From positions 128,001 through 192,000 of the forward strand of contig CAWEPK010000010.1 in assembly GCA_963810935.1 (NCBI GenBank): a DNA stretch of 64,000 nucleotides, in the 5' to 3' direction. Source of the stretch: an uncultured delta proteobacterium. GTDB taxonomy: Bacteria > Desulfobacterota > Syntrophorhabdia > Syntrophorhabdales > WCHB1-27. The translations under genes and the position numbers were made by a program. This document shows, one piece after another, positions 1 to 64,000 of the stretch (the first letter of the stretch is position 1; each line of letters starts with the position of its first letter). The notes beneath the pieces were generated by a model, which saw only the letters and a list, made by a program, of their open reading frames with translations, ran no database searches and was not told the DNA's origin.

Positions 1-229
1 CGTCGCTGATGCGGATATTGAAGGAGCTTCTGGATGGGAGGACTACCGCCGCTTCCACAACTATCGAGCCGACGCCGCCTGCCGCCAGCCTCCTGTACCT
101 GTCTATGATGTTCTGCGTTATGTGGCCGTCCTCGGTCGCAAGCCTGGTGACCGCTGCCGTAGACATGATACGGTTGGGAAAGACGCAGGCCCCGACCTTA
201 ACCGGCGAAAAGAGTTTCGCGTATTTCAT
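1..229 (-). CDS. NADH:flavin oxidoreductase / old yellow enzyme family, N-terminal part (runs off window)
   Basis: Hand translation MKYAKLFSPVKVGACVFPNRIMSTAAVTRLATEDGHITQNIIDRYRRLAAGGVGSIVVEA shows the OYE N-terminus (LFsP..G...NRI; Y..rA.GGvG.I..E). Directly downstream of the Mo subunit. Confidence 0.85.
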   Translation of the reverse strand, partial: MKYAKLFSPVKVGACVFPNRIMSTAAVTRLATEDGHITQNIIDRYRRLAAGGVGSIVVEAAVVLPSRSSFNIRISD

Positions 230-244
230 GGTCGCATCTCCTGT

Positions 245-2554
245 CTACTTTATCTTCTCTTCAAGGAGCCGAAGCATCCTGTCCGGCGTGATGGGAACTT
301 CGTACGCCCACACACCCGTCGCATCGTGTATTGCATTCGATATCGCGCCGTGAAGGCCGCACCCGAACCCGAGGGATCCTTCCTTTGCGCCGTAAGGACC
401 GTCCGGATCGGGGATGCCGAGAAAATGCACGTCTATTTCGGGAGTTTCGTTTGCCGTCGGCACCTTATAGGTCCTGAACGTGCTTGTCAGCTTCCTCCCC
501 GTTTTCCGGTCCCATACGTTCCTCTCGCTCAGGCCCTGCCCCAGCATGAAGTTAATGTGGCCGTACATGTTGCCCTTGACGAGCAGCGGGTTCAGCACCG
601 TGCCGCAGTCATTGACCGCCACTATCTTCTCTATCTTTATCCGGCCGGTGCCCGGATCGATTTCCAGTTCCACGCTGGTGGTGCCGAAGGAGTAGGCCGT
701 TACTTTCTGGCCGTAGGTCTTCTCGTTATAGGGCTCTTTGATGTCTATGCCGAAGTCGGAGTAGTCGATCCTCGCCCGGTAATCGCCGAACCCGAAGATC
801 GGTTTCCCTCTCTTGAAGGCCGTCCGGCACACTTCGCCGATCTTCACCCCTCTTCCTTTTCCAATCCTTCGCTTCACGAAGAATTCCTTGCCTCTCATCT
901 CGACCTCATCGGCGGAGACATCGAGGATATCACCGGCTATCTCGAGGAGGCGCCTTTTGGCGTCCTGGGCAGCCCTCTTTACGGCGTTTGCCGAAACGAC
1001 GGTGGCGGACATGGAATAGTTCCCCGGGTCCTGATAACAGAGCTCGGTATCGCCGTAGCATAGCTTGATGTCTTTCATGTCTATGCCGATCTCCTCGGAG
1101 GCAATCTGGGTGAACATCGTCTGATTGCCCTGGCCGAGGTCACAGTTTCCGGTAAAAACCGTACAGCTTCCGTCGTCGTTGAATTTTATGAAGGAGGTCG
1201 AGCCGCTGCGGAAGCCCATGTAGAACATGGACTGCATATTCCCGGAGCCTATGCCGATCCCGCGCATCGGCCCCATCTTGCCCCTCTTCTCCTTCCAGCC
1301 CGATTTTTCCGCGGCCATGACGATGCTTTCGCTCAAGCCCGTGCTGGTCACAACCGATTTTGATGGAACGACCTCGTTGGGGAGCACCGCGTTCTTCAGC
1401 CTCAATTCGATGGGATCGATGCCTAAGACCTCGCTCATCTGGTCGAAGCAGACATCCATCGACATCGGGCCGACGTGGGCGCGGGTCCGCATCATGGAGC
1501 TGATAGTCTTGTTCGTATAGATCAGATCCGCATGGTACCTGTAATTAGGCGCGCGCCACAATACCTCATCGATAAGGAGAGGCACCCACAGCTCGACAAT
1601 GGCGCTGCTTGCATAAGCCCCGCATTCAAGCACCATGCGGATGTCCCTGCCCGTTATCGTCCCATCCTTCTTGAAGCCCACTTTGATCGTCCAGACCTTT
1701 GAGGCTTTGTCCCTCATGCAGTCTTCGACCTCTTCACGGGTCATCTTGACCTGGACGGGCCTGCCTGCCTTGCGCGAAAGGAGGCATGCTATAAAAGCCC
1801 CGGGAGGCGTATCCGATCTCCCTCCGTGGGCGCCGCCCATCGGCAGCGAGTGGAGGCGCACATCGCTCGGCGATACCTTGAGCGTGTTGCTGAGGCCCTG
1901 ACGGGTCTGGAAAGGGCATTGCGTTTGCAGCCAGAGGTTAAATTTCCCGGAAGGCTCGTAGCTGGCGATGGCAGTGAAAGGCTCCGGCAGGCCATGGCTG
2001 GCTACGTCACATGTAAACGTCTTCTCCCAGACATAGTCGCTGCCCTTCAATGCCTCTTCCACGTTCCCCTCGTCCACCAGGTAACGGGCAGCGAGGTTCC
2101 CCTGCCTGTGCTCATGGACAAGAGGCGCCCCTTCCTTTACCGCGTCTTCCGCCGTCAAAACGTAGGGAAGCGGCTCGTACTCCACCTTGATGAGATCGGC
2201 CGCTTCTTCCGCAGTGTCTTCGTCCACTGCGGCCACGGCGGCAACTTCTTCCCCCATGTATCTGACCTTCTCGTAAGGAAGGAGGATGTGGTCCCTCGTA
2301 TGAGGTATGATACCGAATACGCCGCCCCTCGGCGTATCATTAATTCCTGTCACCACCGCTTTCACACCAGGCAGCTTTTCAGCGGCGCTCGTATCAATAC
2401 TTAAGATCTTAGCATGCGGGTGTGGGCTGCGCACTACCTTTGCGTACAGCATCCCGGACAGCACCATGTCCGTCGCATACTTTGCCCTGCCGAGGGCCTT
2501 ATCTGCCGAGTCGATCCTCGGCAAGTTCTTTCCGATCAGGCTTTCCCTGCTCAT
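245..2554 (-). CDS. xanthine dehydrogenase family molybdopterin-binding subunit (4-hydroxybenzoyl-CoA reductase alpha-like)
   Basis: 769 aa; GRAKYATD, RSPHPHA, KVRYMGEEVAAV, DLGQG, ELEIDPGTG, GPYGAKE motifs. Confidence 0.92.
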   Translation of the reverse strand: MSRESLIGKNLPRIDSADKALGRAKYATDMVLSGMLYAKVVRSPHPHAKILSIDTSAAEKLPGVKAVVTGINDTPRGGVFGIIPHTRDHILLPYEKVRYMGEEVAAVAAVDEDTAEEAADLIKVEYEPLPYVLTAEDAVKEGAPLVHEHRQGNLAARYLVDEGNVEEALKGSDYVWEKTFTCDVASHGLPEPFTAIASYEPSGKFNLWLQTQCPFQTRQGLSNTLKVSPSDVRLHSLPMGGAHGGRSDTPPGAFIACLLSRKAGRPVQVKMTREEVEDCMRDKASKVWTIKVGFKKDGTITGRDIRMVLECGAYASSAIVELWVPLLIDEVLWRAPNYRYHADLIYTNKTISSMMRTRAHVGPMSMDVCFDQMSEVLGIDPIELRLKNAVLPNEVVPSKSVVTSTGLSESIVMAAEKSGWKEKRGKMGPMRGIGIGSGNMQSMFYMGFRSGSTSFIKFNDDGSCTVFTGNCDLGQGNQTMFTQIASEEIGIDMKDIKLCYGDTELCYQDPGNYSMSATVVSANAVKRAAQDAKRRLLEIAGDILDVSADEVEMRGKEFFVKRRIGKGRGVKIGEVCRTAFKRGKPIFGFGDYRARIDYSDFGIDIKEPYNEKTYGQKVTAYSFGTTSVELEIDPGTGRIKIEKIVAVNDCGTVLNPLLVKGNMYGHINFMLGQGLSERNVWDRKTGRKLTSTFRTYKVPTANETPEIDVHFLGIPDPDGPYGAKEGSLGFGCGLHGAISNAIHDATGVWAYEVPITPDRMLRLLEEKIK

Positions 2555-3030
2555 TTGTCACCCTCCATCTCTTTCGCTGCGGCCTGAATGGCCTCGATAA
2601 TCTGGACGTAACCCGTGCAGCGGCAAACATGATTAGAGATCGCTTCCTTAACCTGATCGACGTTGGGGCGGGGATTCCTATCGAGGAGCGCCTTGGCCGA
2701 CATAATGAACCCTGGGCTGCAGTAGCCGCATTGTATGGCTCCGTACTCGACGAAGGCTTTCTGAATCGGATGCAACTGATACCCTTCTTTCGCCAGACCT
2801 TCGATCGTAACAATATCATTGCCGTTCGCTTCAACGGCCAGCATCATGCAGGAGAGCACCGCCTTGCCGTCCATGGATACCGTGCATCCCCCGCAGTCGC
2901 CTTTATTGCACATTTCCTTCGTGCCGGTCAATCCAAGCTGCTCCCTGAGGACCTCGAGGAGCGTCCTACGGCTGTCAACCTGTAATCTATACATATCGCC
3001 GTTCACTTTAAGCTCTATGTCGTGTTTCAT
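2551..3030 (-). CDS. (2Fe-2S)-binding small subunit of Mo enzyme
   Basis: Start MKHDIELKV after AGGAGG; CNKGDCGGC, QCGYC and CRCTGY motifs. Confidence 0.93.
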   Translation of the reverse strand: MKHDIELKVNGDMYRLQVDSRRTLLEVLREQLGLTGTKEMCNKGDCGGCTVSMDGKAVLSCMMLAVEANGNDIVTIEGLAKEGYQLHPIQKAFVEYGAIQCGYCSPGFIMSAKALLDRNPRPNVDQVKEAISNHVCRCTGYVQIIEAIQAAAKEMEGDK

Positions 3031-3043
3031 TTCGCTACCCTCC

Positions 3044-3904
3044 TTAAACCCCTGCGGCTTCTTTGATAGCCCTCTCGACCATTGTCTTGAGCACCTTCGT
3101 CTTGTATTCCGCCGTAAACATGACGTCGGCTCCGGTATGGCCTTCCTTTGCCGCCTCATCAGCCGCCTTTTCGACGAGGGCCGCCGTGACCGGATGGCCT
3201 TTCATAAGTTCCTCCGCGCTCTTCGCTCTCATGGTCGGCAGGGTCACGCCGCCAAGGCCGATGGTGATATCCTTGCACGTTTTTCCATCCATCGTAATGG
3301 CGACTGAAGCGGACACGGTTGCATAGTCGAAGCGTTCTCTCATGGCAAACTTTTTGTAGCCCGTCCTGGTGCCCTGCGCCGACGGCGGTACGCGGAAGCT
3401 AATCAAAAGGTCATCACCCTTCATCTCTTTGTGGAGGTCCTCTACCTGAACGGCTCTCTCGCCTGCTTCCGTCACCAGCACGGCTTCCGCCTTCACCGCA
3501 ATGAGGGCCGGGATCGTTTCGGAGGTCGAGAAGCGCACGGCCACGTTGCCTCCAATCGTCCCCATGTTCCGGATCTGGGGTGTGCCAAGCATGCCGCATA
3601 CGGTGGTAAGTAACGGGCAACGGGCGTTTACGTCAGGCGAATCGGCTATGGTCTGGAGTAAGGCCATACTGCCTATCTCCAGACCTTTACGCTTGTCGAA
3701 GCCGACGGTATCCAAACCAGCGACGCCTTTCAGACCGATGACAAAGGGACGCACTGCAATCCGGTCCTTCATCTGCTGCAGGGCGATGGTGCCGCCCGCG
3801 AAGAGCCTGGCGCTGCCCGTGTGCTGCCTAAGCAGGGACAGAACTTCGCTGACGCTTTTCGGCGCCAGGTAGTCGAACTTCGGTAGTCTCCTGTAATAAG
3901 TCAT
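3044..3904 (-). CDS. FAD-binding medium subunit of Mo enzyme (no 4Fe-4S insert)
   Basis: 286 aa; FAGGT, QIRNMGTIGGN; CoxM-like C-terminus. Confidence 0.9.
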   Translation of the reverse strand: MTYYRRLPKFDYLAPKSVSEVLSLLRQHTGSARLFAGGTIALQQMKDRIAVRPFVIGLKGVAGLDTVGFDKRKGLEIGSMALLQTIADSPDVNARCPLLTTVCGMLGTPQIRNMGTIGGNVAVRFSTSETIPALIAVKAEAVLVTEAGERAVQVEDLHKEMKGDDLLISFRVPPSAQGTRTGYKKFAMRERFDYATVSASVAITMDGKTCKDITIGLGGVTLPTMRAKSAEELMKGHPVTAALVEKAADEAAKEGHTGADVMFTAEYKTKVLKTMVERAIKEAAGV

Positions 3905-3936
3905 CGCTCACTCCTTTCGGTATCTTTCTGTTGCTC

Positions 3937-5589
3937 TTACCCCTGATCCTTCCAGCCCATCAGCTTTCTTATGTCCTCCCGAAGCACCTTCTTGTCCGGC
4001 TTGCCTATGTTAGTGAGAGGAATGGTATCGACAAATTCGATCCTCTCCGGCAACTGGAGCATGGAAGCGCCGCGGGCCTTAAGAAATGCGATGGTCTCGT
4101 CGAAGGTGGCGCTTGCGCCGGCCTTGCGCTGGACATACGCGCATATACGTTCCCCCAGCACCTTATCCGGCATACCTATAACCGCGGCCGAGTCGATGTC
4201 CGGGTGCCCGCTAAGGAGGTTCTCGATCTCCACTGCGCTTATCTTCTCGCCGCCCCGGTTTATGATGTCTTTGATCCTTCCGGTTATATACACATAGCCC
4301 CGTTCGTCCTTCCTGGCGAGATCGCCCGTGCGAAAGAATCCGTCTTTCGTGAACACATTCTCGTTGTCTTCCGACCGGAAGTAGCCGGTAAAGATTCCCG
4401 GCCCTTTCGACACCAGCTCGCCTTCCCGGCCCTGGGGCAGCTCATAGCCGTTGCCGTCGACGATTTTCAACGTGTCGTAGGGACAGATGGGCTTGCCGAC
4501 GCTGTAGCAGATCGTCTCGATGTCGTCCTCGGTCCTCGTGGCCGCGCACGTACCTTCCACCGAGCCGAGCCCGTTGTGATATTTACATCCGATTTTCGTC
4601 CAGACCGCCTTCACCAGATCAGGGGTGCTCGGCGCGCCGCCGACCGATATTTTTTTCAGAGAGCTGAGGTCATAACGGCTAAGGTCATCGAGGTTCACGA
4701 TTCGCGTAATAATAGCCGGCACGGAAGGAACGGCGGTTACCTGCTCTCTCGCGATGGTCTCACAGATGTCTTCCGGCTGGGTCGAATCGAGCAGCACAAG
4801 TTTCGCGCGGTTGAAAAATGCGCCGCCGATACCCCAGTGCATCGCCATGCCGTGGCCTACCGGCGTAATGACCAGGAGGGTGTCGTTCGACGTAATTTCC
4901 CACGCTCTCGCGTGGTATTCGATGTTGCACAAATAGTCATTGTGAGTCCTGGGGCTCGCCTTCGGCATTCCTGTGGTGCCGCCTGTGGGCATTATCTGGC
5001 ATACATCCATGGGATCGGGTCTTCTGTCCCTGATTGCCCGGATGGCCGCCTCATTCAGCTCGGTCTCTTCGATCAATTCTTCCATGCTTTCCGACTTGCC
5101 GGCCCATTCGCCCCTAACCGTTACAACATGCTTCAATTGAGGGTTGTGGGCCAGGACACTGTCCACGATGGGCTCGTAGTCAATCTTTCCGTACCGCGTT
5201 GGAAGTATCCATCCCTTTGCCGCGGTCAATCCGGCAAAATGGTTGATCTCTATCTGATTGTGACGCGGTATGAGCAGGACGGCGACGGCGCCGATTTTCT
5301 GAAGAGCGAAAAAGGAGAAGATATACTCATGCCAATTAGGCAGTTGTATCATGACCCGATCGCCCTTCTCGATGCCGCGCCCAATTAAACCGGCTGCCAG
5401 CCGGTCCACCTTGTCTCTGAGCTCCGCGTACGTGTAGCGGGCAATATCGTCCACGAGGCCCACCTTGCCGGGGTAGAGGTCGGTCGCCTTGTCGAACAAG
5501 TCGCCCCACGTAATGCCGAGCCACCACCTGAGCCTGTTGTACCTTTCCGCATCCCCAGGATCGTAGGGAGTAAACCCTTCCAGTTTCAT
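3937..5589 (-). CDS. AMP-binding aryl-acid ligase (EntE/DhbE-like)
   Basis: 550 aa; TGGTTGMPK, RTHNDY, FFRTGD, GRIKDIINRGGEKI. Confidence 0.9.
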   Translation of the reverse strand: MKLEGFTPYDPGDAERYNRLRWWLGITWGDLFDKATDLYPGKVGLVDDIARYTYAELRDKVDRLAAGLIGRGIEKGDRVMIQLPNWHEYIFSFFALQKIGAVAVLLIPRHNQIEINHFAGLTAAKGWILPTRYGKIDYEPIVDSVLAHNPQLKHVVTVRGEWAGKSESMEELIEETELNEAAIRAIRDRRPDPMDVCQIMPTGGTTGMPKASPRTHNDYLCNIEYHARAWEITSNDTLLVITPVGHGMAMHWGIGGAFFNRAKLVLLDSTQPEDICETIAREQVTAVPSVPAIITRIVNLDDLSRYDLSSLKKISVGGAPSTPDLVKAVWTKIGCKYHNGLGSVEGTCAATRTEDDIETICYSVGKPICPYDTLKIVDGNGYELPQGREGELVSKGPGIFTGYFRSEDNENVFTKDGFFRTGDLARKDERGYVYITGRIKDIINRGGEKISAVEIENLLSGHPDIDSAAVIGMPDKVLGERICAYVQRKAGASATFDETIAFLKARGASMLQLPERIEFVDTIPLTNIGKPDKKVLREDIRKLMGWKDQG

Positions 5590-5634
5590 ATCTCGACCTC
5601 GTTATAATGTCATAATGTAATATCGGTATGTTGT

Positions 5635-5664
5635 ATTGTAAAAATATTGTTAGGCAGATGTCAA
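5635..5664 (-). promoter_or_regulatory. sigma70-type promoter of ligase/Mo-enzyme operon
   Basis: TTGACA-N18-TACAAT on the minus strand in an AT-rich intergenic region. Confidence 0.55.
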
Positions 5665-5796
5665 GATATTTCTTGCTTGGTTATGGCGGGTAATAGCGTG
5701 CTGTAGAAGGGAATAACGGCTGCATCGGGTCTGCCCCGTTGCCTGAAATGTATCCGGGCGGCAGATCGGGTTATCCTGGAACGCGAACACAATTAT

Positions 5797-6594
5797 CTAT
5801 CTTGCTGAAGCGTCCCTCAGGCCTAGTTCGTTTGAAATGAGCTTTGCCGTTTCCTCGAGTTTTCCGACTACCTGTCCCGCGCCTTCTTCCGGGACGCGGA
5901 ATTCCTGCAACGAGGCGCCTAAAGCCGCAACGACATTCCCTGCCGCTCCAAAGAGGGGAACGCCGATCTGCATTACACCGTCAAAGAACTCGCCTCGCTC
6001 TAAGGAGTAGCCCCGTTGTCTCGTTTCTTTCAGCTCTGCCTCGACCTCCCTCGATCGCGTCCTTGTTCTTTCCGTATGCTTTCTTATCGGGTATTGCTGG
6101 AGCAGTCTCTTCTTGTCCGCAGCATCCAGGAAGGCGAGCAGGGTAATACCCAGAAACGTTTCCGTAGGCGGCATCTTAACGCCCAGATACGAAGGAATTT
6201 TGAGGATGCTGTCTCCTTCCCTCTTGTCGATGTAGGAAAACTGGTCGTCGATGATAACGCCCACGAGTATTGTGGCCTTCAAGGCCCGGGCAACTGCGTC
6301 GAGGTAAGGCGAGGCGGACTTTCGAACCGACGTGGAGCTGTGCACGACCCCTCCGAGGTCCAGGAACCTCAGGCCTAGCCTGTACAGACGCTCTTCGCGG
6401 TCATACCTGATGTAGCCGTTCTTCTCCATGGTCCGCAGAATCCGGAAGACCGTGGACTTATCGAGGGAGGTCCTCTTAGTCAGCTCATCGAGCGTAAAGG
6501 CGTTCTCGTGCCGCGAATAGTTGTCCAGTATCTTTATGGCCTTTTCCAGGACCTTTACCACGTATTTTTCATGTTGGACGCCGGTCTTAATCAT
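5797..6594 (-). CDS. IclR family transcriptional regulator
   Basis: VLEKAIKIL, LDKSTVFRILRT HTH, YRLG; C-terminal RGYS..GVP effector domain. Confidence 0.92.
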   Translation of the reverse strand: MIKTGVQHEKYVVKVLEKAIKILDNYSRHENAFTLDELTKRTSLDKSTVFRILRTMEKNGYIRYDREERLYRLGLRFLDLGGVVHSSTSVRKSASPYLDAVARALKATILVGVIIDDQFSYIDKREGDSILKIPSYLGVKMPPTETFLGITLLAFLDAADKKRLLQQYPIRKHTERTRTRSREVEAELKETRQRGYSLERGEFFDGVMQIGVPLFGAAGNVVAALGASLQEFRVPEEGAGQVVGKLEETAKLISNELGLRDASAR

Positions 6595-6743
6595 CTACCT
6601 CTTCCAATCGAGCTTCAACAAAAACATTACACGTTATATACGTGGAAATCAAGCGCTTCAGACGACTTGCTTACATAATTATACAAACGCCGGCTCGGAA
6701 ACAAAAGTAGAAACTTTTTTGCTTCTCTAGGATCGGCAGGAAA

Positions 6744-6791
6744 GGGGCCGGCTGAAGGGTTCCCTTAGGAGATGTACCTTCAGCCGGCCCC
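6744..6791 (-). terminator. 15-bp inverted repeat after dctP
   Basis: GGGGCCGGCTGAAGG...CCTTCAGCCGGCCCC followed by a short T run on the minus strand. Confidence 0.6.
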
Positions 6792-6807
6792 ACTATTCTT
6801 AGGCGCA

Positions 6808-7875
6808 CTACTCAGACTTGTAGGGAGTGGGAACTTTCAAATCCTTTTCCTTGGCTGCCCAATAAGCCAGGCGTTCCCTGATGAACTGAAAGTGCCCATC
6901 GACCTCTGACGCCTTCAATCCTTTGCCGATCATGTCCTTCTTATAGTCCAGGAAAACGGGATCGACCGCCTTCTTCCATTTTTGTCCTTCTTGCTGGCTC
7001 AAGTATATGACCTCTCCGCCGCTCTTTTTGAAGTATTCGATGGATTCGCGGTCTATATTGTTCCAGACCCTGCCCTGTTTCTCGGCCCATTCGGCGGCTA
7101 CGTCCGTAAATACCTTTTGGATATCCGGGGGGAGGCTGTTCCACTTTGCCTTATTCATGACGACATAGAAAGTGAAAACACTTCCGACCTGCAGAGGCGC
7201 AGTCGCGTATTTCACTATGTCGCCCAACTTGTAGCCCATGATCTGCTCGAATGGACCGTACGAGCCTTGAACGACCCCCTTGTTGAGAGATTCATATATG
7301 TCTGCCATTTCGACCGGCATAGCCGTACCGCCAAGGGCGTTCACGATGTCTGCGACCCGGCTTACTGCCCTGAGCTTGACGCCTCTCATGTCTTCCAGTC
7401 TCTTCACCGCTGTCTTGGAGGTATAAGCCACGTTGGGTCCGCAAGCGTGAAAGTAGAGGACATGGACGGCGTCGAAATCCTTCGGCTTGAAATTATTGTA
7501 AAAATCGTTGGCAACATGACTGGCGACCCATCCGCTCGGAAAACCGAAGGGCAGGTCCATGGCTTCCATAGCCGGGAAGCGGCCCCTTGTGGCCGCGAGG
7601 TTTGCAAGTCCTATGTCGGCAACGCCGGTGCTCACCGCCTGGAACATCTTCGGATGGGTCGCCAGAGTTCCTCCCGGGAAGTAAGCGATCTCGACACGGC
7701 CGTTGGTCCGCTTCTTCATCTCCTCGCAGAATTGCGCGGCAGTCTCGGCATTCCTGTGAGATGGATGGTAATAGTTCGCGAATTTCATCTTGATCGGACC
7801 TGCGGCAAACAAGTGAGAGCTCAGGCCCAGCAGCAGAGCAAAAGCCAAGAGCATACATAACGCTTTTCCTTTCAT
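6808..7875 (-). CDS. dctP: TRAP transporter substrate-binding protein DctP
   Basis: Start MKGKALCML with signal peptide and GGAGG RBS; TNGRVEI, DMRGVKLR, YESLNKGVVQG. Confidence 0.9.
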   Translation of the reverse strand: MKGKALCMLLAFALLLGLSSHLFAAGPIKMKFANYYHPSHRNAETAAQFCEEMKKRTNGRVEIAYFPGGTLATHPKMFQAVSTGVADIGLANLAATRGRFPAMEAMDLPFGFPSGWVASHVANDFYNNFKPKDFDAVHVLYFHACGPNVAYTSKTAVKRLEDMRGVKLRAVSRVADIVNALGGTAMPVEMADIYESLNKGVVQGSYGPFEQIMGYKLGDIVKYATAPLQVGSVFTFYVVMNKAKWNSLPPDIQKVFTDVAAEWAEKQGRVWNNIDRESIEYFKKSGGEVIYLSQQEGQKWKKAVDPVFLDYKKDMIGKGLKASEVDGHFQFIRERLAYWAAKEKDLKVPTPYKSE

Positions 7876-7946
7876 TCTAACGGCCCTCCTTTTTGATTGT
7901 TTTCCTTCGAGCAAGGCATCCTTTGCAGCGGGGTCCTGCCTTTCCA

Positions 7947-9245
7947 TCATTTGAACATTGACGGCAGCCAGAGCGCTATCTGCGGGAAGAGTACCAGAAG
8001 TATGCCGGCAAACACCATAGCACCAAGAAACGGATATACCCCTTTGTATATGGTTGCCAGAGGCACCTTCGTAATATTCTTCACTACAAAAACCACAATT
8101 GCCATAGGAGGAAGCACGACACCGATCATGACCGTGAGGCCAATCATTATGCCGAGCCACAAGGGATCGAACCCCAGCTTCATCAGCGTTGGGTAGAAGA
8201 TAGGCGTGGCCAGGATCATGAAGGCAAGGTCCTCGATAAAGGAGCCTCCGATCTGATAAATAATGAAGATCAGGAAGAACACCAGGTAACGGTTCATATT
8301 CAAAGTGGAGACCCATTCCGCGGTAATTTGCGGGATGTTCGTTATGGCGATAAAATGGCCGAGAATAAACGAGCCTGCGAGGAGCATAAAGATCATGCAT
8401 GCAGTTTGAAGGGATTCATATAGGGACTTTACATAGGTCTTAAAGTTCATGCCCTTTCTCATGATGGCCAGAAGAAGCACGAATAGCGTTCCTACGCTTC
8501 CCGCCTCGGTAGGAGTGAAAAAGCCTTTCATTATGCCGCCCACAACAAGCAGGAAGATCGCGACGACCCAAAGGGTCTCCGGCAGGGTGGACAGGCGCGC
8601 GCGCCAGGCAGATCTTTCCGCTCGTGCGGCAATTGAAGGATTGATCCTGGCCCAAATGAAAATGATCGCTATGTAAAGAGCAGCCAGCATAAGACCGGGG
8701 AGCAGACCGGCGAGGAAGAGTTTGCCTATCGGCTGTTCCGTGATCACCCCATACAGGATCAGGGTCACACTCGGGGGCATTATGACGCCAAGCGTCCCGA
8801 CCGTCGCCACGACACCCGTCGATAACCGCTTGTCGTACCCGTATTTATCCATCTCGGGAATCGCGACGCTTGAAAATGTCGCCGCCGTAGCCGTGGATGA
8901 GCCGCAGATAGCCTTGAAGCCGGTCGCAGCCGCCACAGTGGCCATGGCGAGGCCTCCCGGGATATGTCCGACAAAGCTGTGCGCCGACTTATACAGCCTG
9001 GCGGCAATGCCTGAATTGAAGGCCACCTGTCCCATCAGTATGAATAGAGGGAATACCGTATACCCGTAAGACGACACTACGTCGTAGAAATCGCGACCGA
9101 TAAGAATCAAGGCAGATTTGAAAGATACGAGATAAGCGAAGCCGGCGAAGCCTACTATAGCCATGGCGAAGCCTATTTCTATGCCGGTCACGAACAGCAG
9201 CAGCACAGCTGCGATTCCCATGAGCCCTACTGTTACCTCACTCAT
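7947..9245 (-). CDS. dctM: TRAP transporter large permease DctM
   Basis: Polytopic; PLFILMG, GSSTAT, GTLGVIMPPS, FFTPTEAG. Confidence 0.92.
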   Translation of the reverse strand: MSEVTVGLMGIAAVLLLFVTGIEIGFAMAIVGFAGFAYLVSFKSALILIGRDFYDVVSSYGYTVFPLFILMGQVAFNSGIAARLYKSAHSFVGHIPGGLAMATVAAATGFKAICGSSTATAATFSSVAIPEMDKYGYDKRLSTGVVATVGTLGVIMPPSVTLILYGVITEQPIGKLFLAGLLPGLMLAALYIAIIFIWARINPSIAARAERSAWRARLSTLPETLWVVAIFLLVVGGIMKGFFTPTEAGSVGTLFVLLLAIMRKGMNFKTYVKSLYESLQTACMIFMLLAGSFILGHFIAITNIPQITAEWVSTLNMNRYLVFFLIFIIYQIGGSFIEDLAFMILATPIFYPTLMKLGFDPLWLGIMIGLTVMIGVVLPPMAIVVFVVKNITKVPLATIYKGVYPFLGAMVFAGILLVLFPQIALWLPSMFK

Positions 9246-9709
9246 TATCTGCCTCCGATTCTCCTCAGAATATCGAAAAAGACCACGACGGCCTGCAGGA
9301 AGCATGTGGCTCCGATTGCATAAGTGATAGGGTACACCGGCCATTTGAGGGTCAGGAATAGCTCGCCCGATGTCCGGAATTCATCGGCCAGCACGAAAAG
9401 GGCCACCCCGAGGATGATAAAAAAGACGATTACCATGATCCTTGTAATGATCGCCAATACGCGCTGCGCTCGCTCTCGTAGACGATCAACGACGAAATCC
9501 ATGTAGACGTGTGCGCTATCCAACATCGAGAGAGGAAGAGCAAAGACGATAACGATTGCGCCGGACATGCTCACAAGCTCGTAAACCCCCGTAAGAGGTT
9601 TCCAAAAAATCCTCATAATTACATCGAGAACAGTCACACAGAACAGGAAGGTGAGCACCGCGGCCGAAACGGCTCTCAGCCAACGGCTCACAGCTACAAT
9701 TATCCTCAT
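9245..9709 (-). CDS. dctQ: TRAP transporter small permease DctQ
   Basis: About 154 aa, 4 TM, DVIMR and HVYMD motifs; stop overlaps dctM start. Confidence 0.88.
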   Translation of the reverse strand: MRIIVAVSRWLRAVSAAVLTFLFCVTVLDVIMRIFWKPLTGVYELVSMSGAIVIVFALPLSMLDSAHVYMDFVVDRLRERAQRVLAIITRIMVIVFFIILGVALFVLADEFRTSGELFLTLKWPVYPITYAIGATCFLQAVVVFFDILRRIGGR

Positions 9710-10090
9710 GGCGCCTCCTGTTATCACATTATAAAATTGTGATATCATTATACGACATTATATTGCGAACATGTCAAGGGAAATTATTGCACGAAAATGG
9801 AGCGAGGAAATCAACAATCCTTTTGCCGGCAATATAGATTCCTTTATATACGTTTGGAGAAGTTCGACAGAATTTTCTCTGCCGGGCAGCATTATGCATC
9901 AGAACATGCCGGGAGAAAGGCGGTCAAGATTTTTATGCCATGGGCATGTCCGCCCGACTCAAGGTCCCATTCTGCTACTTTCACCTCCACCCATGACTCT
10001 TTCATAGCGGTCTTCTCGAACAAGCGGATTGCCGGTCGAAGTTAGAGGAACTTATCTTTCCAGGATCTGCGTTTTTCCTGCAAGTTTGTC

Positions 10091-10129
10091 TTGACATGGT
10101 GTTAGATGTCGTATAACATACTCTAACAC
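10091..10129 (+). promoter_or_regulatory. sigma70 promoter overlapped by palindromic operator-like repeat
   Basis: TTGACA(10091)-N17-TAACAT; inverted repeat GTGTTAGA(10099-10106)/TCTAACAC(10122-10129). Confidence 0.55.
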
Positions 10130-10222
10130 TCTATAAAGCCAAACCGCCGGTGACGGTGGGACGGAAAGCCAACGGGTCTCGGACATACACCTCGCAAATC
10201 ATTCAGACAGCCGGGCTGCCAT
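10128..10222 (+). ncRNA. cyclic di-GMP-I (GEMM-I) riboswitch
   Basis: GCCAAACC-GCC-GGTGAC-GGTGG-GACGGAAAGCC..GGGTCT...AGACAGCCGGGCTGCC matches the GEMM-I consensus; 5' of a surface-protein gene. Confidence 0.9.
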
Positions 10223-10362
10223 GAGCGTCACTCTCAAAAACGAAAGAACGGGGTGAAAAGCATCACTGGCAAACAATGTCATGCAATAACGTGGTTCTTT
10301 ACGGGTTGGCAGGAACACAGCTCATGAACAAGAGATGCCAAGAATAACGAGGGGTGAAGAAA

Positions 10363-11076
10363 ATGAGAAAAATACTATTTCTTGCGGTGTGCGTGTTATT
10401 GTTGATGTCCGGAGTGGCACAGGCGGACTATACAGCGACTTTGGCAGTTGGCGGCAACTACAACTCGGGCATTGCTTTGGATTTAAACGGGGTTCCATGG
10501 CCGGCAGAGTCGACCGGGGGTTCTATATCGCCTTCATATTTGAATGGGACCTTGCTCTCCTATACTTACTGCGTAGGTCTCACAACAAACATTAATGTCC
10601 CTGGCACTTATACCACGAATGTAAATACAACAGGGCAGGTTTACGGTAACGGCCTTGGCGCAGCGACGACCCTGAACGCAGTCCCCAATGCCGGGCAGAT
10701 AGCATGGTTGCTGAGCCAATATGGCGCCGGAGCCACCACATGGAATCAACAGGTAGCCCTCCAGGTGGCCATATGGAACGTAATAACAGGCGGTCCAAGT
10801 GGTACGCCCACGGGTGCGTACGGCCTCTCTGGAATCATCAGTCTTGACCCTAGTTCCAGTGCATATACTACCTATACCGGTTATCTCAGTGCCCTGGGCA
10901 GCAACACCGGGGACGTCTCCAGCTTCTACTGGCTGAGCCCGGGGGACGGTACCGGCGCCAATTGGTCTCAGGGGCTGGTTGCTCAGGCCGCTCCTGTCCC
11001 CGTCCCTCCGTCTGTGTTTCTTCTGGCCCCCGGTCTCCTGGGTCTTGTCGGCATGAGGAGACGCTTCAAGCTGTAG
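10363..11076 (+). CDS. PEP-CTERM (VPxP-CTERM) sorted surface protein, putative Cys-Gln thioester domain
   Basis: Sec signal ending AQA; Gly/Thr/Ser-rich; C-terminal VPVPPSVFLLAPGLLGLVGMRRR; YTYCV, LQVAIW and SQGLV motifs. Confidence 0.85.
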   Translation: MRKILFLAVCVLLLMSGVAQADYTATLAVGGNYNSGIALDLNGVPWPAESTGGSISPSYLNGTLLSYTYCVGLTTNINVPGTYTTNVNTTGQVYGNGLGAATTLNAVPNAGQIAWLLSQYGAGATTWNQQVALQVAIWNVITGGPSGTPTGAYGLSGIISLDPSSSAYTTYTGYLSALGSNTGDVSSFYWLSPGDGTGANWSQGLVAQAAPVPVPPSVFLLAPGLLGLVGMRRRFKL

Positions 11077-11087
11077 GCTGAAATAGC

Positions 11088-11118
11088 GGCAGGGTCAGCA
11101 AACGACCCTGCCTTTTTC
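11088..11118 (+). terminator. intrinsic terminator
   Basis: GGCAGGGTC-agcaaac-GACCCTGCC followed by TTTTT. Confidence 0.8.
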
Positions 11119-11365
11119 GTCTCTCCTGCCTTCAGCATTATCATTTCAACTATGGCATTAAAAAGTGAAAACTGGAAACGACGATTCCGGAAAGGACTTG
11201 CGGTGGAGGATGCTGTAGCCTCGTAATATCTTCGCCCGTAGCAGCGTCCTCCATAATAATCCCAGGGGACATATGTCCGAAGGTGGTTCCTGTCATAGCC
11301 GTGGTTTTCTTGCTCCACGATCTTTTTTGATTGACAATCAGGCCGCCCGGTAGATATACAATTGC

Positions 11366-11743
11366 GTGAAAGAATTGCCTGCGGGCACGATTTGGAGCGG
11401 TTTTCGACGGGCGTCGGCAGGGACAGTTGTATTCGCCGCCGTCCTCATCGGCGCGCACCTTGCGCCGGCAGGGCCGCCGGCCGGAAAATCCGCATGGTTG
11501 GCGGACAAACACATAGCCCATGGCGTCAGTTGCGCGGGCTGTCACGGAACAGCCGAACCCGGTGATGTGGCCCTCGAGACCTGCCTGTCGTGCCACGGCT
11601 CGTACCGTGAGCTGGCGCGGAAGACGGCAGGCCGACCGCTGAACCCGCACGACTCCCATTATACCGACCTGGAATGCACCACCTGCCACCACGGCCACAG
11701 GAAGGTGGACGATCTCTGCGCCGGTTGTCACGGTGGGCATTAA
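11366..11743 (+). CDS. small tetrahaem c-type cytochrome (flavocytochrome c haem subunit)
   Basis: Four CxxCH (CAGCH, CLSCH, CTTCH, CAGCH), NPHDSH, hydrophobic signal. Confidence 0.88.
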   Translation: MKELPAGTIWSGFRRASAGTVVFAAVLIGAHLAPAGPPAGKSAWLADKHIAHGVSCAGCHGTAEPGDVALETCLSCHGSYRELARKTAGRPLNPHDSHYTDLECTTCHHGHRKVDDLCAGCHGGH

Positions 11744-11791
11744 CCCTATGGCCCGGATGTTCCATTTTCGTTACGGAAAGGAGATAGACCG

Positions 11792-13267
11792 ATGGCAAAG
11801 AAGATAAGCCGCAGGGGTTTCATTAAGTACGGCGTTGCGCTGGGAGCGGCGTTCGGCGTCCCGCGCCTCCCTATCGCAAGCGCGGCCGAATTTATCGGAG
11901 GCCCGCCGCCCGCACGGATCTTCGACGTAGTTATCGCGGGGACGGGCGTGGCGGGCATGTCGGCAGCCGTCTCAGCAGCACAGGACGGCATGAAGGTCGC
12001 TTTGCTGGACAAGCAGCAGCGGGGGCTTGCCGGCGGCAGCTCCGCCGTGGCCCTGGGCGGGTTCTCCTTGCCGGAAGCCGATACGGAGGAGGCCAGGCAG
12101 CTTTTCATCAACGACTATGTCAAAAAGAGCGGAGGGCGGGCCGACCGGGCTCTGACTCAGCTCCTCGCAGAGAACATAATGCGCGACATCGACTGGCTCA
12201 CCGGCATGGGAGTCAACTTGATGGCGCCCGAACCCTTCCCTCCCTACCGGGCAGCCGTGCGGATGGCGGCCCCTGGAAGCTTCCGAGGCATGCCCAACCT
12301 GCTTGCCGCTATGCACGCAGCGGCCGGGAAAGCCGGGGTAACTGAAGCCTATCGGGCTAAGGCAAGGACGCTCCTTGTCGATTCCGGGACGGGCAAGGTG
12401 GTCGGCTTGCGCGTTTCCACGCCTTCGGGCCTGGTGGATTACCGGGCCAAAGCGGTTGTATTGGCGACAGGGGGCTATTGCGGCAATTCGAAGATGCTCG
12501 AACAATGGGTCGGCCCCAACGCCGACGAGAGTGTCGTCCGGGGGGCAAAGTGGAATACCGGCGACGGCATCGTTATGGCCGGAGAAGTCGGTGCGGGCCT
12601 CGTCCAGATGGGCGGGCTCGACTCCATCCACGTGGCCGGCGTCTCGCCGAAGAACCCCGCATCCGGCCAGCCGAGCGCGGTCCTGTCTCACGCAATCGGC
12701 ATCAATAAGCTGGGCCGGCGGTTTATCGACGAATCACTCGGTTACGTAGCATTCGGCAAGGCGATCATCGATCAGCCCGGCGGTGAGGCAGCGCTCGTCT
12801 TCGACCAGGCTATGGCGGAGGCGCCTCCGGGCAAATCCGTGATTGACCAGTACACGCATTTCAAACTCGACATTATCAAGACAAATACCCTGGAGGAACT
12901 GGCAGGCCGCATCGGCTGTCCACCGCGCGCCCTTGTCGAGACCGTCTCGAAATTTAACGCTGCGGTCCAGGGGAATAAGGCGCCCACGGCTGCCCCGCCC
13001 AAGAACGCGTTGGCCTTCAAGGTCGAGCGGCCGCCGTTCTACGCTCTTTACCCGCTCAAACCGGGTCTCACTCAGACTTTCGGCGGCCTGCGGATCAACA
13101 CGCGCTGTCAGGTGCTGGAGACGGACGGCACGCCTATCCGGGGGCTGTATGCGGCCGGAGAAGTGGCGGGCGGCTTTTTCTCGATCGACTATATCGGCGG
13201 CGGCTCCCTGTGCCGCTGCCTGGTTACCGGGCGGGCCGCAGGCAGGAACGCAGCGAAGGAGTCCTGA
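11792..13267 (+). CDS. Tat-exported FAD-dependent oxidoreductase (flavocytochrome c flavin subunit, TcuA-like)
   Basis: SRRGFIK Tat motif; AGTGVAG, LATGG, NTGDG, GLYAAGE. Confidence 0.88.
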   Translation: MAKKISRRGFIKYGVALGAAFGVPRLPIASAAEFIGGPPPARIFDVVIAGTGVAGMSAAVSAAQDGMKVALLDKQQRGLAGGSSAVALGGFSLPEADTEEARQLFINDYVKKSGGRADRALTQLLAENIMRDIDWLTGMGVNLMAPEPFPPYRAAVRMAAPGSFRGMPNLLAAMHAAAGKAGVTEAYRAKARTLLVDSGTGKVVGLRVSTPSGLVDYRAKAVVLATGGYCGNSKMLEQWVGPNADESVVRGAKWNTGDGIVMAGEVGAGLVQMGGLDSIHVAGVSPKNPASGQPSAVLSHAIGINKLGRRFIDESLGYVAFGKAIIDQPGGEAALVFDQAMAEAPPGKSVIDQYTHFKLDIIKTNTLEELAGRIGCPPRALVETVSKFNAAVQGNKAPTAAPPKNALAFKVERPPFYALYPLKPGLTQTFGGLRINTRCQVLETDGTPIRGLYAAGEVAGGFFSIDYIGGGSLCRCLVTGRAAGRNAAKES

Positions 13268-13322
13268 GAAATAAAGGCGGCGGACGGCTTGCTCGATGCC
13301 GGGGCTTAAAGGGGAGCCAAGG

Positions 13323-14249
13323 GTGGAAACGCAAAGCAGCCGGAGACGTATCGGGAATTGGTATGCCGTTGGCGCCTACACCATATGGGGCCTGTTTCCC
13401 ATTTATTGGAAACTGCTTCGCCACGTGCCCACACAGCAGCTCCTCTGCCATCGCATCCTCTGGTCCTGCACCCTGCTTGTCGCCGTAGTCCTGGCGTCAA
13501 ACCAGTGGACCGCTTTCCGCAAAACAGCCTTCACTCGGAAAGCTCTCATCGCTTACACCGCCGCAGCCGCGACGATAACCGTCAACTGGTTCACTTACGT
13601 CTGGGCGGTAAACTCGGGCTTCATAGTCGAGGCAAGCCTGGGGTATTTCATTAACCCTCTTTTCAGCGTTTTCATAGGTGTCGTTTTCCTGCGCGAGCGC
13701 CTGCGCAGGTGGCAATGGATCGCCGTCGGGCTTGCGGGGATAGGCATCCTTTGCCTTACTTACATGCATGGGACACCCCCCTGGGTAGCCCTTATCCTCG
13801 CCTTGACCTGGGCCGTTTACGGCCTCATTAAGAAGATCGCCCCCTTGGGCTCGCTCCACGGGCTTACCCTGGAGACGGGCCTGTTGGTGCCTGTCATGCT
13901 CGGATACCTGATTTACGTGGAGACGGCCGGAACCGGCGCGTTCTTCCGGGGAGGTACGGCCACCGAGGTCCTTCTCATGTGCGCGGGGGTAGTCACGGTT
14001 GTCCCGCTCTTTCTTTTCGCGCTTGCCATGCGGCGCATACCGCTTGTCGTGGCCGGTTTCCTGCAATATTTATCGCCGACCCTCCAGCTTTTCTGCGGGG
14101 TGGTGCTTTTCGGGGAGACCTTCACCCGCGCCCGGCTCGTGGGGTTCAGCATGGTCTGGATCGCCCTGATAATCTTCGTGACCGATAGTTTCCTCGCGTA
14201 CCGGCGCGCCCAGGCCGCCTCACCGCAAGTGCGGGTCAGCCCGACATAG
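13323..14249 (+). CDS. rarD: EamA family transporter RarD
   Basis: AYTIWGLFPIYWK, EASLGYFINPL, FLQYLSPTLQ. Confidence 0.92.
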   Translation: METQSSRRRIGNWYAVGAYTIWGLFPIYWKLLRHVPTQQLLCHRILWSCTLLVAVVLASNQWTAFRKTAFTRKALIAYTAAAATITVNWFTYVWAVNSGFIVEASLGYFINPLFSVFIGVVFLRERLRRWQWIAVGLAGIGILCLTYMHGTPPWVALILALTWAVYGLIKKIAPLGSLHGLTLETGLLVPVMLGYLIYVETAGTGAFFRGGTATEVLLMCAGVVTVVPLFLFALAMRRIPLVVAGFLQYLSPTLQLFCGVVLFGETFTRARLVGFSMVWIALIIFVTDSFLAYRRAQAASPQVRVSPT

Positions 14250-14381
14250 GCGGGCCGGCCGGTGTTGGACTAGGGGCGGCGCCTTTCGCGCGGCTTCTCC
14301 TTGCGCTTTTCGCTTCACCTTCGTCCCGTTCCGTGCGATAGTTAAGGAAAGAGTATGGCGAAATTCAATCAAGGAGGTCCC

Positions 14382-15329
14382 ATGACAAGGAATGGGCTTA
14401 GCTGCTTCTTCGCCGTGTGCCTTATCCTGGGCATCGCGGGCATTGCAGCCTCGCAGACCGTTAATGGAGTCGATCACTGGGTAAACAACGGCAAGATCAC
14501 CCTGTACGTCTGGGAAAAGTACGTGGGCAGCCCGGCGGGCAAGCCGGTGATGGTCCTGGCCCACGGCTCGGCAACCGCCGGGAGGGAGAGCTTCGACCTC
14601 CAGGTGCCGGGGAAACCGACGTACAGCCTTATGGACGTGCTAGCCCGGAACGGTTTCGACGTCTTTTGCCTCGACGTCAGGGGGTTCGGCGCCTCAACGC
14701 GGCCTGAAGGCCACATGACGACAATGGAGGCTAGCCAGGACCTGAGCGCAGTCATCGATTATATCCTCAAGGCACGCGACGTCAAAAAGGTGAACCTCCT
14801 TGCATGGTCATGGGGGACGCAATACGGCGGTATGTATGTCATGGCCCAGCCGGCCAAGGTGGCCCGGTACGTCTCATACGCGCAGATGCACCTCGACAGC
14901 CCCGATATCTCCAAAAGGCGGCCGCGCATCGACGTCTTCCGGAAGAACGCGTACATATCGATCCCGGAAGAGGGGTGGAAGACGCGCTTCTACTCCATGA
15001 CTCCGGCCGAAGTCAACGATACCGCTGTAATCGACGAATACGCGAGAAACGCCGTGCGGGTCGAGCCGAAATCTCCCACGGGACCGCAGCTCGATATGGT
15101 GACGATCATGCCGATGATCAACCCCAGGCTCATGCCCGTACCCGTGATGATCATCCACGGCCAGTATGACGACGTCGCGGACCTGCCGGGCTTACTGCCT
15201 TTCTTCGCCGGGCTTCCGAACCCGGACAAGGAATACGTAGTGGTGCCGGATGCAGGCCACATGATGCACCTCCAGAAAGGTCATCGCGTTTTTCAGCACC
15301 ACGTGATCGCCTTTTTTTCTGCGCCGTGA
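14382..15329 (+). CDS. secreted alpha/beta hydrolase
   Basis: Signal peptide; HGS, DVRGFGAS, AWSWG elbow, DDVAD, AGH. Confidence 0.85.
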   Translation: MTRNGLSCFFAVCLILGIAGIAASQTVNGVDHWVNNGKITLYVWEKYVGSPAGKPVMVLAHGSATAGRESFDLQVPGKPTYSLMDVLARNGFDVFCLDVRGFGASTRPEGHMTTMEASQDLSAVIDYILKARDVKKVNLLAWSWGTQYGGMYVMAQPAKVARYVSYAQMHLDSPDISKRRPRIDVFRKNAYISIPEEGWKTRFYSMTPAEVNDTAVIDEYARNAVRVEPKSPTGPQLDMVTIMPMINPRLMPVPVMIIHGQYDDVADLPGLLPFFAGLPNPDKEYVVVPDAGHMMHLQKGHRVFQHHVIAFFSAP

Positions 15330-15370
15330 CGGAGAATAGCTGAAAGGCCCGGGTATCCGGCTACCTGCCG

Positions 15371-16177
15371 TTACGGGTAGGGTTGGCCCGTAGGGCGGAC
15401 CACGATCTCGCCGACATTGACGTGGGCAGGCAGCGTGAGGAGCCAATGGATCGAGTCGGCAATATCCTGCGGTGTTAGCAGCTTGCCGAACTGCGTGACC
15501 GATTTATAGAAGTTCTCCTCGTCATAGCCGGCCACCTCCTGAAACCCGGTGACGACAATGCCCGGCATAATCAGGGAAACACGCACCCCATGGGCGCAGA
15601 CTTCGCGGCGCAGCCCTTCGGCCAGGGCGCCGACGGCGAACTTGCTTGCCCCGTAGACTGCGGCAAAGGGCGAAATGTTCTTTCCTGCCACCGAGCCGAT
15701 GACAACGATGTCGCCCTTTTTATGCTCGACCATTTGCTTCGCGGCGCGCCGCATCAGGCGGGCGGCCCCGAGCACGTTGGTCTTGTAAAGGCCCTCCCAC
15801 GCGGACTCGTCGCTGCCCGTTATACCGCCTGCCAGCCCCCGGCCCGCATTGACTATGACGATATCGTAGGCGCGGCCGCCTTCCTCCCAGGCCAGGGTCC
15901 GCTCCAACAGGAGATCGGTATCCTTCTCTATGCCTGCGTCTCCGGCGACGGCGAGCACTTTGCCTCCCTCGGCGGCAATTTCCACTGCTACCATATCGAG
16001 ACGCTCTTTGTTTCGCGCCTGGATGACCACAGCAGCGCCCGCCCTTGCCAGCGTTATCGCCGCAGCACGTCCTATCCCGGAGCTTGCGCCGGTTACGATT
16101 GCCGTCCTGCTTGTCAGAAGTTCTCTCTTTTCCACCGAACCCTCCACGGTTTTTGAGCATCCATCCGGGCGAGCCAT
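15371..16177 (-). CDS. SDR family oxidoreductase
   Basis: TGASSGIG, VNAG, YGASK. Confidence 0.92.
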   Translation of the reverse strand: MARPDGCSKTVEGSVEKRELLTSRTAIVTGASSGIGRAAAITLARAGAAVVIQARNKERLDMVAVEIAAEGGKVLAVAGDAGIEKDTDLLLERTLAWEEGGRAYDIVIVNAGRGLAGGITGSDESAWEGLYKTNVLGAARLMRRAAKQMVEHKKGDIVVIGSVAGKNISPFAAVYGASKFAVGALAEGLRREVCAHGVRVSLIMPGIVVTGFQEVAGYDEENFYKSVTQFGKLLTPQDIADSIHWLLTLPAHVNVGEIVVRPTGQPYP

Positions 16178-16257
16178 GCCGCGCGTCTGTATGTGCCCGC
16201 CATTGATTAATTAACATCGCCCGAGGTTTATGGCAAGAGATAGCCGCGTTCTTTTGG

Positions 16258-17694
16258 CTACCGAGCGGTAGAGAGCGGCTCGGCTACGTGTTCGAGGGGG
16301 GCGCGCTCCGCCGCCACCCCGTACACGGCCTCTATGACAGCAGCGGCGATCATCAGGACCGACGCCGCGATATACCCGTAGGTGACGTTGAGGCGCGACC
16401 CGGTTTCTATCAGATGGCCGAATAAGGCCGGGGCCGCCACCCCGCCTGCCGCCGTGCCGACCGAATAAAAAAGGGCGATCGCGAGCGCCCTGATCTCCAG
16501 GGGGAAGATCTCACTCACCGTCAGGTAGGCTGAGCTGGCCGCACAGGAAGCGAAGAAGAAAATAAGCGTCCAGAGAACGGTCTGGCCGACAGCGGAAACC
16601 ATCTCGTTCAGGAAAAGCCGACTCGCGATTAACAGCAGGACTGCTGAAAGGCCGTAGGTGGCCGAAATTAGCTGCCGCCTGCCTATTGTATCGAAAAGGT
16701 GACCCAGCAGAAGGGGCCCCAGGAAATTGCTGATCGCGAAAGGCAGAAGGTAAAGGCCCGTGTGCGATTCGGGCGCGTGGTAAAACGTGATGAGGACGAG
16801 CGGGTAGGTATAAAAGATGGCGTTGTACAGGAAGGCTTGCGAAACCATCAGGGCAAAACCGAGGACCGAGCGCCGCCGGTACTGCACGAACATGGCCTTT
16901 GCAACGGTCTTCAGGTCCACTTTCCTGCCTCGATGGATCATGATCTCCGGTCCCGGCGGATCGAGCGGCTTGCCCGTCTCCCTCTCGATCTCCTTCTCGA
17001 TGGACCCGACAACTCCTTCCGCTTCTTTCTCCCTGCCGTGCGTCATCAGCCAGCGCGGACTCTCCGGGATGCTCGTACGATAAAAGAGAATGATAAGCCC
17101 GAGGACAGCGCCGATCCCGAAGCCGAGCCGCCAGCCGATGTCGATAGGAAAAATGCGCGTATCGAGAAGCAGGAGGGACCCGGACGCACCCACGGCCGCC
17201 CCCAGCCAGAAGCTGCCATTGACGATCAGATCGACCCGCCCCCGCACCCTGGCCGGAATCAGCTCGTCAACGGCGGAGTTGACGGCCGAATATTCGCCCC
17301 CGATACCCGCTCCGGTGATGAAGCGGAAAATGATGAAGCTCCACAAGTCCCAGGAGAAGGCGGTCAGGAGCGTACCACTCAGATAGACCGCCAGAGTAAC
17401 GAAGAAGAGCTTTTTGCGGCCCATGAGGTCCGTCATATGCCCGAAAAAAAGCGCCCCTGCAACTGCGCCGATCAGATAGAACGAGCCTATCCGGCCAAGC
17501 TCTCCGGCGGTGAAATTGAGAGTCGCCTTGTCGTGGAGCACTCCGCTTATTGAGCCTATAAGGGTAACTTCAAGTCCGTCGATAAGCCAGGTGATGCCGA
17601 GGGCGATTACGACCTTCCAGTGGAATGGACTCCAGGGCAGCCTGTCGAGCCGCGCGGGCACGCAGGTACGGAAGGGCACGGCCGGGGCAGGCAT
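16258..17694 (-). CDS. MFS transporter
   Basis: RLDRLPW, GHMTDLMGRK, GAGIGGEY, PESPRWL, EIFP. Confidence 0.92.
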   Translation of the reverse strand: MPAPAVPFRTCVPARLDRLPWSPFHWKVVIALGITWLIDGLEVTLIGSISGVLHDKATLNFTAGELGRIGSFYLIGAVAGALFFGHMTDLMGRKKLFFVTLAVYLSGTLLTAFSWDLWSFIIFRFITGAGIGGEYSAVNSAVDELIPARVRGRVDLIVNGSFWLGAAVGASGSLLLLDTRIFPIDIGWRLGFGIGAVLGLIILFYRTSIPESPRWLMTHGREKEAEGVVGSIEKEIERETGKPLDPPGPEIMIHRGRKVDLKTVAKAMFVQYRRRSVLGFALMVSQAFLYNAIFYTYPLVLITFYHAPESHTGLYLLPFAISNFLGPLLLGHLFDTIGRRQLISATYGLSAVLLLIASRLFLNEMVSAVGQTVLWTLIFFFASCAASSAYLTVSEIFPLEIRALAIALFYSVGTAAGGVAAPALFGHLIETGSRLNVTYGYIAASVLMIAAAVIEAVYGVAAERAPLEHVAEPLSTAR

Positions 17695-17726
17695 AAGAAC
17701 TTATAAGCACTCTACTGCCTGAAATG

Positions 17727-17756
17727 AATGACCCCGCTGCAAGCAGCGGGGTCATT
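17727..17756. terminator. perfect hairpin between lipoprotein gene and MFS gene
   Basis: AATGACCCCGCTGC-AA-GCAGCGGGGTCATT. Confidence 0.55.
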
Positions 17757-17776
17757 GTGCTATCCCAATAACTCCG

Positions 17777-18367
17777 TCACGGATTACCCGATCCGCCTAC
17801 AGTAGCGGTCGGGGTGCCGTACCTTTGGGCAAACCAGCCGGTCCCCGACCGCTGGAATTGTTCCAGGTCGCTTTCGTAGGTCCTAATCTGTCCGTCCAGG
17901 ATATTCTGGAGCGCGACCAGGTCGATACGGTTATCGCGCACCATTATCCGTACGTCCCTCAAGTCTTCCTTGCCGTATTCCTTCCCGTAGGCTTCCATGT
18001 AGTCGTTCAGTGCGTTGAGGCCCTCCTTCCGCTTGCCTTCTCTCAGAAGGATAAGGCTTCTGTATCCCAGGATGCGGATGTGGGCATCGTTATACTTGTC
18101 TCTTTTTGTCGCCTGATTCATAAACCCGGATGCGCTTTCTAGATCGTTCATCTTGTAGCTGGCCGTTGCCGCGAAGGCATAGGGGGCCGCAGCAGCAGGC
18201 TCCGCCTTTGCAGCCTTGAGAAACTCGTCGCGTGCCTTACCGTACTCGCCGCTACCCATAAGCCGCTTTCCGTCCCACATATCCGACCCGTAGGTAGAGA
18301 ACATGATCGAGCAACCGAGGAGTGCGCCCGCAACCGCGATGAAACCCAGCAAGGAGACCGTCTTCAT
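17777..18367 (-). CDS. TPR-like lipoprotein
   Basis: Lipobox LLGC; helical repeats; paralog of next gene. Confidence 0.75.
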   Translation of the reverse strand: MKTVSLLGFIAVAGALLGCSIMFSTYGSDMWDGKRLMGSGEYGKARDEFLKAAKAEPAAAAPYAFAATASYKMNDLESASGFMNQATKRDKYNDAHIRILGYRSLILLREGKRKEGLNALNDYMEAYGKEYGKEDLRDVRIMVRDNRIDLVALQNILDGQIRTYESDLEQFQRSGTGWFAQRYGTPTATVGGSGNP

Positions 18368-18469
18368 CCGAATCCTCCCTTTTGATTTCTATACCAGTAT
18401 ATCGACATCACGGCTGTATATCAACGATACACGCCGGCCGGCACTCCTTGTATTACGGGTCACAGGCCA

Positions 18470-19057
18470 TTAGCTCTCGGTTCCGAATACCGCCGGCGGC
18501 CCGTACTTTTCCGCGAAATACCCCGTCCCCTCGGACTCGTACTGGGCCACATCGCTCTCGTACTGCCCGACGTGGCCTTCCAGTAGCCGCTCCAGGCGGG
18601 GCAGCTCCGGCGGGCCCATGCTCGCCATCCGCTGCGCCCTGGCGTAACCCGGCATCGGGTAGTAGTTCTTGTATTTCCGGTAGTAATCGCTGAGCGCCTG
18701 CATGCCCTCCTGCTGCCTGCCCTGCCGCAGAAGGACGAGCGTCCGGTACGCGAGCAGCCGCATATACGACGTCGAGTTGCCGCCAACTTTCAGCCCTTCG
18801 TTCACGTACCGCTCGGCGTTCTGTAGATCGTTGGCCCTATATGCCGCCGTTGCCGCCATAGCATAGTTCTTCGCACTCGGGTCCGCTTGCGCGGCCATTG
18901 CATAAGCCTGCTCCGCTTTTCCATAATCGCCCTGTTCCATAGCAGTACGGGCATCCGCAAGGTCGTTTTTCACCCCGACGCTCGACGAAGTGGAGCACCC
19001 AAGGAAAACGGCCGAAACTACCGCAAGCATTATTAGCGCACCTACCGCTTTTCCCAT
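18470..19057 (-). CDS. TPR-like lipoprotein (tandem paralog)
   Basis: Lipobox FLGC; shares AATA.Y..NDL, L.YR.L.LLR.G and YESD..Q....GTG.FA..YG with the previous gene. Confidence 0.75.
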   Translation of the reverse strand: MGKAVGALIMLAVVSAVFLGCSTSSSVGVKNDLADARTAMEQGDYGKAEQAYAMAAQADPSAKNYAMAATAAYRANDLQNAERYVNEGLKVGGNSTSYMRLLAYRTLVLLRQGRQQEGMQALSDYYRKYKNYYPMPGYARAQRMASMGPPELPRLERLLEGHVGQYESDVAQYESEGTGYFAEKYGPPAVFGTES

Positions 19058-19222
19058 CTTTTGTTCCCTCCTTCTACCGACCGTGGTGTTATTGCGGGAC
19101 CAAATATGCGTACGGTTTTAGTTTCTTAAGTAACGTTAGGCTTTTCCGGCGGGGTGTCAACGGAAGGCAATGCGGCGAAGCACGTCAGGCACGGGAAAAT
19201 GGACTGCGGTATGCGAATCCCC

Positions 19223-20368
19223 TCATTTGCCCTTGAACATTTTCCTGAGGCCCTCTCCTATGCCCTTCACGCCCGATCCGACCTCTTTCGCGGCCTTTCC
19301 ACCTATGTCGGTCGCCGCCTCGGGTATCGCTTTGAGGGGAAGACCCAGCTTTCCAGCCAGGCCGATCGAAATGCGGCGCATCACATTATCTTTGATATCG
19401 AACTTCGGGTTGTTCAGGTCGCCCTGAATGACAAAATCCATCGAGATTTCGTTATTGCTGTTCTTCAGAGAAGCGGCCACCATGGACAGGGGCACACCCA
19501 TTAACCGGTCGCGCGTCCCCGACCCGCTTTGGAATTGGAGCTGTTTCAGGACGGCCTTGCCGGGAGCATACAGCTTCTCGGAAGCGACCTTTACGGTCAG
19601 GTCGAGATCGAGGAACCCGTTCGTAATATTCACGGGGCTTTCCTTCTCGAAATAGGGCTTGAGGTCAATGATGTCGAGGTTGCGCACGCTTGCCTTGAGG
19701 TCCGCATCCTTTGTCTTGAGCTTAATCTTCCCGCTGCTCTTGAGGGTCCCGGTCCCCCGGTTCCCCGGAATGTCGGCACTCAACACGTACGGCGAAAAGG
19801 TATCGCCAAACGGAAACATCACATCTTCGACAACGAATCCGAAGTTGCGCAGTCTTACCAGTACGGGCCTTGCCGGTGTTTTCCCGTCGAGGTAATCGAC
19901 CGACCCGTTAACAACCTCGACCTTCTTGATGGTGACGGGCTCCGCCGCAGCCTGCCCCTGCGTCTTCTTCGATGGCGTCTGTTCCGCGGATAACTCGGGC
20001 GGCAGGACCGGGCTGACTATGTTTCCTTTTTTGTCGATCTCGACAAAGACGTATGGGTCCGTTAGGGTGACCCTGGAAATAATGTACTGCTTCTTGAGCA
20101 GCCCCATGAAATCGGCTTTTACCGAGAGGTTGCCGACCTTTATCACCTCTTTACCGGCACGGTTCTTAAGCGCGGCCCCTACCACCTCGACGCTGCCCCA
20201 TTTCAGGTCGATCCTCTCTATGGAGAAGCTTTTCCCCAGCCTGTTTTCGAGTTGGCTCTTGACGATCCGGTTCGCATATTTGACGAGAACCGCGATGGAC
20301 CCTCCCATAATGAAGATGAGGGCGGCAACGACGATAAGAAATATCTTTGACTTTTTACTGATCGGCAA
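19223..20368 (-). CDS. DUF748/AsmA-like protein
   Basis: N-terminal TM anchor, beta-rich, DLKPYF and GDLNNPKF; start uncertain. Confidence 0.7.
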   Translation of the reverse strand: MPISKKSKIFLIVVAALIFIMGGSIAVLVKYANRIVKSQLENRLGKSFSIERIDLKWGSVEVVGAALKNRAGKEVIKVGNLSVKADFMGLLKKQYIISRVTLTDPYVFVEIDKKGNIVSPVLPPELSAEQTPSKKTQGQAAAEPVTIKKVEVVNGSVDYLDGKTPARPVLVRLRNFGFVVEDVMFPFGDTFSPYVLSADIPGNRGTGTLKSSGKIKLKTKDADLKASVRNLDIIDLKPYFEKESPVNITNGFLDLDLTVKVASEKLYAPGKAVLKQLQFQSGSGTRDRLMGVPLSMVAASLKNSNNEISMDFVIQGDLNNPKFDIKDNVMRRISIGLAGKLGLPLKAIPEAATDIGGKAAKEVGSGVKGIGEGLRKMFKGK

Positions 20369-20556
20369 GCGGCCCCTCCCTCCAAAGGCGCCCCTCCCTA
20401 AGAACCCCGGCGCCTTTTTTACAATTTAATCGGAATCCTGTCTTTATGTCAAACTAAGACACCGGTGGGATTTGCCGGCTTTTATGTTGACACGGTCCGC
20501 GCTTTGGCAATATAAAAATGGTCAGATAGCCGCAAAACAGGCTACAATAGGGCAAT

Positions 20557-21799
20557 ATGATCTCCCGTAGGGCTTTCCTTGCTGCAATGGCGAAGATGAC
20601 ATGCCTGCTTGCAGGCGCGGGCCTGGCGGACTCCTGTCTCTCCACGCTTGGGGGCTCCCGCCGCGCTCGCGGCGGGCGGGCGTGGGCTGCAGGCCAGGCC
20701 GATGAGGTGCTCCGGAACGCGCCGCTCGCCCGCTTCTGGACCTCGGTACCTTCCGCAGGCGGCAATTGCCTTGCGTGCCACGAGCCTTCGGAAAATCTGA
20801 CCGGCGCCAATTACGTCCACCCTGCAAATCTGGTAAAGTGCCTCCTTTGCGCGCAGAAATGCGTCATTCCGCCAGGGAAAAGCGGCAAGTGCAGGGCCAG
20901 GAAAAATATCGACGGAAACCTCAGAAGCCTCGTCTACGGCCGGCCCATCGCCATCCATACGGACCCCATCGAGAAGAAGCCGTTTTACCATTTCCTGCCC
21001 GGCTCGGCCGCATACTCGCTTGCTACGTCGGGCTGCCCCCTGCGCTGCAAATTCTGCCAGAACTGGCAGATCTCGCAGGCATCCCCGGAAGACTACCAGA
21101 CGCCTTTCGTCCGCCCTGCCTCGATAGTCGATGAGGCGTCCTCCCGGCGCGCGCCGGTAATCGCCTTCACCTACAACGAGCCGACGGTTTTTGCCGAATA
21201 CATGATCGACATCGCACACGAGGCGAGAGCGCGCCGCATCCGGTCCGTCCTGGTCTCCTGCGGCTTCATGAGCGAGGCGCCGCTCGGCGAGATGTGCTCG
21301 GTCCTCGACGCCATAAAGATCGATTTGAAGGGCTTCAGCGACCGGTTCTACAGGGACGTATGCAGCGCGGAGCTTCGCCCGGTCCTCAAGAGCATCAAAC
21401 GGGTCGCCAGGAGCCGGGCGCACCTCGAGATAGTCAACCTGGTCGTACCTACCCTCAACGACTCGGAAAAAATGCTCACGGGCCTGGCCGATTGGGTGGT
21501 AAGCGAAGTGGGTCCGGACGTGCCGGTCCATTTCAGCAGGTTCCATCCCGACTACCAGATGCCCCACCTTCCACCGACCCCTGTTGCAACGCTGGAGCTG
21601 GCCCGCCAGATGGCGCTCGTTAAAGGGATCCATTACCCGTACGTCGGCAACGTGCCCGGCCATCCGGGCAACAACACGTATTGCCCGTCCTGCGGCAAGA
21701 CAGTCGTCAAGCGCGATTCGTTCTTCGTCACGGGAGCTGCACGTCAAGGATGATAAATGCGCCTTTTGCAATCGAAAGATTGCAGGCGTCTGGAGGTAG
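20557..21799 (+). CDS. amrS: AmmeMemoRadiSam system radical SAM enzyme with Tat-like leader (one-base insertion near 21733)
   Basis: DPIEKKPFYHF, GCPLRCKFCQNW, FTYNEP, RFHPDY, YVGNVPGH..NTYCPSCG; conserved tail ELHVKDDKCAFCNRKIAGVWR continues in another frame to 21799. Confidence 0.9.
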
Positions 21800-21803
21800 C
21801 GTC

Positions 21804-23327
21804 TTGAAAAGGTCCCTGCTTCTCGCCGTGATCGCGGCCGCCCTGCTATCGCCGTCTCTTGCGAGGCCGGCAAGCGATGCCGTCCGGCCGCCTGCCGTAG
21901 CCGGACAGTTCTATCCCGATTCCCCCTCGGCCCTGAAAGCGGCAGTCCGGAAGTACCTTCACGACGCCCTACCGCGCACAGCCGGGAAGCCTATAGCCAT
22001 AGTAGTCCCCCACGCCGGATTCATCTTTTCAGGCCAGATCGCGGCCGATGCATTCAAGCAGGCGGAGGGGGAGAAATTCGACCTGGTCGTAATACTCGGC
22101 ACGAACCACACAACGCCGGGCTTCGAGAAGATATCGGTTTACAACGGCTTCGCTTTCCGTACTCCCCTCGGACTTGCGGAAGTCGACCGGGCGGCGGCCG
22201 ACGCGCTCATCAAGGCCGATGCCGATTGCACGCCTGACGATGCGGTCCACGCGGGTGAGCACTCCATAGAAGTCGAGCTGCCCTTTATTCAGGTCCTCTT
22301 CCCCGGCGCGCGTATTTTGCCCGTAGTCGTCGGCCCTTCCGATCCGGCCCGCATCGCCCGTTTTGGAAAGGCCCTCGCCGGCGTGCTTAAGGGCCGTCGC
22401 GCGCTCATCGTCGCAAGCTCCGACCTTTCACATTATCCTGAGGCTTCCGCCGCCGAAGGACTCGATATGGAGGTGCTCGGCGCAATGGCCGACCTCGACG
22501 CCGATGCATTGCGGTCTGCTCTCGCAACCCATATGCGTAAGTCCGTGCCGAACTTCGTGACAGGCGCGTGCGGCGAGGCCCCGGTCCTCGCAGCTATCGA
22601 TGCGGCGAAAAAGCTTGGCGCGAAGGGAGGGAATGTCGTGAGCTACGCCCACTCCGGCCAGACTGCCGTGGGCGATCAGTCGCGCGTGGTAGGTTACGGC
22701 GCCGTTGTAATGACTGCGGAGAAAGGCCCTGCACGGCCGCACAAGAAACACGGTGAGCCGCCTTATTCGGACACTTTCAGCACGTCCGAGAGAAAAGCGC
22801 TCCTCGCTTTTGCGAAGGAAAGCATCAGCCGGGCCGTGCAAACCCAGACGGCCCCCCTCGCAAGGGGGTTCGGCGAGAACCTCGAGCAGAAACGGGCGGT
22901 CTTCGTCACCTTAAAAGAACGCGGCGAGCTGCGCGGCTGCATCGGGCAGACCGAGCCGCAGATGCCCCTCTCGCAGGCGGTGGGGGCAATGGCTATCCAG
23001 GCGGCCTTCATGGACCCCCGCTTCCGCCCCGTCGTCCAGGCCGAGCTTGCAGATATAGAGATAGAGATCTCCGTCCTCACCCGGTTGAAGCCCGTCGCAA
23101 AAGCGGCCGACATCGTACTCGGGAGGGACGGCGTCGTCCTGTCGAAGGGCGGCAAGTCTGCGCTATTCTTACCCCAGGTAGCAACCGAAGAACACTGGGA
23201 CCTGAACACTACGCTCGACAACCTCTGCCTCAAGGCCGGCCTGACCGCCAACTGCTGGCGCGACGGCGCCAGGTTCTCGACCTTCCAGGCCATCGTCTTC
23301 GGGGAACAGGCCCACGAGTCTAAATGA
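21804..23327 (+). CDS. amrB: AmmeMemoRadiSam protein B (MEMO1) / protein A (AMMECR1) fusion with signal peptide
   Basis: RPPAVAGQFYP, PHAG, EHSIE, SSDLSHY, then VFVTL..LRGCIG, DPRF, LFLPQV. Confidence 0.9.
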   Translation: MKRSLLLAVIAAALLSPSLARPASDAVRPPAVAGQFYPDSPSALKAAVRKYLHDALPRTAGKPIAIVVPHAGFIFSGQIAADAFKQAEGEKFDLVVILGTNHTTPGFEKISVYNGFAFRTPLGLAEVDRAAADALIKADADCTPDDAVHAGEHSIEVELPFIQVLFPGARILPVVVGPSDPARIARFGKALAGVLKGRRALIVASSDLSHYPEASAAEGLDMEVLGAMADLDADALRSALATHMRKSVPNFVTGACGEAPVLAAIDAAKKLGAKGGNVVSYAHSGQTAVGDQSRVVGYGAVVMTAEKGPARPHKKHGEPPYSDTFSTSERKALLAFAKESISRAVQTQTAPLARGFGENLEQKRAVFVTLKERGELRGCIGQTEPQMPLSQAVGAMAIQAAFMDPRFRPVVQAELADIEIEISVLTRLKPVAKAADIVLGRDGVVLSKGGKSALFLPQVATEEHWDLNTTLDNLCLKAGLTANCWRDGARFSTFQAIVFGEQAHESK

Positions 23328-25456
23328 CCTTCTGCCTTTTCCTGGTCGGCTTCGTATCGATGGTCGCGCAGGTAGCAATTTTGCGCGAGCTGAATGTCGC
23401 CTTCTACGGAATCGAGCTGATCTATGCGCTGGCGATAGGGGCATGGCTCCTGGCGACTGGTACGGGCGCGCTCATTTTCCGCGGCCGCCCGGCCACCTTC
23501 ACGGGTATTGCGCTTCTCTTTTTGCTTCTCGCGTTTGTCCTGCCCCTCGACATAATTTTTTTGCGCGGGAGCCGTCTCGCATTTTCCGGCGTCCCGGGCG
23601 CTTATCTCTCTTTCTTCAGCCAGCTCGCCGTCATGGCCCTCGCCCTCACCCCCGTGGGTCTTCCGTTGGGGCTTCTCTTTCAAAAGGCGGCCAGGCTTTA
23701 CGCGCAGGTCGGCAGGGGCATGGCGCTCGCCTATGCAGTGGAGAGCGCGGGCGGAGTTGCCGGCGGCCTGGCATCTACGCTCTTTGTCAGATGGGGCGTG
23801 CAGAATTTTTGCCTCGCCGCCGTCTGCGGACTCGTCTGCCTCCTGCCTGCCGCCTATCCACGCCTCGGCCTGCAAAGGCGCATTCCGGCCCTCGTCCTTG
23901 CCCCGCTCCTCGTCATTGCGCTTTTTCTGTCGTCCGCAATCGAGACCGGGACTACCGCCTGGAACCACAAGGGCCTGCTCGCAACGGGGGACACGCCTTA
24001 CGGCCGCGTCACGGTCACGGGTTCATCAGGCCAGGTCGCCGTATTCGAGAACGACGCCCTCGCGTTCGAGACGCAGGACAGGGAGATCGAGGCGTTCGCA
24101 CACCTCCCGGCCTTACAGCATACGCCTCCCCTCACGGACGTGCTCATCCTCGGAGGCATCGACGGCACGGTGAAAGAATTGCTGAAGCACAGGCCCGATC
24201 GGATCGATTGCGTGGAGCTTAACGAGAGAGAGGTGGAGATGGCGCTCTCGCAAATGCCGGCAGAGACGAGGGCGTGGGCCGCTGACCCGCGGGTGCACAT
24301 GATCTTCGCGGACCCTCGGCGTTTCATGCTGGGCGCAAATGTCTACGACATCATCGCGGTCGGCATGCCGGAGCCCGTTTCGGGCCAGGCAAACCGGTTC
24401 TACACAAAAGAATTCTTCTCCGCCTGCGCCCGCGTCATGAAACCCGGCGCCGTGCTGGCGTTGAGGCTGAAAAGCAGCGAAAACCTCCTGACGCCTGCGC
24501 TCAGGGGCAGGTTGGAGAGCATATATGCGTCACTGGGCGCCGTCTTCCCTTATGTTCTCTTCCTGCCCGGCGATACGAATATCGTCACCGGCTCTTTTGC
24601 CCCGCTGCCGGAAGACCCGGAGGTCCTTGTCGAGCGGTTGCGCAGCCTCGCCCTTCCGACGCTTTTCGTTTCACCGCCTTATATTCGTTACCTCTACGCA
24701 AACGACCGCTTTTTCGAGATCAGGGACATGCTGAAGACGGCGAGGGCGCCGATGAACACGGACCTCAGGCCGGTCTGCTACAAGTACACCCTTCTGATCT
24801 GGCTGTCGAAGTTCTTTCCCTCCCTGGCCGCGAAAGAGATGGGGCAGCGGGAGGGCTTATCAGGCCGCTCGTCAGGCATCCTGCTCCTCTGCACCGCCCT
24901 TTTCCTTATCATCGCACGCAAAAAAGCAGGTGTCCGGAGGGTTATGCTGGCCGCAGCCTCAGGTTTTGCAGGCATGGCCCTGGAATCGGTCGTTATCCTG
25001 GCCTACCAGGTCAAATATGGCGTGCTTTACCAGGATATCGGCGTCCTTCTCATGAGCTTCATGGCCGGGCTTGCGGCAGGCGCCTGGGCCGTAGATACAG
25101 GGGCCGGGGGGCGCATACGCTCGGTCAGGCTGCGGGCAGGCGGACTCATTGCGGCATTCTGCGCGCTTTGCGGCCTGGTCTATTGGCGGCTCCATTCGGG
25201 CCATGCGATGGGCCTCGCGGAGGCAAGCGCGGTCCTTGTTGCAGCGGGCTTCGTCGTTGCGGGGATCTTCGTCTGCGCGGGTCGATACGGCCTGCCCGAC
25301 CAGGCCGCGGTCGTTGCGCCGCTTTACGCGGCAGACCTCTTCGGCGGCTGCGTTGCGGCCCTTGCAGTGGGTCTTTTCGTGCTCCCTTCCGCGGGTCTCC
25401 TCACGGCTACCGTCTGGGCGGGCGCATCGACTATGCTTGCGCTCCTGCTGCTATAA
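23324..25456 (+). CDS. membrane-bound spermidine synthase-like protein (TM-SAM fold-TM)
   Basis: QVAILRE, YAVESAG, TPYG, VELN, NRFYTKEFF, NTD.RP, YAADLFG; ATGA overlap with amrB. Confidence 0.8.
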   Translation: MTFCLFLVGFVSMVAQVAILRELNVAFYGIELIYALAIGAWLLATGTGALIFRGRPATFTGIALLFLLLAFVLPLDIIFLRGSRLAFSGVPGAYLSFFSQLAVMALALTPVGLPLGLLFQKAARLYAQVGRGMALAYAVESAGGVAGGLASTLFVRWGVQNFCLAAVCGLVCLLPAAYPRLGLQRRIPALVLAPLLVIALFLSSAIETGTTAWNHKGLLATGDTPYGRVTVTGSSGQVAVFENDALAFETQDREIEAFAHLPALQHTPPLTDVLILGGIDGTVKELLKHRPDRIDCVELNEREVEMALSQMPAETRAWAADPRVHMIFADPRRFMLGANVYDIIAVGMPEPVSGQANRFYTKEFFSACARVMKPGAVLALRLKSSENLLTPALRGRLESIYASLGAVFPYVLFLPGDTNIVTGSFAPLPEDPEVLVERLRSLALPTLFVSPPYIRYLYANDRFFEIRDMLKTARAPMNTDLRPVCYKYTLLIWLSKFFPSLAAKEMGQREGLSGRSSGILLLCTALFLIIARKKAGVRRVMLAAASGFAGMALESVVILAYQVKYGVLYQDIGVLLMSFMAGLAAGAWAVDTGAGGRIRSVRLRAGGLIAAFCALCGLVYWRLHSGHAMGLAEASAVLVAAGFVVAGIFVCAGRYGLPDQAAVVAPLYAADLFGGCVAALAVGLFVLPSAGLLTATVWAGASTMLALLLL

Positions 25457-25521
25457 CCGCGCCGCTCTCGCGGCGTCCCGGCGCCCGTAGCTGCCACGGC
25501 AAGGTCGAAGACCTTGGCATT

Positions 25522-26106
25522 CTACTTTATCCTGACACCGTCGAGATAGACGAGAGTCCTGCTGATGCCGTGGAAGAAGCTGCGGTGCGCCCTCCTGCCC
25601 ATGGCGTAAACGGGCTGGAACCGGATGACGTGGCCCTCGTCTTCGACTAGTGAGATATCAACCTCGGTATGGTAATTATCGTAAGGCATGGTGAAGGCAA
25701 TGTGGTGAGGCCCCGCAGACAGGCGGATCGTCTTTTTGAGCACGTACCTGATCCCCTCGCCGCCCTCAGGCAGCCTCCCCGCCGTTCCATAGACTGGTGT
25801 GCTCTCTCTTGCGCCTTCCACCTCCCAGACTATCTTCTGCCCGTCCACGCTCAGCTCGAAGGGAAAGCCGCCGGGGGGCACCCGCCTTGACTCCAGGAGG
25901 TAATGTTCCCGTGTCGGGGTCTTCACGGAAGCCGTTACCGTGAGGTCTACCATGCCTTCGGGCGGGCCTTCCGCGTCTCCGGCCTCGGCAAAGATACCGA
26001 CCTGGGGCGCCCGTGCCGCCTGGCTCGCCCTTCCCCCGCAGGCGCTCAGGCAGGCGGCCGGCAGCGTAAGAAGAACGAGCGCACATATGAAGGAACGCAC
26101 ACTCAT
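25522..26106 (-). CDS. hypothetical lipoprotein
   Basis: Lipobox LSAC; overlaps stop of upstream gene. Confidence 0.65.
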   Translation of the reverse strand: MSVRSFICALVLLTLPAACLSACGGRASQAARAPQVGIFAEAGDAEGPPEGMVDLTVTASVKTPTREHYLLESRRVPPGGFPFELSVDGQKIVWEVEGARESTPVYGTAGRLPEGGEGIRYVLKKTIRLSAGPHHIAFTMPYDNYHTEVDISLVEDEGHVIRFQPVYAMGRRAHRSFFHGISRTLVYLDGVRIK

Positions 26107-26888
26107 TTCGCCGCCTTCTTCTCCGTGCCGGTCTCCTCAGGGCCCCACGTCATCAGATAGGAGGCATAAAAGAAGAAACTCGCAGGCCCGCGTATGTCCG
26201 TGCCGGCCGAGCAGATGAAATGGTGCACTTCGCTGAAATTGACGATCGCTCCGATATTATATCCCGTATCGCCCTGCCCGCCCGCGATGGACGACGTCTG
26301 GTGAAACAACTCTGCGCCAATCGTCAGCCATTTCGTTATGTCGCGCTGTACGACCCAGCCGGCAAACCAGTAGTTCCTGTTGTCCACGCCGGGGTTTATC
26401 CAGTATCCTCCGCCGCCAAAGCTGGTCCACGGCCCCAGGCTTTTTTGAAGCCAGACAGGAAAGAACAGTTGCGGCTGGCCGGTGCCGAGGCCCCTTGCCC
26501 TGCTGCCTGTCGGCGCCTCCAGCAGCGGGAATGTACCGACCATGGGGACGTATTCGCTCTCCTGAATAAAGCGGTACTTGACGCCCAGCTCGACGTCGCC
26601 GGGGCCGAAAAGCGTGGGGCCCCCTTTCGGTCTGTCGTAAGCATCGGGAACTATGAGGTGAAGCTGGACGTTCGGCAGCAGCCCGTAGTCCCCCTCAAAG
26701 TGCGGGCTCGTGCCGGAGACACCGCTCTTGTCGCGCTGATACTGGGTCGCCGTATAGAATTCCCAGTGCCTGTATGCGTCCGTTTCCGGGTCGTCAGTGC
26801 GAAAAGGCGGACCGCCTGAGGCGGGTATAGACCAGAGCGCCACGGAAAGGAGCGTTAACCCGAGCGATATCCACGGCCCACGGTTCAT
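26103..26888 (-). CDS. putative outer-membrane beta-barrel transporter
   Basis: Signal peptide, GPPFRTDDP, GDVELGVKYRF, PTG....GLG.G, aromatic C-terminal strand. Confidence 0.7.
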   Translation of the reverse strand: MNRGPWISLGLTLLSVALWSIPASGGPPFRTDDPETDAYRHWEFYTATQYQRDKSGVSGTSPHFEGDYGLLPNVQLHLIVPDAYDRPKGGPTLFGPGDVELGVKYRFIQESEYVPMVGTFPLLEAPTGSRARGLGTGQPQLFFPVWLQKSLGPWTSFGGGGYWINPGVDNRNYWFAGWVVQRDITKWLTIGAELFHQTSSIAGGQGDTGYNIGAIVNFSEVHHFICSAGTDIRGPASFFFYASYLMTWGPEETGTEKKAAK

Positions 26889-27108
26889 CGTCCGCCCCCT
26901 CCCCTATATCACGAATGTAATGCCGAGGTCATCAGGCCGCTACTCGCCACGCCGCCAGAGCTGTTTGCCTTGCTTCGGCTTACTTTTGAGGGGCGCCCTT
27001 GAAGCCTCGGGCCTGAGATTGTATTATGCTATAGCTAAGAGGTACTGTGCACCAAAGACCGCAAAGGTATTTCGGGTTCTTCATTTTTCGAGGACTGCTA
27101 AAACGAAT

Positions 27109-30100
27109 ATGACAAAGGCTTCAAAGGCCGCGATAGGCGTCGCCGTCGTCCTGGCCGTTCTTATTGTTTTTCTTCTCTTTTTGCCCGGCTTCATGAACTT
27201 CGAGCCGGTCAAGTCGCGGCTCCTTTCCGCCATATCGCAAAGTACGGGCGCCACTGTAAAGGCTGCAAAGATAGAGGCCGCATTCCTTCCGCGCCCGTCG
27301 ATCACCCTCGCCCGGGGGGCAGTTGCCGGAAAAGTCTCCGGCACATTTGACGCGCTCTCTATCTATCCCCAGGTCCTGCCGCTATTTCTCGGAAAGCTGC
27401 GCCTCGCCCGGATCGACATCGAGGGCCCCGTTTTCCGCATGGATATGTCGCTTTTGACGGCTGCCCCGTCCTTGCCGAAATTATCAGTGAAGGCAATCGA
27501 GGACAAGGTGGCCCCGGCCGTTAGGCTCCTTACGTCGAACGTGCCGGGGCTGGCTGTCTCGGTCGCAAAAGGGAGGGTCACGCTCGTAGACGGCAGCCGG
27601 CAGGACTTCCGGCTCGACTCCATAGAATGCCTGATGAAGGTCGAAACGCACCGCGTCGAAACCGCGCTCGCCTGCTCGTCGGACGCCTGGCAGCACGCTT
27701 CCGTGAAGATGTGGATAAAACCGGAAGGGTTCAAGGGAGAGGTGAACCTGGACATGACGGGCTTTACGGCCGGCCTCGCGGCCAGGCGGTTCTTCCCGGC
27801 TGCCCGGCTGCAGGTCGAAGACGCCCTCGGAGACATAGCCGTGAAACTGCGGGTGGACGGCAGCTGCAGCCTGTATGCCGGACTCGATGGAAGCATCGAC
27901 CGCGTATCGCTGCGCAAAAGTAGCACAAGCCTCTCCTTGCAGAAGGTCCGCCTGAAAGGCTCCCTTCGCCTGGAAGGCGAGAAAACCATAGTTTCCGTCG
28001 AGCGCCTCGAAAGCGCCTATCCAACATGCAAGCTTTCCGGGGAGGCGACCATCGACCCCGCTTCACGGGCTGCGACCGCCCGCATCGATGGAGCACAAGC
28101 CGATGCAGCGGGCGCCCGCAGCACCGTTCTCTTTTTCGCCGGAGACGATCGGGACGTGCGCAACGTCTTCGACGTCGTTAGGGCCGGCAGTGTATCGGGG
28201 GCCACACTGAGCGCCAGGGGGACGTCGCTCCGCGACATGGTGAAAGCGGAGCATATTTCGGCTGCGGGCAGCGTGACGGGCGGTTCTATAGTCCTTCCCG
28301 ACAGCCTTCTTCCTGTCGATCGGATAGCCGGGGAGATGCGCATCACAGGCGGTTTCCTGGAAGGGACCGGCCTTTCCGGCCGTATGGGCGGAAATACCGC
28401 GACGAAGTCGAAAATACGGCTGGACTTGAGGGAAAGCACGCCCGGAACACCATTCCGGCTCGACTTGAACGTGAGGGCAGACGTGGCGCAAATTCCCTTT
28501 TATCTCGGGCGCCTCGTGCCGGACGCGGATTTCGTGCACGAGATCGCGATGGTGCACGCACCTTCCGGAAAGGCGGAGGGGCGAGTGGTTTACGATTCGC
28601 TCCAACAGCCTCTCCAGGTGGCTGTGGACGTCGAGTCTTTCGCCCTCCACGCAGTCTACGGCCGGTTCCCATACCCGTTGGATTTCGATGCGGGAAGCTT
28701 CCACTACGACACAAACGGAGAGCAGATCAGGGTGCAGGGTCTTTCGGGCAAAGCGGGCAAATCATCCTTCTCCGGCCTGTCCGCGGAGTTAGTCGCGGGG
28801 ACTGAGCCCTATCTCACGATCGATTCCGGGGCAGCAATTGCATCGCTTCAGGAGATCGACCCGTGGCTCCGCTCAATGGCGCCGTTGAAGGGCCCCCTCG
28901 ACAAGATCGGACCGGTGAACGGGACAATTACGATTGACGCCATCAACATGAAAGGACCCGTCTCTCAGCCGCACAGATGGCAGTTTCATGCCGCGGGGAA
29001 GGTGGAGAACGTCGCAGCCGACGCTGTATGGCTTCCGGGAGAAGCCGTGGCGAGGACGGGCGCATTCGACGTCTCGCAGGACCGGCTCTCCTTCTCGGGT
29101 CTGCACGCCGCTTGCCTCGACGCTTCAATCGCAGGGTCAGGCAAACTTACTTATACGCTGGAGGCGGTACAGCAGGTCGAGGTGGAGCTGGCTGGAGAAA
29201 TGGGAGACCGGACCGCGGAATGGGTATCGCAATTTGTTGATCTGCCTTCGAGGCTCTGGCTGCGGACACCGCTTTCGATATCGAAGGCGCACATCGCGTG
29301 GCAAAAAGACGAGACCTCCTTTTCGGGTAATTTTGCCGTTCACGACGGACCGCGGGTCGCCCTCGGCCTCGTTCATCGTCCAGGTGAATTTACGATCAAG
29401 CCCCTGGTAATCACCGATGCGCACTCGAACGCCTCCGTCTCTCTTTATGCTAAGGAGAAGGCGTTTGACTGCACCTTCAGCGGGAACCTTGCGGAAAGGA
29501 CCATCGACGACCTTTTTGCCGAAAAAGGGCTCGTCACAGGTCGGATAAAGGGAGACATAGAGGCGCATATCATCCCAGGCAAACCCTCGGCCTCGACGGC
29601 TAAGGGGAAAATCGAAGGCACGGGCATAAGCTTCCCCGGTTTCTCGAAGAGGCCATTTAAGGTGGCGGCGTTGGAGATCAGCGCGCAGGGGGAGAGCGCT
29701 ACCCTGAAGATAGACTTCACGGCCTTCGACCAGGCGATGAGCGCAAGCGGCAGGGTTGCCGCAGCGAAAGACGCCTTTACCCTCGACATGGACCTGTCTA
29801 CCGGCGGCCTGGACCTGGAGCGGATAGCGGAACAAGCGCACGGCCGGGACACCGGCGACATGCTGCGCGACCTGCCGATAGAAGGGACGGTGCGGGTCAG
29901 GCCGGAGTATGTAAGCTACGGCACATACCTGTGGAAACCGGTGCAGGCGGACGTCACTTTCATGCATGGCCCCATGCGCGTGATCGTAAACCAGGCGGAG
30001 ATTTGCGGTATCAACACCCCAGGCCGCATAGAGTATAACGACGGGCAATGGACGCTCGATTTCCTCCTTGCCTCTCAGGTCCAGCCCGTGCAGTCTACGT

Positions 30101-30741
30101 TCGCCTGCCTGATCGACGTCAAAGAGCTCACCGGCGTCTTTGCAGTCAGCGGAGAGGTAACGGCAAAAGGGAAAAACAGCGAGGAATTGATGCAGTCCCT
30201 CCGGGGGACCGCCAATTTCGTCGCCAAAGACGGCCGCATTTACCGATTCGGCACACTCGCCAAGGTCCTGGAGATCGCGGGGCTGAGCGCAATCTACGCC
30301 CTCCCCGAGCTTACCAAAAACGGGTTTGCTTACAGCTCAGTCAAAGCGACGCTGGCACTGGACAAGGACACGATCAAAATCGTAGAGGCCGAGCTCGACG
30401 CGGCTTCAGTGGACCTCCTTCTCAAAGGCGAGATAGACCCGGCCAAAAAGAAAACGGACCTCCTGGTGCTCGTAGTACCCTTCACGACGGCAAGCCGGAT
30501 AATCAAGGCCATCCCTGGCGTCCGCTATGTCCTGGCGGGGAGAGTCCTGGCAATTCCCGTCCATGTCTCCGGTGAGATAGGGCACCCCAACGTGACCCCT
30601 TTGCCTCCTTCGGCCGTAGGCTCGGAGCTGCTGGGCATGGGCGAGCGCTTCTTAAAGCTGCCGCTGAAGATCATCGAAAAAGTGCTACCGCGCGGAAGGG
30701 GATCGTCTCCGTCGGCCGAGCCTTCGACGGCTCCCCCGTAG
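27109..30741 (+). CDS. AsmA-like (bridge-like) envelope protein
   Basis: About 1210 aa from MTKASK; N-terminal TM, beta-rich, AsmA C-terminal pattern GFAYS...V.G....P.V. Confidence 0.75.
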   Translation: MTKASKAAIGVAVVLAVLIVFLLFLPGFMNFEPVKSRLLSAISQSTGATVKAAKIEAAFLPRPSITLARGAVAGKVSGTFDALSIYPQVLPLFLGKLRLARIDIEGPVFRMDMSLLTAAPSLPKLSVKAIEDKVAPAVRLLTSNVPGLAVSVAKGRVTLVDGSRQDFRLDSIECLMKVETHRVETALACSSDAWQHASVKMWIKPEGFKGEVNLDMTGFTAGLAARRFFPAARLQVEDALGDIAVKLRVDGSCSLYAGLDGSIDRVSLRKSSTSLSLQKVRLKGSLRLEGEKTIVSVERLESAYPTCKLSGEATIDPASRAATARIDGAQADAAGARSTVLFFAGDDRDVRNVFDVVRAGSVSGATLSARGTSLRDMVKAEHISAAGSVTGGSIVLPDSLLPVDRIAGEMRITGGFLEGTGLSGRMGGNTATKSKIRLDLRESTPGTPFRLDLNVRADVAQIPFYLGRLVPDADFVHEIAMVHAPSGKAEGRVVYDSLQQPLQVAVDVESFALHAVYGRFPYPLDFDAGSFHYDTNGEQIRVQGLSGKAGKSSFSGLSAELVAGTEPYLTIDSGAAIASLQEIDPWLRSMAPLKGPLDKIGPVNGTITIDAINMKGPVSQPHRWQFHAAGKVENVAADAVWLPGEAVARTGAFDVSQDRLSFSGLHAACLDASIAGSGKLTYTLEAVQQVEVELAGEMGDRTAEWVSQFVDLPSRLWLRTPLSISKAHIAWQKDETSFSGNFAVHDGPRVALGLVHRPGEFTIKPLVITDAHSNASVSLYAKEKAFDCTFSGNLAERTIDDLFAEKGLVTGRIKGDIEAHIIPGKPSASTAKGKIEGTGISFPGFSKRPFKVAALEISAQGESATLKIDFTAFDQAMSASGRVAAAKDAFTLDMDLSTGGLDLERIAEQAHGRDTGDMLRDLPIEGTVRVRPEYVSYGTYLWKPVQADVTFMHGPMRVIVNQAEICGINTPGRIEYNDGQWTLDFLLASQVQPVQSTFACLIDVKELTGVFAVSGEVTAKGKNSEELMQSLRGTANFVAKDGRIYRFGTLAKVLEIAGLSAIYALPELTKNGFAYSSVKATLALDKDTIKIVEAELDAASVDLLLKGEIDPAKKKTDLLVLVVPFTTASRIIKAIPGVRYVLAGRVLAIPVHVSGEIGHPNVTPLPPSAVGSELLGMGERFLKLPLKIIEKVLPRGRGSSPSAEPSTAPP

Positions 30742-30817
30742 GACGGACACGGCCGGTTGTGCATGGGCGAAGTTTCCTATTGAAGAAGTCCCGCTTAATT
30801 GTTAAGGTTAGCGCGAG

Positions 30818-31156
30818 ATGAAAGAAGACGATAACGAGTCGAGACCGGCAGATGAAGACGTTCCGGAGACCTTTCTTTCCGCTATTTCGGAGCGGCTGAA
30901 GAACGCCAGGAAAATCTTATCCGAGGCCTTTTACGGGTTCGCCGTCCACGAGTTCGAGGTACAGCTAAGGAAAGACAAGGGGGACCTCTATAATCTCTTC
31001 ATGCTTATCGTTTTCGGCGATCTCATCGGCCTGCCGCTGCTGCCCCCGTATTATGCCATGAGGCTTATCCCGCACATCCTCCCTTACTATGAGGTATGGA
31101 GAAGAAACCTGCTCCGCGAAAAAGATCTCATGGACATGTTCTCCGGGGACCTTTAA
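30818..31156 (+). CDS. hypothetical protein
   Basis: 112 aa ORF with hydrophobic LFMLIVFGDLIGLPLLPPYYAMRL segment. Confidence 0.65.
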   Translation: MKEDDNESRPADEDVPETFLSAISERLKNARKILSEAFYGFAVHEFEVQLRKDKGDLYNLFMLIVFGDLIGLPLLPPYYAMRLIPHILPYYEVWRRNLLREKDLMDMFSGDL

Positions 31157-31332
31157 ACCCGACTCCGCGGCCTGCCCGGCGCTTTGCGATGAAAAACGGC
31201 CCGACGTAAGGAGGGAAGGGTCGCCTGGAGGTGGCGTTGAACCCGATTACTGCCGGAGCGAGCGCCGAGCGCGGCAGTAATAAAGCAAGCGTATGCGCCG
31301 CGCCGAGCAACTGTGTTCGATGTCAAGGCTTT

Positions 31333-32438
<1,106 letters not shown>

Positions 32439-32510
32439 GCATATAAGATACAAGGGGGGAGGCTCCGCGGGCTTTGCCCGTGGAGGGGGCGCTGAGCCCC
32501 AATAATTGTT

Positions 32511-34622
32511 CTATTCCCGCCTGCGCAGCACGATGAGCGACCGGCTTTCGGTCTCAATGCTCTGGCCGGCGTTGAACGTATCGGGCTCTTCTGCAAACTT
32601 CCCTTCGTGGGTGGAGAAATTTTTTTCCCAGACCTTGCCCCATTTCCCCTCAGGAAGGGTGAATACCAGCTTTTCGTAGTGGGCATTAAGTATAAGATAG
32701 AAGCTGTCGTCAACGATGCGCTGCCCGAATTCGTCCTGGTCGGGTATGGCCTGGCCTTCCAGGAAGACGGCCATCGATTTGGCGAAGCCTTCCTGCCACT
32801 CGCCCTGCGTCATCTTCGTGCCGTTGGGGTTGAACCAGGCGATGTCCTCTATCTCGGAGCCTTCGACGGCCCCCTTGAACCACCTTGGACGCTGGAATAT
32901 CTGGTGGTTGAGGCGGAAATGTATAAGACGGCTGGTAAAATAGATGAGGTCCCTGTCTGCCGCATCCCAGTCGTACCAGGAGATCTCGTTGTCCTGGCAG
33001 TAAGTGTTGTTGTTCCCTCTCTGGGTGCGGCCCATCTCGTCCCCGCCGGAGATCATGGGGATACCCTGGGAAAGGAGCAGGGTCGCGAGAAAATTCCTCT
33101 TCTGCTTCGCACGAAGCGCCAGCACGCCTGTGTCGTCCGTAGCCCCTTCGGCGCCGCAGTTCCAGGAACGGTTGTTGCTCTCCCCGTCCCTGTTGTCCTC
33201 ACCGTTCGCCTCGTTGTGCTTCTCATTATAGGAGACGAGGTCGGATAGCGTAAAACCGTCATGGCACGTATTAAAGTTGATGCTCGCGAACGGACGCCGG
33301 CCGGTACTCTCGTAGAGGTCTGAGCTTCCCATGATGCGGCCGGCCATTTCTGCCAGGGTGCACCCTTGGCCCCGCCAGAAGTCACGCACGCAGTCCCTGT
33401 ATTTTCCGTTCCACTCGGACCACAGGGGCGGGAAGTTGCCTACCTGGTACCCGCCTTCCCCGATATCCCATGGCTCGGCAATCAGCTTCACCTGCCCCAC
33501 TACAGGGTCCTGCTGGATGATATCGAAGAAAGCGGAAAGGCGGTCCACCTCATGCAGTTCCCTGGCCAGGGCGGCGGCTAAGTCGAACCGGAAGCCGTCC
33601 ACGTGCATCTCCAGCACCCAGTACCGCAGCGAATCCATGATAAGCTGCAGCACGTGCGGGTGGCGCATGTTAAGGCTGTTGCCGGTCCCCGTATAGTCCA
33701 TGTAGTGGCGCAGGTCGTCCGGGTTGAGCCGGTAATAGGCGGAGTTGTCGATGCCTTTGAAGCAGAGCATCGGCCCCAGGTGGTTCCCTTCGGCTGTATG
33801 GTTATAGACGACGTCGAGGATCACCTCGATGTCCTGCCCGTGCAGGTTCTTTACCATCTGCTTGAAATCCTGCACCTGCTGGCCCGCCTGCCCCCTGCTC
33901 GAATATTCGTTGTGGGGGGCGAAGAACCCTATCGAGTCATATCCCCAGTAATTGCGAAGTCCCCTCTCGATGAGGTGCTTCTGGTGGATAAACTGGTGCA
34001 CGGGCAGCAGTTCCACGGCCGTGACTCCCAGCCTTTTCAGGTATCCGACCACGGCCGGGTGCGCCAGGCCCGCGTAGGTGCCGCGTATTTCTTCGGGCAC
34101 TTCCGGGTTCCTGGCGGTCAATCCTTTCACGTGCGTCTCGTAGACTATCGTCTGCTGCCAGGGCACCCGCAGGGGCTCGTCATGGTCCCAGTCGAAGAAA
34201 GGGTTTACGACGATGCACTTTGGGACGAATCGGCCGCTGTCGTCCTCGTTCTTGCTTCCTTCCGGTTTGTCGAAATAGTAGGGAAAGACGGCCTGGTTCC
34301 AATCTATCTGGCCATCAATCGCCTTGGCGTACGGGTCGAGGAGCAGTTTTGCCGGGTTGCAGAAAAGGCCTTTCTCGGGCGCCCACGGGCCGTGAACCCG
34401 GAACCCGTACCTTTGGCCCGGCTCGATGTTCGGCAGGTAGCCGTGCCAGCAGAAGGCCGTTTTTTCCGGGAGGTCTACACGCCTTTCCCCGTGCGCCTCG
34501 TCGAAGAGGCAAAGCTCGACCCTCTCCGCTGTTTCAGAGAAGATCGAAAAGTTAGTTCCCGTCCCGTTATAGGTCGCGCCCAGGGGATATGGCCGCCCCG
34601 GCCAGACCTTGAAGAAACCCAA
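32511..34622 (-). CDS. glgX: glycogen debranching enzyme GlgX
   Basis: PYPLGAT, NYWGY, DVVYNH, DGFRFDLA, AEPWD, CHDGFTL, GNNNTYCQDNE. Confidence 0.96.
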   Translation of the reverse strand: MGFFKVWPGRPYPLGATYNGTGTNFSIFSETAERVELCLFDEAHGERRVDLPEKTAFCWHGYLPNIEPGQRYGFRVHGPWAPEKGLFCNPAKLLLDPYAKAIDGQIDWNQAVFPYYFDKPEGSKNEDDSGRFVPKCIVVNPFFDWDHDEPLRVPWQQTIVYETHVKGLTARNPEVPEEIRGTYAGLAHPAVVGYLKRLGVTAVELLPVHQFIHQKHLIERGLRNYWGYDSIGFFAPHNEYSSRGQAGQQVQDFKQMVKNLHGQDIEVILDVVYNHTAEGNHLGPMLCFKGIDNSAYYRLNPDDLRHYMDYTGTGNSLNMRHPHVLQLIMDSLRYWVLEMHVDGFRFDLAAALARELHEVDRLSAFFDIIQQDPVVGQVKLIAEPWDIGEGGYQVGNFPPLWSEWNGKYRDCVRDFWRGQGCTLAEMAGRIMGSSDLYESTGRRPFASINFNTCHDGFTLSDLVSYNEKHNEANGEDNRDGESNNRSWNCGAEGATDDTGVLALRAKQKRNFLATLLLSQGIPMISGGDEMGRTQRGNNNTYCQDNEISWYDWDAADRDLIYFTSRLIHFRLNHQIFQRPRWFKGAVEGSEIEDIAWFNPNGTKMTQGEWQEGFAKSMAVFLEGQAIPDQDEFGQRIVDDSFYLILNAHYEKLVFTLPEGKWGKVWEKNFSTHEGKFAEEPDTFNAGQSIETESRSLIVLRRRE

Positions 34623-34831
34623 AGACGCCTCCGCTTGAGGGCTATCCGGTATAAAAAAACATAGGGCTCGCCGGATGCCGTTTCAACAGCTTCACTCCGC
34701 CCACCCCCTCCGTGACCGTTGCCTTTGCCTTCTTCCTTGACAGTTATTGGGCCGGTATTAGCTTTACCATAACAAATAGTTGAGGGCTCGAACGTCTGAT
34801 GCAATCCCCATCATTGCAAAGGAGAATATGA

Positions 34832-35230
34832 ATGGACAGAGGCCGGAAAGGCTTGTTTTCGGAAGCGGCGGTTGCGGTGTTCCTTGTCGGTATGCTCCTC
34901 ATCGCCGGGTGCGCCGGTGAAAAGCCCGTATCGAGTCTTAATAACGCCCAATATGCCATTCAAAGGGCGCATGACGCAAAGGCAGACCAGTATGCCTCCA
35001 CGGAAATGGGCATGGCGGAGGAAAAAATGGGCCAGGCAAGGACTGCTTCCGGCCATGAAGACTACGTCAGGGCGCGCCGACTGGCGGACGAGGCAAGGGC
35101 GGACGCAGAGGCAGCCGAGGCAAAGGCCAGGTCTCAGACTGCACAGCAGGAAGCCCGGGAGATGCAGAAGAGCGTGAACGACCTTCAGGCCAATATTTCC
35201 CCGCCCCCTGCGACCATGGGGGGAGAATAA
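34832..35230 (+). CDS. DUF4398-like lipoprotein
   Basis: Lipobox IAGC; Ala-rich helices (ARRLADEARADA); precedes OmpA gene. Confidence 0.8.
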   Translation: MDRGRKGLFSEAAVAVFLVGMLLIAGCAGEKPVSSLNNAQYAIQRAHDAKADQYASTEMGMAEEKMGQARTASGHEDYVRARRLADEARADAEAAEAKARSQTAQQEAREMQKSVNDLQANISPPPATMGGE

Positions 35231-35339
35231 CGCCCGAGCGCGAGTGCCCGGACCGATGGGCGCTGGGGAAGCGGTCCGTCAGGCCCGTAAACGTACGGGG
35301 CAGCATTCGGCCCCCGCAACAGCATAAATGAAGGAGACG

Positions 35340-36233
35340 ATGATGAAAAATAGAAGAGGAGCCTTTTACGTAGCCGGGCTGATGTGCATAATGGCCGTCA
35401 TTTTGGCGGCCGCCGGGTGCAGCACGCATACGGCTGCCCTGGATAACGCCCGCGCTTCGTACCAGCAGGCGTCGGCGAACCCGACCGTTACTTCGAACGC
35501 CCCCGGAACGCTGCATGAGGCGCAGGAATCGCTGCAAAAAGCCGAGAAGGCAGGCAACGACAAGGAGCAGGAACATTGGGCCTACATCTCTCAGAGACAG
35601 ACCGAGCAGGCCATCTCCCAGGCCAACCAGAAGGCGGCTGAGCAGCAGATGGCACAGGCTGCGAGAAAGAGAGACCAGATACTGCTCCAGTCGCGGGAAC
35701 AGCAAGCGACAGCGGCCTCAGCAGAGGCGCAGTCGAAGACACGTGAGGCGCAGACGGCAAAAGAAGAAGCAGCCAGGTCACAGGGAGAAGGCCGGATGGC
35801 CGCAGCACAGGCAAGCCTCGCACAGAGCCAGGTTGAGCAGCTTCAGGCCCAGATGGCGGACATGTGGGCGATGCAGACCCAACAGGGCGGCGTCTCGCTC
35901 ACGATGGGCGACATCATGTTCGAGCCGCGTCATGCCGCGCTGACGCCCGCGGCTATGGCAGACGTGAACAGGCTGGCCGACATACTCCTGCAGAACCCGA
36001 ACGAGCAGGTTAAGATCGAGGGCCACACGGACAACGTCGGTAATACCATAGAAAACCAGGTGTTGTCGGACGAAAGGGCGAACGCCGTCCGCGACGCGCT
36101 GATAGCGAGAGGGGTGAGCCCCGACCGGATAACCGCGCAGGGTCTAGGCGCGAGGTATCCTATAGCCGCCAATGATACGGAAATGGGCAGGCAGGAGAAC
36201 CGGCGCGTGGAGATCTCGATAATGGGAATGTGA
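35340..36233 (+). CDS. OmpA family lipoprotein with coiled coil
   Basis: Lipobox AAGC; IEGHTD, NQVLSDERA, GRQENRRVEI. Confidence 0.9.
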   Translation: MMKNRRGAFYVAGLMCIMAVILAAAGCSTHTAALDNARASYQQASANPTVTSNAPGTLHEAQESLQKAEKAGNDKEQEHWAYISQRQTEQAISQANQKAAEQQMAQAARKRDQILLQSREQQATAASAEAQSKTREAQTAKEEAARSQGEGRMAAAQASLAQSQVEQLQAQMADMWAMQTQQGGVSLTMGDIMFEPRHAALTPAAMADVNRLADILLQNPNEQVKIEGHTDNVGNTIENQVLSDERANAVRDALIARGVSPDRITAQGLGARYPIAANDTEMGRQENRRVEISIMGM

Positions 36234-36404
36234 TAGATACCCGGTATCTCCTTAAAAGCGGTAGCACACGGCTGTCGTAGGCCAAATATAACTCGGACTT
36301 CCGCGTTTGCAACGTGCGTCCCGACGGCTTGCCCCCACGGCCTCCCGGCCTTATGTTCTTTTGGGCGGAAAAAAAAGGAACATATTGGGCATTCAGGAGG
36401 CGCC

Positions 36405-37736
36405 GTGAGGGCATCCGCGATTTCACATTTCTTTTCGGCCGGTATATTCGAGATACACCTCGGCGATTACTCTCCCATCCGGGCCTTTTTCCTGCGCTGG
36501 CTGCGCGTCGTTATCTTCGCGTTCCACGGGTTTATCAAAGACGGCTGCGCGTCGCGGGCCTCGCTGCTGACATATTACTCCCTCTTTGCCATAGTGCCCG
36601 TCCTGGCGATGGCCTTCGGCATAGCGAGGGGGTTCGGCCTGGAAAGGCTGGCCGAGGCGCGCACGGCCCAGATGGCGCAGGGGATGAATTGGCCGCCGGA
36701 AGTCATCGGCCAGGTTATCTCCTTCTCCAGGACGATGCTGGCGAAGACCAGCGGGGGCCTCATCGCAGGGATCGGGTTCGTAGCGCTTTTCTGGTCCGTC
36801 CTCTCCATATTACGCAGCATCGAACAGACGCTGAACGACATCTGGCAGGTCCGTGAGTCGAGGACAATGGTAAGGAGGGTAACGGACTATCTCGCGGTGG
36901 TCGTCTTCACGCCGATCCTTATCGTCATATCGGGCAGTGCGACCATCTTCCTGGAGAGCGAGGTGGCTATAATAAGCCGCCGGTCCCCCCTTTTGGGCGA
37001 CTTCGGGCCGGTCATTTACGTCGCCCTCGGGGCATTGCCCTACCTGTCCATCTGCGGCATGCTGATACTTACCTACCTAGTCATACCCAACACGCGCGTT
37101 CGGGTCCGCTCCGCAGTCGCCGCCGCCCTATTCACCGCAGTCATTTACCAGAGCGTTCAGTTCATCTATATCAAGTTCCAGTTGGGGGTCGCGAGCTACG
37201 GTGCGATCTACGGCGGCTTCGCCGCGGTGCCCCTCTTCATCGTCTGGCTCCGGCTGAGCTGGATGATCGTCCTGTACGGCGCGGAGATCGCGGTGGCTGA
37301 CGAGAACAGGGAGACCTACGGTTTTCACCCGCACGTATCGGATATGAGCGTCTGGTCCAAAAAAGTGCTTTTTTTGCAGGCCTTCAATCTCATATCGAAA
37401 AGGTTCACGGAAGGCGCACCACCGTTGTCGCCTTATGCAATCTCGCAAGCCCTGAAGCTGCCGATGCGCCTTACCAGGCACATCCTGTACGAGCTTGTGG
37501 GCGCCGGGCTTATTATCAAGACCGCCCTATACGTGGACGGAGAACAAGCCTATCAGCCGGCCAGATCGACGGAGGGCATGCGCATCCAGGCCCCCATCGA
37601 GGCGTACGAACACATCGGTGACGACCCCGATGCGCCTCAAGGACGGGACGGGGGCGACAGGATGGCTGCCCTTCTGGAAAGGCTGGAGGCTGCTGCGGCA
37701 AGGCTGCCCGAAAACGTGCTGCTCAAAGAGGTATGA
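36405..37736 (+). CDS. YihY/virulence factor BrkB family membrane protein
   Basis: LTYYSLFAIVP, IEQTLNDIW, YGAIYGGFAAVP, LYGAE. Confidence 0.9.
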   Translation: MRASAISHFFSAGIFEIHLGDYSPIRAFFLRWLRVVIFAFHGFIKDGCASRASLLTYYSLFAIVPVLAMAFGIARGFGLERLAEARTAQMAQGMNWPPEVIGQVISFSRTMLAKTSGGLIAGIGFVALFWSVLSILRSIEQTLNDIWQVRESRTMVRRVTDYLAVVVFTPILIVISGSATIFLESEVAIISRRSPLLGDFGPVIYVALGALPYLSICGMLILTYLVIPNTRVRVRSAVAAALFTAVIYQSVQFIYIKFQLGVASYGAIYGGFAAVPLFIVWLRLSWMIVLYGAEIAVADENRETYGFHPHVSDMSVWSKKVLFLQAFNLISKRFTEGAPPLSPYAISQALKLPMRLTRHILYELVGAGLIIKTALYVDGEQAYQPARSTEGMRIQAPIEAYEHIGDDPDAPQGRDGGDRMAALLERLEAAAARLPENVLLKEV

Positions 37737-37746
37737 GGCCCCAGGG

Positions 37747-39384
37747 TCAGTCGATTTCCTTCAAAAGCACGAGCCGGCCGATTGAATCACGATAGACGAC
37801 GGCGAACTTTCCCGCAGAGAGAAGCTCCCCCTCGAGCCGGCCGCGTGTATCCCTGATCACGACGAATGCACCCTCGTCATTGTTAATCGACTGCATCAGG
37901 CTGGGCAGGTCCGGCTCCTCTTGCAGGAAGCGACCTGTGTAAAAAGGGATCGCTCCACGCAGCGTCTCGTCGGGCTTGTAGGCGTAGAGGGATGCGCCCG
38001 GCGGCACTGAAGCCGAGACTACATTGCAGAATGGGACGAAGCTCTTGTACCGGTCAAGGATCGGAAAAACGCAGGTCAGAAAAAAAAGCAGAAGCGCGAA
38101 GACCGAGACGCAGGAGAAGGCCCAGAAGCGCCCGATCTCTTTAGCACGGACGGTGAGCGCCCGCCAGGAAAAGAACACAGCGGCAGCGGAGAAGAGAAGG
38201 AGCGCGCCGATGAGCGAGATGGATACATCGAATCCGTATTTTTTCGAAGCGTAAAGGGTAAACGGGGTTATCGCCACGCCCACGGCGAGAAGAAAGACGC
38301 CGAAAAGATATATAAAGAAACGCTCGAAGCCGCTCAAGGCCCTCTTCGTGAGTGTTTCTTCGATGAAAATAGCGGTAAGGAGCGATGCAGGGGCAAAGAG
38401 CGGCATCATATAGAGTACCCGCTTGGTCGACGCCGCGCTCAGTAAGATAAAACCCGCTATGAACCAGCATTTGGCAAGGAGCACCCCTTTTTTCGCATCT
38501 CCCTCCTTGCGGGAGCGGAAAGCCCACACGAGCGCAGGCAGTATCAAAATGCACCACGGCGCAAAACCCGCCGGGAACCCGGTGAGATAATAGTAAAAAG
38601 GCTGGTTGTGTCCCGTCTGGCCGCCCAGTATCCTTTCCAGGTGGTTGTGGACCAGGAATATCCGCAGGTAGTCCCAGCCACCTTCCCGGAAGAGCATCGC
38701 AAACCAGGGGAGCACGGCGGCCAGCAGGATAAGCGCCCCTAGCCAGAGACGCATGCGGAAAAGCTCTTTCAGGTTCCTGTCCATGGTGAGAAAAACGAGG
38801 ACGACGAGGGCAGGCAGGACGATGCCTATAAAGCCTTTTGTGAGGAAAGCCAGCGTAAAGAACAGATACGCAAAGGTATAGAAGAGCCGACGTTTCCACC
38901 CGTCCAGCCTCAGGTATGCGGCTGCAAAGAAAACCACGGCCCAGGTAATGAAGCACGCGAGGCCGCTGTCTACAACGACCCAGTGGGCTACGCGCAGGTA
39001 TTCGCCGCTCGTCGCCAAAATAAAAGCGGAGATGAAGGCCGTCCTCGGACTGAAAAAGAAGCGGCCGAGGAAAAAGAGGGCAAGCACGCCGCCGAGCCCG
39101 AAGACTGCGGAAGGCAGCCTGGCCGTCTTGTCGGAAACGCCCCGTGCCTTAAAGACCGCCGCGAGGGCGCCATAGTAAAGGGGCGGTTCTTCGAGGAAAG
39201 GTCTGCGGTCGAGCGTCGGCACAGCGATTCGGCCGGATACTGCCATCTCCCTTCCTATCTCGGCCACCCTCGGCTCGTCCGGGGTCATAAGGCCGTGGTT
39301 AAAAAGACCGAAGGAAAAAAGCGGAACGACCGCGACGACGAGCAGAACCAAATAGAAGACGGCGCCTTTTTCTTTCCCGGCCAT
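37747..39384 (-). CDS. ArnT-like glycosyltransferase family 39
   Basis: PDEPRVAEIGREM, PPLYY, ARLPSA, LTKG, HNQPFYYY. Confidence 0.88.
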   Translation of the reverse strand: MAGKEKGAVFYLVLLVVAVVPLFSFGLFNHGLMTPDEPRVAEIGREMAVSGRIAVPTLDRRPFLEEPPLYYGALAAVFKARGVSDKTARLPSAVFGLGGVLALFFLGRFFFSPRTAFISAFILATSGEYLRVAHWVVVDSGLACFITWAVVFFAAAYLRLDGWKRRLFYTFAYLFFTLAFLTKGFIGIVLPALVVLVFLTMDRNLKELFRMRLWLGALILLAAVLPWFAMLFREGGWDYLRIFLVHNHLERILGGQTGHNQPFYYYLTGFPAGFAPWCILILPALVWAFRSRKEGDAKKGVLLAKCWFIAGFILLSAASTKRVLYMMPLFAPASLLTAIFIEETLTKRALSGFERFFIYLFGVFLLAVGVAITPFTLYASKKYGFDVSISLIGALLLFSAAAVFFSWRALTVRAKEIGRFWAFSCVSVFALLLFFLTCVFPILDRYKSFVPFCNVVSASVPPGASLYAYKPDETLRGAIPFYTGRFLQEEPDLPSLMQSINNDEGAFVVIRDTRGRLEGELLSAGKFAVVYRDSIGRLVLLKEID

Positions 39385-39408
39385 GCTTCTTTCCCGTTCC
39401 TTAAAGCG

Positions 39409-40267
39409 CTACCCTCGCGGGTGGTGTTTCTTGTGCACCTCTTTCAGTCTTTTCCGGTCCACGTGCGTATATATCTGCGTAGTCGAGATATCTTCGTGCC
39501 CCAAAAGGAGCCTGCACCGAGCGCAGGTCCGCGCCGCCTTCGAGCAGGTGCGTTGCGAAGGTGTGGCGCAGCATGTGGGGATAGAGCGGCCCTTGCGACA
39601 GCTTGACACCGTACTTCCTGAGAAGCTTCCAGACTGCCTGCCGCGTCATGGCCGTGCCGCTGCGGTTCGGGAAGAGGCAGTGCCCTTTCGGCTTCATCTC
39701 GGACAGGTACATCTTAATGACTTCCCGTGCGTAGCTCCCGATGGGGACGATCCGCTCTTTCGAGCGCTTGCCGAGGGCGATAATGTAGCCTGCGTCGAGG
39801 TTTACGTCGCTCTTCTTCAGTGAGACCAGCTCCGAGACGCGAAGCCCGGTTGCGTAAAGCAGCTCCAGGACGGCCGCGTCGCGCAGGGCCGCCTTCTGGT
39901 CTTCGGGCAGCTTCAAAAGGCGTGACATCTCTTCTGTGCTCAGGGTCCTGGGGATAGGCGGCTTGAACTTCGGCGTCTCGACTTCCGCCAGGGGGTTGAC
40001 CGTAATCTTGCGGTCCGTCAGGAGGAACCTGTAAAATCCCCTTATCGCCGAGACGGCCCTCGTGATGGAGCGGGGCGACCTGCCGTCTGTGCGCATGCGG
40101 CCGAGGTAGGCGTCGAAGGAGACAGTCTCCAGGTCGCTCTTCGATTCTTCGAGGTAGATTATATAATTGAGGATGTCGCGGTTATACGCTTCGACCGTAT
40201 GGACGGACGCCCCGGCCTCCGTTTTTAGGTGGGTCATGAAGGCGTCGAGCTCCAGGTAGTGGTTCAT
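39409..40267 (-). CDS. xerD: tyrosine recombinase XerD (one-base insertion near 39511)
   Basis: [45 protein letters not shown]...HPRG in second frame. Confidence 0.88.
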
Positions 40268-40707
40268 CGCCTCCCCGTCGAGCCGAAGCCCCCTTCCCCC
40301 CTTCCGCTCTCGGGCAGCCGCTCCGTCTCCTGCCATGAAACTCTGACCGTACTTTTGAAGACCATCTGGGCGATCCTGTCCCCGCCTTTGACCTCGAAGG
40401 GGGCATCGCCGAGGTTAATGAGTATCACCTTGATTTCGCCCCTGTAGTCGGCGTCTATGGTCCCGGGCGTATTGAGGACGGTAACCCCGAATTGGACGGC
40501 AAGGCCGCTCCTTGGCCTTATCTCGGCTTCAAAGCCTTCGGGGATGGCGACCGACAGGCCCGTCGGCACCAGGGCACGGCCGAGGGGGGCGAGAGTAACC
40601 GGCGCTTCGATATTTGCAACGAGGTCCATTCCGGATGAAGCGTGCGTAGCATAGCCGGGGAGCACCGACCCCGCCTTTCGGGTAACAAAGACCTTCAGCT
40701 CTTCCAT
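40264..40707 (-). CDS. dut: dUTP diphosphatase
   Basis: [32 protein letters not shown]. Confidence 0.97.
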
Positions 40708-41954
40708 AGCCGCTCGATGGCGCTCCGGTCCACTTTGCCGAGCACCGCCAGCGCCATGCTTCCCGGCTCGCCAAAGATGAGGTTGCTTATCTCGTCGATC
40801 TGCGTCGCGTGCACGCCGTCTATCTTCCTCATCGTCTCCTTCAGGGGAATGTAGCGGTCGAAATAAATCTCGTTCCTGGCCAGTCGCTCCATGCGCGCCT
40901 CGGAACCTTCAAGGGAGATGAAGAAGGTGCCTTTGATGTGCTCCTTCGAGAAGGCGAGGTCCGCGGGAGTAACACCCTGCCGCTTAAGGCTTGCCGCCTC
41001 GTCCCTGATAATGGCGATCACCTCTTCGAGCGAGTCGGCCGGACTGGACGTCGATATGCCGAAATTACCCGCGTTCTGATAACAGTTGACGAAGGAGAAT
41101 ATGTTGTAGACGAGGCCGCGCTTCTCCCTGACTTCCTGAAAAAGGTGCGAGCTCATGCTGCCGCCGACTATGGCGTTGAGCGCGTAAAGGGCGTACCGCC
41201 GCGTGTCGGTCTGGCTGACTGCGTCCGTGCCGAGGCAAAGATAAATATGCTCCAGGTCTTTCTCGTACACGTAGACGTCCGGATAGCTCCGGGGCGGACT
41301 GACCGCTATCGGCAGCGCCTCTCCGCCGGGCATACCGGAAAAGAGCTTCTCGACCTTCCGGACGAGCGCGTCGTGGTCTATCCTGCCGACGCAGGTGATT
41401 ATCATGTTCGGCCCCGAATGGTGCGTCGCGTAGTGGCCGAGCAGCCGGTCCCTGTCGATGCGCTCGACCGTCTCCTCGTTCCCGAGGACGGGCAGCCCTA
41501 TGGGGTCGCCTTTATAGTAATCGGCCGCAAAAAGATCGAAGACCCACTCTTCGGGGTTGTCTTCGATCATCTTGATCTCCTGGATAATTACGTGTTTTTC
41601 CCTCTGGATGTCTTCTTCTTCGAAGGTAGAGTGGTTGCACATGTCGGCAAGAAGGTCGAGGGCAAGGTCCATGTCCTGCCGCAGCACGCGCGCGTAAAGA
41701 CACGTATATTCCTTGCCCGTGAAGGCGTTGAGGACGCCCCCTACGGCGTCGATCTCTCTCGCTATGTCGCGGGCAGTCCGCGTCCGTGTCCCTTTGAAGA
41801 GCATATGCTCGATGAAATGGGAGATGCCGTTATTCTCCCTGTTCTCGTGCCTGCTCCCTGTCTTCCACCAGACGCCGAAGGAGACCGTCGGGAAATAAGG
41901 AAGGCTCTCGGTAACTACACGGATGCCGTTGTCGAGCACCGTTTTCCGGTACAT
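40695..41954 (-). CDS. M16 (pitrilysin) family peptidase
   Basis: HFIEH inverted zincin motif, [12 protein letters not shown]. Confidence 0.93.
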
Positions 41955-44038
41955 TTATTCGGTCTTTCCCGGCGTCTCTTTCATGGCTGCCTTCCTGGAA
42001 AGCCTTATCCTTCCATTCTGCTCGACCTCGATCACCTTGACCGTCAGTCTCATCGCCCTCCTTCACTATGTCGGAGACCTTCTTCACGTACGTATCGGAA
42101 AGCTGGCTGACATGGACGAGGCCGTCAACGCCGGGCAATATCTCGACTATCGCCCCGAAATCGACTACCCTCCTCACGATGCCCGTGTAGACGGTGCCTA
42201 CCTCGACTTCCCTCGTGATGCCTTTTACGATCTCGATCGCCTTCGCGGCCGAAGCCTCGTCGGAGGAGACGATCCTCACGATCCCGGAGTCCTCTATGTC
42301 GATCTTGACCCCTGTTTGCTCGACGATGCCTTTTATGACCTTTCCGCCCGGGCCTATGACTTCACGTATCTTCTCGGGCCTGATCTTCAGCGTCCAGATG
42401 CGCGGTGCATAGGGCGACATTATTTCTCTCGGTTTCTCCAGCGTCTGCGCCATGGTATCGAGGATGCGGCCGATGCCGTTCTGCGCGAGCCGGACTGCCC
42501 TGCTCATTATTTCCTTTGTGATCCCCTTTACCTTTATGTCCATCTGGACCGCGGTGATGCCGCGCCTGCTGCCTGCGACCTTGAAGTCCATGTCGCCGAG
42601 GGCGTCCTCGTCGCCTAAGATATCGGTAAGGATCACATCATTGCCGTCCTTCAAAAGAAGCCCCATCGCGATGCCCGCGACCGGCTCCTTGACCGGGACG
42701 CCTGCGTCCATCAGAGACAGGCACCCGGCGCAGACCGAGGCCATCGAGGACGAGCCGTTCGATTCGAGTATCTCCGACACTATGCGTATCGTGTACGGGA
42801 AATCGTCCTTGGACGGAAGTATCTGCGAAAGCGCCCGCTCGGCCAGATGGCCGTGGCCTATCTCACGTCTCGACGGCGCCCTCAGGAAACTGACCTCCCC
42901 TACGCTGAAAGGCGGGAAGTTGTAATGGAGCATGAAGGATTTGTAGCTCTCTCCTACGTGGATCGATTCAACCTTCTGCTCGTCGTCCGACGTACCGAAA
43001 GTCGTGACCGCCAGGGCCTGTGTCTCGCCTCTGGTGAATATGGCGGAGCCGTGGGTCCTCGGAAGGGCCGAGACCTCGCACGAAATCGGCCTGATGTCGT
43101 CGGGCGTCCGCCCGTCGATCCTCTTGCCTGTAGCCACGAGCTGGTTCCTCATCGTCTCCTTGACTATCTCGTCGATGGCCTTGCGCACGATCTTCTCGTC
43201 TACGTTCGGGTAGGCCTGAAGGCGGGCGTCCGTAACTTCCTTCACTTTCAGACCCCGCTCCAGCTTAGGCTTTATGGCAAAGGCGGCGAGCAGGTCCTGC
43301 TCCATGGCCGCGCGGATCTCGCTTTTAAGCTCCTCGGGGATCTCCGGCGGCTTAACGGCCCATTTGGCCTTGCCTACCTTCGCTGCGAGCCTGCTCCTGC
43401 ATCTCGATGACGGGCATCATCGTCTTGTGCGCGAGGTCGATCGCCTCGATGAGCGCCTCGCCCTCTATGAAGCCCGCTTCGCCCTCGACCATCATGATCG
43501 CGTCTTTCGAGCCTGCGACAACGATGTTGAGATCGCTATCCTCGGTGTTCGTCGGGTTGATGACGAACTGACCGTCCTTCCTTCCCACCACCACAGCGGC
43601 CAGCGGGCCGAGAAAGGGTATCGGGGAAAGCGTAAGGGCGGCGGAAGCGCCGATCATGCCGAGCACGGCCGGGTCGTTCTCCTGGTCCGCAGAGAGCACC
43701 GTCGCAATGATCTGGGTCTCACGGTGGTAACCCTTCGCGAACGAGGGGCGGAGCGGCCTGTCGATGAGCCGGGAGGTGAGCACTTCCCTTTCGGAGGGAC
43801 GCCCTTCGCGCTTGAAAAAGCCGCCCGGGAACTTGCCCGCCGCATATGACATCTCCTGGTAGTTGACTGTCAGCGGCATAAAGTCGGTAGTCGCCTCTTC
43901 CTTTTCCCCCACCGCCGTTACCAGAACCACGGTATCGCCGTACTGGATTAATACGCTCCCGTCCGCCTGTTTCGCGAGTGACCCCGTGCTGATTGTGAGC
44001 GGTCTGCCGCAGAAATCAATAGTAATCGATTCTCCCAT
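41955..44038 (-). CDS. pnp: polyribonucleotide nucleotidyltransferase (one-base insertions near 43390 and 42048)
   Basis: GGFFKREGRP, SRLIDR, FTRGETQ, SNGSSS, DMDFK, KH and S1; removing two single bases restores a full ORF ending at TAA 41955. Confidence 0.93.
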
Positions 44039-44062
44039 TTTATCTTCCTTCTCTTTTTCCTT

Positions 44063-44332
44063 TTATTTTCTCAAGCCCAGTCTTTCTATGAGCTTCTTGT
44101 ACCTTTCGACGTTCTTTTCTTTCAGGTAGCCGAGGAGCCTTCTCCTGGCGCCGACAAGTATCAGGAGTCCCCTCCGCGAGTTGTGGTCCTTCGAGAACTT
44201 TTTGAAATGCTCCGTGAGCATTTTTATGCGCTCGGTCAAAAGGGCCACCTGAACTTCCGGCGAGCCGGTATCACCTTCGTGAACCTTGAATGCCTCAATG
44301 ATGCCTTGCTTCTGTGACGTGTCTAACGCCAT
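44063..44332 (-). CDS. rpsO: 30S ribosomal protein S15
   Basis: [23 protein letters not shown]. Confidence 0.98.
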
Positions 44333-44345
44333 TGCTCCTGCCTCC

Positions 44346-45233
44346 TTAACTATTTATTAATCGTTTCATCCTTATGCTTTTGGAATCCGTATCGACACAG
44401 CCGATGCCCAGGAGCGCCCCATCCCTGTTCATTATCCTTGCCAGCTCTCCCTGCTTCCAATCCCTGGAGCCGCTCAAAAGCGGCACGGGCATGCCGTTTT
44501 TCAGGAACTTTTCAAGCACCGGCTCGATAGCGACCCCCTTGACCGCCTGCATGACTTCCTCCAGCGGGATCATGTATTTTACTATATCCTGCTTCGCCTT
44601 CAAAGAGTCGAGGGATACGCAGCGGCTGATGTCGAACTCACCGTGTCGCGTCCGCTTCAGCGTGTGGAGTGCTGCGCCGCACCCCAAGGACGCACCCAGG
44701 TCCTGGGCGATCACCCTGATATACGTACCCTTCGAACAGCTTATCTCCGCGTCCACGTAAGGATGGACGTAATCGAGGAAGGTTATGCCATATACCTCGA
44801 CTTCCTTGTTCGGGGGGTCGATCGAGAGGCCCTGCCGGACCCATTTGTAAAGCGGCTTTCCCTCCACCTTCTTTGAGGAATAGACCGGGATTTTCTGGGT
44901 GATCTTACCTTTGAAGCGCGCGAGCGCTTCCTCGACCACTTCGCGCTCGAATGCGGGCGGCTGCGTGTCGGAAAGGACGGTCCCTTCCATGTCGAACGTG
45001 TCCGTCGTTATGCCGAGGACGAACTTGGCGACATACCGTTTCTCGCCGTTCTCCAGAAAAGGGATCAGCTTCACCCCTTCGTCCATCGCGACCGGGAGTA
45101 TGCCGGTGGCGTTCCTGTCGAGGGTGCCGATATAGCCTATCTTCTTGAATGCATGGAGCCGCTTCAGCCTCTTTATAGCGTCGTAGGAGGTCATCCCCGG
45201 ACTCTTGTCTAAAATCAGAAAGCCGTTAATCAT
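44346..45233 (-). CDS. truB: tRNA pseudouridine(55) synthase
   Basis: [25 protein letters not shown]. Confidence 0.94.
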
Positions 45234-46174
45234 AAAGTAAATGCCCCTACCAAACGGTTCTTTATCGAATCTATCCGTCCTTCTATAACGCAGCCCGCCG
45301 CGTTGCGATGGCCGCCTCCTCCGAAGGAGCGCGCCACGGATGCCACATCGACTGCGCCTTTCGACCTTATGCTTACCTTGTATCTGTCCTCTTCCAGCTC
45401 GCGGATGAGACAGGCGACCTCTACGCTCCCGATTTCCTTGAGGAACTCGACAAACCCCTCCGAGTGCTCGCGGTTTGTGGCCGTCTGCGAGAACATCTCC
45501 TGGCTGACATACGCGGTTGCCACCCTGTCGTCCCGGTGCGTCTCCAGCGTCGCAAGGACCAGGCAGAGCAGGTTGTAGCGCTCCTTAGGATGGCTCTCAT
45601 ATACCGCAGAGGCAACGGAGGCGGGCCTTACGCCCAGGTCCGCCATCTCCTCGCAGATGGAAAAGGCGCGTTTTGTGGTGCTTTCGTAACAGAAGGAGCC
45701 GGTGTCGGTCAGAATGGCCGTGTAGATGTTCGCCGCGATCTCATACGTCAATGGGACGCCGATGGACTTAAATATCAAATAGAGTATCTCCGCAGCCGAA
45801 GAGGCGCGCTCGTCTACGATATTTATCTGCCCGAACGCCTCGTTGGCTTCGTGATGGTCTATGTTGATCAAAATGCCCTTGTGCGCGATAACCTCCCGGC
45901 CGTCGCCCACCCTGTCGAGGTTCCCGCAATCGACGACAAAAACTGCGTCGTAATCCTTCTCCGGCATCTTGTGGAGGACCGTCGGCGGTCTCGGAAGGAA
46001 TGCGTAGCGGTAAGGGACGGGGTCCTTAAGGTACACGGCCGCCTCCTTGCCCATCCCGGTGAGCGCAAAGCAAACGGCGAAAGCCGAGCCTATCGCGTCA
46101 CCGTCCGGGTCGGCGTGCGTCGTCACAAGGAACGTGGCCCCCTTGTCGATCGTCTCCTTAATCCTCCCGAACAC
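45230..46174 (-). CDS. nrnA: DHH family oligoribonuclease/PAP phosphatase
   Basis: PDGDAIGS, IDHH, TDTG, GGGGH. Confidence 0.92.
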   Translation of the reverse strand: MFGRIKETIDKGATFLVTTHADPDGDAIGSAFAVCFALTGMGKEAAVYLKDPVPYRYAFLPRPPTVLHKMPEKDYDAVFVVDCGNLDRVGDGREVIAHKGILINIDHHEANEAFGQINIVDERASSAAEILYLIFKSIGVPLTYEIAANIYTAILTDTGSFCYESTTKRAFSICEEMADLGVRPASVASAVYESHPKERYNLLCLVLATLETHRDDRVATAYVSQEMFSQTATNREHSEGFVEFLKEIGSVEVACLIRELEEDRYKVSIRSKGAVDVASVARSFGGGGHRNAAGCVIEGRIDSIKNRLVGAFTL

Positions 46175-46526
46175 CTTCCACCTTCCCTGATTCCTCCACC
46201 TTCTTCAGAAGCTCATCGATACGGTCCGCCCGGTCCTGCCCCGTGTCCAGCACGAAGGTAAGGTCCGGCGTGATCCTGAGCTTGATCCTGTCGCCCAGAA
46301 TGTGCTTGATGTAGCCCCTTGCGCGTTTGAGCGCCTCGACCGTCTTCGTCTTCTCCTCTTCGCTGCCGTAAACGGAGTAGTGCACCTTAGCGTATTTCAG
46401 GTCTTCGGTCATCCGCACTTCCAGAATCGTGATGAAGCCGATGCCGGGGTCCTTGATCTCCTGCTGGATGATCGTCGAGATTTCTTCGCGGATCTGGTCC
46501 TGCAGGCGGAAGCGTCTATACTTCAT
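46158..46526 (-). CDS. rbfA: 30S ribosome-binding factor A
   Basis: IKDP, DLKYAKV, LRITPDLTF. Confidence 0.95.
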   Translation of the reverse strand: MKYRRFRLQDQIREEISTIIQQEIKDPGIGFITILEVRMTEDLKYAKVHYSVYGSEEEKTKTVEALKRARGYIKHILGDRIKLRITPDLTFVLDTGQDRADRIDELLKKVEESGKVEGVRED

Positions 46527-46815
46527 CTCCTATCACCATGATCTCCGTCTTCGATCCGATCACCTTACCTATATACATCGATTCGATATAACGCGAGATG
46601 CTCTCTATAGTCAAGGCGACGTGGTCCTGCTTTACGCCGACAACGGCGAAGCCGACCGTCGCTTTCTGCCACAGGTTCGTCTGGTCCGCCTCCATGATCG
46701 ATATATTGAACTTCGCCCTGGTCCTCTCGACGATCCTTTTTATGGCCTGCCTCTTTTCCTTTAACGAGTGGTTCTCCGGCAGGAAAATCTCAAGCCTGGA
46801 GATGCCTACCACCAT
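46516..46815 (-). CDS. DUF503 (YlxP-like) protein
   Basis: SLKEKR, KFNISIME; usual position between infB and rbfA. Confidence 0.9.
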   Translation of the reverse strand: MVVGISRLEIFLPENHSLKEKRQAIKRIVERTRAKFNISIMEADQTNLWQKATVGFAVVGVKQDHVALTIESISRYIESMYIGKVIGSKTEIMVIGDEV

Positions 46816-46821
46816 TTTGCA

Positions 46822-49449
46822 CTAAAGCGTCCGCTTCTGCTCTTCCTCGACATAGAATTCAATCCTGTCGCCTTCCTGTATGTCGTTGAAGCCCTCGACC
46901 GAGACGCCGCACTCATAGCCGGCCGTCACCTCCCTGACGTCGTCCTTGAAACGCTTCAGGGATGCTATCTTGCCGGAGAAAAGCGTCTGTTCGCCCCTTA
47001 CAACCTTGGCCGTCGAAGTCCTCGTGACCTTGCCTTCCGTAACGTAGCAGCCGGCGATCGTACCTATCTTCGAGACGGAAAAAGTCTTTCTCACCTCGAC
47101 CGCTCCTATCTTTACCTCCACGATGCGCGGGGCAAGGAGGCCTTCCATGGCCTTCCTGACGTCGTCGATCATGTCATAAATTACAGAATAAGTCCTGATG
47201 TCGACTTTTTCCTGGTCCGCCAGTGTCTGGGTCTTGGCCATAGGCTTGACGTTGAACCCGATAATAACCGCTCCCGACGCCATGGCAAGGTTGACGTCCG
47301 TCTCCGTGATGGTGCCTACGCCGCTGTGGATAACGTTTATCTCCACGGCGTCGGTGGAGAGCTTCTTGAGCGCCTCTCCTATGGCGTCGAGGGTACCCCT
47401 CGCGTCGCCCTTCAGGACTACGTTGAGCGTCAGCTTGGCGGTCTCGCCCATCTTCGAGTAAAGCTCATCCAGGGTGATGCGGGCATTCTTGACCTGCTCC
47501 TGCTCCCTCATCTTCTCCTGCCTGAAACGCGAGACCTCCCTGGCGTATCGTTCCTCCGTGGTAGCGATGAACGGGTCGCCCGCCTTCGGCACGTCGGAGA
47601 AGCCGACAACCATTACGGGGGTTGCCGGGGGCGCTTTCTGTATCCTCTTGCCCTTGTCGTCGATCAGGGCCCTGACCCTGCCGAACGCGGTCCCGGCGAC
47701 GAACGGGTCCTGTATCTTCAGCGTGCCTTCCTGGATAATGACCGTCCCGAACGGGCCGTGCCCCTTATCGAGGCCCGACTCAATTATGATGCCCTTGGCC
47801 GACTTATCCGGGTTCGCTTTAAGCTCGAGCATGTCCGACTGCAGGAGTATAAGCTCCAATAACTCCTCTATGCCCGTCTTCTTTTTTGCCGATATCTTGG
47901 CTGCGAGCGTTGTTCCGCCCCATTCTTCCGGCTGTAGGCCGAGCTCCGTCAGCTCTTTCATGACCTTGTCCGGGTTCGCGTTCGCCTTGTCGATCTTATT
48001 GACTGCGACGATGATCGGGACGCCCGCCGCCTTGGCGTGGTCTATGGCCTCCCTCGTCTGCGGCATGACGCCGTCATCGGCAGCCACGACCAGCACTACG
48101 ATATCGGTGACCAGCGCACCTCTCGCCCTCATGGCGGTGAACGCCTCATGGCCGGGCGTATCGACAAAGGTGATCTCTTTCTTGTTAACCTTGGCTACGT
48201 AGGCGCCGATGTGCTGGGTGATGCCGCCCGCTTCATGCTCCGCGACGCTCGTATTTCTTATAGTATCGAGAAGCAGCGTCTTTCCGTGGTCGACGTGGCC
48301 CATGATCGTGACTACCGGGGACCTGGGCTTCAGGTCTTTTACGTCTTCCGCCCTCTGCTGCTCGTCCTCCCGCGTCATGAACTCTTCTTCGACCGACATG
48401 ATACGCTCTACGTCGAAGCCCGCGTCGATGGCCACCAACTGTGCCGTTTCGTATTCTATCGTCTGGTTGACATTGCTGATGGTGCCTAGACGGAGGAGCT
48501 TGGCTATTACTTCGGAAGCCTTGAGGGAAAGCCTTTTCGCCAGCTCGCCCACCTGGATCCGCTCGGCGATCTTGACGACCTTCCGAGCCGGCCTCGATTC
48601 GCCCTTTTTCTCGTCGTCGGTCCTGTCGTCCCTTCTGCCGGACCTGTCCTTCCTGAAGGGGAGCATCTTGCCCTTCTGCCTGCGGAACGCGTAAAGGTCT
48701 TCCTCTTTTATGACGACCTTCCGCTTTCCCGGGGCCTTGCCCTTCAGCTTCGCTTCTTCGATCTCTTCTTCTTCTATCTTCTTCGCGAGGCGCTCGGCCT
48801 TCTTCTTTTTCCGCTCCTCCTCTGTCTCCTGGTCTTCGACGAGGACAAACTCCTTGTTGAGGTCCTGCTTGTAAACCTCCTCAAGCGCCCGTGTGATCTC
48901 CTGTTTCTTCTCTTCGGCTATGCCTTCGCCGTCGGTCTTCGCCGCCTCTTCGACCGCCCGGACGCCTTCAGCCTGCGGGCCCGCTGCCTCCCCGGCTGCT
49001 TCCGCATTCTCCTCTTCGGCTTCCGCCTTGTGCGCCTCATCGACGCGCTCTATCATCTCTATCTTCGGGCGGCTTGCGGCTTTCTTCGGCTTCTCCTGCT
49101 TGACCAGCTCGACGACCGGCTCTTCGGCGCCCTTACGCTCCGGCGCTGCCTTAGCGGACACCTGCCCTTCCTTCTCGGCCTGCGCAGCTTCCTCGACTTC
49201 GGGCTCGGGTTCTTTTACAGCTTCTTTCACCTCGGCGGGTGGAGTCTGGACCCTTCTTCTTATAACAGTGGAGGCTACCCTTTTTTCTATGACAGTCTCT
49301 CCGGAGGCGGTAGACGTCTTCTTCTCGGCCGCCTGCTCCTCCTGTTCTTTTTCCTTATCCTTTATCTTTACCCCTATGCCTTTCAGCCTCGATAAGATCT
49401 CTTCGTCCTTGATCTTATCGGTCAGGGTCGTTATCTTGATTTTCGCCAT
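46822..49449 (-). CDS. infB: translation initiation factor IF-2
   Basis: GHVDHGKT, DTPGH, NKID, SLKRFKDDV. Confidence 0.98.
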   Translation of the reverse strand: MAKIKITTLTDKIKDEEILSRLKGIGVKIKDKEKEQEEQAAEKKTSTASGETVIEKRVASTVIRRRVQTPPAEVKEAVKEPEPEVEEAAQAEKEGQVSAKAAPERKGAEEPVVELVKQEKPKKAASRPKIEMIERVDEAHKAEAEEENAEAAGEAAGPQAEGVRAVEEAAKTDGEGIAEEKKQEITRALEEVYKQDLNKEFVLVEDQETEEERKKKKAERLAKKIEEEEIEEAKLKGKAPGKRKVVIKEEDLYAFRRQKGKMLPFRKDRSGRRDDRTDDEKKGESRPARKVVKIAERIQVGELAKRLSLKASEVIAKLLRLGTISNVNQTIEYETAQLVAIDAGFDVERIMSVEEEFMTREDEQQRAEDVKDLKPRSPVVTIMGHVDHGKTLLLDTIRNTSVAEHEAGGITQHIGAYVAKVNKKEITFVDTPGHEAFTAMRARGALVTDIVVLVVAADDGVMPQTREAIDHAKAAGVPIIVAVNKIDKANANPDKVMKELTELGLQPEEWGGTTLAAKISAKKKTGIEELLELILLQSDMLELKANPDKSAKGIIIESGLDKGHGPFGTVIIQEGTLKIQDPFVAGTAFGRVRALIDDKGKRIQKAPPATPVMVVGFSDVPKAGDPFIATTEERYAREVSRFRQEKMREQEQVKNARITLDELYSKMGETAKLTLNVVLKGDARGTLDAIGEALKKLSTDAVEINVIHSGVGTITETDVNLAMASGAVIIGFNVKPMAKTQTLADQEKVDIRTYSVIYDMIDDVRKAMEGLLAPRIVEVKIGAVEVRKTFSVSKIGTIAGCYVTEGKVTRTSTAKVVRGEQTLFSGKIASLKRFKDDVREVTAGYECGVSVEGFNDIQEGDRIEFYVEEEQKRTL

Positions 49450-49544
49450 TCTTCAGCCTCCCTTGTTCTACCGCCGCATAAGGCCCCAAAACATTCCCGA
49501 ACGCACCTTCCATGCGGCCTGCCGGTCCATCTCCCCTGCGTCTG

Positions 49545-50915
49545 CTACTGGCGCTCCTCGGCCGCCTTCTCCTCCGGCTGCGGCGTTTCAGCCGCCCCCT
49601 CGCTGGCCTCCGGTTTTTGCGCCTCTGCGCTCTCTTCTACGGCACTTGGCGCCTCTGCGGCACGTGTCTTTTCCGCCTCTATGTCGATGATGGCCTTTTT
49701 GGCATTTTCGATTATCCTGGCGCAATCCTCAATCGAGATGCTGGTGATCTTGTTCAGCTCTTCAGGCGAAAGCCGCACTATATCGCTCATGTCTCTCAGG
49801 TACTCGTCGAAGAGTATGCGGGCTAGTATATCGTTGACCTGCAGCCTGCTGGTCAACTCTTCGATGACCTTGCGCGACGTCTTTTCGACCTCCGTTTCGC
49901 TCTTTATATCCGTCTTCCATCCCGTGAGCCGGGAAGCGAGCCGCACGTTCTGGCCTTTCTTGCCTATTGCCAGCGAAAGCTGATCGTCGTGGACGATGAT
50001 CTCCATCGAGTGCTCGTCCTCGTTGATATAAACCTTCGAAACCCTCGCCGGAGCAAGGGCGTTGCAAACGAACTTGGCCGCGTCCTTGCTCCAGGGGATG
50101 ATGTCTATCTTCTCGCCTTTTAGTTCCTGCACGACCGCCTGGACCCTCGACCCCTTCACGCCCACGCAGGCGCCGATGGGGTCTATGCTCGCGTCCTGGC
50201 TGTAGACTGCGATTTTCGCCCTCTCGCCCGGCTCGCGTGCAGCACCCACCACTTTTATGATGCCCTGCTGTATCTCCGGCACCTCTATCTCGAAAAGCTT
50301 GACGAGGAAACCGGGGTGGCTCCTGGACAACAATATCGTGCAGCCCCTCTGCGTCTTTTCAACGTCGAGGATATACCCTTTAACCCTGTCCCGCCGCTTG
50401 AATACTTCGGTAGGTATTACCTCTTTGAACGAAAGTATGGCTTCCGTCTTACCGAGGTTTACTACGTAGTGGCTTTTTTCGACTCTCTGGATCACGCCGG
50501 TGACGATTTCGCTCTTCTTGTCCTTGTACTCGTTATAGATGACGTCGCTCTCGGCGTTCCGCACCTTCTGCATAATGACCTGTTTGGCCGTCTGCGCCGC
50601 GATCCGGCCGAGCGTCGAGGTGTCCATCTTTATACCGATGCTGTCTCCCAGGATGCACTCGGGGTCATGCTCTTTCGCGTCCTCGGCAGATATCTCCATA
50701 TCGTCGTCTTCCACGTCCTCGACGACCGTCTTGAACCGAAAGATCTCTATCTCTCCTGCCTCAGGGTTATACTTGGCCTCGAGGTCAAGGTGGTTTCCGA
50801 ATTTCTTCTTGGATGCCGAAAGGACAGCTTCTTCGAGCGTCTCTATTATGATCTCCTTCGGGATCCCTTTTTCTTTCCCCACCTGTTCTATGACGTAATT
50901 CAAGTCAAAATACAT
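49545..50915 (-). CDS. nusA: transcription termination factor NusA
   Basis: RIAAQTAKQV, AREPGERAK, LAIGKKGQNVRLA. Confidence 0.98.
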   Translation of the reverse strand: MYFDLNYVIEQVGKEKGIPKEIIIETLEEAVLSASKKKFGNHLDLEAKYNPEAGEIEIFRFKTVVEDVEDDDMEISAEDAKEHDPECILGDSIGIKMDTSTLGRIAAQTAKQVIMQKVRNAESDVIYNEYKDKKSEIVTGVIQRVEKSHYVVNLGKTEAILSFKEVIPTEVFKRRDRVKGYILDVEKTQRGCTILLSRSHPGFLVKLFEIEVPEIQQGIIKVVGAAREPGERAKIAVYSQDASIDPIGACVGVKGSRVQAVVQELKGEKIDIIPWSKDAAKFVCNALAPARVSKVYINEDEHSMEIIVHDDQLSLAIGKKGQNVRLASRLTGWKTDIKSETEVEKTSRKVIEELTSRLQVNDILARILFDEYLRDMSDIVRLSPEELNKITSISIEDCARIIENAKKAIIDIEAEKTRAAEAPSAVEESAEAQKPEASEGAAETPQPEEKAAEERQ

Positions 50916-50924
50916 ATCGCTCCC

Positions 50925-51392
50925 CTATAGCTCAAATTCGAGATTTGCCTTCTTTATGACTTCGAGAGGGATCGTGTACGTCTCCCCCCCTTCCTGCACT
51001 TCGACCTCGTCCTCTCCCACCCGCGCGATCTCGCCCGTGAACTCGTTCCTTCCGGCGATGGACGATCTCGTTACGATCCGGCACCTCTTGCCCGCATACC
51101 TCTCGAAGTCGGCCCTTTTCTTCAATTGCCTCGTAAGGCCGGGCGAAGAAACTTCCAGGACGTACGGGTGGTCGATAACGTTCTCTACATCGAGGAGCTT
51201 GTCGAGCTCCCTGCTGACATGCACACAGTCCGCTATTGCAACCCCGCCTTCCTTGTCGATAAAGATTCTCAAAAGCCACCGTTTGCCGGATGGCTGAAAG
51301 TCAATATCGACAAGCTCGAGCGCTGATTCCCGAAGGATCGGCTCTACGGCGCGGCTTACCCTCTCGATGATCTCCTGCGGGGTGCCTTCCAT
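50925..51392 (-). CDS. rimP: ribosome maturation factor RimP
   Basis: LRIFIDK, LEVSSPGL.R.L. Confidence 0.96.
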   Translation of the reverse strand: MEGTPQEIIERVSRAVEPILRESALELVDIDFQPSGKRWLLRIFIDKEGGVAIADCVHVSRELDKLLDVENVIDHPYVLEVSSPGLTRQLKKRADFERYAGKRCRIVTRSSIAGRNEFTGEIARVGEDEVEVQEGGETYTIPLEVIKKANLEFEL

Positions 51393-51403
51393 GTCCCAAA
51401 ATT

Positions 51404-51428
51404 AAAAAAGCGGGGTAAACCCACTTTT
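51404..51428 (-). promoter_or_regulatory. rimP leader hairpin
   Basis: AAAAGTGGG-TTTAC-CCCGCTTTTTT immediately 5' of rimP. Confidence 0.6.
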
Positions 51429-51525
51429 CAACGTAAAATAATAACATGTTACTTCAATTATTTCAATAAACTAATAATGGGACCTGTTGGCCGGCCGGCC
51501 GGATAAGCGCAACCCTGGCGCGGTC

Positions 51526-51855
51526 TTATCGCCAGCCGCCTGTAAGATGAAGATGGAGGTGGAAAATGATCTGGCCGGCCCCCCTCTCCACGTTGACGGC
51601 AAGCCTGTATCCCGACCTTGCAACGCCCATTTCTTCAGCGATCTCTGGCGCTTTCATGAACATCGCCGCTATGATGTCCCGGTCCGCGGGCGTAAGGTCG
51701 TTGACGCTCCGTATATGCTTTTTCGGGACAATCAGCACGTGCACGGGGGCATGGGGATGTATGTCCCTGAACGCCAGAAGGGTCTCGTCCGCGTAGATGA
51801 TGTCCGCCTCTTTTTTTCCGGCGGCTATCAGGCAAAACGGGCAATTCTCTTCCAA
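51526..51855 (-). CDS. HIT family nucleotide-binding protein
   Basis: CPFC, HVLIVPKKH, HLHLH. Confidence 0.93.
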   Translation of the reverse strand: MEENCPFCLIAAGKKEADIIYADETLLAFRDIHPHAPVHVLIVPKKHIRSVNDLTPADRDIIAAMFMKAPEIAEEMGVARSGYRLAVNVERGAGQIIFHLHLHLTGGWR

Positions 51856-51884
51856 GCCGCCCCCTTTTTGCAGTTATTCGTTCG

Positions 51885-52091
51885 CTAGACCGCCTTTGAG
51901 GCCTTACTTATAAGCTCAATGAAATCGTCGATCCGGTCGGTCTGGACGGTGACCCCTTTTTTGGTCGGCTTCCACTCGCCGGCGTCGTCCTCAAAATAGA
52001 TCCTTATGTCGAGATATTTCCGCCCCTTGTACTCCTCCATGCTGACGCGGAGCACCTCCGTCTCTCCCCTTTCAATCTCACCTATGACCAT
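51885..52091 (-). CDS. PC4/p15 family ssDNA-binding protein
   Basis: YLDIRIY...WKPTKKGV. Confidence 0.88.
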   Translation of the reverse strand: MVIGEIERGETEVLRVSMEEYKGRKYLDIRIYFEDDAGEWKPTKKGVTVQTDRIDDFIELISKASKAV

Positions 52092-52210
52092 TATGAGCCT
52101 CCTTCAGGATATGACTGCGTCGTTCCTAAAGATATGACGGCGCCCGGATGGCTGCAACGATTAAAGCGGCCGGCCGGCCTTTCACGGACGAAACTCCTCC
52201 ACCGCCCCGG

Positions 52211-52741
52211 TTATCCATCGGGAGGCCGCCGGTCCTCCCGCTTCTTTACGATCTCGACAATCCTCCAGCGGCCTTCCTTCGTCCTCGCCATCCTGAAAGT
52301 GATGTCGGATTTACCCTTCGGCTTCACCATTGCCGTGTCCCCCGTCACCTCTATATTGAGGTACCAGACGCTCGCCCGCTTGATGTCATGAAAATAGCCC
52401 GATTCACCGGAAGAGGCGATTGCCTCCTTCAGTTCCCTCCTTAGGGCTTCCTTGATGGCCGGCATGACGATGGCCGCTGCCTGCCTTCCCAGTGCGATCC
52501 CCGCCAGGGCCATAGGATTGTCCGCCTTCTTCTCGTACCTGTCGAACGTGTCCCTCGCCATGCAATCGACCACGCTGTCCACGTCGATATACTGCATCGC
52601 CCCCTCCGCGTCATGCGCAAGCAACGCACTCCTCAGCTCGTCGAGCGACCGGCGCGGCGACCCGGCTGTAGTACATCCGAAAAGTAATAGGGTGAGCAGG
52701 AATAAAGCAAGAGGTAACGTCGAGTGCTTCCGCATCATCAT
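52211..52741 (-). CDS. hypothetical lipoprotein (DUF2939-like)
   Basis: Lipobox LFGC; YID..SV; GRWRIV. Confidence 0.65.
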   Translation of the reverse strand: MMMRKHSTLPLALFLLTLLLFGCTTAGSPRRSLDELRSALLAHDAEGAMQYIDVDSVVDCMARDTFDRYEKKADNPMALAGIALGRQAAAIVMPAIKEALRRELKEAIASSGESGYFHDIKRASVWYLNIEVTGDTAMVKPKGKSDITFRMARTKEGRWRIVEIVKKREDRRPPDG

Positions 52742-52843
52742 TGTTTCTATATACCACAGACCGGAGAGCGCTTAAAGGGCCCCTTAAAAAGCGCTTCCCG
52801 TCGGCCGGCAGGTGGTCTATACTAGTGTAGCTTAGGAGGCGCC

Positions 52844-53353
52844 GTGACAAAGAAGAAAATGTTCTGTAACTTCTGCGCGGGCGAGCTGGAAGAGAGGCAG
52901 GTAGAAGGCATGGTGCGGCAGGTGTGCCCTGGCTGCGGCCATATCTACTACGAGAACCCCCTGCCTGTCGTTTCCGTGATAGTCGCGAACGAAAAGGGCG
53001 AGCTGCTTATGGTAAAGAGGGCCATGGAGCCGGCAAAGGACACGTGGTGCTTCCCTATAGGTTTTTTAGAATGCGGCGAGACGGTTGAAGAGGCGGCCTT
53101 GAGGGAGCTTAAGGAAGAGGCAGGCATAGAAGGGAAGATCATCCGCCTTTTCGACGTAAGCTCCGACGCCACAGGGACCTACGGGGAAGTCATTGTTGCC
53201 ACGTATCTTGCCGAAAAAACAGGGGGAATGGAGGCAGCGGGCGACGATGCCTGCGATACAGGCTATTTTTCTCCGGACAGCCCGCCGGAGCTTGCCTTCC
53301 CGTCGCAGAGGCGGGCCCTTGCCCTCTATATGTCTGAAAAGGACAGCGCGTAG
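52844..53353 (+). CDS. NUDIX hydrolase with zinc ribbon
   Basis: FCNFCAG, CPGCG..YENP, GFLECGETVEEAALRELKEEAG. Confidence 0.92.
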   Translation: MTKKKMFCNFCAGELEERQVEGMVRQVCPGCGHIYYENPLPVVSVIVANEKGELLMVKRAMEPAKDTWCFPIGFLECGETVEEAALRELKEEAGIEGKIIRLFDVSSDATGTYGEVIVATYLAEKTGGMEAAGDDACDTGYFSPDSPPELAFPSQRRALALYMSEKDSA

Positions 53354-53485
53354 GCGGGGATAGGGCGCGCGCCTCATGACGGGGTCGGGCCGGGCAATCG
53401 ACTCCCCCCCCGGACGTATATTTTCCGGCCGTTTGGCCCGTAGTGCTTTCGCATACAATCGGACTTTTATTCGGGGAGAATTAGC

Positions 53486-53514
53486 TTGACATCAAAAATT
53501 CCGTTTGCTAAGAT
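53486..53514 (+). promoter_or_regulatory. sigma70 promoter
   Basis: TTGACA-N17-TAAGAT with TG extension. Confidence 0.65.
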
Positions 53515-53561
53515 ACGTTTTGCTCTTTATTTCACATTCATCCCAAAGGAGAGGGAAATCT

Positions 53562-54719
53562 ATGGATTTCAAATGGTCCGATGAACTGGAATCAATGCGC
53601 AAAATGGCTTACGATTTTGCGGTCAAAAATGTCAAGCCTACCATGGAAGAAGATGAGAAGGAGCACAAATACCGCCCCGAGCTGCTGAAGAAAATGGGTT
53701 CACAGGGAATGTTCGCCTGCCTGGCGCCCGAGAAGTTCGGAGGGCTCGGACTGGAGCAGGGCCACCTGGCTGCCAGCCTTATGGCTACTGAATTTGCCAG
53801 GGTCAGCCCGTCCTGGGGTCTTCCCTTCAACCTTCAGATGAACGGTCCCCAGAACGTATTGCTCAAGTTCGCGAATGAGGAGCAGAAAGAGCAGTTCCTG
53901 CCGGGCCTCATCGCCGGGACGAGCGGCGGCTGCTTCGCCATCACCGAGCCCAACTCCGGGTCGGACGTGGCAAGCATGAGGACGACCGCGACGGAAGTGG
54001 ACGGCGGCTGGGTCCTGAACGGCTCGAAGACGTGGATATCGGGTGTTCCTTACTGCGGCTGCGGCGTTGTTTACGCCATGACGGACAAGGCCGCCAAGCA
54101 CAAGGGCATGTCCGCCTTCTTCATCGACTTCAATACTCCCGGCATCACGCAGCGGGCGATCACCACGAAGCTTGGCCTCCACTGCGCCCCCACCGGGGAG
54201 ATATTCTTCGAAGAGGCCAAAATCCCCAAGACGGCCCTAGTCGGCAAGCTCGGCCAGGGATTCCAGATATGCATGACCATGCTCAATTTCACGCGGCTCA
54301 GCTCGGCTGCGCGCGCCCTGGGCGTCGCCCAGAGCTGCATCGAGGAAGCATGCAAGTACGCTAACGAAAGGGAGCAGTTCGGCCAGCCCATCGGCCAGTT
54401 CCAGATGGTCCAGGAGCAGATCGCCAGGATGTACGTCGAGCATGAGGCTGCGAAGCTCCTCGTCTATAAGGCGGCATGGCAGAAGGACCTTGGCATGAAC
54501 AACACGCTCGAGACGTCGATGGCCAAGTACTACGCGGCCGAATCGGCCAACTTCTGCGCATCGGAAGCGGTCAAGATTTTCGGCTCCTACGGGTTCTCCT
54601 CCGAGTACCCTGTCGAAAGATTTCTGAGGGACGCCAAGTCCTACCAGATAGTCGAAGGAACGTCAAACGTACAGAAGATGATCATCGCCCAATTCGCTTT
54701 GGGATACAGAAAAAGCTAA
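53562..54719 (+). CDS. acyl-CoA dehydrogenase, glutaryl-CoA dehydrogenase (non-decarboxylating)-like
   Basis: ITEPNSGSD, NGSKTWI, QFG.PI, IVEGTSN; followed by a biotin carrier. Confidence 0.85.
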   Translation: MDFKWSDELESMRKMAYDFAVKNVKPTMEEDEKEHKYRPELLKKMGSQGMFACLAPEKFGGLGLEQGHLAASLMATEFARVSPSWGLPFNLQMNGPQNVLLKFANEEQKEQFLPGLIAGTSGGCFAITEPNSGSDVASMRTTATEVDGGWVLNGSKTWISGVPYCGCGVVYAMTDKAAKHKGMSAFFIDFNTPGITQRAITTKLGLHCAPTGEIFFEEAKIPKTALVGKLGQGFQICMTMLNFTRLSSAARALGVAQSCIEEACKYANEREQFGQPIGQFQMVQEQIARMYVEHEAAKLLVYKAAWQKDLGMNNTLETSMAKYYAAESANFCASEAVKIFGSYGFSSEYPVERFLRDAKSYQIVEGTSNVQKMIIAQFALGYRKS

Positions 54720-54729
54720 GGAGGGAAAG

Positions 54730-54945
54730 ATGGCTACGGAAGTAACTGTCCCGATGGTAGGAAAAATAGTAAGCTTGCAGGTTAAAGTGGGCGACAAGGT
54801 AGCCGAAGACGATCAGATCGCCAGCCTGGAGGCCATGAAGATGGAGATGCCGATCGTGGCCCCGACTGGCGGCGTGATAAAAGAGATACTCGTGTCGCCC
54901 GGCCAGGAAGTCGACGCCGATACGGTCCTCGCCATAATCGAGTAA
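54730..54945 (+). CDS. biotin carboxyl carrier protein
   Basis: 71 aa, EAMKM. Confidence 0.92.
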   Translation: MATEVTVPMVGKIVSLQVKVGDKVAEDDQIASLEAMKMEMPIVAPTGGVIKEILVSPGQEVDADTVLAIIE

Positions 54946-55009
54946 CCGCGGGCGGCCTCTTCGAGGCACAAACTGCAGACAAGAGGGCTGTGCTGGGATA
55001 GAAGACCCC

Positions 55010-55045
55010 AAAAGCCCCTCTCATCCAGTGAGAGGGGCTTTTTTT
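55010..55045. terminator. bidirectional intrinsic terminator
   Basis: AAAAGCCCCTCTCA-tccag-TGAGAGGGGCTTTTTT between convergent genes. Confidence 0.85.
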
Positions 55046-55059
55046 ACTTCCCGGCTGTG

Positions 55060-55359
55060 CTACACTTCGTGCGGCGTCCCTGCGGGGTGGCCCGGCGTCT
55101 TCTCCTCAATGGGCCTCCGGCTGCTCTCGACCTCGCTCCTGGCCTCGGCGACGAGGTCCGAAAGCGACTCCTCCGCCCCTGCCACGCCCTTTTTCCCCGC
55201 ATCGTACAGTAGGATCCCGCCCTTGACTGCGGCCTTTACGACCGGCTTGACGATCCCGCCTATGACCGGGACGATTACGGGGCCAAGGATGACTGTTCCG
55301 AGGCCTATGGCCAGGCTCGTCCCCAGGTTGCCCTTAAAAATATCCTCTATGAAGCTCAT
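55060..55359 (-). CDS. DUF5132-like small protein
   Basis: KPVVKAAVKGG...DLVAEAR. Confidence 0.7.
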   Translation of the reverse strand: MSFIEDIFKGNLGTSLAIGLGTVILGPVIVPVIGGIVKPVVKAAVKGGILLYDAGKKGVAGAEESLSDLVAEARSEVESSRRPIEEKTPGHPAGTPHEV

Positions 55360-55426
55360 GACGGTACCTCCTGAATCATAATCGACACGATGGCCCGGGA
55401 TGTCAACCGGTCGGGGAGCGGGCCGG

Positions 55427-56008
55427 TCAGGGGCCCTCTATGACTGCGAGGGGGTCAAGGAGCGTGAAGCATCCGGGGTCGACCAGGTCCGGCCAGGTAA
55501 GCCCTTCGTACGAGACACCCTTTTGCGGGCAGGCGAGGGAGACGTGCAGGTGCGGGCGAACCTTTGCTTTTGTGTTTGGTCCGGCAATAAGACCGATGAC
55601 CTCCCCCTCTTTCACGACGGCCCCATGCCGAAGGGCTTTTCCCTGGGCTATATGCCCGTAAACGGTGACGAACGGGTCGTCCGCATACGGGCGGCAGTGC
55701 TCGAGGACGGCCGTCTTCCCCAGGAAATCATCGATGAGCGCAACCACTCTTCCGCCGTACATGGCGGGAACGACCATCCCTGCTTCAACCTGGAAAAGCC
55801 CTTCCCCCTTGCCTGCGAACAGGCAGAAATCGGTCCCTTCGTGGGGGGTGGTGCGTGCTCCGGGGCCGTCCCACCACTTATCCGTTTCTTCGAATAACAT
55901 GCCCGGAAGAAAAACCCATGCCCGAAAGCCACGTTTGTCGAGGCCGTTTTCCCTCACTATGAATTCAGTAAATCTGCTGCGCGGTATGTCGCGCACCCGG
56001 CTATCCAT
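55427..56008 (-). CDS. M23 peptidase-like protein
   Basis: HEGTD, YGH, PHLH. Confidence 0.75.
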   Translation of the reverse strand: MDSRVRDIPRSRFTEFIVRENGLDKRGFRAWVFLPGMLFEETDKWWDGPGARTTPHEGTDFCLFAGKGEGLFQVEAGMVVPAMYGGRVVALIDDFLGKTAVLEHCRPYADDPFVTVYGHIAQGKALRHGAVVKEGEVIGLIAGPNTKAKVRPHLHVSLACPQKGVSYEGLTWPDLVDPGCFTLLDPLAVIEGP

Positions 56009-56567
56009 GCAGCCGTTTAACGATCCAGGCCATCCTCCGGCCGAGGACGGCTGCCAACTCCATGCCCTCCTCGTCTGCCGCGACCTCGCCTTTCTCCTTC
56101 CCCAGGCCGAGGACCCGTCCGGCTATGACCAAATCATTACTGAAGAAAAGATGGTTCATCGTCTCGATGGTATGCATGGCGCCCGAGCGCCGGAAACAGG
56201 CGAGCGAAGCACCTACCTTGTTCTTGTACATCTTGCCGTTCGCCAGGCCGACAAAGCCGACGCGGTCGATAAATGCCTTCATCTCGGCGGTCACGTCCTG
56301 AAAATAGGAGGGAGAGCCGAGGACCAGCCCTTGTGCCCCCATGATCTTTTCGATGTACTCGTTGGCCGCATCGTTTTTTACCGCGCACCGCCCGTCCAGG
56401 TTCTCGAAGCACTTGTAACAGGCGATGCATCCGCGTATCGGTTTCTCGGAAAGCTGCACCAGCTCCGTCTCGATCCCCTCCTGCCCGACCGCTTCAAGGA
56501 GTCGGCCGATCAGCATGGTCGTGTTTCCGTCCTTCCTCGGGCTCCCGTTGAACGCTACTATTTTCAT
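56001..56567 (-). CDS. flavodoxin-like iron-sulfur flavoprotein
   Basis: GSPRKDGNT, CIACYKC......C, GSPSY, KAFIDR. Confidence 0.9.
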   Translation of the reverse strand: MKIVAFNGSPRKDGNTTMLIGRLLEAVGQEGIETELVQLSEKPIRGCIACYKCFENLDGRCAVKNDAANEYIEKIMGAQGLVLGSPSYFQDVTAEMKAFIDRVGFVGLANGKMYKNKVGASLACFRRSGAMHTIETMNHLFFSNDLVIAGRVLGLGKEKGEVAADEEGMELAAVLGRRMAWIVKRLHG

Positions 56568-56668
56568 AAACACTCCTCCATTATCGCTGTCATTAGGATC
56601 TGTCTTCATTCTATCACCCCGGCCCCCGCCTGTAAAAGAGACCGGTTTACGAAGGTCCGCTTTTTTCC

Positions 56669-56697
56669 TTGACGGGGCCTCCGCAATCCGATATAAA
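56669..56697 (+). promoter_or_regulatory. sigma70 promoter for second IclR/Mo-enzyme module
   Basis: TTGACG-N17-TATAAA. Confidence 0.5.
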
Positions 56698-56704
56698 GTT
56701 CTGT

Positions 56705-57536
56705 ATGGCGGACCTCGGTTCTAAGTCGTCGAAAAAACCAAAGAACGGCAAGGACGTAAAAGACCTTAAAGAGAAACCTATGTCCCCGGCCGTAGAGCAG
56801 GCATCGCGCGTGCTCTTCTGTCTGGCCGATGCCAGGTCTACCTACATGAGCCTTACCGACATCCACACGAAGGTAGGCATACACAAGAGCAAGGCCTTCT
56901 CCATTCTGGAGACATTGCGGGAATCCGGGCTCGTGCGTAAGAACAGCGACGGGAAGGGCTATATGCTCGGCCCAAGCCTGGTCTTCCTGTCACGCAGGGT
57001 CATGGACCTCCTCAGCCCTGCCCGGCTCGCGGAGCCGGTTCTGCGGGACCTCTCACGGAAGACGCGTTCCACGGCCGTGCTTTGGCTTATCGACGGGTCG
57101 AACGTATTCGTAGCAGCCAAGCACGAGGCAGAGGATGATTTCAGCATCGCGATGCGCATCGGGCAGCGTCTTCCTGCTACGTACGGCGCACACGGCAAGA
57201 TGATGGCCGCTCTAATGCCGGAGGCCGAACTGGCCGGGCTCCTGAAAGAAAAACACCTTTATTTCCAGAGCAGGACCGGCAAGGTGCGGGTGGAGCAGAC
57301 TCCGCAGAGAGCTTGAAGATTGCCGCCGGGACGGCGTCGCGATAGACCCGGGTGAAGTAGCCCCCGGCATGCATGTGATCGCGTCCCCGGTGTTCGGTCC
57401 GAGGGGCGCACCCGTCGGCTTTATAGAGATATTCGTCCTGTTCTCACCGGGACGTGTCCACAAGCTGGCCCCGTCGGTGGCGGAGGCGGGCAAGGCGCTC
57501 TCGCGGGAGCTGGGCGCACATATGGAAGGCCGCTGA
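56705..57536 (+). CDS. IclR family regulator (one-base insertion near 57299)
   Basis: IHKSKAFSILETL HTH, GAHGK; tail ELEDCRRDGVAID...IASPVFG...LSRELG in second frame. Confidence 0.85.
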
Positions 57537-57579
57537 GGCAGGCGTCCTTCATTCATTAACGGATAAGGAGAGGCGAGGC

Positions 57580-58119
57580 ATGGCAACGAAACCGCAAAAA
57601 CGAAAAGGCGACAGCGGTACTGCAAAGACGGGCCGTATAAACCTCACGGTGAATGGACGAACGCACGTCCTCACGGTAGGGGATGGGCCGGGCCTGGTGA
57701 GCCCCGGCCACACCCTCGCCCATACGCTCCGGGAGGACCTGGGCCTGACCGGGACCAAGGTCTCCTGCGATAACGGCGCCTGCGGCTGTTGCACGGTCCT
57801 CATTGAAGGGAAAGCGGTGCTTTCCTGCATGATGCTGACCGTTGAGTGCGACGGCAAGCACGTCAGAACAATCGAGGGGCTGGGTGACGCTAAGGAAGGC
57901 AAACTGGACGTGCTCCAGGAAGCGTTTATAGAGCACCAGGCTTTTCAGTGCGGGTTCTGCACTCCGGGCATTATCATGAACGCCAGGGCCCTCCTCGACG
58001 AGAACCCGGCGCCGACCGAAGTGGAAGTGCAAGAGGCGCTTTCGGGTAACTTCTGCCGCTGCATAAGCCATTATCACGTTGTCAGGGCTGTCATGGCGGC
58101 ATCGGAAAAGGCAAGGTGA
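57580..58119 (+). CDS. (2Fe-2S)-binding small subunit of Mo enzyme
   Basis: CDNGACGCC, QCGFC, CRC. Confidence 0.93.
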   Translation: MATKPQKRKGDSGTAKTGRINLTVNGRTHVLTVGDGPGLVSPGHTLAHTLREDLGLTGTKVSCDNGACGCCTVLIEGKAVLSCMMLTVECDGKHVRTIEGLGDAKEGKLDVLQEAFIEHQAFQCGFCTPGIIMNARALLDENPAPTEVEVQEALSGNFCRCISHYHVVRAVMAASEKAR

Positions 58120-58123
58120 GGCG

Positions 58124-60412
58124 ATGGGAGACAAATACCGCTTTATAGGCAAAGCGACACGCCGCAAGGACGCGACCGAGATCGTAACGGGGGGCGGCCG
58201 GTATCTGAACGATATCAAAATGCCGGGGGTGATCTACGGGAAAGTGCTGAGAAGCCCCCACGCCCACGCCATCGTGAAGAACGTAGATAAAAGAAAGGCG
58301 GAGGCCCTGCCCGGCGTCGAGGCAGTGCTGTGGTGGAAGGACGTACCCGACTGGAAGGGCGGCACTCCCCGCCACACCCGCATACTCGACAGCAGGGTGC
58401 GCTACGTCGGAGACGCCGTCGCCCTCGTTGCCGCGGTGACGGAAGAGAAAGCGACGGAGGCCCTGCACCTTATAGACGTGGAGTATGAGGTACTGCCGGC
58501 TGTCCTCGACCCCGAAGAGGCGCTCAAACCGGGAGCGCCCCAGTTGTACGAGGAATACCCCGGCAACGTGGTCACGCCGGGCATGCCCTTTTTCGGTCCC
58601 AAGGCCCTCAAAGAGGTGGTGATGGGAGACGTGGATAAAGGGTTCGCCGAGGCCGACGTCATCACGGAAGGGACTTTCGCCTACGAGAACCTCCCCAACC
58701 CGCTGCCGCCGGAGTCGCCCGGCGCGATCGCCCTGTGGGAAGAGCCCGACAAAGTGACCCTCTGGGTCACCAACCAGGCGTCCTATATGGATAAGATCAC
58801 CCTCCACCACGTGATGGACAGGAAGGTCGAGGTAAGGACCATAGCAGGGCCGTGCGGGGCCAGCTTCGGATCGAAGTTCATGTCCTGGCAGGTACAGACT
58901 TACGCCATTCTTTTGAGCAGGGCGACGCGCAAGCCGGTGAAAGTGATGTTCACCAAGGAAGAGCACCTCGCGGCCTTCGTTCTGCGTCCCGCGTCGCGGA
59001 TGACGGCCAGGGTCGGCATGAAGAAGGACGGCACCGTCACTGCGATACAGGGCAACTGGATCATCGACACGGGCTACTATTCGCAGACCACCCAGTCGCA
59101 GGTGGCGGTGGGGTGCGGCGAGACCCAGATCATGCTGCAATGCCCCAACTGGGACCTTAAGAACGTCATAGTCTGCACGAACCGCAACGCCTCCGGCATT
59201 GTCCGGGGCTTCGGCGGGCAGGAATTGAAGTGCATCCTGATACCCGTTTTGAGCCTGGCTATGCAAAAGCTCGACATAGACCCGTTCGAGTTCCTGCAAA
59301 AAAGCTACGTCAAGCCCGGGGGCGGCTACTACTGGCGCGACGGCATCTGGTACACGTACCGTGGGGTCGATTACACCGCCATGATGAATAAAGGCGCGCA
59401 GGCCTTCGGTTGGAAAGAGAAGTGGAAGGGTTGGCTGAAGCCGACGGCCGTAAACGGCGCCAAAAGAAGGGGCATAGGCGTGGGCGTCCACGGCAACGCA
59501 GACATCGGAGAGGACGCCTCTGAGGCATACGTGCGGCTCGGCCCCTATGGGACTGCGCTGGTCGTCTCCTGCGTCACCGAGCACGGGACGGGCCAGAGGA
59601 GCAACCTCGCAAAGATGGTCGCCGAAGTGCTCCAGATACCCCTGGAGAAGGTATCGATGTCGCCGGCAGACTCCCTTTTCACCCCATATGAGTTCGGACC
59701 TGCCGGGTCGCGCGGGACTTACGCCATCGGCAGCGCCGTCATAAACGCGGCCGAGGACGCGAGGAAAAAACTCCTGGAGATATTTGCCCCCATCTTCAAT
59801 GAAGACCCGGAGGGTCTGGACACGGTTGACGGGATGGTCTTCAGGAAGAAAAACCCGGACAAGAAGATACCGTGGCGCGCGATGAGCGTGGACCGCACGA
59901 TAACCGGCTTCGGGCGCTTCGAGCCGGATTACACGCTGACAACGTGCATCATGAGCTTCGTCGAAGTCGAGGTAGATACGGAGACAGGCAAAGTGACCCT
60001 CGTTAAGGTAGTCAACGCGACGGACATCGGGCAAATTATCGACCCGCTCGGCCTGGAGAACCAACTGAACGGCTGCCTTGGCACTGCGGGCATCGACAGC
60101 GCGATCTTCGAGGAGACGGTTATCGACCAGCGGACCGGGCACACGCTCAACGCGAACATGATCGACTACAAGTGGCGCACCTTCAGGGAGCTTCCGCCGA
60201 TCGAGAACGTAGTTCTGGAAACGCCGTTCCCAAGCCACCGCTTCCACGCTATCGGCATAGGCGAGAACGCGACTTCCCCCGGCCCGTCGGCCGTTCTCAT
60301 GGCCGTCTCGAACGCGTGCGGGACGTGGCTGCACGATTACCCAGTCACGCCCGATAAGGTACTGAGGGCGCTCGGAAAAATAGAAGACGCCCGTAAAGGA
60401 GGTGCACAATGA
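58124..60412 (+). CDS. xanthine dehydrogenase family molybdopterin-binding subunit
   Basis: RSPHAHA, SFGSK, RGFGG, EHGTG, EVEVDTETG, GIGE. Confidence 0.92.
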   Translation: MGDKYRFIGKATRRKDATEIVTGGGRYLNDIKMPGVIYGKVLRSPHAHAIVKNVDKRKAEALPGVEAVLWWKDVPDWKGGTPRHTRILDSRVRYVGDAVALVAAVTEEKATEALHLIDVEYEVLPAVLDPEEALKPGAPQLYEEYPGNVVTPGMPFFGPKALKEVVMGDVDKGFAEADVITEGTFAYENLPNPLPPESPGAIALWEEPDKVTLWVTNQASYMDKITLHHVMDRKVEVRTIAGPCGASFGSKFMSWQVQTYAILLSRATRKPVKVMFTKEEHLAAFVLRPASRMTARVGMKKDGTVTAIQGNWIIDTGYYSQTTQSQVAVGCGETQIMLQCPNWDLKNVIVCTNRNASGIVRGFGGQELKCILIPVLSLAMQKLDIDPFEFLQKSYVKPGGGYYWRDGIWYTYRGVDYTAMMNKGAQAFGWKEKWKGWLKPTAVNGAKRRGIGVGVHGNADIGEDASEAYVRLGPYGTALVVSCVTEHGTGQRSNLAKMVAEVLQIPLEKVSMSPADSLFTPYEFGPAGSRGTYAIGSAVINAAEDARKKLLEIFAPIFNEDPEGLDTVDGMVFRKKNPDKKIPWRAMSVDRTITGFGRFEPDYTLTTCIMSFVEVEVDTETGKVTLVKVVNATDIGQIIDPLGLENQLNGCLGTAGIDSAIFEETVIDQRTGHTLNANMIDYKWRTFRELPPIENVVLETPFPSHRFHAIGIGENATSPGPSAVLMAVSNACGTWLHDYPVTPDKVLRALGKIEDARKGGAQ

Positions 60413-62760
60413 AATCTTTCGTGCACCGCAATGCAAGGTCGATCGACGAGGCTGCCCGGCTCCTGAAAAAGAATAAAGGTAAGGCGAAGGTTAACGCGGG
60501 CGGCACTGACCTTCTGAATGCGCTCAAGGACGAGTTCCTGCCCGATTACCCGGAGACCATCATCAACATTAAGGGCATCGAGGGGCTGAGTTATATAAGA
60601 CAGGACAAGGGGGGCTTGAAGATAGGCGCGGCAACGCCTTTATCGGAGATAGCCGCCTCGCCCGCAGTTAAGGAAGGCTATGGGCTGCTCGCGGAATGCG
60701 CCAGGTCTGTGGCCACGCCCGCCATAAGGAACATGGCGACCATCGGCGGCAACATGGCCCAGGACGTGCGGTGCTGGTACTATAGGTATCCGTTCCACCT
60801 GGGAGGCCCCATCGTCTGTCTGAGAAAGGGCGGCAAGACCTGCGACGCCCTCAACGGGGACCACAGATATCACTCGGTATTCGGGGCTGCCCCTATGGAG
60901 AAGACCCCCTGCTCGGCAGGCTGCCCTTCGGGGATCGACATCCCGGCATATATGGAAAACGTAAGGGAAGGCAAGTTGGCCGAAGCCGCCCGCATCCTGA
61001 TCGATTATAACCCGATGCCCGCTGTCACGGGCCGGGTATGCCCTACCTTCTGCGAGCCGGAATGCAACCGGGCCGCAATCGACGCGCCCGTCGCCGTAAG
61101 GTGCGTAGAGCGCTCCGTAGGCGATTACATGCTTGAGAACGCCGATCTTATATTCAGGCCGCCTGCGTCAGAGTCCGGGAAGAGCGTTGCGGTTGTCGGC
61201 TCCGGGCCGGCGGGCCTTGCGGCAGCTTTTTACCTGCGGAGATTGGGCCATAAGGTCACGGTCTTCGAAAGACTATCGGAGGCGGGGGGTATGCTTATCT
61301 ATGCGATACCGCCCTACCGTCTGCCGAAGGACATAGTCGGAAAACAGATCGAAGCACTCAAAAAGACGGGCATCGAGATCCGTACAGGCGTTGCGGCAGG
61401 CAAGAAAGAGTCCGTCCCAGGCATGATTCGCCGGTTCGACGCAGTCTTCATCGCGGCCGGCGCGTGGAAGGAGCGGCCGATGGGCATCAAGGGGGAGGCG
61501 CTCACCTCTTCCGGCCTTGCGTTCCTGGGCCGCATGAATGTGGGCCGGAGGGAGATACCGGGCAAGAACGTCGCCGTTATCGGCGGCGGCAACGTCGCCC
61601 TCGACGTGGCGCGGACGCTGCTCAGGCTAGGCGCCAAGCCGTTAGTCGTCTACCGGCGGACCAGGGCACAGATGCCCGCGCTCGCCGACGAGGTAGAAAA
61701 GGCACTCGAAGAAGGCGTCCGTTTCCGCTTCCTGACGCTGCCGAAACAAGCGTCGAAGGAGGGGCGTGCTACAAAGCTCACGTGCACGCGCGCAAAATTA
61801 GGGGCGCCTGACGCCTCCGGGCGGCGCAGTCCCGTGGAGATACCGGGCTCGGAGTTCACCCTGAAGTTCGATGCGGTAATAAAAGCAATCGGGGAAACGC
61901 CCGACGTTGCTTTCCTTCCTGCCGCCATGCAGATAAAGGCGCGCCAAAAAGGTGAGCACGCGCGCCTGCTCGGCGGAAAAGTCTTCGCAGGCGGCGACTT
62001 CCTGACAGGGCCTTCGACCGTTATCGAGGCATTGGCCGCAGGGAAAGAGGCGGCCGGCCTCATAGACGCGTCGCTTAAAGCGAAAAACGCATCAACGGGG
62101 ACGAGGTCCGCAGTCCGTCAAACAAAGCCGTATTTCGAGGCGGCGCCTCGCCTGTCCGTCCGGGAGGCGGCCGCAGCGGACCGGATCAAAAACATTGACG
62201 CAGAGGAGACGCAGGGTGTCGCCGCGAAGGCAATCCGGCAAGAGGCGGGCAGGTGCCTCGATTGCGGCTGCCTGGCGGTAAACCCTTCCGATATAGGGAT
62301 TGCGCTCATTGCGCTCAACGCAAAAGTCGTGACTACGAAAGGGACGATAGGCGCGCAGGATTTTTTTGCGGCAACCGCCACGTCCTCGACCGTCCTTGAG
62401 TCCGACGAGCTGATAACCGAAATCGTGGTCCCCAGACCGCCCGCAGGCGCTCGCCAGGACTACAGTAAATTTACACTCAGGGCGCCTGTCGATTTTGCCA
62501 TGGTGAGTGTCGGCACCCTCATTGACGCACCCAACGGCTCGTGCAAAGAGGCCCGCATCGTCCTCGGCGCGCTCGGCCCGACACCCGTGCGGGCAACCGC
62601 AGCGGAAAAACTGCTCAAGGGGCGGAAGATCGACGACGAGATCGCGGGGCGGGCTGCGGAGGCCGCCCTTGCAGGCGCCTATCCTCTTGGGATGAACGGA
62701 TACAAGGTAGAGATAGCGAAATCGCTTATAAGGGAGGCGATACTGAAAAACGGAAAGTAG
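60409..62760 (+). CDS. Mo-enzyme FAD subunit with inserted GltD-like 4Fe-4S/FAD/NAD(P) domain
   Basis: AGGTDL, IRNMATIGGN, RCWYYR; insert PC..GCP, GRVCP..CE..C, GSGPAG, GGGNVA.D, RCLDC; resumes CLAVNPSD. Confidence 0.88.
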   Translation: MKSFVHRNARSIDEAARLLKKNKGKAKVNAGGTDLLNALKDEFLPDYPETIINIKGIEGLSYIRQDKGGLKIGAATPLSEIAASPAVKEGYGLLAECARSVATPAIRNMATIGGNMAQDVRCWYYRYPFHLGGPIVCLRKGGKTCDALNGDHRYHSVFGAAPMEKTPCSAGCPSGIDIPAYMENVREGKLAEAARILIDYNPMPAVTGRVCPTFCEPECNRAAIDAPVAVRCVERSVGDYMLENADLIFRPPASESGKSVAVVGSGPAGLAAAFYLRRLGHKVTVFERLSEAGGMLIYAIPPYRLPKDIVGKQIEALKKTGIEIRTGVAAGKKESVPGMIRRFDAVFIAAGAWKERPMGIKGEALTSSGLAFLGRMNVGRREIPGKNVAVIGGGNVALDVARTLLRLGAKPLVVYRRTRAQMPALADEVEKALEEGVRFRFLTLPKQASKEGRATKLTCTRAKLGAPDASGRRSPVEIPGSEFTLKFDAVIKAIGETPDVAFLPAAMQIKARQKGEHARLLGGKVFAGGDFLTGPSTVIEALAAGKEAAGLIDASLKAKNASTGTRSAVRQTKPYFEAAPRLSVREAAAADRIKNIDAEETQGVAAKAIRQEAGRCLDCGCLAVNPSDIGIALIALNAKVVTTKGTIGAQDFFAATATSSTVLESDELITEIVVPRPPAGARQDYSKFTLRAPVDFAMVSVGTLIDAPNGSCKEARIVLGALGPTPVRATAAEKLLKGRKIDDEIAGRAAEAALAGAYPLGMNGYKVEIAKSLIREAILKNGK

Positions 62761-62790
62761 CCCGCCTTTTGGGGCAAAGGAGGGGCGCTC

Positions 62791-64000
62791 ATGCCTATAG
62801 AAGGGTTCAATCCATACAGGCCGGAGGATGCGGCGAGGTACAACAAATACCGGTGGTGGCTGGGCATCACCTGGGGGGACATGTTCGATAAGGCGACGGA
62901 CCTCTACCCGGACAAGGAGGGCCTGGTCGACGATACAAACCGCTTCACTTATCGGCAGCTTCGCCGGATGGTGGACAGCCTTGCGGTGGGGTTCATGGAC
63001 CTCGGGATCGGGCAGCGCGATTTCGTGCTCGTCCAGATCCCCAACTGGCACGAATACATCATCACTTTTTACGCATTACAGAAGATAGGCGCCATACCGG
63101 TCCTTTTGATCGCCAGGCACGGCCTCGCGGAAATCCTTCATATCGCTTCGCTGACCAACCCTGTCGCGTGGATAGGACCGGACCGCTACAGGAACACCGA
63201 GTTCCTGCCCATGCTGAAGCAGGTCACGGAAAAGAACCCGCGCCTGCGCCACTTGATATCGGTACGGGGACAGAGCGCGGAATTCAGACCCCTGGAGTCG
63301 TTGATGAGGCCGCGCGAGCTTTCTACCACAGACCTGGAGGCGATAGCCGCCCGGCGTCCCGACCCGATGGAGGTATCGATGATACTCCTGACGGGAGGCA
63401 CTACCGGGCTGCCCAAGGCCGTGCCCAGGACCCACAACGACTATATCGCCAGCGTGGAGTACCATTCGAGGCCGTGGGAGATCACGAGCAGCGACGTGCT
63501 CCTTACAGTGGCCCCCGTGAGCCACGCCCAGGGCATGCACAACGGAGTGGGCGGGGCTTTTTTCAACTTCGCGAAGTACGTGGTCACCGATTCCACGGAG
63601 GCGGAGGACATTTGCAGGGTTATCGAGCGTGAAAAGGTCACGGCCTTCCCTACCGTGCCCGCTCTCGTCCAAAGGATCGTCACCCTCCCGAACCTCGGGG
63701 ATTTCGACCTAAGCTCGCTAAAGAAGATTTACGCGGGCGGCGCGCCGAGCACACCCGAGCTGGTAAGGAGCGTTTACGAAAAAATAGGCTGTAAATTCGT
63801 GAACACCCTGGGGGCTGCCGAAGGCCTCGGCGCGATGACGCGCCTCGACGCCGACGTCGAGACCGTTTGCACCACCGTCGGCCAAAAGGACTGTCCCTAT
63901 TCTTATTACAAGGTGATCGACCAGTACGGGCAGGCGTTGCCGGCCAACCGCGAAGGGGAGCTGGTCGCAAAAGGCCCGAACATTTTCTCCGGCTATTTTA
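62791..64000 (+). CDS. AMP-binding aryl-acid ligase (EntE/DhbE-like), runs off window
   Basis: Hand translation MPIEGFNPYRPEDAARYNKYRWWLGITWGDMFDKATDLYP; TGGTTGLPK, RTHNDY; paralog of 3937-5589. Confidence 0.9.
   Translation, partial: MPIEGFNPYRPEDAARYNKYRWWLGITWGDMFDKATDLYPDKEGLVDDTNRFTYRQLRRMVDSLAVGFMDLGIGQRDFVLVQIPNWHEYIITFYALQKIGAIPVLLIARHGLAEILHIASLTNPVAWIGPDRYRNTEFLPMLKQVTEKNPRLRHLISVRGQSAEFRPLESLMRPRELSTTDLEAIAARRPDPMEVSMILLTGGTTGLPKAVPRTHNDYIASVEYHSRPWEITSSDVLLTVAPVSHAQGMHNGVGGAFFNFAKYVVTDSTEAEDICRVIEREKVTAFPTVPALVQRIVTLPNLGDFDLSSLKKIYAGGAPSTPELVRSVYEKIGCKFVNTLGAAEGLGAMTRLDADVETVCTTVGQKDCPYSYYKVIDQYGQALPANREGELVAKGPNIFSGYF

Follow-up and report, generated by a model that had tools for sequence, protein, structure and literature searches.

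The window (the whole stretch of 64,000 nucleotides that was analysed) carries at its end an operon for a three-subunit molybdenum enzyme, preceded by a regulator gene and followed by the gene of an adenylating enzyme, downstream of which lies a second acyl-CoA ligase gene (Table 1). In the window one extra base near position 57298 interrupts the reading frame of the IclR-family regulator. This base is absent from the contigs of all four sequencing runs, and in the near-identical locus L156 the frame is intact (288 residues); most likely, the extra base is an assembly error. A promoter scan of positions 56500–57700 gave a single site, which lies on the minus strand and is at chance level. The Mo subunit retains the GxGE motif, which we take to be the catalytic glutamate motif of such subunits. 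For comparison, 81 loci were used (79 from GTDB genomes and two from the window's own genome); clustering of their 3571 ORFs gave no shared sense-strand neighbours beyond the three core genes.

Table 1. Genes of the operon and its surroundings, with the three parts of the FAD subunit
Feature	Position	Strand	Basis or remark
IclR-family regulator, upstream of operon	56669..57536	+	Pfam HTH_IclR + IclR_C
2x[2Fe-2S] small subunit, UxdF/HcrC-like, 179 aa	57580..58119	+	Pfam Fer2 + Fer2_2
Mo-cofactor large subunit, xanthine oxidase family, UxdO clade, 762 aa	58124..60412	+	Pfam MoCoBD_1/2
FAD subunit ORF, 783 aa	60409..62760	+	overlaps stop codon of Mo subunit
Host FAD subunit, N-part, residues 1-160	60409..60888	+	AGGTD + TIGGN flavin motifs; Cys122/137/145
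Inserted circularly permuted GltD/NfnB module, residues 161-620	60889..62268	+	predicted structure: Z 46.7 to 9bov_A, 45.2 to 8oh5_C
Host FAD subunit, C-part, residues 621-783	62269..62760	+	Cys621, PSD motif, CO_deh_flav_C
Aryl-acid adenylating (CoA-ligase-like) gene, 547 aa	62791..64000, continues beyond window end	+	NCBIfam/PDB matches, orthologues

The FAD subunit is built as a host protein interrupted by a second flavoprotein. Pfam recognizes FAD_binding_5 from residue 8, Fer4_20 at residues 165–244, Pyr_redox_2 at 259–545 and CO_deh_flav_C at 691–779. The iron-sulfur loop of the host is marked by Cys122 (in RCWYYR, position 60772), Cys137 and Cys145 (in CLRKGGKTC, positions 60817 and 60841) and Cys621 (in CLAVNPSD, position 62269), while Cys616 and Cys619 of the insert lie within EAGRCLDC (positions 62254 and 62263). 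The module thus sits between the third and the fourth cluster cysteine of an HcrB/PaoB-type FAD subunit, and the close module-less relative L016 is continuous across the insertion point in the alignment. All four motifs had been quoted in the initial annotation, and its bounds for the insert (about 460 residues, roughly 60890–62268) prove to be correct within one codon.

In the AF2 model of the 783-residue protein (147 sequences, pLDDT 91.3, pTM 0.87) the predicted fold of residues 161–620 resembles that of NfnA (9bov_A; rmsd 2.7, 451 residues aligned) and, from residue 161/162 on, that of StnC (8oh5_C). The two flanks, taken together as one domain, are modelled with the fold of HcrB (1rm6_B; Z 34.5, rmsd 2.2, 309/323) and PaoB (5g5g_B; Z 36.0, rmsd 2.0, 306/316). 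Together, the Pfam domains and the fold matches confirm the earlier suggestion of a GltD/NfnB-like insert inside the FAD subunit of a Mo enzyme, and the ORF is almost certainly an HcrB/PaoB-type FAD subunit with a permuted GltD/NfnB module in its iron-sulfur loop.

The modelled match to plain NfnB and GltD ends at about residue 558–566 of the protein because the first two cysteines of these proteins are N-terminal. In the window, as in proteins of the StnC/NfnA type, the module starts with PCxxxCP, ends with EAxRCxxC and is matched in fold as a whole unit. The initial annotation correctly placed EAGRCLDC at the C-terminal end of the insert rather than at its start, but this is not peculiar to the present protein: StnC, NfnA and dozens of further host proteins share this permuted form, which is the usual one. 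Many other hosts among the 150 best representatives contain the same permuted unit, bounded in the same way, and in those of this size and type it lies between an H-x3-C motif and a CGC...C tail. The window's own genome encodes the unit in other proteins too, including an Old-Yellow-Enzyme-like fusion. Circular permutation brings the ends of the unit together, which would explain how it can drop into loops.

Eleven cysteines together with Glu234 form three predicted ligand sets for [4Fe-4S] clusters, grouped by homology into the host cluster (C122, C137, C145, C621), the distal cluster of the module (C168, C219, C616, C619) and its proximal cluster (C172, C211, C215, E234). An alignment of 147 proteins shows ten of the 11 cysteines without any exception, C145, E234 and R304 are each present in 146 of them, and the HcrB/PaoB-type four-cysteine loop is accordingly kept in 146–147. 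In 102 non-identical ORFs from the loci, a set that overlaps with the former and is not independent of it, all ligands and Arg304 are invariant except C145 (101/102). Both sets of flavin-binding motifs are conserved as well, and the conservation agrees with the expectation of the initial annotation that the product would hold two flavins and several Fe-S clusters. In the segment C616-x2-C619-G-C621 the first two cysteines belong to the distal cluster and the third to the host cluster, so these two clusters would lie side by side.

The fused form is widespread. The best 120 of 6424 homologous matches all cover 94–100% of the query with 57–76% identity. An intact fused ORF is present in 54 of the 81 loci (the window and 53 others, from several phyla) and a short form in 6, the remaining loci being partial, frameshift-split or having the module inside another host. 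The taxa named in the record titles are Thermodesulfobacteriota, Chloroflexota, Actinomycetota, Acidobacteriota, Spirochaetota, Bacillota, Synergistota and Bathyarchaeia. Of 21 genomes searched from the same family, 17 have the fusion (some of them in several copies); the corresponding counts are 23 of 41 for relatives with the own genome included and 19 of 37 for the genus of G001.

This two-flavin layout has already been published and does not represent a new kind of enzyme: it is that of UxdC from UxdFOC (PMC12658268, 2025), the urolithin 10-position dehydroxylase of Enterocloster spp. Expressed in C. sporogenes, uxdFOC dehydroxylates uroM6 and uroM7, and its authors propose the same path from a distal FAD over 4Fe-4S to a proximal FAD (PMC12658268). 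The parts of PMC12658268 covered here give no account of the permutation, of an insertion in the cluster loop or of the electron donor of Uxd. Locus L142 encodes ORFs of 288, 163 and 787 and then of 171, 758 and 810 residues, lengths which match Supplementary Table 8 of that paper; its 758-residue protein, compared by eye, matches the printed UxdO. The window's small subunit is 56% identical to the UxdF-length ORF of L142. The fusion is real, widespread and already described in outline.

Electrons would flow in the proposed mechanism from NADPH to the FAD of the module, through its [4Fe-4S] cluster with three cysteines and Glu234, through its second [4Fe-4S] cluster and the [4Fe-4S] cluster of the host to the host FAD, and further over the two [2Fe-2S] clusters to Mo. 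Ferredoxin is the electron donor of 4-hydroxybenzoyl-CoA reductase; here the module would take over the part of ferredoxin, which supplies the corresponding cluster of that enzyme. The path would be a single unbranched wire from NADPH to the Mo centre, by which the trimer would reductively dehydroxylate a CoA-activated hydroxyaromatic acid. We favour this reading as a whole (a UxdC-type subunit, an unbranched NADPH-to-Mo wire and probably the dehydroxylation of a CoA-activated hydroxyaromatic acid) with a probability of roughly 0.45, and its parts differ in strength. The second Rossmann motif of the module reads YRR (residues 415–417), and motifs of this type indicate NADP preference by an established Rossmann-fold rule, so that the module very probably prefers NADP. 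With similar confidence the wire is expected to be non-bifurcating. The reductive direction is somewhat favoured by analogy with UxdFOC and by the usual poise of NADPH. Given this direction, a hydroxyaryl-CoA is the probable substrate, as suggested by the conserved ligase gene and the benzoyl-CoA pathway of the host.

The initial annotation had wired the Mo centre to NAD(P)H, which is likely; aromatic reduction, which it also raised, is plausible by analogy, since UxdFOC as the closest characterised homologue dehydroxylates a polyphenol. In StnC and NfnA the NADPH electrons leave the FAD along a single chain (PMC10482914; PMC12018979), and for dehydroxylation by purified Ucdh NADH is sufficient (10.1101/2025.01.17.632430). 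PaoABC, with the same cluster loop in its FAD subunit, does not use NAD+ (PMC3958847), and this agrees with a separate nucleotide site being needed.

The nucleotide-binding module appears to behave as an exchangeable cassette. In the 102 ORFs the second Rossmann motif is of RR type in 31 and of LE type in 68, and unresolved in 3. A tree test was made with 19 hand-picked rows labelled by this motif, with earlier trees already seen and with L002 dropped out. In the module tree RR and LE are cleanly split with support of 100 (the columns of the motif itself were retained), whereas in the host tree they are mixed, and a topology that keeps the LE rows in one group is rejected with p-AU 0.0005 (LG+G4 quick tree). 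The hosts of the tandem copies of L144 are 68/63% and 68/62% identical to that of the window, their modules 58% and 40%. Three fused rows have a module nested among StnC-like modules. In the host tree five of the six short forms group within the clade of fused proteins; at the insertion site three short forms keep a spacer of about 25–35 residues, and L016 has none. These patterns point to repeated exchange of predicted NADP- and NAD-type modules between close hosts and to their repeated loss, the root being uncertain. Such a cassette would set the use of NADP or NAD while the catalytic subunit stays unchanged.

A FastTree tree of Mo subunits (97 rows) places the window and UxdO in a 57-row clade with support of 100, UxdO being marked there as a long end branch. 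The clade lies apart from UcdO and from nine other Mo genes of the own genome, HcrA-like paralogues among them. Fused subunits also pair with Mo subunits only 26–31% identical to that of the window; 29 of the 97 rows belong to other clades, three of them without a fused partner. Owing to this pairing with unrelated Mo clades the module predicts neither substrate nor direction. Orthology with HcrABC was rejected in view of the tree position, of scores which are below the cut-off for all three subunits (363.5 against 994.55 bits for TIGR03194, i.e. HcrA, 112 against 404.55 for TIGR03195 and 158.3 against 257.8 for TIGR03193) and of higher-scoring paralogues: no Mo gene of the own genome reaches the HcrA cut-off, and six others score 624–686. 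4-Hydroxybenzoyl-CoA is probably handled by other genes of the genome.

The context of the operon bears on the substrate. The order IclR-F-O-C-ligase is kept in 6 of the 8 rows of the window's Mo subclade (ligase orthologues, 67–98%). The ligase gene starts 30 nt past the stop of the FAD subunit and follows directly downstream in 6 of the 8 closest loci, the other two (L001 and L016) being without such a ligase. L002, L060 and L158, which are outside the subclade or the tree, have an orthologue too. The best NCBIfam match of the ligase is DHB_AMP_lig (388 bits, under the cut-off of 723.55), and its best PDB matches are DhbE and salicylate-AMP ligase. In the pocket HAQGM stands for HNYPL of DhbE, so that the DhbE Asn, presumably a pocket residue, is replaced. 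Since this Asn is absent, a 2-hydroxy acid is not indicated, and salicylate or 2,3-dihydroxybenzoate, suggested by the best PDB matches, was not adopted as the substrate. Four of the six close paralogues of the ligase in the own genome adjoin xanthine-oxidase-family operons. The genome also encodes Oah and a benzoate-CoA ligase (split over two frames), both above their family cut-offs; the search for a dienoyl-CoA hydratase in this genome stayed below the cut-off. Our best guess is a hydroxyaryl-CoA dehydroxylase feeding benzoyl-CoA. According to a 2013 review (PMC3727088), the dehydroxylation of gentisyl-CoA to benzoyl-CoA was still to be characterised.

It is possible, if doubtful, that the same linear wire runs in reverse, so that a (hetero)aromatic acyl-CoA would be hydroxylated or an aldehyde oxidised, with delivery of the electrons to NADP+. 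Within the xanthine oxidase family most members are oxidative (10.1101/2025.01.17.632430), the Mo partners of the fused subunit come from several unrelated clades, and at the NQASY position the window has Gln where UxdO has Gly. In NfnA the substitution K165E, which introduces Glu as in the window, left 0.05 vs 17.2 U/mg of onward transfer to NAD/ferredoxin and about a third of the NADPH:viologen activity (PMC12018979). By analogy, the Glu-ligated proximal cluster may disfavour flow from NADPH into the chain and favour flow towards NADP+, which weighs somewhat towards this oxidative alternative. However, the sole characterised member found of this Mo clade and layout, UxdFOC, is reductive according to PMC12658268, and the benzoyl-CoA pathway of the host would be fed by dehydroxylation.

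The wire could also be reductive and act on a free polyphenol, on another aromatic or on an amino-aromatic CoA ester, with the ligase serving another step. Uxd acts on free urolithins (PMC12658268) and many fused operons are without a ligase, but the position of the ligase gene 30 nt after the stop, with the same neighbourhood in most of the closest loci, makes this unlikely.

Still less probable is bifurcation at the FAD of the module, by which a low-potential electron would go to Mo and a high-potential one to a partner of the NfnA/NfnS type acting in trans. The hallmarks of NfnB, Glu234 and Arg304, are kept (146/147 and 102/102), and the own genome has four PF10418 proteins elsewhere. However, the Arg is also present in non-bifurcating StnC (PMC10482914) and the Glu in many other permuted modules, and the best NfnA-type domain of the genome is found in a 770-residue frame which also holds an NfnB-type part. 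The window operon has no gene of the NfnA/NfnS type. A tblastn search for the partner covered all 161 loci, of which 137 bear the fusion (74 of these at least 10 kb long, some repeating the same gene); such a gene was detected in one of the 137 (L008), about 6 kb off on the opposite strand and nearer to the C7/C3 type than to NfnA, whereas both NfnB-type control loci without fusion (L075, L086) have NfnA adjacent. Pfam scanning (E<=1e-15) detected neither PF10418 nor PF00175 among the 130/252 near-neighbour ORFs scanned. Furthermore, Ucdh needs NADH alone (10.1101/2025.01.17.632430), uxdFOC alone gave activity in a foreign host (PMC12658268), and the permuted FAD of StnC and NfnA is called non-bifurcating, with a single path out (PMC10482914; PMC12018979). 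The flavin-based bifurcation raised in the initial annotation is thus not supported. We give an equally small chance to its extended form, in which a bifurcating Glu/Arg module with a partner in trans would bring electrons of ferredoxin potential to the Mo centre of a hydroxybenzoyl-CoA dehydroxylase (e.g. a gentisyl-CoA reductase) retuned by NADP/NAD cassette swaps. The distance from Arg to N5 is reported to separate NfnB from StnC (PMC10482914).

An assembly chimera or a non-functional fusion, for which the nearby single-base error in the IclR gene and the frameshift-split genes of some loci could speak, has a negligible probability and is rejected in view of the bridged junctions, the 120 near-full-length homologues (best of 6424), the 54 of 81 loci with an intact fusion, the near-invariant ligands and the functional homologue Uxd. 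The initial annotation had named junctions not spanned by reads as the sign of a chimera; both were found to be spanned by contigs of other runs. These come from four runs of one study, possibly of the source sample, and no listed piece covers the whole gene. Junction 1 is bridged by X2 (60566–61912, 0 differences) and X1 (60675–61147), and junction 2 by X1 (61620–62465, 0 differences) and X4 (62104–62659).

The preferred reading, an unbranched NADPH-to-Mo wire in a probable hydroxyaryl-CoA dehydroxylase, links UxdFOC, a polyphenol dehydroxylase from the gut, to a large family found in anaerobes that degrade aromatics. This family of fusions offers candidates for dehydroxylations of which just the activity is known, for example that of gentisyl-CoA to benzoyl-CoA. 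Naturally occurring pairs that differ in the presence or the type of the module (L001/L016 and the copies of L144) may serve as controls for the question why NfnB bifurcates and StnC does not.

Among known systems, HcrABC (1RM6) and PaoABC (5G5G) share the host fold with its four-cysteine cluster loop, and among PDB sequences HcrA matches the window's Mo subunit best; both systems are without the inserted module. Urolithin 9-dehydroxylase UcdCFO (Ucdh) is an NAD(P)H-driven dehydroxylase of the xanthine oxidase family, as far as reported, but its FAD subunit is short (288 residues) and has neither cluster loop nor module, and its Mo subunit, 29% identical to that of the window, belongs to a separate clade. 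StnC of StnABC (8OH5) and NfnA of NfnABC (9BOV, 9N5U) have the permuted GltD module with a C-terminal RCxxCGC, and the modelled residues 161–620 match them with Z of 44–47. In contrast to the window, the module is hosted there by a NuoG-like domain which supplies a separate bifurcating BfuBC core, and the proximal cluster has Lys as a ligand at the position of Glu234 (PMC10482914; PMC12018979). NfnB/NfnL of NfnAB (4YLF, 5JCA) and GltD share the FAD/NADPH fold, the Glu-ligated proximal cluster and the conserved Arg, but their modules are not permuted, and bifurcating NfnB needs NfnA, which is absent from the window operon.

The closest likeness is to UxdFOC, which has the same gene order F-O-C, similar subunit sizes (179/762/783 residues in the window and 171/758/810 in UxdFOC) and a long FAD subunit with extra 4Fe-4S and FAD/NAD(P) domains. 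UxdC (the ORF of L142) is 41% identical to the window protein from end to end (333/816 columns) and shares both junctions, the 12 cluster ligands and Arg304; UxdO, of the same clade, is 46% identical to the window's Mo subunit (350/757). This value falls below the >93% of urolithin-active species (PMC12658268), and it does not fix the chemistry, because the E. bolteae homologue with about 43% identity to UxdO is thought to be inactive on urolithin C10 (PMC12658268). The two systems differ in the nucleotide motif of the module (CLE, predicted NAD, in UxdC and YRR, predicted NADP, in the window), in the IclR and CoA-ligase context of the window operon and in origin, the closest named relatives of the window being Syntrophorhabdaceae-type anaerobes from non-gut samples. 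The window gene belongs to the UxdC kind, with a module predicted to be of NADP type, and its product most likely acts as a plain electron wire in an anaerobic aromatic degrader.

The fused FAD subunit occurs in repeated operons at some loci. Four loci (L145, L147, L144 and L148) carry two to three fused operons each, arranged in tandem; YRR modules (predicted NADP-type) and CLE modules (predicted NAD-type) are mixed in these arrays, with differing subclades of the Mo subunit, and the gene order in one of them is C-F-O. Variant fusions were observed as well. P0146 (1730 aa) contains the entire fused subunit at residues 906-1723, and a single ORF at L004:4870-7302 matches both the 2Fe-2S and the Mo subunits. 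P0130 and P0148 are shorter versions (about 630 aa) of the fused form with EAxRC near residue 460, and their module therefore seems to lack about 150 residues.

The features of the own genome are collected in the table. The 863-aa ORF has an N-terminal part that by eye is Old-Yellow-Enzyme-like, joined to the permuted GltD module as in the fused subunit. Its module is of the YRR type, and the gene lies immediately 3' of the second Mo operon, the ligase of which matches that encoded from 62791 at 59%. The pairing of ligase and Mo-trimer occurs four times in this genome. The Mo gene partnering the module-less paralogue is split between two frames.

Features of the own genome (G000; C10, contig of the window; L, locus)
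Feature	Coordinates	Strand	Remark
863-aa ORF	window 1-229; whole ORF G000:C10:125641-128229 = L162:7642-10230	minus	
Second Mo operon	window 248-6594	minus	IclR-like regulator - ligase - short FAD - 2Fe-2S - Mo
Acyl-CoA dehydrogenase	window 53505-54719	+	upstream of IclR gene
Flavodoxin-like FMN reductase	window 56001-56609	minus	upstream of IclR gene
Module-less paralogue	L081:7491-8477 = G000:C10:227491-228477		four-Cys cluster loop; same contig as window
770-aa frame	G000:C10:36835-39039		NfnA-type and NfnB-type parts joined

The IclR gene is put out of frame by a single surplus base at window 57298-57299. This is likely an assembly error, since the base is absent from all four sequencing runs compared. 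The acyl-CoA dehydrogenase and the FMN reductase (within window 53505-56609) were not seen as conserved neighbours among the loci compared. It is possible that the NfnA-/NfnB-type frame is a source of NADPH for the enzyme of the fused subunit.
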